Of a stretch of DNA of 39,464 nt, positions 1-39,464 are shown one piece after another (position 1 is the stretch's first letter; each line of letters begins with the position of its first letter). The notes beneath the pieces are model-generated. The model was given only the letters and a program-made list of their open reading frames with translations. It did no database searches and had not been told where the DNA came from. The stretch spans positions 1-39,464 of the forward strand of contig JANOSY010000007.1 of NCBI GenBank assembly GCA_031416075.1. The letters run 5' to 3'. The position numbers were made by a program, and so were the translations under genes. This stretch comes from Candidatus Tenderia sp. (GTDB taxonomy: Bacteria; Pseudomonadota; Gammaproteobacteria; Tenderiales; Tenderiaceae).

Positions 1-66
1 ACGACAACAGCGATGAAATTCTTGGCGTTCTTCTTCTGTGAGTGAGATAGCAACGGGGACAGGCAT
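1..66 (-). CDS. IS630-family transposase, N-terminal 22 codons only (partial)
   Basis: Manual translation 66->1: MPVPVAISLTEEERQEFHRCCR, open to the window edge. Confidence 0.55.
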   Translation of the reverse strand, partial: MPVPVAISLTEEERQEFHRCCR

Positions 67-108
67 AGTCAGCGCACCAGAAAATAAGGAAGGAGTAGCG
101 CTATTATA
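1..108 (-). mobile_element. Left end of a probable IS630-family insertion sequence (runs off the window)
   Basis: Minus-strand ATG at 66 reads MPVPVAISLTEEERQEFHRCCR, resembling IS630 transposase N-termini (I-x-LT-x-EER). The upstream end lies in a TATATA run, and IS630 targets TA. The exact boundary is uncertain. Confidence 0.55.
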
Positions 109-131
109 TATGATCATACTATTTGTTACAG
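109..131 (-). other. Possible left part (R'' box) of an attC site, interrupted by the IS
   Basis: The cassette ORF stop is embedded in CTGTAAC followed by AAAT (minus strand), a common attC arrangement. The match to RYYYAAC is imperfect and the other arm is not visible. Confidence 0.35.
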
Positions 132-389
132 TACACTAGTAAAGCTAATATCACCTTCTACTCTTTTTCTTGTTCCAACAATTGAGTCACTTATACATTG
201 TGATTTTATATAGCTTTCCATTCGTTCTTGACGTTTTTCAGCCATGTCTTGAGAATAATTCAATGTGTTTCTATCTCTCTTTAACTTATTGTCTGCTTCC
301 ACTTGCTTAGCTGCTCCTTCCCAAATGGAACAACTGGCAAGGCATGCTGCTGACCCAATTAAGGAAATTGTTAATACTTTTTTTATCAT
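126..389 (-). CDS. Small hypothetical lipoprotein; putative integron gene cassette
   Basis: 87 aa; MIKK + hydrophobic stretch + lipobox LASC; AT-rich; AGGGAG upstream; begins ~55 bp after a GTTAGAT core site. Confidence 0.7.
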   Translation of the reverse strand: MIKKVLTISLIGSAACLASCSIWEGAAKQVEADNKLKRDRNTLNYSQDMAEKRQERMESYIKSQCISDSIVGTRKRVEGDISFTSVL

Positions 390-443
390 GGAATTTTTTA
401 TCTCCCTTCACTTAACCTAAATTATATTTGAATTCTGTTTACC

Positions 444-465
444 ATCTAACGTGTATTAGACAGAA
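444..465 (-). other. Putative integron attI simple site
   Basis: Minus strand TTCTGTCTAAT-ACAC-GTTAGAT: GTTRRRY core (450-444) preceded by an inverted L-like box, between the integrase remnant and the cassette ORF. Confidence 0.55.
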
Positions 466-476
466 ATATTAAAAAG

Positions 477-503
477 TGTGCTAGACAGAATCTGTCTAGC
501 ACA
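477..503. repeat. Perfect 13-bp inverted repeat
   Basis: TGTGCTAGACAGA-A-TCTGTCTAGCACA; TAGACAGAA also occurs at 457-465. Confidence 0.9.
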
Positions 504-585
504 TCTACTAATGTCGTTTTGATACTATTCCCATAGGCAACGTTTGGCGTTGTGGTTTTACACCATTTTTTGTCAGTGCTGGAAT

Positions 586-896
586 ATGGATATCCGCGCA
601 TCAAAAGAAACAGTTCCTGCCAGTTGGTTTTGGGATCGTTATATGAATTCCACTGATAAACAAGGGATTAAATCTCCGGCTGATCGTTGGTATGTGCGCC
701 GTTCGAAATATAGCACCACATTCCTAAATAAGAAACTTGTTGTTTATGCTTCAAATGAAGCGACTGATTGCTTTATAAATAAAGGTATAAATACCTCGAT
801 TCAAACGTGGAAACTTGAGTGCCTTGTTGATGCTATACAGAATTTATTTAGGATGGTGGGGTTGTCTGGGTTGATCAGCTGAACTGGATTTTTTAA
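586..896 (+). pseudogene. intI: Truncated, frameshifted N-terminal extension of a long-type integron integrase
   Basis: FWDRY..DKQGIK..A.RWYVRR...W...LVDAIQNLF, then WVDQLNW in a shifted frame (867-887). This resembles the N-terminal SAM-like region of long integron integrases as I recall them. No catalytic domain follows. Confidence 0.6.
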
Positions 897-919
897 AGTT
901 GTGATGTAATCTGATGGGC

Positions 920-950
920 AATAAAAAAGGGAGCATAGCTCCCTTTTATT
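920..950. terminator. Bidirectional Rho-independent terminator downstream of slyD
   Basis: AATAAAAAAGGGAGC-ATA-GCTCCCTTTTATT. Confidence 0.85.
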
Positions 951-972
951 ACTCGCTATTTAATATAGTGAG

Positions 973-1452
973 TTAGTGGTCACACCCTTCGCCGTGGATA
1001 TGGCCGTGTTCGATCTCATCTTCGGTGGCATCACGCACTTCGAGTACGCTGACATTAAAATTGAGTGCAACACCTGCGAGGGGGTGGTTGCCATCGATGG
1101 TGACTTGGTCTTCTTCAACGGCGGTTACGGTGACAATGCTCATGCCGTTGGGGGTCTGGGCGTGGAACTGCATACCGGGGGTGATCTCATCAACACCTTC
1201 AAACATGGCCTTGGCCAGGACCTGGGTGAGGGCATCATCACGTTCGCCGTAACCATCGGCAGGTTCAACGGCGACGGTGAGGCTGTCACCGGCTGTTTTG
1301 CCTTCCAGCGCTCTTTCAAGTCCGGGGATGATGTTGCCAATGCCGTGTATAAAGGCAAAGGGTTCTTGTGCGGTGGCTTGATCGATGACAGTGCCACTGT
1401 TATCGGTTAGGGTGTAGGTGATGACGGCTACCTTGTTATTGCCGATTTGCAT
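973..1452 (-). CDS. slyD: FKBP-type peptidyl-prolyl cis-trans isomerase SlyD
   Basis: IIPGLERAL, YGERD, DGNHPLAG and His-rich tail HGHIHGEGCDH. Confidence 0.95.
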   Translation of the reverse strand: MQIGNNKVAVITYTLTDNSGTVIDQATAQEPFAFIHGIGNIIPGLERALEGKTAGDSLTVAVEPADGYGERDDALTQVLAKAMFEGVDEITPGMQFHAQTPNGMSIVTVTAVEEDQVTIDGNHPLAGVALNFNVSVLEVRDATEDEIEHGHIHGEGCDH

Positions 1453-1560
1453 AGTGTATTACCCTTGCTTGTGATTTAAAGCCACAGTTTACGCGGAAGG
1501 GGTGTGGGGGACAAGAAAACGCCGGTTTTTATTGCTTTTGTGTGGTGTGGGTTTGAGTGT

Positions 1561-1983
1561 ATGGATGTGTATTTGATGTAGGCACCTGTTGTTGAGATTG
1601 CGGCAGTGGTGGTGCACTACGGCGCGGTATTGCTTGTGAAGTGGGTGTGTAGTGCGGGGGGGATCTGTTGGTCTCTGCCGTTGGGGGTGTTGCCGTGGGG
1701 TGGGTGTTTGCAGCGGTGTGTTGAGCGTGAGGTGCTGGCGGCGACGGGGGTTGTTATCCGTTCCGGGGCGGTGCTTCGCGGTTATGACCGGATGGTATCA
1801 GCGGCGGATGGGGCAGTAACGGAACATTCGGTTGTGATTGAGATGGAGGCAGATTATCTTGGCGGGGAGTTACAGCCGGGGGCTGCGGTATTGGACGCGG
1901 CGTGGGTTAGTGCGCTGGCCATTGCTACGCTTGATGTTGATGAGAAGTGCCTGGAGTTGTTGGTTGATATTGGGTTTATATAA
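1561..1983 (+). pseudogene. Degenerate Nudix hydrolase (ADP-ribose pyrophosphatase-like)
   Basis: ATG at 1561, in-frame TAG at 1579, then PVVEIAAVVVH.GAVLLVK. The Nudix box is decayed (EREVLAATGV instead of REx2EExG). The C-terminus YLGGELQPG..LDAAWVS is typical of the family. Confidence 0.7.
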
Positions 1984-2439
1984 ATGCAGGTTGATTCGTT
2001 AGTTCCCCACCTTATGTTGCTGCTGGATAGCTATTCTCGTTTAACGGGACGACAGCTGCTGGCATTTGAGTTGTCTCTGCCGGAAGGGTTGGCGGAGGCC
2101 TTTGATCGTGCACCGTTTGCGTTGGTATCACACGGTACTGAGGTGGACCCCGTTTTTAATTATGGCAATCAAACCGCATTGGATCTGTTTGGTATGGATT
2201 GGCAGACGTTTACGGCGTTGCCCTCGCGCTACTCTGCGGAGCAGCCTAACCGTGAGGCGCGTGAGCGGTTGTTGTATGAGGTGAAAACCCACGGCTTCAT
2301 TGATAACTATAGTGGTGTGCGTATTGCCAGTGATGGTCGCCGTTTTATGATTGAGCGGGCCACAGTCTGGAATCTGGTGGATGGGCAGGGGCAATATCAT
2401 GGGCAGGCAGCGATGTTTGCTGACTGGCACTTTTTGTGA
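1984..2439 (+). CDS. MEKHLA domain (PAS-like) protein
   Basis: APFALVSHGT..DPVFNYGN..AL.LF, LPSRYSAE, YSGVRI..GRRF.I..ATVWNL, GQAAMF. Confidence 0.9.
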   Translation: MQVDSLVPHLMLLLDSYSRLTGRQLLAFELSLPEGLAEAFDRAPFALVSHGTEVDPVFNYGNQTALDLFGMDWQTFTALPSRYSAEQPNREARERLLYEVKTHGFIDNYSGVRIASDGRRFMIERATVWNLVDGQGQYHGQAAMFADWHFL

Positions 2440-2454
2440 GGGTGGTGAGGCGCT

Positions 2455-3126
2455 GTGTTGAACGCAATTGACTTGGCACCGGTCTGGTTAACCCTGCAAC
2501 TGGCCACGGTGACCACGGTGGTGTTGCTGCTGCTGGGGACGCCGCTGGCGTGGTGGCTGGCCCATACCGGATCACGCTGGCGCACGCCGCTGGAGGCGGT
2601 GGTGGCGTTGCCGCTGGTATTGCCGCCGACGGTGTTGGGCTTTTATCTGTTGATACTGTTGGGACCGGAGGGGTGGCTGGGTGGCCCCTGGCAGGGCATG
2701 ACCGGATCGCCATTGACCTTTACCTTTAGTGGTCTGGTGATCGCCTCGGTGTTCTACTCCTTACCGTTTGTGGTGCAGCCGTTACAGGGTGCCTTTACCC
2801 ACGTTGGGCGCAAGCCGCTGGAGAGTGCCTGGTCCTTGGGTGCCCGCCCGCTGGATACCTTTGTCACGGTGGTCATGCCACTGGCAAGACGGGGTTACAT
2901 CATGGCCGCTGTGCTGGGTTTTACCCATACGCTGGGTGAGTTTGGGGTGGTCTTGATGGTGGGTGGCAGCATTCCCGGTAAGACGCAGGTGCTGTCGATT
3001 GCCATTTTTGAACGTGTTGAGGTGATGGATTATGCCACCGCCCATCTGCTCTCGATCGGTCTGCTCGGTTTTACGTTTGTTGTGTTGCTGCTGGTATATG
3101 GGATGCAGCGGGGTGAACGTAGATGA
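2455..3126 (+). CDS. modB: Molybdate ABC transporter permease
   Basis: LPLVLPPTVLGFYLL, SLPFVVQPLQ, HTLGEFGVVLMVGG. Confidence 0.95.
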   Translation: MLNAIDLAPVWLTLQLATVTTVVLLLLGTPLAWWLAHTGSRWRTPLEAVVALPLVLPPTVLGFYLLILLGPEGWLGGPWQGMTGSPLTFTFSGLVIASVFYSLPFVVQPLQGAFTHVGRKPLESAWSLGARPLDTFVTVVMPLARRGYIMAAVLGFTHTLGEFGVVLMVGGSIPGKTQVLSIAIFERVEVMDYATAHLLSIGLLGFTFVVLLLVYGMQRGERR

Positions 3127-4202
3127 GTCGGTTGCAGGGGCGGTTTAATTTACAGAAATCTGAGTTTACCCTGGCCGCTGAGTTTGATCTTCCCGCCCAG
3201 GGGGCGAGTGCTATCTTTGGCCCCTCCGGCGCGGGCAAGTCAACCCTGTTGCGTTGTATTGCCGGATTGGAGCGCTGCCCAGGGGGGTATCTGCGGCTCG
3301 GGGACGAGTTGTTGCAGGATGATACGCTGGGTATTTTTGTCCCCCCCTATAAACGCCGGTTTGGTTTTGTCTTTCAGGAGCCACGGCTGTTCAGCCATCT
3401 GAGTGTGCACGGCAATCTGGAGTATGGGTACAAGCGGGTAGCACCGGGCCAAAGAACGGTTGAGCGGCAGCAGGTGGTAACGCTGTTGGCGTTGCAGCCC
3501 CTGCTGGCGCGTACCGTCAGCCATCTCTCGTTAGGGGAGCAGCAACGGGTGGCCATTGGCCGGGCACTGCTCTCCAGCCCACGACTGCTGCTGCTGGATG
3601 AACCGTTGGCCTCCCTGGATGAACAGCGCAAACAGGAGATTATCCCCTACATCCAGCGGTTGAGTCATGAACTACAGCTGCCATTGCTCTACGTGAGCCA
3701 CTCATTGGCGGAGATTTTGCCACTGGCGCAGACACTGCTGCTGCTCTCTTACGGGACAGTGGTGGCTAATGGCCCCCTGCTGGAGGTGTGCAGTGATCTC
3801 CGTTGGGCTGACTCGTTAGGGGCGTTGGCCGGTGCCGTATTGGAGACTCGGGTGGCCTCCCATGATCACGACTTTGGATTGACGCAACTTGATCTGCATG
3901 GACAGCCGCTCTACGTGCCGTTGCAAAACGCTGCCGTTGGCAGTGAGTTGCGGGTACAGGTGCTGGCGCGCAATGTTGCACTGATACTCCAGCCACCTAC
4001 CAGTGCCACGAGTGTATTGAACGTGCTGCAGGCAACGGTGATGGAGATTGCCGAGGCGGCGGTGGATCAACATGCGGTACAGGTAAAGTTGGATGTTGGG
4101 GCACCACTCCTGGCGAGCATCAGCCGCAAGTCACTGCACACGCTGGTACTGGTGCCTGGGCAGCGGCTCTACGTCATGATCAAAGCGGTCTCTATGGGGT
4201 AG
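3123..4202 (+). CDS. modC: Molybdate ABC transporter ATP-binding protein
   Basis: Walker A GPSGAGKS, LSLGEQQRVAIGRALL, LLLDEP, C-terminal TOBE domain; overlaps the modB stop. Confidence 0.95.
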   Translation: MSRLQGRFNLQKSEFTLAAEFDLPAQGASAIFGPSGAGKSTLLRCIAGLERCPGGYLRLGDELLQDDTLGIFVPPYKRRFGFVFQEPRLFSHLSVHGNLEYGYKRVAPGQRTVERQQVVTLLALQPLLARTVSHLSLGEQQRVAIGRALLSSPRLLLLDEPLASLDEQRKQEIIPYIQRLSHELQLPLLYVSHSLAEILPLAQTLLLLSYGTVVANGPLLEVCSDLRWADSLGALAGAVLETRVASHDHDFGLTQLDLHGQPLYVPLQNAAVGSELRVQVLARNVALILQPPTSATSVLNVLQATVMEIAEAAVDQHAVQVKLDVGAPLLASISRKSLHTLVLVPGQRLYVMIKAVSMG

Positions 4203-4220
4203 GGGGTGTGGTTTTATATG

Positions 4221-4254
4221 ATCAAGGGCCACTGCCTGGGCAGTGGCCCTTGAT
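4221..4254. terminator. Perfect 16-bp hairpin between convergent modC and mltD
   Basis: ATCAAGGGCCACTGCC-TG-GGCAGTGGCCCTTGAT; no clear U-tract. Confidence 0.6.
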
Positions 4255-4290
4255 GAGGTAACAGAACGGTTGGGTCTATCCGTGTCTGGG

Positions 4291-6087
4291 TTAGCTGTTA
4301 TCAGTGGCCCTGTTTCTATCGATATACACAACCAGCTGTTGGCCCGGCTGAATGAACTGGCCGCGTACTTTAGGGTTCCACTCTTTGAGGTTGTTGATGG
4401 TGACGTTGAATTTTTGTGAGATTCGCGCCAGTGAGTCACCATTGCGGACGCGGTAGCTGACCTTTTTGGTGGTGCTGCCGTTTTTACTGAGCTTGGTGCT
4501 GCCCTGTGTCCCTTCCTTCCAGATCACCAGCTTTTGGCCCTTGCGGAGGGTGTCGCGGCTCTTCATTTTGTTCCAGCTGGCCAGGTTGCTGACGCTGATT
4601 TTATGTTTAGAGGAGATTTCGGAGAGTGTGTCGCCACCACGTACGGTGTAGACCACCTTCTGTTTCTCCTGGCTCTTGTTCTGTCGGCTCTCCAAACGGT
4701 GGTTGGCCGTGAGCAGATACTCCTGTGAAGCACGGCTGGAGGTCGGAATGGTCAGTGTTTCACCGGCGTGTACAGCGCTGCCATCCAGCTTGTTGGCACG
4801 CTGAATGGCGGCGACACTGACATTATATTTTTTGGCAATGGCACCCAGATTGTCGCCTGGCTGGATCTGATACTGTGCCCACGCCATCCGCTGCGAAGGG
4901 GTGAGTTCCGCCAGTTTATCTTCAAAGGCGTCGGCTTTTTCCAGTGGTAACAGGAGTGTATGGGGGCCGTTGGGGGCGGTGGCCCAGCGGTTAAAGCCAG
5001 GGTTGAAGGTGTACAACTCCTGTAGTTCAAGCTCGGCCATGTCGGCGGCAATAGCCAGATCGAGCTGCGCGCCGATGTTGACCTGCTTGAGCAGGGGTTT
5101 GTTGGGAATGGTGCGTAGGGTGATGCCAAACTTTTCCGGGTCGGCAACCACATTGGCGATGGCCAGCAGGCGTGGTACGTAGTTGCGGGTCTCCCGTGGC
5201 AGATCCAGGTCCCAAAAGGTGGTGCCAAGTCCACGGTTCTGGTTGGCAATGATGGCGCGTCCCACCGTACCTTCGCCTGAGTTATAGGCGGCCAGGGCCA
5301 GCAGCCAATCACCATTGAACTGGTTGTGCAGCTTCTGCAGGTAGGTGAGGGCGGCGTGGGTAGAGGCGTGAATGTCACGGCGACCGTCATACCACCAGTT
5401 GATTTTCAGTCCATAGTTGGTAGCGGTACCGGGGATAAATTGCCAGATGCCAGCGGCGTGGCTGCGGGAGTAGGCAAAGGGTTGAAAGGCGCTTTCAACC
5501 ACGGGTAACAGGGCAATCTCCAAGGGCATCTGCCGTGCCTCGACCTCTTCGATAATGTAGTGCATATAGGGGGCGGCACGGGTAAAGGTGCGGTCGAGGT
5601 AAACCTGGTGGTTGGCAAACCACTCGCGGCTGGGTTGTACGTTGGGGTGGTCGCTGTCTGGCAGACTAAAACCGGCCCGAACCCGTGGCCAGATATCGTC
5701 ATTCTGGCCGTTAAGACTGTTTTTGTTGAGCAGTCGCTGAGAGGCGTTTAACACCGCCTGACCCACTTCACCCTCATCTTCAGCGGTTGGATCTTCGACG
5801 GCGTTGTCAGGATCGTCATCAGGTATATTTTCGTCGTCGCTGAGTGCCACATCCTCGCTGGGTGGCAGCGGTGCGCGGCGTTTGTTACCCGCTGTTGTTT
5901 GTGTTGCATTGCCGGTGCCGCTCACAGAGGTGTGTGCACCTGCGGTGGTAACAGGTTTTAACGTGTTGGTTGGGCCTGCACAGCCAGCGATGAGCACGGT
6001 TAACGTGACGCCAAAACAGCTGTTGACGATGGCTTGTTTCATTTTCCCCATGGAATTCGTAACCTTAAAATTGTCATTTTGTGGCAA
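4291..6087 (-). CDS. mltD: Membrane-bound lytic murein transglycosylase D (SLT + 3 LysM); true start probably ~6051
   Basis: Lipobox IAGC, LPVVESAF, AAGIWQF, ALAAYNSGEG, ETRNYVP, three LysM repeats; next to gloB. Confidence 0.92.
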   Translation of the reverse strand: MPQNDNFKVTNSMGKMKQAIVNSCFGVTLTVLIAGCAGPTNTLKPVTTAGAHTSVSGTGNATQTTAGNKRRAPLPPSEDVALSDDENIPDDDPDNAVEDPTAEDEGEVGQAVLNASQRLLNKNSLNGQNDDIWPRVRAGFSLPDSDHPNVQPSREWFANHQVYLDRTFTRAAPYMHYIIEEVEARQMPLEIALLPVVESAFQPFAYSRSHAAGIWQFIPGTATNYGLKINWWYDGRRDIHASTHAALTYLQKLHNQFNGDWLLALAAYNSGEGTVGRAIIANQNRGLGTTFWDLDLPRETRNYVPRLLAIANVVADPEKFGITLRTIPNKPLLKQVNIGAQLDLAIAADMAELELQELYTFNPGFNRWATAPNGPHTLLLPLEKADAFEDKLAELTPSQRMAWAQYQIQPGDNLGAIAKKYNVSVAAIQRANKLDGSAVHAGETLTIPTSSRASQEYLLTANHRLESRQNKSQEKQKVVYTVRGGDTLSEISSKHKISVSNLASWNKMKSRDTLRKGQKLVIWKEGTQGSTKLSKNGSTTKKVSYRVRNGDSLARISQKFNVTINNLKEWNPKVRGQFIQPGQQLVVYIDRNRATDNS

Positions 6088-6115
6088 AAGTATATCCCGG
6101 CACCGGCTAAATCAG

Positions 6116-6889
6116 CTAATCGAGTGTGTCTTTCCAGTAGCGCAGTGTTTTGAATACCGCCGCCTCTGTCTGTAACGGATGGCCAGCAAATTGCTCTACA
6201 CCTGCTTTGATGGTTGCTTCATTACAGCGCAAAAAGGGGTTGGTTTGCAGTTCCAGGGCCAGGGTGGTGGGCACGGTGGCCACGCCGCGCTGCCGCTTGG
6301 CTGTCTCAATTAGCTGCCGTTCGAGTATCTGCGGGTTGTTTGGTTCCGCTATCCGGGCAAAAATCAGGTTTGATAGGGTATACTCGTGTGCGCAGTAGAG
6401 TTGTGTATTGATGGGTAACTTTTTGATTTTGCTTAAAGATTCATGGAGTTGTTCGGCCGTTCCACCGAGTAATCGGCCACAGCCTGCGGCAAATAGCGTA
6501 TCACCACAAAAGAGGCTGTTTTCGCCGTAATAGGCGACATGGCTCTGGGTATGGCCGGGAACCTCAAGGACGGTCAGTGTCAGAGGGTCTAGACCCAGGG
6601 TGATGATGTCACCGTCAATGACCGGATGGGTGACCTGAGGGATCTGCGGGGTGTCGGGACCGTAGACAGGGACACCAGGGTAGTGGTGACGTAAGGTCTC
6701 TATGCCATCAATATGGTCATGGTGGTGGTGGGTAATGAGGATGGCGGTAAGTGTCAGCCCCTGTTGTTTGAGTGCTGCCATAACGGGGCGGGCATCACCG
6801 GGATCGATCACGGCGGCCTGTTTCCCTTCCAGCAGGATCAGCCAGATATAATTGTCGGAGAATGCAGGGAGCGTTTGGATGTTTATCAT
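6116..6889 (-). CDS. gloB: Hydroxyacylglutathione hydrolase (glyoxalase II)
   Basis: THHHHDH, PGHT, FCGDTLF, CAHEYT, NPFLR. Confidence 0.95.
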   Translation of the reverse strand: MINIQTLPAFSDNYIWLILLEGKQAAVIDPGDARPVMAALKQQGLTLTAILITHHHHDHIDGIETLRHHYPGVPVYGPDTPQIPQVTHPVIDGDIITLGLDPLTLTVLEVPGHTQSHVAYYGENSLFCGDTLFAAGCGRLLGGTAEQLHESLSKIKKLPINTQLYCAHEYTLSNLIFARIAEPNNPQILERQLIETAKRQRGVATVPTTLALELQTNPFLRCNEATIKAGVEQFAGHPLQTEAAVFKTLRYWKDTLD

Positions 6890-6948
6890 TGTCTTGAATG
6901 TCATGCTGGCAGAGGCGTTGCATGGTAACGCGAAATGGGGGGTGTTGC

Positions 6949-7722
6949 ATGATTGCCGGCCTTAAGCGCCAACAGATCAATAAAATTCGTCAGGCGTTAC
7001 GCCTCTGGTATGGCCGTCCGGTGGGTAAGTGGCTGTTGCAGCAGGAGCGTGAGCGGCTAAGTGAGGTATTGCCAACGCTGTTTGGTTACCACATCGTACA
7101 GATGGGGTCTCTGCTGGGGGATGAGCTGCTGACATCCAGCCGTATTCCACACCGTGTGTTGATTGATCCGGACAGAGGCTGTGGCGTCTCTCCGTTAGGG
7201 CTCTATGCCTATCCTGACGCCATCCCCATCGCGGCTGATAGTGTGGATGTGGTTGTGCTGCACCATACCCTGGAGTTCGAGCGTGACCCACACCAGATCC
7301 TGCGTGAGGTGGACCGCATTTTGATCCCTGAAGGACATGTGGTGATACTGGGTTTTAACCCCTGGAGTCTCTGGGGGCTTTGGCGTCTAGCCCGTGGCCG
7401 GAAGGGGGATACCCCCTGGTGCGGTGACTTTCTCAGCCCCTCGCGTGTTAAGGATTGGATGGCGCTGCTGGGGTTTGATGTGGCGGAGGTTAAACACCAC
7501 TTTTTTCGGCCACCACTGAAAAATCGCCTGCTGATGCGCAGACTTAGATTTATGGAGCGGCTGGGGCAGCGGTTCTGGCCAGGCCTTTCAGGAGCCTACC
7601 TGTTGGTGGCGCAGAAGCGAGTCACCACGGTGACACCTATTAAACCGCGCTGGCAGCCACGGCGGCGACTGCTGGGTGAGCTGGCGCGCCCAACTACACG
7701 GAGTACACAGTGTCGGAAATAG
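6949..7722 (+). CDS. SAM-dependent methyltransferase (YafS-like)
   Basis: [37 protein letters not shown]; conserved gloB-yafS-rnhA context. Confidence 0.88.
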
Positions 7723-8192
7723 TGGAAATTTTTACGGATGGTGCCTGTCGTGGCAACCCTGGCCCCGGTGGCTGGGGGGTGGTCTTGCGGAGCAAAGGCA
7801 AGGTCAAGACACTGCACGGTGGCGAGGCCGATACCACCAATAACCGTATGGAAATGATGGCGGCGATCCAGGGGTTGGAGTCATTGACCCGACCCTGTCA
7901 GGTCACACTGACCACCGACTCCAAGTATGTGATGCAGGGCATTACCGACTGGATTAAGGGCTGGAAGAAAAATGGCTGGAAAAACTCAGCCCGGCAGCCG
8001 GTTAAAAATGTTGATCTGTGGCAGCGGCTGGATCTGGCCCGTTTGCGCCACGAGGTGCAGTGGTGCTGGGTGAAAGGCCACAGTGGCCACCCCGAAAATG
8101 AGCAGGCTGACCAGCTCGCCAACCTTGGCATCGATGAGCTGCAGTTAAATAAAAAGAGTGGAGGAGTTGCCAGTGCGGCAGATAATTCTTGA
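7710..8192 (+). CDS. rnhA: Ribonuclease HI
   Basis: [39 protein letters not shown]. Confidence 0.97.
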
Positions 8193-8901
8193 TACCGAAA
8201 CAACCGGTCTGGAGACCCGTGAGGGGCACCGGATTATTGAGATCGGTTGTGTTGAGCTGCTCAACCGCCGCCTGACGGGCAACCACTACCACCAATATCT
8301 ACAGCCTGAGCGTTCCAGTGATGAGAGTGCCATTGAGGTGCATGGCATCACCGATGAGTTTCTGCTCGACAAACCGCTGTTTGCCACCGTTGCCGCCGAG
8401 TTTATGGCGTTCATCAAAGGTGCTGAGTTGATCATCCATAACGCCCCGTTTGATATCGGGTTTATCAATTACGAGCTCTCACTGCTGGGGCCGGAGTGGG
8501 GTTCGGTACTCGACCACTGCACTGTGCTTGATACCTTGGATATGGCGCGCCGGATGCATCCCGGCCAGCGCAACAGTCTGGATGCGCTTTGCAAACGTTA
8601 TGACATCGATAACTCCAGCCGCACCCTGCACGGTGCGCTGCTTGACTCTGAAATCCTAGCGGACGTCTACCTTGCCATGACCGGCGGCCAGACCCTGTTG
8701 CTGCTGGATGCAGAGCAGGGTGGAGTGGGCAATCAGCAGGAGATTGTGCGGCCGCTGAGCCATGAACGGCCACCACTACGGGTCATCAGCGCAACGGCTG
8801 ATGAACTCGCCAGCCATGAGGAGTATCTGAATCTGGTGGATAAAAGCGCAGGTGAGCAGCAGTCGCTGTGGCGTGCGCTGGATAGCCAACAGTTGCAATA
8901 G
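8173..8901 (+). CDS. dnaQ: DNA polymerase III epsilon subunit
   Basis: LDTETTG, HNAPFD, HGALLD; GTG start with GGAGG RBS. Confidence 0.97.
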
Positions 8902-8953
8902 TGGCCGGGACAGGGTTCCCAGGCCATGATATTGAGCTCCAAGTCATCCCTAA

Positions 8954-9083
8954 GGAAGCTCCGAATAACTCTTCCGTTCGTGGTGAGCTTGTCGAACCAC
9001 TAATGGAGGATTCTTGATAATCAATATGTTACGTCACCAGTCCTTCGACAGGCTCAGGACGAACGGGGTTACTCAGAGGTTCC
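8954..9083 (+). mobile_element. MITE-like repeat, copy 1 (IS5-like termini, internal REP-type hairpins)
   Basis: Termini GGAAGCTCCGAATAAC / GTTACTCAGAGGTTCC; flanks CTAA/TTAA; inverted homolog at 28966-29107. Confidence 0.8.
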
Positions 9084-9089
9084 TTAATA

Positions 9090-11126
9090 CTACTGGCTGG
9101 CAAAGATCAGAATGCTATTGGCCGGCAGGGTGATCTCACTGGAGTAGGGCAGGCCGTGTTGTGGCAGATTGTTTGCCTCAATGGCACCGTGATTACCAGT
9201 GGCGTTTGGGTTGGGGTAGTGGTCGTAGACATCGCTATTCAGCAGCTCTTGCCACTGCCCGCCGCGGGGCATACCGATAGAGTAGTGGTAGAGGGTATTT
9301 TCGTTGAAGCTGGCAACAATCACCACATCCTGGCCGACCCCCTCGATCCAGCGGTGCCAGGCGATGACCCGATTCTCTTCATGGACATGAAAGAGATTGA
9401 TCGCCTCGCCCCGCAGGGCCGGTTGCTCGCGCCTGACCTTTAACAGTGCCTGTGTGAAACGCAGATGGTTGGCCATGTGTGGGTCTTGTTCCAGCCCCTG
9501 CCACCAGAGGAGGGCGCTGTCGTCGGGGCTGTCACTCCAATATTTATCCTCAAGAAATTCCTGTCCCATAAACATCATGGGGATACCGGGGGCGGTGAGC
9601 AACAGGCCGTTGGCAACACGGGCACGGCTGCGGGCGTACCAGGAGCGTGAGCTGGTGCTGTCGGCAAGTGCGGCGATGCGTGGCTGGCGGTCGTTGTTAT
9701 TCTCTTTGCGTTGCAGGTCGTGGTTTTCCAGATGTTGCACGGCGCGCCAGGCGGCGCTGAAGCCGGCAGGGCGCTGGAGCGCATCGCCCAGGCGGTTCAT
9801 GTCGAGATGGGCGTTTTCACCTTGTGCGGCCTGGGTAAGCAGTGTCCGTACGGCACTGCGCAGGCTGGGATACCAGACGGCGTCAAATCCCGCTCCCCCC
9901 TGCTGGGTATCACGCATGACCCAGGAGGGGTCGTCACGCCAATATTCGGCGATATTGATGGCCTGTGGTTTGATGGATCGCAGGGTATTGGTGAGGTCCT
10001 GTAGGAAGCGCCAGCCATCGGCACCACCGTCATCATCAATAACAGTGATCTGGTCATAGCGGAAGCCATCGACGTGGTATTCGTTGAGGAAGAGTGTGGC
10101 GTTGTCGATCAGAAACTGCCGAACCTCTTTTTTCCCGTAGGCAAATACCAGCCCGCCGGCATGGCCGATGTCGCTGAAATATTGGCTGTCGCTGTTATTG
10201 CCGGTGAAGGCACGATCAAAAAAGTAGATGCTCTGGTCATCATGGCCAAAGCCACCGGCATGGTTGTAGACCGCATCGAGGATGACGGCGATGCCGTACA
10301 GGTGGCAGATATCAATGAGCGCCTTGAGCTGGTTGATCTGTCCATACAGCTGTTTTTCTGTCAACACGGCGGCCCCCTTGGCTGACAGCAGGGCATTGAT
10401 TTTGGTGAGGTAGGGGGCCAGATCGTGGGGTTCGACGGCGTAGTCCATCTCGGGTGAAAAGAGATCGGTACCGTTGTAGCCGAGGCTGTAGGGACCCTGA
10501 AACTCCGCAATGGGCAGCGGCTGAATGGCGTTTATACCAAGGGTTTGCAGGTATTCGATGCGGTCGAGCAGGTCGAGAAATTTACCCACCCGGTCTAGGC
10601 GGGCATCACTGCCGTCGTCATGGGTGGCGTAAAAACGGCCAATGTGGAGCTGGTAGATCACCAGATCGTTAAAGGCGGGGGTGCGGTAATTCTGGTCGTG
10701 CCAGGGGTAGCTGTTGCTGTCGCGCACAATGCAGTCACAATCGGGGTAGCCATAAAACTCCAGCTCACGGGCGTAAGGGTCACGTTTATAGGGCTGCTCA
10801 CCCCGACCGGCAATGTAGAAGCGGTAGTGGTCACCATCCACCACGCCGGGCATAAAGCCGGTCCAGGTATCGTCGCTGTGGCGTAGCAGCTGGGTGGCGG
10901 CGCTGGCTGTCCAGGGGGTATCGATCGTACTGTTTTTATTGAAGAGATGGAGATGGACGGCGATCCCTTTATTGGGTGCCCAGACCCTGAAGGTTGCGCC
11001 ATTGGCGGTGAGCGTGGCCCCCATGGGCGTGTCGCTGGTGATCTGCTCCTGAGTGATGGCGGGGCGCGGTGCCGAGACGGTGGGTTTTTTGGGGGCTGTT
11101 TTAGTGTTTTTGAGTTTGGAACTCAT
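9090..11126 (-). CDS. GH13 alpha-amylase family protein (branching enzyme / trehalohydrolase-like, CBM48-type N-terminus)
   Basis: ATFRVWAP, DPYAR, LDAVYNH, DGFRYD, IAEYW, ENHD, PGIPMMFMGQEF. Confidence 0.88.
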   Translation of the reverse strand: MSSKLKNTKTAPKKPTVSAPRPAITQEQITSDTPMGATLTANGATFRVWAPNKGIAVHLHLFNKNSTIDTPWTASAATQLLRHSDDTWTGFMPGVVDGDHYRFYIAGRGEQPYKRDPYARELEFYGYPDCDCIVRDSNSYPWHDQNYRTPAFNDLVIYQLHIGRFYATHDDGSDARLDRVGKFLDLLDRIEYLQTLGINAIQPLPIAEFQGPYSLGYNGTDLFSPEMDYAVEPHDLAPYLTKINALLSAKGAAVLTEKQLYGQINQLKALIDICHLYGIAVILDAVYNHAGGFGHDDQSIYFFDRAFTGNNSDSQYFSDIGHAGGLVFAYGKKEVRQFLIDNATLFLNEYHVDGFRYDQITVIDDDGGADGWRFLQDLTNTLRSIKPQAINIAEYWRDDPSWVMRDTQQGGAGFDAVWYPSLRSAVRTLLTQAAQGENAHLDMNRLGDALQRPAGFSAAWRAVQHLENHDLQRKENNNDRQPRIAALADSTSSRSWYARSRARVANGLLLTAPGIPMMFMGQEFLEDKYWSDSPDDSALLWWQGLEQDPHMANHLRFTQALLKVRREQPALRGEAINLFHVHEENRVIAWHRWIEGVGQDVVIVASFNENTLYHYSIGMPRGGQWQELLNSDVYDHYPNPNATGNHGAIEANNLPQHGLPYSSEITLPANSILIFASQ

Positions 11127-11202
11127 GGCTGATCTCCTTCATTGAGAGGGTGGGTCCCATAAAGGTAGTTCAGGATTGGATTTTATCAACGTTAAAGGGT
11201 GT

Positions 11203-11229
11203 GGCAACTCACCCTCTGGGTGAGTTGCC
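11203..11229 (-). terminator. Hairpin downstream of the diheme cytochrome c gene
   Basis: GGCAACTCACCC-TCT-GGGTGAGTTGCC, perfect 12-bp stem. Confidence 0.6.
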
Positions 11230-11245
11230 TGTCGGTCAGGGGCGG

Positions 11246-11797
11246 TTACCAGGTGCCGTGTTCGGGAATGACCACGGTATCATCATCAAAACTGCCACTA
11301 TCAGCCTTCATGTGGCACTTGTTGCACTGGCTCAGGGATTTTACCTTGGGTTGTGTGATGAGCTTTGCCGGTATCTCTTCATGTCTGTTTTTAATGTAGG
11401 CAACCTCGGTAATGCGTAGTGGGGTGGCACCGTTGAGTGACCCCATGATCTTTTTGGAGCGTTTACGGCTCGACTTGTCGGCAGAGTTGGCCACCAGCAG
11501 CGTTAATATATGGCTGCGGGTCTGCTCGTCCAGCTCGGCATTTTCACCAAAGTGGTCTGACAACGCCTTGGCATCCATCAGCTTGCGCCACGAACCCTCC
11601 GGCAGCAGGCCGGGCTGATAGGCAAAGTGGCAGGCACCACACTCCTTGTTGTAGGTGGTATCGCTGACAGGCATTACCTCTTTTTTACGCTCCAGCGAGA
11701 AGTAGGAGAAAAAGCCGCTTTCGGCGGCTTGGCCGGTGGAGACTACGCCAACCATCAGGATGGCGGCCAGGGTGAATAGGGTGGTCGCTCTTTTCAT
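11246..11797 (-). CDS. Diheme cytochrome c (DHC family)
   Basis: Signal peptide; ECGACHFAYQPGLLP..SW, HFGENA, LRITE, CNKCH. Confidence 0.9.
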   Translation of the reverse strand: MKRATTLFTLAAILMVGVVSTGQAAESGFFSYFSLERKKEVMPVSDTTYNKECGACHFAYQPGLLPEGSWRKLMDAKALSDHFGENAELDEQTRSHILTLLVANSADKSSRKRSKKIMGSLNGATPLRITEVAYIKNRHEEIPAKLITQPKVKSLSQCNKCHMKADSGSFDDDTVVIPEHGTW

Positions 11798-11840
11798 AGT
11801 GTCCTCGTCTTACGATATAGGGAACTGGAAGGGGGGGTGA

Positions 11841-12416
11841 TTACCAGTTCATTTTGATGCCGATAGCCATAGCAATGGCACCAATGCCACCCACTCCGGC
11901 GTGGCCGCTGTCGGGGGCGGCGCTGACGGCCGCGAGATAGCCGAGGGTACCCGCCGTGGTGAGCATGACGTGTAGGTTGTCCGGATCTTTGGCACCATCA
12001 CTCAGGTTAAAGTCATCCCAGTGGAAGAGCATGCCAGTGATTACAGCGGCGACACCGAGTCCGGCCGCTGTTTTGGCAAGGGTTTCATGGGTGCTGCTTT
12101 CGGCCTCGTTAGTGACGGGATCAACTCCGGGCTTGGGGGCCAGCACAGTGGCACCTGCGGCGAGAATAGAGCCTATCCCCAAGTATTGGTGGACTTTGTT
12201 GGCGGTAAAATAACGCTCTTCGTAAACCGGGGTCTCCACTTTGGTGGTGGTTATGGTGGCGTGTCCGGTATCGGCTGTTTCCGCGCTGGCCAGGTAGAGG
12301 GTGGCGCGGTTATTGAGTGAGTAGTCACCCCAGAGGCTGGCGGTTGTTAGTTCGTTTTGGGCAACTGCCTGGGTGGTGCCGCAGAGTGATAATACAACTA
12401 TCATCCAGTGTCGCAT
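11841..12416 (-). CDS. Hypothetical membrane protein with His-led hydrophobic helices
   Basis: AAGGA RBS before MRHW; signal peptide; four hydrophobic segments, each beginning with His. Confidence 0.75.
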   Translation of the reverse strand: MRHWMIVVLSLCGTTQAVAQNELTTASLWGDYSLNNRATLYLASAETADTGHATITTTKVETPVYEERYFTANKVHQYLGIGSILAAGATVLAPKPGVDPVTNEAESSTHETLAKTAAGLGVAAVITGMLFHWDDFNLSDGAKDPDNLHVMLTTAGTLGYLAAVSAAPDSGHAGVGGIGAIAMAIGIKMNW

Positions 12417-12553
12417 GGTTATTTCCTTGTTTTTTAGGTGGTTGCGTTGTGTGTTAGGGATGGCCAGTACCCCCTGCCAGTACACTCGGTGAGTGTAGTT
12501 CAACATAACGTCCGGTAGGGTATAAGCGATTTCTTAAAAAAAGATTAATGGCA

Positions 12554-13237
12554 TTAAAAGAGATTGTCACGGACCCTGAACCAGCCGGCAATGCTGGCGC
12601 GTGGCCGTTGGGTGATGGCCACGGCGTGGGGAATCTCTTCACTGACAAAACAGACGAGGGTGCCGGCTTCGGGCAGGATGCGCTGGTAGATCTCATTGTC
12701 ATCATTGAACAGCAGCAGCTCGCCCCCTTCCCCTGGCTGCCAGTGTTCGTTCAGGTAGGCGACGATGGTGATACGACGCAGGTTGTTATTCTGAAAACTA
12801 TCAATGTGTTGGCTGTAACCTGTGCCGGGGGGGTAGAGGGCAAAGTGTGCCTCCAGATCATTTAATCCAAGAAAGAGCTGGCTGTTCAACGCTTGGCGTA
12901 ATAGCTCCATCTGTGCCAGAAAATCCTGTTGTGCCGGGCTTTCGCCATTGAGCCAGCGGGTTTCATCCCCACGAATATCACTACGCAGGGTGCGCTGTTC
13001 GCCCTTGCCGATATGGGCGGCCTGGAGCCGGTTATGTTCGGCATGTTCCATTAATTCTGTGTGCAAGAGGGTGATTAAATGGCCGGGGAAAAAATGGGGG
13101 ATGGCGCTCCAGCCCTGGGCGATCAGGTCGTCACAGACGAGGGTGACGGGTGAGGTATCCGTGGGGAGGGCGAGGGCGGCGGTGTGCATGAACGCATTGA
13201 TCAGAAAACCACCAATTGTGGTGGCGCGAGTATGCAA
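12554..13237 (-). CDS. 2OG-Fe(II) oxygenase, prolyl-hydroxylase (SM-20/EGLN/PPHD)-like; start uncertain
   Basis: IRGD, HID, YLN..W...GGEL, PHAV, RASIAGWF. Confidence 0.88.
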   Translation of the reverse strand: MHTRATTIGGFLINAFMHTAALALPTDTSPVTLVCDDLIAQGWSAIPHFFPGHLITLLHTELMEHAEHNRLQAAHIGKGEQRTLRSDIRGDETRWLNGESPAQQDFLAQMELLRQALNSQLFLGLNDLEAHFALYPPGTGYSQHIDSFQNNNLRRITIVAYLNEHWQPGEGGELLLFNDDNEIYQRILPEAGTLVCFVSEEIPHAVAITQRPRASIAGWFRVRDNLF

Positions 13238-13266
13238 TGTTTCGGGTGGCTATCCAAGCGTAGACT

Positions 13267-13518
13267 TTAGTGCGGGTGTTCTTTTATTTTGGCCCGAATC
13301 TCGGCTTTGGCTTTGGCGGAGAGGGTCTGTTCATGTTGTGCTTCGATGTGGGCGTCGAGGCTGGGGGCGATGCGGTGCAAAAAACGCAGCTGGTGGGCGT
13401 AGTTACGGCAGAGATGGCACATCAATAGATGCAGCTTTAACCCCAGCTGCTGGCGTAGGGTGAGCTTGTGCTCCAAGCTGTGGGAGATCAGGTCAGTGGT
13501 CTGTTTGCAATTCAGCAT
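13267..13518 (-). CDS. Zinc-finger (zf-HC2) anti-sigma factor
   Basis: MLNCK...HLLMCHLC motif; immediately after the ECF sigma. Confidence 0.88.
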   Translation of the reverse strand: MLNCKQTTDLISHSLEHKLTLRQQLGLKLHLLMCHLCRNYAHQLRFLHRIAPSLDAHIEAQHEQTLSAKAKAEIRAKIKEHPH

Positions 13519-13521
13519 ATT

Positions 13522-14094
13522 TTATTTGGCCCCATCTCCAAACCAGTTCAGCTCCAGACATTGGCGCAGGCGCATCCGCATCCGCGATAACATCGTCCAG
13601 AGATTGTTAGTCGAGGAGAGGGCCATTTCCTGACAGATGGCTTCACTCTCCAGGCCATCTATTTCGCGCAGGATAAACAGGGTGGCCATGCGTGGTGGCA
13701 GACGGTTGACACAGTCGTTCAGTGTGCGCCAGAACTGTTCGTTGTCCAGGGCGTTGTCCGGATTGGACCAGCGCCCTACTTTGATCTGCCAGTGGCCGCT
13801 GTCATCAAAGCAGGCCTCCTCCATCTCATCAAAGGGTTGCGACGCTTCATTGTGGGGTCGTTCGCGGATTGTTATACGCAGATGGTCGATGATTTTGTGT
13901 TTGAGTATGCCGATCAGCCAGGTTTTTTCAACCGAGTTGCCGGCAAAGCGGTCGCGGCCCTGAAGCGCAGCCAGAAAGGTCTCCTGCACCATCTCTTCAG
14001 CAGCCATGGGGTCGCGCAACCGGAACAGCGCGTGCCGGTAGAGTGCATCGCCGTAGAGGTCGGGCCAGAGATTGGGGTCTGTGAGTGTGGGCAT
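13522..14094 (-). CDS. ECF sigma-70 factor
   Basis: AEEMVQETFLAA, TWLIGILKHKIID, F.LREIDG....IC, LWTMLSR.R..LR.CL. Confidence 0.93.
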   Translation of the reverse strand: MPTLTDPNLWPDLYGDALYRHALFRLRDPMAAEEMVQETFLAALQGRDRFAGNSVEKTWLIGILKHKIIDHLRITIRERPHNEASQPFDEMEEACFDDSGHWQIKVGRWSNPDNALDNEQFWRTLNDCVNRLPPRMATLFILREIDGLESEAICQEMALSSTNNLWTMLSRMRMRLRQCLELNWFGDGAK

Positions 14095-14249
14095 GGGGAG
14101 CCATCATATAGTTAATAGATCACTTTTTGAACACAAACATCCACATTGTTGCCCCGCCGGTCACTCCTTGAGCGAGGTATTACGGCGTAGAGAATGTGGT
14201 ACAGTGCCAACAGCAAATTAGGCGATAACTCTGATTGAAGTAAGTTTCC

Positions 14250-16088
14250 ATGTCTAAACCTGTAACCATCTTTATCTCTCTGTTGCTGCTCCTGGCGGGC
14301 TGTTCAAATAACTTTGAACCGTTGCGCGGGACGGCGCTGAATGTTGATCCCCCAGCGCCAGTTGTGCCGCCCACTAAGGTGTTGGTAGTGGGCGATGCCA
14401 ACTCCCCCAAACTTGCCGACTTCCTGCGGGAACGGAACATGGAGGTGCTGGATGTCCCGTATTACCGCTTTGCGGCCTCGGATGATATGAAGATCGCCGG
14501 TGATTACATCGTCTGGAGCGATAATCGCAACGGTATTGATGAAGGGGATCTTGATATCTATGCCTATCAGATATCCACCAATACCGAGTTTGTGGTGGCA
14601 AAAGCGGCGGGCAAGCAGTGGCAACCGGCCATCGCGGGGGACTACATTGTCTGGGAAGATTACCGCAATGGTAATGCCGATATTTATGGATATCAGATAT
14701 CCACCAAAAAAACCTTTGTGATCACACAGCAGCCGCAGAACCAGCTTGCGCCACAGACCGATGGCATCAATGTGGTCTGGTACGATCAGCGCGGCGGCTC
14801 GGCAGATGTCTACCGTTTCCAGCTGGCGGATGCGGGGGGCGCGGTCTACCCGGTGGAGACAGGCGTCGGGGATCAGTGGTATCCGCAGGTCTCGGGGGAT
14901 TTTATTGTCTGGCAGGATTACCAGAACGGCTATAACGATATCTACCGTTACCAGATCGCTACCGGAATTAAAAAAAATCTCACCAGCGGCACCGCCACCA
15001 GCAGCCAGTATCAGCCGCAGCTCAGTGGCGACTATGTGGTGTGGCTGGATAACCGCAACGGCGTGGATGATGATATCTACGCCTATCGGCTCTCCAGCGA
15101 TACCCTGATTAATGTGGCGTTGCAGCCCGGCCAACAGCGCCATCAACGCATGTCGGGCAATCGGGTGGTCTGGCAGGATAACCGCAACGGTAACTTTGAT
15201 ATTTATAGTTACGACTTTTCAACCGCTACAGAGACACGTCTGACCAGTGATAATAAAGATCAGACGCTGCCTCAAATCTCCGGCGATCTGGTCACCTGGC
15301 AGGATCTGCGGAATGGCCACTATGATATCTACGCATACTCCTTTGCCACCGCCAGCGAACAGCGTGTTACCAGTGACATCACCGACCAGACCCGTCCACA
15401 AGTGAGCAATGGCCGGTTGGCCTGGCTCGACCTGCGCCGCGGTGTGGTTGACGTGTACTGGAGTGGAGATATGGGTGCCACATTGGCATTGGCCACCAAT
15501 ACCTGGCTGACACCGGTGGGGGCGGCAGGGGATCTTGCTAAATATGAGGTGGTGGTGCTGGCCAATGACTTTGTCTCGCCGGCGGCGATGCTCAATCTTT
15601 ACGATGCCGCCATAGCTGCCGGTATCGGTGTGGTTGGGTTGGGGGGGACGGGGCAGTCACTGGCGAGAACCCTGGCGGAAGCGACACCGAAACGTCACGG
15701 CATATCGGTCACCCCCGCCAGCGGCTGTGGACCCATGGAGATGAGTGCTGTGCCGCTGCAGACCATCAACCATCCACTTTTTGCCAACATTAATATCGAC
15801 TTTCTGGTGCGGCTGGAGGAGGACGCTGCGGTCACCCGGGATGAGCTGGCAATCACAACCGATCCCGCCGCCAGCGATAGCCCCGCCTCATGGGTTGTCC
15901 AGGGGATCTTCAGTAATCAGATGTGTAACGTGGGGAGTAACGCTCTGGTTGAGTTCACCGTGGGTAAAAGCAAGGTTATTCTGGATGGCAGCGCCACCAT
16001 GGCCGATGGTTACTTTTACTGGAGCGGTGACCGCCTGGATCTCCTCAGCAACGATGTGACCTACGTTAAACCGGTGAAAAGTAAATAG
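14250..16088 (+). CDS. Lipoprotein with 8 Methanosarcina-type beta-propeller repeats
   Basis: Lipobox LAGC; eight ~40-aa repeats P.I.G..VVW.D.RNG..DIY.Y. Confidence 0.85.
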   Translation: MSKPVTIFISLLLLLAGCSNNFEPLRGTALNVDPPAPVVPPTKVLVVGDANSPKLADFLRERNMEVLDVPYYRFAASDDMKIAGDYIVWSDNRNGIDEGDLDIYAYQISTNTEFVVAKAAGKQWQPAIAGDYIVWEDYRNGNADIYGYQISTKKTFVITQQPQNQLAPQTDGINVVWYDQRGGSADVYRFQLADAGGAVYPVETGVGDQWYPQVSGDFIVWQDYQNGYNDIYRYQIATGIKKNLTSGTATSSQYQPQLSGDYVVWLDNRNGVDDDIYAYRLSSDTLINVALQPGQQRHQRMSGNRVVWQDNRNGNFDIYSYDFSTATETRLTSDNKDQTLPQISGDLVTWQDLRNGHYDIYAYSFATASEQRVTSDITDQTRPQVSNGRLAWLDLRRGVVDVYWSGDMGATLALATNTWLTPVGAAGDLAKYEVVVLANDFVSPAAMLNLYDAAIAAGIGVVGLGGTGQSLARTLAEATPKRHGISVTPASGCGPMEMSAVPLQTINHPLFANINIDFLVRLEEDAAVTRDELAITTDPAASDSPASWVVQGIFSNQMCNVGSNALVEFTVGKSKVILDGSATMADGYFYWSGDRLDLLSNDVTYVKPVKSK

Positions 16089-16097
16089 GGCAGGTAG

Positions 16098-16583
16098 ATG
16101 AACATACTCATTCTTTGTACCGGTAACTCCTGCCGGTCGATCCTGGCGGAAGCCACCTTTAACCACCTTGCCCCGGCCGGTTGGCACGCCATCAGTGCTG
16201 GTAGCAGACCCACAGGCCAGGTCCATCCGCGCTCCCTGGCGCTGCTGGCGCGGGAGGGCATCTCAACCGCAGGCCTGCACAGCAAGTCGTGGCAAGGTCT
16301 GCCGGTCATCCCTGATATTGTCATTACTGTGTGTGCCAGTGCCGCTGGCGAAAGTTGCCCGGCTTACCTCGGCCCCGCCATCCGCAGCCACTGGGGGGTG
16401 GAGGATCCGGCCCACGCCACCGGCAGTGATGCCGAGATCGACGCCGCGTTTATGGCCGCCTACCGTATTCTACGTGCCCGTATCGAGGCGTTTCTAGTAC
16501 TGCCGCTGGTGGTGTTAAAGGATGATCCTGTGCAGATGAAGTCGGCGTTGGACCGCATTGGTACATTTTTTGGTGAGACGTGA
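16098..16583 (+). CDS. arsC: Thioredoxin-type arsenate reductase / LMW-PTP family
   Basis: CTGNSCRS, ITVC..A.GESCP, HWG..DP. Confidence 0.85.
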   Translation: MNILILCTGNSCRSILAEATFNHLAPAGWHAISAGSRPTGQVHPRSLALLAREGISTAGLHSKSWQGLPVIPDIVITVCASAAGESCPAYLGPAIRSHWGVEDPAHATGSDAEIDAAFMAAYRILRARIEAFLVLPLVVLKDDPVQMKSALDRIGTFFGET

Positions 16584-16713
16584 TTTGAGGATAGTTGTAT
16601 CTCCTGATGGATGAGGTTGTGTTCAGAAGTCTGCATGAGCATTGAGTGACTTTGGGCCAGAGTTGCTAGGTCTCTAAATATTGATCAGCTAACAGCTAAC
16701 AGGGAAGGGGCGT

Positions 16714-17859
16714 GTGATGAAAGGAATCATTATCGGGGCTGGAATAGGTGGGTTGGCCACTGCAATTGCGCTACAGATGCGTCAGATAGAGGTCAACATA
16801 TTCGAGGCGGCAACATGTTTGAATCCGATAGGTGCCGGTATTCTTGTGCCCCCTAACGCTATGGCCATGCTCGATAGGTATGGTCTTGTGCAGCGGGTAC
16901 ACGATGAGGGTATTGCCATCGAATCGTTAGTTATTTTGGATTTGAATGGTAAAAACATCTCAAAGACTCGCGCTTGTTATTCAAAAAATGGCACTGTTTA
17001 TCGAACGGTGGCTATGCACAGAGCGGCTTTGCAAAAGATTTTTTTGGAGGCGGTGGCCCCAGGTACGGTGTTGACCAATAGACGCTGTGTTGGGCTGCAT
17101 GTGGATGCAGGGGCTGCTGAAGCGATGTTTAGTGATGGCACTTCAGCTAACGGTCAGTTTCTGGTGGGGGCGGACGGTATCCATTCAGCAGTTCGGAACG
17201 CTCTTTTTCCTGATAGCACGTTACGTTATTCCGGACAGACTTGCTGGCGAGGTGTGTCGAACATCACATTACCAACAAAATGGCTGACACAGTTGACGGA
17301 GGTTTGGGGGGTTGGTTTGCGTTTTGGTTGTGTACCAATTACACAAACGCAGGTGTATTGGTATGCAACCAAACGAGCGGCAGCAGGGGGTGTAGATAAC
17401 CCCGCAGATATTAGGCAGATACTGGCTGAGTTGTATGGAGCGTTTCCGGGGCCAGTGAACGATATTATTTTGCACACTGAGCCGTCTGCCATTATTCGTG
17501 ATGATATTAGTGATCTTAACCCCCTGAAGTCGTGGTCTGCTGGTGCTGCGATACTGGTTGGTGATGCCGCTCACGCATGTACGCCCAACCTAGGGCAGGG
17601 TGGTGCTCAGGCGATTGAGGACTCTTGGGTATTGGCTGAAAAAATTGCGCACTGTGAAACGCTCCCGCGAGCCTTTGAGCATTTTCAGGCGTTACGGTTT
17701 GCCAAAGTTCAAAAGATCGTGAATGTTTCATGGCAGGTTGGGCGTGCCACAAATCTATCTAACAGTATTATCTGTCAATTGCGTAACGCGCTGTTTCGTT
17801 CAGTGCCGTCGTTTATAGCGGAGCGACAGTCTCGTGCTCTGTATGAGGTTGTCTATTAA
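16714..17859 (+). CDS. FAD-dependent monooxygenase (aromatic hydroxylase family)
   Basis: GAGIGGL, GADGIHS.VR, GDAAHA.TPNLGQGG.QAIED. Confidence 0.92.
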   Translation: MMKGIIIGAGIGGLATAIALQMRQIEVNIFEAATCLNPIGAGILVPPNAMAMLDRYGLVQRVHDEGIAIESLVILDLNGKNISKTRACYSKNGTVYRTVAMHRAALQKIFLEAVAPGTVLTNRRCVGLHVDAGAAEAMFSDGTSANGQFLVGADGIHSAVRNALFPDSTLRYSGQTCWRGVSNITLPTKWLTQLTEVWGVGLRFGCVPITQTQVYWYATKRAAAGGVDNPADIRQILAELYGAFPGPVNDIILHTEPSAIIRDDISDLNPLKSWSAGAAILVGDAAHACTPNLGQGGAQAIEDSWVLAEKIAHCETLPRAFEHFQALRFAKVQKIVNVSWQVGRATNLSNSIICQLRNALFRSVPSFIAERQSRALYEVVY

Positions 17860-17906
17860 TCTTTGCCATTGCAACTGACGTGCTAATAATTAGTATGGCC
17901 GTTCAG

Positions 17907-19331
17907 TTATCCCCGCAGACGAAAAATACGTCTGATCCATTTTTTGGCCGTGGGGGTTAGCCCCTCTTTCAATCGGGCGTCGGCGACGCGGCGGTTGATC
18001 TGGGCCAGTGAGGGGTAGATGTGTATGACGCCTGACAGATCCGCCGTCTTCATCCCTTTGGCAATGGCCAGCACATACTCATGGATCAGTTCTCCGGCAT
18101 TGGCACCGGCAATGGCGGCACCGAGCAGTTTACCTTTGGGGGTGGTGATGATCTTGGCCATGCCCTCATGGATATCATCGGTACGGGCGCGGTCGATCTC
18201 CGCCAGGGGAAAGGTGTAGACGCGGTGGTCGATATTGGCGGTTTTGGCTTCGGTCTCCGAAAGGCCCACCCGGGCCAGCTCTGGGTCGGTAAAGGTGGCC
18301 CAGGGGATAACACGCTGTTCGATCTTGGCCGGTAGCCGGAAGAGGGTGTTGCGGAGTACCACGCCAGCGTGATGTTCGGCCATGTGGGTGAACTGCCCCC
18401 CTGCCACGTCGCCCGCCGCAAAGATCCTTCTGTTGCTGGTACGGAGCCGCTGGTCGAGCAGGATGCGCCCCTTTTCCACCGTTACACCGGCGCTCTCGAG
18501 GCCTAAGTTTTCAATATTGGCGTTGCGACCTGCCGCCAGCAGCAGGTGGGTGCTCTGTATTGTCCGTTCGATACCTTGATGGTTGCGCACCGTCAGTCGG
18601 ATATCCCCCGCTTGACCGTCGACACCCACCGGTGTGTGGCCGGTCAGTAGCTCGACCCCTTCATCGGCCAGCCGTTTGGCGATGATGGCCGCGAGGTCGG
18701 CGTCCTCCCGTGGTAGCAGTTGGTCACCGCGCTGCACCACCGTGACCTTGCTGCCAAGCCGGACAAAGGCCTGTCCCATCTCCAACCCAATCGGGCCACC
18801 ACCAATGATTGTGAGGCTGGGTACCGGTTCGCGCAGATTGAAAATCTGCTCGTTGGTGAGGTAGGGGACGTTTTCAATGCCAAGGATGGCGGGAATGGCC
18901 GGTCGGGAGCCGGTGGCGATCACAAAGTGGCGGGCGCGAATCCTTTTGCCATGGACCACAAAGCTTTCGGGGGTGGTAAAGGCACCACTGCCGCTGATTA
19001 CCTCTACCCCCAAGCTACGAAACCGCTCCGGGCTGTCATGGGGTTCAATGGTTTTGATGACCGCTGCAATACGTTCCATTACCTTTGCCAGATCAATCTC
19101 AGGTGTGTGTGAGGTGAGGCCGACGTTACCTGCAGTACGCAAGGTATGGGCTGTTTTGGCGGCGTGCAGCAGACTTTTGCTGGGAATGCAGCCGTAGTGC
19201 AGGCAGTCACCGCCCATTTTATGTTTTTCCACCAGCACCACTTTGGCCCCGAGGGTGGCCCCGCCAGCGGCGGCTACCAGTCCGGCGGCACCGCCACCGA
19301 TGATACAAAGGTCATACTCTGTCTGGCTCAT
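17907..19331 (-). CDS. Pyridine nucleotide-disulfide oxidoreductase (LPD/MerA-like)
   Basis: GGGAAG, GGDCLHYGCIPSK, GGGPIGLE, FTDPE, IHIYP; no C-terminal Cys-Cys. Confidence 0.9.
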   Translation of the reverse strand: MSQTEYDLCIIGGGAAGLVAAAGGATLGAKVVLVEKHKMGGDCLHYGCIPSKSLLHAAKTAHTLRTAGNVGLTSHTPEIDLAKVMERIAAVIKTIEPHDSPERFRSLGVEVISGSGAFTTPESFVVHGKRIRARHFVIATGSRPAIPAILGIENVPYLTNEQIFNLREPVPSLTIIGGGPIGLEMGQAFVRLGSKVTVVQRGDQLLPREDADLAAIIAKRLADEGVELLTGHTPVGVDGQAGDIRLTVRNHQGIERTIQSTHLLLAAGRNANIENLGLESAGVTVEKGRILLDQRLRTSNRRIFAAGDVAGGQFTHMAEHHAGVVLRNTLFRLPAKIEQRVIPWATFTDPELARVGLSETEAKTANIDHRVYTFPLAEIDRARTDDIHEGMAKIITTPKGKLLGAAIAGANAGELIHEYVLAIAKGMKTADLSGVIHIYPSLAQINRRVADARLKEGLTPTAKKWIRRIFRLRG

Positions 19332-19519
19332 GGACTATCCTTAAGGTGTTTACGGTGATAGGTATCGGTTACTGATGAGTGATATGTAGTTGATTTGTCG
19401 TCATAACACGGTAAGCCTTGCAGAAAGGGTAGCAAAACCGGGTAAAATTGAAGGTGGGGCTTTAGCCGTTGCCCGCATGGAGTAAAATACGGCCTCCTGT
19501 ACAACACACTATATGAGAG

Positions 19520-20740
19520 ATGATCAAAGTGGCATCACTAAAATCCAAGGAAGGGGTTACAGAGCCAATAAATCTTAAAGCTTATTTGAGATTTGTGGTT
19601 AAACAAGAGGCAACGGATCTGTTCATTACCGTGGGCATGCCGCCCAGCCTGAAGATCGACGGCGTATTGAGACCGCTGGGAGACCGGCCCCTCAGTAGTC
19701 AGCAGGTCGAGGTGCTGGTGTATGGCGTCATGCCACCTCATCAGCGCCGCATCTTTGAGGAGGAGCTTGAATCCAATTTTGCGATTCATGATCAGGGTAT
19801 CGGCCGTTTCCGTGTCAACGTGTTTCGTCAGCAGAATGATGTGGGCATGGTCATTCGCCGCATCAAAAGTGATATCCCCACCTTTGAGATGTTGCGTCTG
19901 CCGGAGCGGTTTGAAGAGCTCTCCATGGCCAAACGTGGCTTGGTGATTATAGTGGGCGCAACCAGTTCGGGTAAATCCTCGACACTTGCCTCGATGATCG
20001 GCTACCGTAACGGCAATAGTGATGGTCACATTGTGACGGTGGAGGACCCGGTGGAGTATGTACATCAACACCGCCGCAGCATTGTGACTCAGCGCGAGGT
20101 GGGTATTGATACCCATAGTTTTGACAAGGCACTCAGAAATACCCTGCGCCAGTCCCCTGATGTGGTGATGATCGGTGAGGTTCGCAGCCGTGAAACCATG
20201 GAACATGCCCTCACCTTTGCCGATACCGGCCATCTGGTACTGACCACACTCCACGCCACCAATGCCAATCAGGCCCTTGATCGTATCATCAACTTTTTCC
20301 CTGAAGATCGCCGTCAACAGCTGTTGATGGATCTGTCGTTGAACCTGAAGGCGATTGTGGCACAACGGCTGGTGCCACATATCAGTGGCACAGGGCGGCG
20401 CGTGGCGGTGGAGCTGATGCTGAATACGCCGCTGGTCGCGGATATTATCCTGCGAGGTGAGTTCCACCTGTTGCGTGAGGCGATGAAAAAGAGCCAGCAG
20501 GGGATGAAGGATTTTGACCACGCCTTGTTTGAACTCTATCAGGCCGGCGAGATCAGCCATGAAGAGGCGATTCACTATGCCGATTCAGCCAATGAGGTGC
20601 GGTTGATGATCAAGCTGGGCAAGGGAATGACCCCAGAGCTGGAGTTTGCGATGAAAGGCATGGCGCTGGAAAATGAGGCGGATACCAACCCTGGCGCGAT
20701 GGTGGGACGTAAAAACAGACGTCCCACTGAGGTTGCTTAG
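19520..20740 (+). CDS. pilU: Type IV pilus retraction ATPase PilU
   Basis: GATSSGKS, EDPVEY, QREVG.DT, TGHL...TLHA.NANQALDRIINFFPE, ADSANEVRL. Confidence 0.9.
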   Translation: MIKVASLKSKEGVTEPINLKAYLRFVVKQEATDLFITVGMPPSLKIDGVLRPLGDRPLSSQQVEVLVYGVMPPHQRRIFEEELESNFAIHDQGIGRFRVNVFRQQNDVGMVIRRIKSDIPTFEMLRLPERFEELSMAKRGLVIIVGATSSGKSSTLASMIGYRNGNSDGHIVTVEDPVEYVHQHRRSIVTQREVGIDTHSFDKALRNTLRQSPDVVMIGEVRSRETMEHALTFADTGHLVLTTLHATNANQALDRIINFFPEDRRQQLLMDLSLNLKAIVAQRLVPHISGTGRRVAVELMLNTPLVADIILRGEFHLLREAMKKSQQGMKDFDHALFELYQAGEISHEEAIHYADSANEVRLMIKLGKGMTPELEFAMKGMALENEADTNPGAMVGRKNRRPTEVA

Positions 20741-21426
20741 TCGCTGACCACGGCGGCTTGATAGCGCAGGTTAAACTCTTTGGCGAGGTGGGTCCCCGCC
20801 TCGCATATCGCCTCTGTGGCACTGATATAGAACTCCACCGTCTCAAGTGGCGGCTGTTCGAGCCAGTGGCGTGCCAGGGTGAGCACGTCGCCACCAAAAC
20901 AGCCGGGGGGTTCGTCGATGTGGGCGATACGGCCAGGCACTGACCAATCCTCCAGCAGCGGCATGGTGGCAATAACCCCAGCGGGCAGACCATCAACCAT
21001 GATGCGTGACGGGGCCGGGCGGAAGGGGAGGGTATCGTTGAAACCTAGCAGTACCAGCAGGGAGTGGCTGCGTGTCTGTTTTAGCTGTTCCGCCAGAAAG
21101 GTCATGGCGGCGAGCCCCAGTGAATCACCTATCAGCAGGGCTGTTATTGGGGCGTTGGGTAGGGTAAACGGTTTGCCCACCGCTTCAACCTGAAGGGTGT
21201 CGCCGGTACTCCACGGCAGGGGTGTTCGGGCCAATAGCTCCACCCACTGCTGATTGTGAGGGCAGCGCATGACGGGCAATATCCGCCCTTCAATGCGCAG
21301 CTGCTGACCACTGGAGATGGTCTGGCTCATCTGTGGCAGATGCAGCCGTAACAGTGAGTAACCGCCCGGCAGCGTTGTGTTGTTTGATACTCGGCCCATC
21401 TCATGTTCTGGGGGTGTGGTGTTCAT
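20737..21426 (-). CDS. PyrK-like (dihydroorotate dehydrogenase electron-transfer subunit-like) protein without Fe-S motif
   Basis: VGKPF, LLIGDSLG, PFRPAPS, MPLLEDW, PGCF; downstream of the pyr genes on the same strand. Confidence 0.65.
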   Translation of the reverse strand: MNTTPPEHEMGRVSNNTTLPGGYSLLRLHLPQMSQTISSGQQLRIEGRILPVMRCPHNQQWVELLARTPLPWSTGDTLQVEAVGKPFTLPNAPITALLIGDSLGLAAMTFLAEQLKQTRSHSLLVLLGFNDTLPFRPAPSRIMVDGLPAGVIATMPLLEDWSVPGRIAHIDEPPGCFGGDVLTLARHWLEQPPLETVEFYISATEAICEAGTHLAKEFNLRYQAAVVSD

Positions 21427-21559
21427 GGAGATACCTGTCTGGTGGCGCGGAGGCGCTACGCCTGTCACCAGGGATTGTATCCCCTTTAATATTGCCCGTG
21501 TCAGTGTGGGACTCAAAGCCTGACTGTCGCTCTCCAAAACGGATGGTTAATAGAGCCTT

Positions 21560-22216
21560 ATGGTGCCAGTTCTCTACTCATTCAGACGTTGTCCCTACGC
21601 CATTCGCGCCCGTCTGGCGCTGCAGGTGAGCGGCATCTCTTATGAATTGCGTGAAATCCAGTTGCGTGACAAACCACCAGCGCTGCTGGCGGCATCGCCT
21701 AAAGGCAGTGTGCCGGTATTGGTGCTGCCGGGGGGGCGGGTGGTGGACGAGAGCTGGGATATTATGTGCTGGGCATTGCAACAGCATGATCCCGACCACT
21801 GGTTGGGGGATGACGGCGGCTACCTGACTGAGGCGGCGGTGGTGTTGGAGGCGAATGATGGTCGTTTTAAGGCGGCGCTGGACCGTTATAAATATGCGGA
21901 CCGTTATCCTGAACAGCCCGCCACTTTTTACCGGGCCGAAGGTGAGTGTTTTTTACAGCAGCTGGAGGGGTTGTTGCTGGCCCATCGTTATCTGTTGGGT
22001 GATCAACTTTCTATTGCTGATATGGCGGTACTGCCCTTTATCCGGCAGTTTGCCGGGGTGGAGTCGTTGTGGTTCCGGGAGTCACCTTATCCACGGCTGC
22101 GTGATTGGAGTGAGCGGCTGCTTAGCTCGCCGCTGTTTGAAGCGGTTATGCAAAAGTATCCGGTGTGGCAGAGTGGCAATGGTGCGGTTGTTATTTCAGG
22201 AGGAGTGGCGCGATGA
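21560..22216 (+). CDS. Glutathione S-transferase family protein
   Basis: LYSFRRCPYAIRAR, SPKGSVPVL, LDRYKY, PFIRQFA. Confidence 0.93.
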   Translation: MVPVLYSFRRCPYAIRARLALQVSGISYELREIQLRDKPPALLAASPKGSVPVLVLPGGRVVDESWDIMCWALQQHDPDHWLGDDGGYLTEAAVVLEANDGRFKAALDRYKYADRYPEQPATFYRAEGECFLQQLEGLLLAHRYLLGDQLSIADMAVLPFIRQFAGVESLWFRESPYPRLRDWSERLLSSPLFEAVMQKYPVWQSGNGAVVISGGVAR

Positions 22217-22404
22217 GTGGACTTGATGAGCAGTCGGTACAGTGCCCCTATTGTGGGGAGATGATCGATGTCCTGATCGACTGTTCCGTACCGCAGCAGC
22301 GTTATATCGAAGATTGTCAGGTCTGCTGCCAGCCGATCAATTTTGATGTGTCGGTGGACCAGGAGGGGGCGGCAGCGGTATGGGTTACCCATGACAACGA
22401 GTAA
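22213..22404 (+). CDS. CPXCG-motif cysteine-rich small protein
   Basis: CPYCGE...YIEDCQVCCQPI; ATGA overlap with the GST gene. Confidence 0.9.
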   Translation: MSGLDEQSVQCPYCGEMIDVLIDCSVPQQRYIEDCQVCCQPINFDVSVDQEGAAAVWVTHDNE

Positions 22405-22442
22405 CCCCAGACCCCGCCCGTCCTTCCGGTATTACGCTGCTA

Positions 22443-23723
22443 TTACTCTGCCGCGTTGTAGACCAGCTGGCCGTTAATCAATGTCTGTGTGACCCGTCCC
22501 TTCAGCTCCCAGCCAAAGAAGGGGGTGTTGCGCCCACGGCTGAGCATGGTCTCTTTTGAGAGTGACCAGTACTGTTCTGCATCGACAACAATCAGGTCGG
22601 CAGCGCTGCCCACGCTGAGTGTGCCGGCATCGATACCGAGAATACGTGCCGGCTCCACGGTGACACGGGCGATGGCCTCACTGAGGCTGATGCGGCACTC
22701 ATCCACCAGGCGTAGTGTCAGTGGCAGCAGGGTCTCCAGCGCCGAGATACCGCTGGCGGATTCGCGGAAGGGGTTCAGCTTGGCATCGTTTTCGTGGGGC
22801 TGATGGTCGGAGCAGATCGCGCTGATGCTCCCCTTACGTACCGCCTCACGCAGCCCCTGCATGTCGCGCTGGCTGCGTAGGGGGGGGCGCACGTGGCACT
22901 GGCTATCAAACTCCCCCACATCCATATCGGTCAGGTAGAGCTGGTGGGCGCTGACATCGGCGGTCACGGCCAGGCCATCATACTGGGCACGGGCGATCAT
23001 CTGCGCCGCCTTGGCGGTGGAGATGCGGCAGAAGTGGGCGCGCACGCCGGTATCGGCAATCAGTGCCAGATCGCGGGCGACGGCGACCGTTTCGGCTGCT
23101 TCAGAGATGCCGGGTAGGCCAAGGCGGGTGCTGATGGCCCCTTCGTGCATACAGCCGCTGTTACGCAGGCTGGGGTCTTCGGCAAACAGGAAGATGGTCA
23201 GGTCGAAGGTGGCGGCGTACTCCATAATCCGTTTCATGATTAACGGATTTTTGATCGGAATCATGGCGTTGCTGATACCGACACAGCCTGCCTCTTTCAA
23301 TGCCCCCATCTCACTCAGCAGTTCACCCTCCAGATCACGGCTGGCGGCACCGATGCAGTGCACGTTGCTGTAACCGGCCCGCTCACTGCGCTGGCGGATC
23401 AGTTTAATGACGGCGGGGGTGTCGATGACCGGGTCTGTATCCGGTGGGCAGGCCAGCGTGGTAATGCCAGAGAGTGCGGCGGCACGGGTCTCGCTGGCGA
23501 TGGTCGCCTTGTGTTCATAGCCGGGTTCGCGCAGTCGGGCCGAGAGGTCAACAAGGCCGGGGCAGACCAGTTTGCCGCCGGCATCAATCTCTTGATCCGC
23601 CGTAAAACCGGCCAGGGTATTGCCGATGGCGGCAATCTTGCCATCGCTGATGTAGACGTTGGCGACGGTATCGCGTTTGTTGGCGGGGTCAACCACGTGA
23701 CCATTTTTGATCAGAATACGCAT
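22443..23723 (-). CDS. pyrC: Dihydroorotase-like protein (probably the non-catalytic PyrC'/PyrX partner of ATCase)
   Basis: PGLVDLSARLREPG (HxH replaced), PPLR, SDHQPH, NTPF; follows pyrB. Confidence 0.9.
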   Translation of the reverse strand: MRILIKNGHVVDPANKRDTVANVYISDGKIAAIGNTLAGFTADQEIDAGGKLVCPGLVDLSARLREPGYEHKATIASETRAAALSGITTLACPPDTDPVIDTPAVIKLIRQRSERAGYSNVHCIGAASRDLEGELLSEMGALKEAGCVGISNAMIPIKNPLIMKRIMEYAATFDLTIFLFAEDPSLRNSGCMHEGAISTRLGLPGISEAAETVAVARDLALIADTGVRAHFCRISTAKAAQMIARAQYDGLAVTADVSAHQLYLTDMDVGEFDSQCHVRPPLRSQRDMQGLREAVRKGSISAICSDHQPHENDAKLNPFRESASGISALETLLPLTLRLVDECRISLSEAIARVTVEPARILGIDAGTLSVGSAADLIVVDAEQYWSLSKETMLSRGRNTPFFGWELKGRVTQTLINGQLVYNAAE

Positions 23724-24706
23724 CAGGCGGCCCCCCCTTCGCCAGCGCTGGCGTGGCTGCCCATGCACATCGACATTATCGCCATGCGTATGGCGATGCC
23801 GTTAGTCACCTGTTGCAGGATCACCGACTGCGGTCCGTCGGCAACACTTGATTCAATCTCAACCCCGCGATTGATAGGGCCGGGGTGCATCACAATGGCG
23901 TCCGGTTTGGCGGCTGCCAGGGTCGATTCAGTGAGGCCGTAGAGCTGGAAGTACTCATGTTCGCTGGGCAGCATAGCTCCTTCCATCCGTTCGTTCTGCA
24001 GCCGCAGCATGATGACCACATCCACACCCTCCAGCCCTTTGATGAGGTTGTGATAGACATGCACACCAAGGCTTTCGACATCCTTGGGCAGTAACGTTTT
24101 AGGCCCGATGACCCTGACTTCGCTGACCCCCAGGGTGGTGAGGGCGTGGATCTGTGAACGGGCGACACGGGAGTGGAGAATATCGCCGACAATGGCCACT
24201 TTGAGGGGGTAAAAGTCCCCTTTGACCTGACGGATGGTGTACATATCGAGCATCGCTTGGGTTGGGTGGGCGTGGCGACCATCGCCAGCATTGATCACGC
24301 TGATGTGGGGTGCCACATGGCGGGCGATGAAGTGGGCAGCACCACTCTCTTCATGGCGCACCACAAACATATCGCAGTGCATCGCTTCAAGATTGTGCAG
24401 GGTATCGAGCAGTGTCTCCCCTTTTTTGGCGGCGGAGGCGGCGATGTTCAGATTGATCACATCGGCCGAGAGTCGTTTGGCCGCCAGCTCAAAGGTGGTG
24501 CGGGTGCGGGTGCTGGCCTCGAAAAAGAGGTTGACCACGGTTTTGCCACGCAACAGCGGGACCTTTTTGACCTGCTGGTCAACAACCCCCGCCATGGATT
24601 CGGCGGTATCAAGGATGTCGATCAACATCTGCCGTTTGAGCCCTTCAATGGTAAGGAAGTGGCGCAGCCGCCCGCTTTGGTCCAGCTGGAGATTGGTACG
24701 AATCAT
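23723..24706 (-). CDS. pyrB: Aspartate carbamoyltransferase catalytic subunit
   Basis: [28 protein letters not shown]. Confidence 0.97.
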
Positions 24707-24724
24707 GGGCTGTTTTATTCTCGT

Positions 24725-25234
24725 TTAACTGTTTTTTTCGCTGATCTGCAGCGACAGAGGTTCAGGTCCCTGAAGCTTGACGTTTTTGTTGTCTGATAGC
24801 TCCATTTTGATGCCCACCACATTGGCTTCGATGGGCAGTTCACGTCCACCCCGGTCGATGAGTGTGACCAGTGTGACGCTGGCGGGGCGGCCATAATCGA
24901 AGATCTCATTGAGGGCGGCGCGGATGGTGCGACCGGTGTAGAGCACATCGTCAACCAGAATGATGTGGCGGTCATCAATGTTAAAAGGGATCTGCGAGGG
25001 TTTGACCTGGGGGTTCATGCCGATACGGCTGAAGTCATCACGGTAGAAGGATATGTCGAGGTGCCCCAGCGGCTCGCTGATGTTCATCAGCGGGTGCAGC
25101 CGTTCAGCGACCCAGACCCCACCGGAGTGGATGCCGATCATTACAGCATCGGTTGCGCCGCGCTGCTCCAGATAGGCCGCTGTCTCGGTGGCAAGACGGG
25201 TCAGGGTGTTATCGATATCCATGGGGTCTGTCAT
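24725..25234 (-). CDS. pyrR: PyrR regulator / uracil phosphoribosyltransferase
   Basis: LDISFYRDD, LVDDVLYTGRT, DRGGRELPI. Confidence 0.95.
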   Translation of the reverse strand: MTDPMDIDNTLTRLATETAAYLEQRGATDAVMIGIHSGGVWVAERLHPLMNISEPLGHLDISFYRDDFSRIGMNPQVKPSQIPFNIDDRHIILVDDVLYTGRTIRAALNEIFDYGRPASVTLVTLIDRGGRELPIEANVVGIKMELSDNKNVKLQGPEPLSLQISEKNS

Positions 25235-25344
25235 GGTGCTCTCCGGCGCAGGTAGGTGGCTATTGTAACGGCTTAGCTACAATCCTAAAACCAGCAATTG
25301 CAGGTGCTATTAAATCATGGGTGGTGATTGGCAAGGGGGCTGGA

Positions 25345-25800
25345 CTATTGGCCTAACCAGCTTTTCAGGATCAACTCGGCGGCAATCTGATCGATCGACT
25401 CTTTGCTCTTCTGGCGTCTCATCTGCCCCTGGCGGCGGGCCTCCACAATAATCTCTTCCGCTTGGCTGGAGGTCAGACGCTCGTCTACCAGCTCCACCGG
25501 ACGGTTAAAACGGCCATGCAGCTGGTTGGAGAAACGCCGCGCCAGACGGCTCACCTCATGTTCTGTACCGTCGGCGTTGAGTGGTAGACCCACAATAATC
25601 AGATGGGGCAGCCACTCCTTGATCAACCGTTCGATATGGGGCCAGTCGATCAGTTGATTATGGACGTTCACAGTGGTGAGTGGCCGGGTGGTACTGGTGA
25701 ACTCCTGGCCAACGGCCACCCCAATGCGTTTGCGGCCATAGTCAAACCCCAGCAGCGTACGCTGGCCAACGTTGTCGGGTTTGGGATCAGGCATGTCCAA
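25345..25800 (-). CDS. ruvX: YqgF/RuvX nuclease
   Basis: LGFDYG.KRIGVAVG, VGLP, VDERLTS, D..AA.LIL. Confidence 0.95.
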   Translation of the reverse strand: MDMPDPKPDNVGQRTLLGFDYGRKRIGVAVGQEFTSTTRPLTTVNVHNQLIDWPHIERLIKEWLPHLIIVGLPLNADGTEHEVSRLARRFSNQLHGRFNRPVELVDERLTSSQAEEIIVEARRQGQMRRQKSKESIDQIAAELILKSWLGQ

Positions 25801-26350
25801 CCTCGTCAGAGAGCCGGGTCAGGTCAACCCCCAGCAGTGCCGCCGCCGCACGCCAGCGCTGCTCAGCAGGCAGGTTGAAGATGATGTTGGCGTCGGCAGG
25901 AACGTTCAGCCAGGCGTTTTGGGCCAGCTCATCCTCCAGTTGGCCGGCTCCCCAGCCGGCATAACCGAGGGCGATGAGCCGATCTTTGGGTTGGTCATGG
26001 TGGGCGATGTGGCTAAGGATGTCGCTGGAGGCGGTAAGTGCAATCTCTTTTGAGACCAACGTCATGCCTTGCCACAGCTGTTCCGGGCGGTGAAGCACAA
26101 ACCCGTGGTTGGGTTGCACCGGTCCGCCAAAATAGATCGCATCTTTTGTAAATGCGGGGTTGTTGTGGGTGATATCCAGTTGCGTAAAAATTTCGCTTAA
26201 CGGGATGTCGAGTGGGCGGTTGATCATGACCCCCATCGCACCTTCGGCGTCGTGCTGACAGATATAGGTCACACTATGGAAAAAATGGCGATCCTGGAGC
26301 TGCGGCATGGCAATTAAAAAATGGTTGGTCAGGCAGATGGCGTCGTTCAT
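25787..26350 (-). CDS. yqgE: YqgE/AlgH family protein
   Basis: FLIAMP, GGPV, GFVLH, LGYAGW..GQLE.E. Confidence 0.95.
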   Translation of the reverse strand: MNDAICLTNHFLIAMPQLQDRHFFHSVTYICQHDAEGAMGVMINRPLDIPLSEIFTQLDITHNNPAFTKDAIYFGGPVQPNHGFVLHRPEQLWQGMTLVSKEIALTASSDILSHIAHHDQPKDRLIALGYAGWGAGQLEDELAQNAWLNVPADANIIFNLPAEQRWRAAAALLGVDLTRLSDEVGHA

Positions 26351-26397
26351 AAATATCCATATTGTTGGGTGACCGGGCCGTAACCGGGACGGGCGAC

Positions 26398-27285
26398 TTA
26401 TTTGGTGCTCAAACCAGTGCTGCCAGATTCAAATACCCAGGTACGGGTGATGTGCAGTATGTCGGTGTCTTGGCGCATGGCGGTGGGCAGGGCGGCAAAC
26501 GGGGCGGCAGAACGAACAATACGTACAGCGGCGTCGTCCAGCAGCTTCTGCCCGGAGCTTCGCAGGACATCAACATGGCGGATGGTGCCATCGACATTGA
26601 TGGCGACGTCGAGCACCAGAATCCCGGAGATGCGGCGCAGTTTGGCCTCTTCGGGGTAGTTTAAATTACCGATGTATTCGACTCTGCGCCGCCAGCCATC
26701 CAGATACTCGGCGTCGCGAAACTCTTTGGTATTGGCGCTGATGGTGCGGTGTTTCAACCGTTTTGAGTAGATTGCCTGTGAATCGGCTATCTCGGCGCTA
26801 AGGCGGGCGATCTCCTGGCCCCGCATCATCAGCTGGGCAGCGGTGGTCTGGCTGGCCTGATCACGGTCGGGGTTGTCCTGATTCTGCACCTGGTACTCAC
26901 CTAAATAGGTACTTAATACCTCCTGTTGCCCCGCTTTATTGTTGGCTACCTGGAGTGGCTGCATGAGATCGGCATTGCCTTCAACAGGTATGGGCGAGTT
27001 TGATGCGGCCCGCTGGGTGGTGGGGCGGCTACGTTCCTGGGTATTACCGCCCCCTTCATGGGCGGACTGACCGAGGAAGTCCGCCTCTTCATTTTTCTTG
27101 TTAGTATCGTTCGGTTCAACCAGTATCACCTCAAGGGTGGGGGGGGCATCGTCAGCGGCGGGGGGATCGAGCATCTCAAAATTAATGCCAAGAATGACCA
27201 GGGCATTAAAGGCCAGCGATAGGAATATCGTAAAGGCCAGACGGTCTTTGGAGGATACGGTGGGGCTATTGATTGCTGTGCTCAT
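26398..27285 (-). CDS. TonB family energy transducer
   Basis: N-terminal TM; C-terminal LNYPEEA, SSG..LLD.AA..IV..AAPF, ITRTW. Confidence 0.88.
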   Translation of the reverse strand: MSTAINSPTVSSKDRLAFTIFLSLAFNALVILGINFEMLDPPAADDAPPTLEVILVEPNDTNKKNEEADFLGQSAHEGGGNTQERSRPTTQRAASNSPIPVEGNADLMQPLQVANNKAGQQEVLSTYLGEYQVQNQDNPDRDQASQTTAAQLMMRGQEIARLSAEIADSQAIYSKRLKHRTISANTKEFRDAEYLDGWRRRVEYIGNLNYPEEAKLRRISGILVLDVAINVDGTIRHVDVLRSSGQKLLDDAAVRIVRSAAPFAALPTAMRQDTDILHITRTWVFESGSTGLSTK

Positions 27286-27292
27286 ATCGCTA

Positions 27293-27808
27293 TTAACGGC
27301 CTGCCTTGATTCGCACAATAATTTGATGGGCAATTATGCCACTTGTCAGGCCAAAAAAAACCGCCATGCTCATTAGAACGGGTAATAGTCGCAGTAATCC
27401 CTCATGGGGGATGAAAAATAGCCAGGCGGTGAAAAATTGCGCCGCCATATGGGCCATGGCCGCTAGCAGGCTATAACCAACCGCGCCAAACTCAATGCCG
27501 GGCAGGCGACTGGCCAGCCCCAGTACCGCGATGCTGGCGCTGGCCCCGGCCAGGCTTAAGGCAAATGTGGGGGAGAGAAACGTACCGATGAGCAGCGACC
27601 CTACCAGCACTCTCAACAGCGATACCCAGACGGCAGTATGCCAGCCATACTGCATCAGACAGACGATGGTGATGATGTTGGCCAGCCCCGGTTTGGCACC
27701 GGGAATGGGGGTGGGCAGGACGCTTTCAGCGATATGAATGGCGATAGCCAGCGCGGCCAGCCAGGCAATGCGGTGATCCTCTTGGGTGGTCTGGAGGGTG
27801 AGTTTCAT
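27293..27808 (-). CDS. Gx transporter / heptaprenyl diphosphate synthase component I family membrane protein
   Basis: ES.LP.PIPGAKPGLANI, LSLAG, H...Q. Confidence 0.85.
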   Translation of the reverse strand: MKLTLQTTQEDHRIAWLAALAIAIHIAESVLPTPIPGAKPGLANIITIVCLMQYGWHTAVWVSLLRVLVGSLLIGTFLSPTFALSLAGASASIAVLGLASRLPGIEFGAVGYSLLAAMAHMAAQFFTAWLFFIPHEGLLRLLPVLMSMAVFFGLTSGIIAHQIIVRIKAGR

Positions 27809-27969
27809 TAAAATTGTATGGTTAGGATTGATGGTAGTGGATTGATTATACGGTGATAGTGCTATTCATCGGCCACAAATACCGAATCTTTGGCGCTGTG
27901 CTGGCTCAAGTTCAGCCCGGCGAGGACGAAATCCATAGTGACAATTGTTTTGCAAAAAGGATTTTTACT

Positions 27970-28926
27970 ATGAGTAAGGTCATGCAGTCCGTGGATGATC
28001 GCACCCGGTTGGCGGGCACCAACCGGCTGGAGATTCTGCTGTTTAGCCTGGGTAAAGATATTAAAACCGGTAATGAAGAGGTGTTTGGCATCAATGTGTT
28101 TAAGGTGCGTGAGGTATTAAACGTGCCTGCGATTACCCATGCGCCTGATGTGCCTGCCGGTATTGAAGGTATGGTGAGTCTGCGTGGCACGATGATCCCG
28201 GTGATCAATCTGGCCTATTTTTGCAATGTGATGACGGATGTTCCGCCCAGAATATTGATTGTCAGCGAATACAATAAAAATATGCTGGGATTTTTAGTCC
28301 ACTCTGTGGAACATATTTTACGCATGGACTGGAGCCAGATTAAGGTGCCGCCCACCATGATGGCAAACCGTATGGGTGGTTTGCTGACGGCGGTCTCGGA
28401 GCTGGAGGATGGTCGGATTGTGATGATTCTGGATGTGGAGAAGATCCTGGCGGAGACCACCCATTCAGAAGAGGAAGAGAAGATGCTGTTCCAGGGTGTT
28501 CGTGCCGTGGAACATGGCAAGACAGTGCTGTTTGCCGACGACTCATCGGTAGCACGTAAACAGATCGGCATGACCATGGAGAAGATGGGGCTGGAGTACA
28601 TCAGCGCCAATAACGGCAAAGATGCCTGGGATCAGTTATTAATGATCAAGGAGCGCGCCAGTGAACAGGGGATTCCTGTCTGCAATCTGTTGCACCTGAT
28701 TTTGACCGATGTTGAGATGCCAGAAATGGATGGTTATGTGCTGACAAAAAAGATCAAGAGCGACAGCGCCTTTGCGGGCATTCCGGTGGTGATGCACTCG
28801 TCGCTCTCGGCAGAGGCCAATGCCAATCTCGGTCGTGCGGTCGGGGCTGACTACTATGTGGCCAAATTCAATCCGGTCGAGCTGAATAAAATGGTCCGTA
28901 AGGCGCTGGGTGAGTTGGATGGCTGA
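27970..28926 (+). CDS. cheV: Chemotaxis protein CheV (CheW + receiver)
   Basis: FGINVFKVREV, LDVEKIL, ADDS, TDVEMPEMDGY, HSSLS, VAKF. Confidence 0.95.
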   Translation: MSKVMQSVDDRTRLAGTNRLEILLFSLGKDIKTGNEEVFGINVFKVREVLNVPAITHAPDVPAGIEGMVSLRGTMIPVINLAYFCNVMTDVPPRILIVSEYNKNMLGFLVHSVEHILRMDWSQIKVPPTMMANRMGGLLTAVSELEDGRIVMILDVEKILAETTHSEEEEKMLFQGVRAVEHGKTVLFADDSSVARKQIGMTMEKMGLEYISANNGKDAWDQLLMIKERASEQGIPVCNLLHLILTDVEMPEMDGYVLTKKIKSDSAFAGIPVVMHSSLSAEANANLGRAVGADYYVAKFNPVELNKMVRKALGELDG

Positions 28927-28965
28927 TTGCTCGATAAGTCTGCGATCACGCAGTTGACGGCTTAG

Positions 28966-29107
28966 GTAACCTCTGAATAACCGCGTTCGCCCTGAGCCTG
29001 TCGAAGGGCTGGTGACGTAACATATTGATTGTTAAACGTCCTCCATTGATGGTTAGACAAACTCACCACGAAGTGTGTTGGGCGCGGAGGAATTATTCAG
29101 AGGTGCC
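28966..29107 (-). mobile_element. MITE-like repeat, copy 2
   Basis: GTAACCTCTGAATAA ... TTATTCAGAGGTGCC, flanked by TTAG direct repeats (28962-65, 29108-11); interior is the reverse-complement homolog of copy 1. Confidence 0.82.
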
Positions 29108-29470
29108 TTAGAAATTAATCGCATCAAAACGGTTGTCACGCCCCGATACACTCACCGTCACACCATTAGGCAGACAGGCGGCCAGCTCGCCATCATGGCG
29201 CAGCCAGCCACTCTGGATGCAGAGCTTGTTTTGACAGGGGGCTTCGATAAAACGGACCTGCCCCTCCTTGAGTTCAATCAGATTTTTTCCTAATACCCCC
29301 TCGATAGTGATGCGCCGGTTGTCGTAGAGCGAATAGTGCTGGGGTGGCTGGTTGGCGATGCGAATGGTCACCTGCTCGCCATAACTGCCGTTGCCCCAGA
29401 GTGTTATATAGAGGTACGGCAGTAGCAGCAGCGCAAAAAGAGTCACCGCATAGTCGGCCCGTTTGAACAT
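29108..29470 (-). CDS. NusG domain II-containing protein
   Basis: N-terminal TM; G.N.IE..G.VRF..APC.NKLC...GW......ACLPN. Confidence 0.88.
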   Translation of the reverse strand: MFKRADYAVTLFALLLLPYLYITLWGNGSYGEQVTIRIANQPPQHYSLYDNRRITIEGVLGKNLIELKEGQVRFIEAPCQNKLCIQSGWLRHDGELAACLPNGVTVSVSGRDNRFDAINF

Positions 29471-30537
29471 CAGTCAACCAGATGGATGGTGGGGGCGGGT
29501 TTCTGTTCGAAGTGGATACGCTGCATCAGTGCCTGGGTGATGTGTACGGTCCCCTGTTCGTCGATCAACATCGCCTCTTTAATGCCCATGGCTTGGGCGA
29601 CTTGATACCAGTGGTCTGGCCCGGCGATAAACAGGGCGGTAGAGGCGGCATCCGCCGTCAAACCATCCGCCGCGATAACGGTGGTGGCAACGGCACCACG
29701 GGCGGGGTAACCACTGCGTGGATCGATAATGTGGTGGTAACGCTGGCCCTGATACTCAAAATAACGTTCATAGTCACCAGAGGTGATCACCGCCTCATCA
29801 CCGCTTGATTCAAGTGACGCGATCACCCCGGTCCCCCGTGGGTCACGGATGCCAATACGCCACGGCTGTTTGCCCTTGCTGCCGATCAGGCGCAGGTTGC
29901 CACCGGCGTTGACGATGGCGTTATTAATACCGTGTTGGCGCAGGGTTTTGATGGCGATATCCACCGCATAACCTTTGGCGTAGGCCCCCAGGTCCAGTGT
30001 AACGGCAGGGTTTTGGCTGCGTAGCCGGCCAGCCTCAAGGGTGAGTGCCGACATCTGTGGGTGTGCTGCTACCTGTGTGGCAATATCGGCGGCTGCCGGG
30101 GGCTGTTTGCCACTCCAGTCATCGCTGTGAAAACCCCACAGACCAATCAATCCACCCACCGCCGGGTTAAACAGGTTGCCACTCTGTTGTGAGAGTGTCA
30201 TGCCCCGGTTGATGAGAAAACGCCCTTCGTCATCCAGAGCAGCCTCTTCACCCGCCGCAAGTTTGCGGTTGATCTCCGTCAGTTTGCCAGGTTGCCAGGG
30301 GTGCCAGTTGTGGTGCAGCTGTTCCATCTGCCCCTGTACCTCTTTGATGGCCGTCTGGGCGGTTGCCTCATCGCTGCCATAGATGCTGATGTCGATGAGG
30401 GTGCCCAGGGCCAGCAGCTGCTGCTGGTAGAGGTTAGGTTTCTCTGTACAGCCGCCAAGGGTGAGCAGCAGCGCACCCAATAGCCCCCATACTGTCAGTC
30501 GCCTGGGGGCAGGGCGGGTGATCGTACTTTCTGTCAT
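29470..30537 (-). CDS. apbE: FAD:protein FMN transferase ApbE (lipoprotein)
   Basis: LGGC lipobox, LDLGAYAKGY, NAGGN, TSGDYERY, HHIIDPRSG, ADAAST. Confidence 0.95.
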   Translation of the reverse strand: MTESTITRPAPRRLTVWGLLGALLLTLGGCTEKPNLYQQQLLALGTLIDISIYGSDEATAQTAIKEVQGQMEQLHHNWHPWQPGKLTEINRKLAAGEEAALDDEGRFLINRGMTLSQQSGNLFNPAVGGLIGLWGFHSDDWSGKQPPAAADIATQVAAHPQMSALTLEAGRLRSQNPAVTLDLGAYAKGYAVDIAIKTLRQHGINNAIVNAGGNLRLIGSKGKQPWRIGIRDPRGTGVIASLESSGDEAVITSGDYERYFEYQGQRYHHIIDPRSGYPARGAVATTVIAADGLTADAASTALFIAGPDHWYQVAQAMGIKEAMLIDEQGTVHITQALMQRIHFEQKPAPTIHLVD

Positions 30538-30974
30538 GAATGGTCGATCTGTGTGTCATTGGGGAAGGGTTTTCCGTGCCCCGTTTCAATGGCATCTTTG
30601 AGACTGAGCAGGAATACCGCCCACTTGGTGCTGCAATGGGCCATAAAATCGCCAGCCTCCTGCCAGTGGCTGTGGCTAAAGCGGACAAATGTTTGTCCCC
30701 CTTCGGCCTGGAGTTGAAACAGAATCTCTGTGCCCACCCATCCTGCCGGTACAGCACCGGAGTGTCTCCAGCGCACCGTGCGGTTTGGCACAAGCTCGGT
30801 AACGGTAAAGTCCGGGCCGCCGCCGTTAAAACGGAATTGAATGGTTGAACCCACTCCCCCCGCGCCCGAGACATCGTCAGTCCACCAGCGGGTAAGCCCT
30901 TCATCGGTGGTTAATGCGGTATAGATGGTTTCGGGTGAAGCATTGATTCCTACCCGGTGGTGGATGGCGTTCAT
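30534..30974 (-). CDS. SRPBCC (AHSA1/START-like) domain protein
   Basis: IY.ALTT..GL..WW, V.WR, W.GT.I.F.L, W..FL.SLK..IETG. Confidence 0.88.
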   Translation of the reverse strand: MNAIHHRVGINASPETIYTALTTDEGLTRWWTDDVSGAGGVGSTIQFRFNGGGPDFTVTELVPNRTVRWRHSGAVPAGWVGTEILFQLQAEGGQTFVRFSHSHWQEAGDFMAHCSTKWAVFLLSLKDAIETGHGKPFPNDTQIDHS

Positions 30975-31015
30975 CGTGGTCTCCTCGTAGTTGAGCGGTT
31001 GGCGGTGCTGCTCAG

Positions 31016-31966
31016 TTAGTGGTTAAGCTTTGCGGCGATGCAGTCCATGAGTGTCGCACCAATGTTGAGGTTGAACTGTGCATCGAGCTCACGGATACAG
31101 GTGGGGCTGGTGACGTTGATCTCGGTCAGGTAATCACCGATCACATCAATGCCCACAAAGACCAGCCCCTTTTGTTTAAGTGTTGGCCCCACCTGTTGGC
31201 AGATCCAGTGGTCACGGGGGCTGAGCGGGACCCCTTCACCTCGGCCACCGGCAGCCAGATTGCCACGGGTCTCACCGGCGGCAGGGATGCGCGCCAGGGC
31301 GTAGGGGATAGGTATGCCGTCGATTAACAAGATGCGTTTGTCGCCAGCACTGATTTCGGGGATGTAGCGTTGCGCCATGATGAACTGCTTGCCGCTATTA
31401 GTCAGGGTCTCCAACACCACGCTGATATTGGGGTCCGTCAGGGTCAGGCGGAAGATCGAGGTACCGCCCATGCCTTCGAGGGGTTTAACGATGATATCGC
31501 CCTGCTCCTGCAGAAAGCGGCGCAGCTGTACCATGTCGCGGCTGACCAGGGTTGCGGGGGTGCACTGTGGAAACCAGGCGGTATAGAGCTTTTCGTTGGC
31601 GTCACGCAGGCTCTGGGGTCTGTTGATCATCAATACCCCGGCGGCCTCCGCTAGCTCCAGCAGGTAGGTGGTGTGGATGTACTGCATGTCAAAGGGGGGG
31701 TCTTTACGCATCAGCACCACATCAAGCTGCTCCATGGGGGTGAGCTCAGGCTCACTCAAAGAGTGCCAGTGGCGCATATCATTACGGACGGAGAGCGGCC
31801 GCATGTTGGCAAAGACCTTGCCGTCGCGCAGCAGCAGATCCTGTTGCTCCATATAGTAGAGCTGCCAGCCCCGCGCCTGGGCTGCCAGCAGCATGGCCAG
31901 GGTGCTATCTTTTTTGGGGTTGATGGTCTGGATGGGGTCCATCACCACCCCCAGTTTGATGCTCAT
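31016..31966 (-). CDS. gshB: Glutathione synthetase
   Basis: VMDP, MRKDPPFD, NEKL, GDKR, RGNLAAGG, EINVTSPT. Confidence 0.97.
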   Translation of the reverse strand: MSIKLGVVMDPIQTINPKKDSTLAMLLAAQARGWQLYYMEQQDLLLRDGKVFANMRPLSVRNDMRHWHSLSEPELTPMEQLDVVLMRKDPPFDMQYIHTTYLLELAEAAGVLMINRPQSLRDANEKLYTAWFPQCTPATLVSRDMVQLRRFLQEQGDIIVKPLEGMGGTSIFRLTLTDPNISVVLETLTNSGKQFIMAQRYIPEISAGDKRILLIDGIPIPYALARIPAAGETRGNLAAGGRGEGVPLSPRDHWICQQVGPTLKQKGLVFVGIDVIGDYLTEINVTSPTCIRELDAQFNLNIGATLMDCIAAKLNH

Positions 31967-33270
31967 GTTTTGGTCCGCAGGCCGTTCTGGGCCGCTATCT
32001 CACGGGCGGCAGCCACCAGTGCCAGACGGGCGATGACCCCGTAGGCATAAAAACGGTTGGGGCAGGCGTCGGGCTGCTGGCGCTGGTCCGGGGTATTACA
32101 CGGCTCCACAAAGGCGAGTGGTTCAAAGTGCATGCCCGGTGCGTTCAGGTTCTCATCCGGGCCACGTCCGGTATGGACGCGGTAAAATCCACCCACCACA
32201 AAGTGGTCGATCATGTAAATGACAGGTTCGGTGACCGCCTGCTCTTCACCGATGGTCTCAAAGGAGTAGACCCCCTCCTGCATAATCACCTGGCTCACCT
32301 CCTGCCCCCCCTTTGAGGCGGACATCTTGGTGCGCTGTTTGCGGTTCAGCTCCAGTAGCTCATTGGCAGAGCGAACCATCATAATGCCCATGCCATAGGT
32401 GCCCGCGTCGGCCTTTACCACCACAAAGGGCTGGTTTTTAATCCCATAGGCGTCATATTTCTGCTGGATATCCTGCAGCAGCAAACCTACCTCCTGGGCC
32501 AGCCGGGCGCTGCCCTCCTGCTTCATGAAGTTGATATCGCTACAGCGGCGGAACAGGGGGTTGATCAGCCAGGGGTCGATATCGAGCATGGCGGCAAACT
32601 CCTCAGTCACTCGTTGGTAGTGGCTGAAGTGGCCCGATTTGCGCCGCTGTACCCACCCCAGCTCCGGGGGTGGAATAATGTCCTGCTCCAGCCCTTTGAA
32701 CAGCTCTGGAATACCGTCGGAGAGATCGTTGTTGAGCAGGATCACACAGGGGTCAAACTCATCGGCATAGAGACGGTTGCGGTGGCGCTCCACCGGGATC
32801 AGATCCAGGGTCCGGCCCGAGGGCAGTTCGATCACCATTGTCTCTTTTAAATCGGGCAGCAGCGAGCCGATCTGCACCTCAAAACCGGCGGTCAGAATGA
32901 TATCGCGCAGGGTGGCCAGGCTCTCCAGATAGAAGAGGTTGCGGGTATGGTTCTCAGGGATCAGCAGAATATTGCAGGCCTGGGGCAGCGTACGTTCGAT
33001 AATCGACTGGATTGCCTGAACGCAGAGTGGGATAAAGGCGGGGTTAAGATTGTTAAAACCGGCGGGAAAGAGGTTGGTATCCACCGGCGCTAACTTAAAA
33101 CCGGCGTTCCGCAGATCGACCGATGCATAAAACGGGGCCGGGGTGGCCACCCACTGCTGACGGAACCACGCCTCGATATTGGCCTGATTCTCCAGTAGCT
33201 GCCCCTCAATCTGTAACAGAGGTCCGGTGCGGGTCGTGGTCAGGTTAGGAACGCTATCAACGATATTCAT
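31963..33270 (-). CDS. gshA: Glutamate-cysteine ligase (Acidithiobacillus/Betaproteobacteria-type GshA)
   Basis: SVDLRNAGFKLAPVDTNLFPAGFNNL, PENHTRN, KADAGTYGMG, NLNAPGMHF. Confidence 0.95.
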   Translation of the reverse strand: MNIVDSVPNLTTTRTGPLLQIEGQLLENQANIEAWFRQQWVATPAPFYASVDLRNAGFKLAPVDTNLFPAGFNNLNPAFIPLCVQAIQSIIERTLPQACNILLIPENHTRNLFYLESLATLRDIILTAGFEVQIGSLLPDLKETMVIELPSGRTLDLIPVERHRNRLYADEFDPCVILLNNDLSDGIPELFKGLEQDIIPPPELGWVQRRKSGHFSHYQRVTEEFAAMLDIDPWLINPLFRRCSDINFMKQEGSARLAQEVGLLLQDIQQKYDAYGIKNQPFVVVKADAGTYGMGIMMVRSANELLELNRKQRTKMSASKGGQEVSQVIMQEGVYSFETIGEEQAVTEPVIYMIDHFVVGGFYRVHTGRGPDENLNAPGMHFEPLAFVEPCNTPDQRQQPDACPNRFYAYGVIARLALVAAAREIAAQNGLRTKT

Positions 33271-33588
33271 CAGTGCTCTGTGTCCTCAGTCGCAAGTGGG
33301 GCCATATTACCGTAAATCGATACAGCTGGAAGGGTAGGTGGTGACGGGCAGGGGCAGTTTAAAGGGGGCAGGGCGGGTAATATGGGCACGGGTGAGTGAG
33401 GTAACAGATTGATTATTAACCATCCTCTACCCATGGTTTGGCAATCCCGCCGTACATATAGGCGTTACCCAATCCCCCGAATGGCTTGATTCCAGGACGT
33501 TGACGCTTTATTGTCGCACCCCTTTGGCATCAGACGGGTGGCCAGAGGCCGCCGTACCCTATCCAGCACTATATAAAGGCAGGTTGAT

Positions 33589-34914
33589 ATCCAGACTCTT
33601 GCAGATCTTCAGGCCGGTCGACTGGCGGGCGCACAGCGGGTAAACATTGCCGAAGGGTTAACCGTGTTTCCACAACAGCTGTTGGCGTTGGCGGAGACGC
33701 TGGAGTATCTCGACCTGTCGGACAACTGTTTAAGCGAGCTGCCAGACAATTTTGCACAGCTTAAAAAGCTGCGGATTCTGTTTTTATCCAACAACCACTT
33801 CCACCGTTTTCCCACCGTGCTCGCACAATGCCCGGAGTTGACCATGGTGGGTTTTAAGGCCAACCAGATTGCTGAGCTGCCCGACGGCGCGCTGCCCGCC
33901 AAGATTCGCTGGCTGATTTTGACCGATAACCGGCTTGAAGCGCTGCCCCGTTCAATTGGCAACCATCGCCATTTGCAAAAAGTGATGTTGGCGGGCAACC
34001 AGCTGACAGCGCTGCCCGATGAGATGGCACACTGCGTCAACATCGAACTGCTACGGATCTCCGCCAACCGGCTGGTCACCTTGCCAGCGTGGCTGGTTAA
34101 ACTGCCCAAACTATCCTGGTTGGCGTTTGCTGGTAACCCCTGTAGCCAGCACCCTGAGGCCACGTCAGATTTACCCGAGGTCCATTGGCAAACGCTGCAA
34201 CTGGGACAGCCGCTGGGGCAGGGGGCATCGGGGGTGATCAGCCAGGCGCGCTGGAACGGCAGCAGTGATGTGGCGGTTAAACTGTTCAAAGGCAGCATCA
34301 CCAGCGACGGTCTGCCCGAGCATGAGATGGCAGCAGCCCTGGCCGCCGGGCAACATACCCATCTGGTGACACTGCTGGGTAAGCTAGTAGGCCATCCGGA
34401 ACAGAAGTGCGGGTTGCTGCTAGCGCTGCTGGATCAGGCATTTAAAAATCTGGCGGCCCCACCCAGTCTGGAAAGTTGTACCCGTGATACCTACGCAGCA
34501 GAGGCAACCTTCAGCCTCGTTGCACTGCTCAACATCACCCGCAGTATTGCCGCAGTGGCCAACCATCTACACGGGCGCGGCATCATGCACGGCGATCTGT
34601 ATGGCCATAACATCCTGGTCAATCAGGCTACTGATACTCTGTTGGGGGATTTTGGCGCAGCCACTATATATAAAGGTATGGCCGACGTAGCCGCCTGTTC
34701 GGAGGCGCTGGAGCGGTTGGAGGTCCGGGCGTTTGGCTGTCTGCTGGAAGAGCTGTTGGCGCGGCTGGATCGGGACGACCGGGCCTGTCATCCCACACCC
34801 ATCCAGCAGCTCAGCCACCTGCAACAGCGCTGTGTGGATACGGTGGTAGAACAGCGCCCCGACTTTGCCAACATTGTGGCGCAGCTGGAGCGGGTGAGTG
34901 TGATAGATCGTTGA
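33589..34914 (+). CDS. Leucine-rich repeat-containing Ser/Thr protein kinase
   Basis: LRRs (LDLSDN.L..LP, LILTDN.L, MLAGN.L), GQGASG, VAVK, HGDLYGHN, DFG; frame open upstream of GTG 33664 to 33577. Confidence 0.9.
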   Translation: MQTLADLQAGRLAGAQRVNIAEGLTVFPQQLLALAETLEYLDLSDNCLSELPDNFAQLKKLRILFLSNNHFHRFPTVLAQCPELTMVGFKANQIAELPDGALPAKIRWLILTDNRLEALPRSIGNHRHLQKVMLAGNQLTALPDEMAHCVNIELLRISANRLVTLPAWLVKLPKLSWLAFAGNPCSQHPEATSDLPEVHWQTLQLGQPLGQGASGVISQARWNGSSDVAVKLFKGSITSDGLPEHEMAAALAAGQHTHLVTLLGKLVGHPEQKCGLLLALLDQAFKNLAAPPSLESCTRDTYAAEATFSLVALLNITRSIAAVANHLHGRGIMHGDLYGHNILVNQATDTLLGDFGAATIYKGMADVAACSEALERLEVRAFGCLLEELLARLDRDDRACHPTPIQQLSHLQQRCVDTVVEQRPDFANIVAQLERVSVIDR

Positions 34915-34953
34915 TTATTAAAAACTTGGTGCGAGGACTCACCAAATACAAAA

Positions 34954-36222
34954 TCAGCGCTTACGTTTTTTAGCGCTATAGCCCTGACCATCCTTGGTTG
35001 TCACAATCTGGGTTTTGCCAGCCCGGTTGGCCCGTTGTGGGCGGCTACGTTGTGCCAGATTTTTGATAATCGTTTCACGGCTCCCCACCTCATAACCGGC
35101 CATCTTGATACGTTTAATACGGCTACCAATCAGCCGCTCAATCGCTGCCAGCGCACGCTCCTCCTCACGGCTCACTAGTGAGATTGCCTGACCGGTGGCA
35201 CCGGCGCGGCCAGTGCGGCCCACCCGGTGGACATAATCTTCCGCCAGATAGGGGAGGTTGTAGTTCACCACATGCTCCAGCCCCTGAATATCCAGGCCAC
35301 GGGCCGCCACCTCCGTTGCAATCAGCACCTGCACCTTGTCATCTTTAAAATCAGCAATGGCGCGGCGGCGTGACCCCTGGCTCTTATCACCGTGGCAGAG
35401 CGCCGCCTTGATATCCGCATGTTTCAGCTTCAACATCAGCTGGTCCGCCTGATCCTTGGTGCTGGTAAAAACCAGCACCTTAAACCAGTTTTGAGCGTTA
35501 ATCAGCTCCACAAACAGCTCACCTTTGCGGCGCTCCTCCACCGGGTAGACCACATGCTCCACCGTCTCGGCAATGGCGTTCTGTTTGGCCACGCTCACCA
35601 CCTCATGGCGGTTCAAAATCTTGTTGGCCAGCACCTTAACGGGCTGCGAAATCGTGGCGGAGAAGAGCAGCGTCTGGCGCTGTTTGCTGGTTTTTTGCAG
35701 CAGTGACTGCACATCGGCAATAAACCCCATATCCAGCATCCGGTCCGCCTCATCCAGCACCACAAACTCCACCTGAGAGAGGTTGATGCTGCCCTGTACC
35801 AGATGCTCAAGCAGACGGCCCGGGGTCGAAACGATAATATCCACCCCGGCCTTAAGTTTATTCTCCTGACCACTCATCTTCACGCCGCCATAGAGCGCCA
35901 CGACAGAGAGCGGCAAAAACTGGGCGTAACGGGCAATCGTCTCCGCTACCTGCTCGGCCAGCTCACGGGTCGGGGTCAAAACCAGCACACGGGCGTTGCC
36001 CGGCAGTGTCTCCTTGGGGCGGGCGCACATCTGTTGCAGGATGGGGATGGCAAACGCGGCGGTTTTACCGGTGCCGGTCTGGGCGCTGGCAAGCAGATCT
36101 TTTCCACGCCGCGCCGGGATAATCGCCTGCTCCTGTATCGGAGTCATCTGCTGATAACCACAGGCATCAAGGGCTTTTTGAATCTCAGGGGCTAAATCTA
36201 GGGAGGAAAAAATCATCATCAA
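34954..36222 (-). CDS. DEAD-box ATP-dependent RNA helicase (RhlE-like)
   Basis: AQTGTGKT, PTRELA, TPGR, DEAD, SAT, HRVGRTGRAG. Confidence 0.95.
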   Translation of the reverse strand: MMMIFSSLDLAPEIQKALDACGYQQMTPIQEQAIIPARRGKDLLASAQTGTGKTAAFAIPILQQMCARPKETLPGNARVLVLTPTRELAEQVAETIARYAQFLPLSVVALYGGVKMSGQENKLKAGVDIIVSTPGRLLEHLVQGSINLSQVEFVVLDEADRMLDMGFIADVQSLLQKTSKQRQTLLFSATISQPVKVLANKILNRHEVVSVAKQNAIAETVEHVVYPVEERRKGELFVELINAQNWFKVLVFTSTKDQADQLMLKLKHADIKAALCHGDKSQGSRRRAIADFKDDKVQVLIATEVAARGLDIQGLEHVVNYNLPYLAEDYVHRVGRTGRAGATGQAISLVSREEERALAAIERLIGSRIKRIKMAGYEVGSRETIIKNLAQRSRPQRANRAGKTQIVTTKDGQGYSAKKRKR

Positions 36223-36992
36223 TACTCAGTGGCGCTGGCAACAGTCGGAAATAGAGGCTGAATTGTACAGCCTTTCCGCCCGGCGAGTCGGTAAACCGGT
36301 GCCCGTCAGGGTGGGGGGCAACGCCAGGGCAACCAAAAAACGCTTTGCCAGATTTTTCAACGTCATCGCGACAGTGTAGCCTGCACCAGGGTGTTGGTAT
36401 GTGGATTAAGTGTTATTGTCCCGGTTGTGATGCGGAGGGTATTCTTGATCTGGTAATTTCGGATCAACGCAGATTGATCGTTTATGCCAATGGCCTGATG
36501 TATGAGTCTTACCTGTAATGATCAATGGTCGTGAGTACGTTGTTTGAAGCTGATATTTCTTTGATTAGGATGGTGGGATTGAATAAAAGGTAGTGACGTC
36601 TAGAGACTCAGGAGAGTTGTTTTTGCCTCTATGTCGACCATCTAACCCCTCCAATAACGATAACAGATACGATCAGCACAACCTTTGGCACTAGCACCTC
36701 CTTTAACCACAACCTGAGATTCTTCGGCCAATCTCTTTATCAAAGTGATAGGGCGGCATTACCGTATTATGTACAGCACAGTCATATTAAGCAGGATAGT
36801 GTCCTAGGGGCTGCTGATTGACCGGGTAGATACATTTTCCTGATAGGCGTCAATCGGTGGGGCATGGGGTTTTCTGAGAGGCCTATTCTTCCAGAAGAAG
36901 TGGCCGATAGCTCTAAAATTACCTATAAGTAAATTATCATGACGCTTGCCAAATAGTACTGGAAAGCATTTAACCGACTCAGGAGTGATTGT

Positions 36993-39236
36993 GTGATCCC
37001 AGGCCGAGATTCCACAGAGATTAAACCGGGCCAAAGCAAAGATGCCCTGTTACAGGGCGAGGTATTGAGTCTGTTGTATGACGGCTTTCCTGCAGCCTTG
37101 CTTGCTAATGTACTACTCGCGACCTTATTGGTGTTTGTACAGTGGCCGGTGATTAATTCCATGGCGGCGAGTGGCTGGCTTGTATTGTTGGGTGTAGTGC
37201 TGGCAGTGCGTTTTGTGATGTATCTGAACTATCGACGCCTTTGCTCCGCATCAGCGGGTTTGAAAACCGACCTTTTGCAACAGTTTAGGCTGGGACTCAT
37301 CGCCACCGGTGTGGTCTGGGGAATACATGTCCTGTTGCTCTTTCCCGTTGAGAATATTGCTCATCAGGTCTTTTTAGTCTTTGTGATTGCTGGTGTTAGC
37401 TCGGGTGCTATTACTTCGCTGAGTGCTGATCGCACGTCAGCGCTTGGCTTTGTAATTCCTGTCACGTTGCCTTTGGTTCCCATGTTGTTCATGGTTGACG
37501 GCACGATATCGTTGACTATGAGTGTAATGGTGTTGCTGTTTTTGGTGTATGTTGCGGCCAGCTCCTCTCGCTTGCAGCATCAACTCCACGAAAATATTCG
37601 TCTGCGCAATGAATCAGGTATGCAGGAGCTTAATATTCGACGTCAGCAGCAACTCAATAAAGTAATTGCCCACGCCCAGTCTGAATTTATTCATAAAACA
37701 GATCGTCGTAAGGCTTTTGATGGTCTGCTCTTGGATATCCTTGAGTTAACTGGCAGTGAATATGGTTTTGTTGGTGAGGTGCTCTATACCCAGCAGGGTG
37801 TTCCCTATCTAAAGACCTATGCCATTACCAATGTCGCCTGGAATGATGCCACGCGTGCTTTTTACGAGACCAATGCCCCGCAAGGCATGGAATTTGGCAA
37901 TATTAAAACGCTGTTTGGTGCGGTGCTAACCAGTGGGCAACCCGTTATCGCCAATGACCCTTATCATGATCCACGCCGTGGCGGTTTGCCTGAAGGGCAC
38001 CCGGTGCTCAACGCTTTTCTCGGTATGCCAGTTCACCACGGTGAGAAATTGGTGGCTATGGTTGGTATCTCTAATCGGCCGGGGGGTTACGATCAGGCGT
38101 TAGTTGATTATCTGCAGCCGCTCATCATCACTGTGGGACAACTCGTGGCGGCATTGCGCATCCAGCAACAGCATCAAGTGAGTCAAAAGGCACTGGATCA
38201 GTTCAAGAGCACGCTTGACCGTACACTCGACTGTGTTTTTATGTTCGATGCCACCAGCTTGAATTTCTTTTACGTCAATGAAGGTGGCTTGCGCCAAGTG
38301 GGATATAGCTGCGAGGAACTATTGGAAATGCGGCCTTACGACATCAAACCGGAATTCAGCGAAACGCAATTTCACGAATTGATTGCGCCGCTCATTAGCG
38401 GTGAAAAAGATATGCTGACATTTGAGACCATGCATCAGCATAAAAATGGCCAGTGTATACCGGTGGAGGTTTTTCTGCAGTACATGGCGCCACAAGATGA
38501 ATCTTCACGTTTTGTGGCCATCGTGCGTGACATAACTGAACGCAAACGTATTGAACGCATGAAGAGTGAGTTTGTCTCCACAGTCAGTCATGAGCTCCGT
38601 ACACCGCTGACTTCGATTTCGGGAGCGCTGGGGTTGATCGCAGGGGGGGCCTTGGGCGCGTTGCCTGAAAAGGTGGGTGAGTTGATTTCTATAGCGCATA
38701 AAAACAGCCTGCGGCTGACTTTTTTGATTAATGATCTATTGGATATGGAGAAACTGGCCGCAGGCAAAGTGGAATTCAATATACAGCCCCACTCCTTGAC
38801 GTACTTAATAAAACAGTCGCTGGAAGCAAATCGGGCTTACGGTGTCGAGCGCCAAGTGACAATGAGATTGATTGAGCCGCTTGCTGAAGTGATGGTGCAG
38901 GTTGATGGTCAGCGGATCATGCAGGTATTGTCGAATCTATTGTCTAATGCCATTAAGTTTTCACACGAAAATGGGGTGGTTGATGTAATCGTTATTTTGA
39001 GGTCAGGATGGGTTCGAATCAGTGTTATCGACGATGGCCCCGGTATTCCCGCAGCATTTCGTGAACATATTTTTCAGAAGTTTGCCCAGGCAGACTCCTC
39101 TGATACGCGGCAAAAGGGAGGAACCGGGCTTGGTCTTGCGATTACTCGGGAGTTGGTCGAGCGGATGGGAGGAGAGGTTGGCTTTGACTCGGTTGAAAAC
39201 GAAGGTGCCAGCTTCTTTTTCGATCTTCCTGTGTAA
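36993..39236 (+). CDS. Membrane sensor histidine kinase (TM region + GAF + PAS + HisKA/HATPase)
   Basis: About 5-6 TMs; GAF (GGLP.GHP...FLG.P), PAS, SHELRTPL, NLLSNAIKFS, DDGPGI, GGTGLGL. Confidence 0.93.
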   Translation: MIPGRDSTEIKPGQSKDALLQGEVLSLLYDGFPAALLANVLLATLLVFVQWPVINSMAASGWLVLLGVVLAVRFVMYLNYRRLCSASAGLKTDLLQQFRLGLIATGVVWGIHVLLLFPVENIAHQVFLVFVIAGVSSGAITSLSADRTSALGFVIPVTLPLVPMLFMVDGTISLTMSVMVLLFLVYVAASSSRLQHQLHENIRLRNESGMQELNIRRQQQLNKVIAHAQSEFIHKTDRRKAFDGLLLDILELTGSEYGFVGEVLYTQQGVPYLKTYAITNVAWNDATRAFYETNAPQGMEFGNIKTLFGAVLTSGQPVIANDPYHDPRRGGLPEGHPVLNAFLGMPVHHGEKLVAMVGISNRPGGYDQALVDYLQPLIITVGQLVAALRIQQQHQVSQKALDQFKSTLDRTLDCVFMFDATSLNFFYVNEGGLRQVGYSCEELLEMRPYDIKPEFSETQFHELIAPLISGEKDMLTFETMHQHKNGQCIPVEVFLQYMAPQDESSRFVAIVRDITERKRIERMKSEFVSTVSHELRTPLTSISGALGLIAGGALGALPEKVGELISIAHKNSLRLTFLINDLLDMEKLAAGKVEFNIQPHSLTYLIKQSLEANRAYGVERQVTMRLIEPLAEVMVQVDGQRIMQVLSNLLSNAIKFSHENGVVDVIVILRSGWVRISVIDDGPGIPAAFREHIFQKFAQADSSDTRQKGGTGLGLAITRELVERMGGEVGFDSVENEGASFFFDLPV

Positions 39237-39314
39237 TGGCTATATTCAAACACTATTTTTGTTTTAACTGCTTTTGTTAATAAATTTTCCAGAGGGATGG
39301 ATCTGTCGATAGTG

Positions 39315-39454
39315 TGGCTCTTACGCTAACCGCCATGGAGAGCGAAGCGATGGCGGTTAGTCCCCGATAGGCGACCCCGTCCGCAGACTCGTAGTTGGGA
39401 GCGTTAGCGAGCGACGAAGAGGATGCGGCAGCGGGTATAGTCGCCGTAGAGTCA
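39315..39454. repeat. Structured palindromic intergenic element (REP/MITE/ncRNA-like)
   Basis: CTAACCGCCAT/ATGGCGGTTAG 11-bp stem; GGCGAC/GTCGCC-closed second arm; imperfect outer IR TGGCTCTTACG/CGTAGAGTCA. Confidence 0.6.
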
Positions 39455-39464
39455 TTGTGGCAGG

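Follow-up and report, generated by a model that had tools for sequence, protein, structure and literature searches.

A decayed chromosomal integron, probably of the longer-integrase clade, beside slyD in Candidatus Tenderia sp.: support from sequence comparison

The 39,464-nt stretch of Candidatus Tenderia sp. DNA analysed here (the window) opens with an AT-rich island made up of two divergent ORFs with a 196-nt spacer between them, and this island is very probably what remains of a sedentary chromosomal integron whose platform has been inactivated. Comparison with related loci supports the + strand ORF as the 5' stump of an N-terminally extended integron integrase gene (intI), the spacer holds an attI site that is, to judge from its sequence, intact in layout, and the − strand ORF, a putative lipoprotein gene, is most likely the first cassette. 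When complete, the integrase gene was of the extended type, its ~465-aa product combining an extra core-binding-like domain, a SAM-like domain and a catalytic domain; what is left is the first 98 codons plus ~25 nt in a shifted frame, with the stump abutting the slyD terminator. Nothing now encoded at the locus would be able to insert or excise cassettes and, the catalytic domain being gone, any cassettes behind attI would be frozen. Transcription of the lipoprotein gene would start, as is usual in integrons, at a promoter located in the attI/intI 5' region, and the attC of this gene, together with any further cassettes, would lie to the left of the window. The coordinates of the individual features are given in Table 1.

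Table 1. Features at the left end of the window, with strand and the basis or description of each
Feature	Position	Strand	Basis or description
AT-rich island	100..960		G+C content; reaches left edge of window; contains all integron parts
Sequence 3' of the lipoprotein-like ORF	1..125	-	no attC-like fold; all three − strand frames open to the edge
Lipoprotein-like ORF, 87 codons (putative first cassette)	126..389	-	signal peptide and L-A-S-C lipobox
attI (predicted)	443..503	-	core GTTAGAT at 449-443 (-) and three accessory boxes
attI accessory boxes TAGACAGAA	457-465 and 482-490	+	TAGRCAGAW pattern
attI accessory box TAGACAGAT	498-490	-	TAGRCAGAW pattern
intI stump, 98 codons	586..882	+	homologous to residues 1-95 of ~465-aa integron integrases
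Box-like DNA element GAT GCT ATA CAG AAT	830..844	+	inside the intI coding sequence
Frameshifted intI continuation, WVDQLNWIF*	867..896	+	DNA alignment with L001
slyD two-way terminator hairpin	925..947		10+3+10; AAAAGGGAGC ata GCTCCCTTTT
slyD (FKBP-type peptidyl-prolyl isomerase)	973..1452	-	FKBP_C E 1.6e-11; PRK10737 151.5 bits, short of the model cutoff of 174

The island is set apart from its surroundings by composition. G+C content is 35.9% in 100–960 against 55.5% in 961–39464, and 200-nt windows give 31–42% between 101 and 900 and 55–68% past 1000, bearing out the AT-rich block described in the original prediction, which had been made from the sequence of this stretch alone. No second island of this kind is present in the rest of the 39-kb window, where modBC, mltD, gloB, rnhA, dnaQ, pyrBC, ruvX and gshAB give the locus a chromosomal setting. 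The slyD gene is convergent with the intI stump and is the first gene of this G+C-rich core genome. Rfam and tRNA scans of the window gave no match, nor did a blastn comparison of 1–960 with plasmids.

The frame of the stump is open across 544/586–882 (+) and encodes the FWDRY, RWYVRR and VDAIQNLF motifs that the original prediction had picked out as an ORF remnant. Searched directly against Pfam, NCBIfam and PDB sequences, the stump ORF itself gave nothing useful, and matches to herpesvirus gB and RecX obtained in such searches were at chance level and were discarded. A phmmer search of 1.84 billion representative proteins, run with no word index, returned 87 relatives at E ≤ 1e-3, and of the 87 best-scoring matches 86 fell within the first ~150 residues of the protein. 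Twenty-three relatives were scanned against Pfam: 15 carry Phage_int_SAM_4 at ~144–238, after the stump-matched part, and five have no family. Phage_integrase was matched in eight of the 23 (seven of the SAM_4 carriers and the protein P0017), three of them below the cutoff of that model, and the stump-matched part of P0017 itself scores as Pfam SAM_4 (30.2 bits, cutoff 27). Nine of the ten relatives scanned against NCBIfam matched TIGR02249 ('integron integrase'); three passed its 265-bit cutoff, with 457.8, 443.1 and 272.2 bits, and the others are fragments.

Full-scoring relatives align with the stump from residue 1. P0088, P0060, P0065 and L001, the intI of a Tenderia MAG, reach 443–484 bits on TIGR02249 (cutoff 265). 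The closest intact protein found, P0088 (463 aa, 483.9 bits), shares 57% identity with the stump over residues 1–93, and the 'MDI' start common to the two confirms the start codon at 586. The L001 intI scores 482.6 bits even though its gene runs off the contig end, and at the DNA level it is 69% identical to window positions 647–887 over 245 nt (blastn, E 7.6e-21). The similarity of the translated stump to integron integrases, and the N-terminal extension of the integrase from which it derives, are thus as originally predicted.

The stump covers the extra N-terminal helical domain and has neither the canonical SAM-like domain nor the catalytic one. Compared with the L001 intI frame, the window is short of 3 nt near 706/707 and of 1 nt near 856/857, and because of this second loss the later similarity to intI sits in another frame. 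Here lies WVDQLNW (867–887), which the original prediction had read as a frameshifted piece of the gene: it is the unchanged translation of 867–896 in the other frame, is identified as real intI sequence by the alignment with L001, and corresponds to the W-x-x-x-x-D-W motif that the family has after the extra domain. Similarity to intI DNA stops at about 888–893, ~34 nt short of the slyD terminator. A tblastn search with a full IntI query aligns only residues 15–95 anywhere in the window and detects no further IntI fragments in its 39 kb. These alignments indicate that the 3' four-fifths of intI have been removed by an event that ended within ~34 nt of the slyD terminator, in agreement with the deletion up to that terminator that had been proposed. 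A functional integron has an intI with the IntI-specific additional domain and the catalytic residues; the window contains no such gene.

The retained part of the gene is itself altered. Of the 11 positions that are nearly invariant in the family, the stump has lost three (E41 by deletion, Q77 to K and Q80 to C), all of which are kept in L001. A second source provides a 98-aa protein, P0001, that is 99% identical to the stump, and the sole difference between the two falls on the nearly invariant W16. In the Tenderia MAG the genes that come after intI are xerC, a DUF484 gene and dapF, rather than slyD.

For comparison, we used 31 contig loci, none of them from the genome of the window itself, that were fetched with a peptide pattern covering the DAIQ region and that are not all independent. 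They come from Desulfobacter, Desulfospira, Desulfuromonas and other Thermodesulfobacteriota, and from Methylococcales, Thiohalomonadaceae, Chromatiales and Tenderia. The intI frame is open for 443–503 codons in 16 of the 31 and shorter in the other 15; among the latter, L009, L013 and L015 are frameshifted but otherwise complete, and L010, L026/L027, L028 and L031 are stumps with only the N-terminal domain, like that in the window. Divergent cassette ORFs with canonical attC sites (84–131 nt, xxxxAAC...GTTxxxx) are found in L002, L003, L006, L007, L009 and L013, and on the strength of these arrays the family is seen to form real integrons. A consensus structure of 21 attCs from the relatives contains only 6 base pairs, since two attC length classes align badly.

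Within 300 nt upstream of intI, 22 of 27 relatives share one conserved block, in which AAC and AGTG are followed by a TAGRCAGAW box, a fixed gap and a palindromic pair of the same box. A profile of this upstream region, built from 19 relatives with the window left out, matches window positions 446–502 with an E of 3.8e-9 (nhmmer); among its other matches in the window the reverse reading of the palindrome is significant, and the next has an E of 1.3. The GTTAGAT core, which the original prediction had noted as divergent from the integrase remnant, fits GTTRRRY and sits with its accessory boxes at the position of the attI crossover in the family: the distance from core to ATG is 138 nt, compared with 116–152 nt in 20 of the 22 relatives. 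The spacing of the boxes (25 + 8 nt) is identical in the window, L002, L003, L005, L006, L007, L011 and L017, and the box pattern occurs four times in the window against 0.77 expected, three of the four occurrences being within attI. The boxes at 482–490 (+) and 498–490 (−) make up a perfect 12+3+12 palindrome (477–503), a third half-copy of which lies at 452–464.

The crossover point can be placed by comparing related loci with one another. In seven of nine pairs (L009/L013, L024/L025, L002/L003, L005/L007, L006/L007, L011/L031 and L010/L016), 50–60 of 60 positions agree to the intI side of the AAC and 13–24 of 60 to the cassette side; the two further pairs, both of which involve L026, share 39 of 60 on the intI side in an ungapped comparison. 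This break in identity, which is expected where different cassettes have been inserted, points to the AAC as the crossover point. The window thus has what by sequence is an attI, with a GTTRRRY core next to the 5' end of intI, as an integron does. Two other readings of the palindrome at 477–503, as a terminator and as a LexA box, were rejected. The LexA box consensus is CTGT-N8-ACAG, which the palindrome does not fit, and both readings give way to the attI boxes conserved in the relatives; we take it to be part of attI, neither a terminator nor an unrelated operator. A consensus scan of 1–1700 for a cassette promoter, admittedly crude, found no sigma-70-like site on the − strand.

The extra domain of the longer integrases is helical, ~95 aa in length, characterised by the motif RFWD..RWYV.RAE..DWQF.Q.VDAIQ.LF and located before the canonical SAM-like domain; it is this domain that is found in the stump. 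An AlphaFold2 model of the domain of the relative L002, rather than of the decayed copy in the window, was obtained from a 37-sequence alignment and shows a four- to five-helix bundle (pLDDT 88.2) in which the four-helix core-binding (SAM-like) fold can be recognised. In Foldseek the model best matches, among PDB structures, the DNA-binding N-terminal domains of XerA (5hxy), an archaeal Xer (4a8e), VchIntIA (2a3v), Cre and lambda Int, with TM 0.57–0.66 and probability 0.8–1.0 but E only 0.18–1; for the top three (5hxy, 4a8e and 2a3v) the values are TM 0.58–0.66, probability 0.98–1.0 and E only 0.18–0.5. Comparison of the extra domain with the canonical SAM-like domain of the family by hhalign gave a probability of 62% and an E of 7.7e-5. 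From these structure matches and the profile comparison, it seems that the longer integrases have two core-binding-like domains, one after the other. No description of the role of the extra N-terminal domain was found in the literature searched.

The coding sequence of this domain contains an element that looks like a further box. The codons for (D/H)-A-I-Q-(N/I) read [G/C]AT GCT ATA CAG A[A/T]T with zero synonymous variation in 29 of 29 sequences (28 relatives and the window); in the conserved Q, F, V and L codons nearby, synonymous sites show free variation. That other codons under the same peptide pattern vary argues against an artefact of the way in which the loci were fetched. The 14-mer ATGCTATACAGAAT (831–844) agrees with the context of an attI box, GTGCTAGACAGAAT (478–491), at 12 of 14 positions, which may mean that a fourth binding site or a promoter element lies within intI. 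We have also considered, as a speculation with clearly less than even chances, that the extra domain might be a dedicated reader of the TAGRCAGAW boxes, of which there are three in attI and a fourth, box-like one in its own gene. Lambda integrase, which has an arm-binding domain, offers a loose comparison for such box reading. If the idea is correct, integrons with extended IntI would assemble the synapse, or control themselves, through an additional arm-site-like layer, and the stump in the window, which has the domain and every box, could still regulate the frozen cassette as a small DNA-binding protein.

How does the integron reading fare against other accounts of the island? The simplest of these, that there is no integron and that two chance or orphan ORFs happen to lie in an AT-rich intergenic island, would sit well with the failure of both ORFs to match Pfam or NCBIfam at a meaningful score, but it is already refuted by the stump's 87 relatives and its similarity to proteins passing the integron-integrase model, by the DNA-level similarity to the L001 intI and by the attI profile match with its identical box spacing. 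Of more weight, and possible if somewhat doubtful, is the proposal that the remnant is empty or cut off, being a pseudo-intI and an attI only. There would then be no array, and the lipoprotein gene and the DNA on its left would not be cassettes; they would be unrelated AT-rich acquired DNA or the end of a mobile element. The lipoprotein-like ORF is placed and oriented as a first cassette would be, its start on the − strand being 54 nt past the core 7-mer, and its G+C content of 35% compares with 36–48% in the upstream arrays of the relatives, values lower than those of their intI; strand, distance and low G+C are thus shared with the first cassettes of the relatives, and the 7-mer at the junction fits GTTRRRY, all of which counts against an empty remnant. 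On the other side, neither Pfam nor NCBIfam has a family for the ORF, it has no homologue among proteins of 47–153 aa and no match in the arrays of the relatives, and protein Atlas leads amount to a 0.86-score 'putative lipoprotein' only. With no homologue of 47–153 aa, nothing shows that the gene travels as a cassette.

The stop of the lipoprotein-like ORF does lie in a TAAC, as had been claimed: TAA (128–126) is followed by C, within TGTAACAAAT, which resembles the left end of the attCs of the relatives. As a sign of an attC this item is weak, as nothing downstream pairs with it and the 125 nt present after the ORF contain no attC. On the − strand, the folds of 131–48 and 135–1 are no more stable than those of shuffled sequences (z −0.30 and +1.07, respectively), where control attCs in the same test gave −5.65 for L013 and only −1.74 for L009. 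A scan of 1–1000 for AAC...GTT pairs with a forced outer stem returned no candidates other than those that make use of the attI palindrome; for 19 control attCs, this constrained fold yielded −12.8 to −28.6 kcal/mol. The frame at the left edge has no Pfam match and no relative among proteins of 80–2000 aa. The idea that it might be the start of an IS630-type helix-turn-helix protein found no support. The lack of an attC in 1–131 favours an empty remnant, as does the lack of relatives for both the lipoprotein-like ORF and the left-edge frames; against this, only 446 nt separate the core from the edge of the window whereas the first cassette of L002 measures ~930 nt, so that an attC just outside, to the left, is quite possible. 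The lipoprotein ORF is thus a putative first cassette, and the frozen array that the original prediction places to the left of the window is likewise putative.

A further account accepts the integron and differs over the stump, which would be a retained stand-alone core-binding-like protein that still binds TAGRCAGAW boxes and might, for example, control the promoter of the frozen cassette. The stump ORF is intact, with 98 codons and the family's own start, and is kept at 99% identity in the second source, P0001, and for these reasons some retained function is possible. The three attI boxes and the in-gene box-like element are likewise all intact, remnants with only the N-terminal domain recur (L010, L026/L027, L028 and L031), and the domain is predicted to fold like the DNA-binding N-domains of recombinases. 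Several observations nevertheless make such a protein improbable: the three nearly invariant positions lost in the stump are all kept in L001, the single difference in P0001 strikes the nearly invariant W16, out-of-frame intI DNA continues beyond the stump ORF as expected of a recent wreck, and the recurrence of stumps is biased, the loci having been fetched with that very domain. An inactivated integron platform with a decaying integrase gene thus continues to be the account we prefer.

Decay of this kind has precedents. Nemergut et al. (2008; PMC2426708) report that pseudogenes make up about one third of intI genes and describe decay and loss as frequent; there, as here, chromosomal intI genes are non-functional through frameshift and deletion, the difference being that in the window the first fifth or so of intI is left and attI is complete. 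The same paper describes a clade 15 of Deltaproteobacteria, including Geobacter, whose integrases are ~120 aa longer as the result of one gene fusion and are probably functional, so that both decayed intI genes and longer integrases had been noted by 2008 (PMC2426708). The counterpart of the stump in ~465-aa proteins that pass TIGR02249 is their extra N-terminal part, and its relatives include Desulfobacter, Desulfospira and Desulfuromonas; the window, in contrast, has a gene order that, set beside that of E. coli, points to a gammaproteobacterium, and its nearest relatives are the Tenderia MAG and further members of the Gammaproteobacteria. Judged by length and taxa only, the stump family would be clade 15.

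The predicted attI can be set beside that of class 1 integrons, in which attI1 comprises a simple site and the direct repeats DR1 and DR2 that bind IntI1 (PMC3146285). Both have a GTTRRRY crossover core close to where intI begins and, towards intI, additional boxes that are repeated; in the window, however, the boxes are of TAGRCAGAW type, arranged as one direct copy and a palindromic pair with 25- and 8-nt spacing, and their sequence is unrelated to attI1. IntegronFinder, the 2016 program of Cury and co-workers, is said to distinguish complete integrons, In0 and CALIN elements. The window is like In0 in being an integron platform without a detectable attC inside the sequence covered, and unlike any of these classes in that its intI is a fragment without the domain that IntegronFinder scores. 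For want of that domain the program would probably report nothing here, and an ORF track that shows only hypothetical proteins is in keeping with this.

Taken together, these results turn two 'hypothetical proteins' and an odd AT-rich island into what may be annotated as a dead integron platform, a past site of gene capture beside slyD, and support its assignment as a decayed chromosomal integron of the longer-integrase type. The motif of the extra domain, together with the attI block and the spacing between boxes, provides a usable signature for the little-studied longer integrases, one that could annotate stumps elsewhere that are missed by integrase-domain searches. Finally, the conserved architecture of the attI boxes and the invariant codons within intI raise a testable question, namely what role the extra domain and the boxes play in these integrons.

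Five consecutive codons within the integron integrase gene (intI), [G/C]AT GCT ATA CAG A[A/T]T, encoding (D/H)AIQ(N/I), are free of synonymous differences across all 29 sequences compared, these being the window and 28 of the 31 related genome loci (L001–L031) that were fetched with the N-terminal domain of the window's intI stump. In the same sequences the conserved codons flanking this stretch do vary. The invariant codons also resemble the attI box, the accessory repeat TAGRCAGAW, and may constitute a DNA element embedded in intI.

GAATTCTGTTTACC, which lies just beyond the attI core towards the cassettes, looks like the attI box in inverted orientation (TCTGT.TA) and pairs weakly with window 479-491; this may be due to chance. 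TTTTACAC lies ~25-45 nt upstream of the intI start, in the window and also in the upstream regions of the Desulfobacter and Desulfospira loci (L002-L007), and could represent a promoter or operator element common to them.

Positions of motifs and other features in the window
Feature	Position	Remark
GAATTCTGTTTACC	430-441	
TTTTACAC	555-562	
(D/H)AIQ(N/I) codons	830-844	
G/T-rich stretch	1400-2000	covers slyD upstream region and NUDIX-like ORF
Weak NUDIX-like ORF	1606-1983	20.9 bits, slightly below cutoff
mltD to dnaQ	4291-8901	
Leucine-rich-repeat protein	33664-34914	

The reduction of intI to its N-terminal-domain part, with the attI block retained, is not confined to the window, being found also at L010, L026, L027, L028 and L031; L004, L016 and L023 likewise have an N-terminal-domain-only intI and an attI block. 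This recurrence may mean that the 5' region of the gene is under selection, or may simply be a bias arising from searching with the N-terminal domain itself.

Two contigs of one Methylococcales MAG (L009 and L013) carry the same doubly frameshifted intI and near-identical attI sites (59/60), but differ in their first cassettes and have separate attC arrays. At seven MAG loci (L004, L012, L018, L019, L020, L029 and L030) the contig runs only 150-330 nt past the start of intI on its upstream side, stopping in or slightly beyond attI, which is where a contig should end if cassette arrays interrupt assembly. In L002 (1-6787) the cassette array contains repeats of at least 300 nt, each in two or three near-identical copies; these represent an insertion sequence or else cassettes that have been duplicated.

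Elsewhere in the window, the G/T-rich stretch is strongly biased, with GC skew reaching +0.56. The leucine-rich-repeat protein matches only Xop-type effector repeat families in NCBIfam, all far below cutoff and probably through its repeats alone. Finally, the gene order mltD, gloB, methyltransferase-sized ORF, rnhA, dnaQ, which is that of E. coli, suggests a gammaproteobacterial chromosome.
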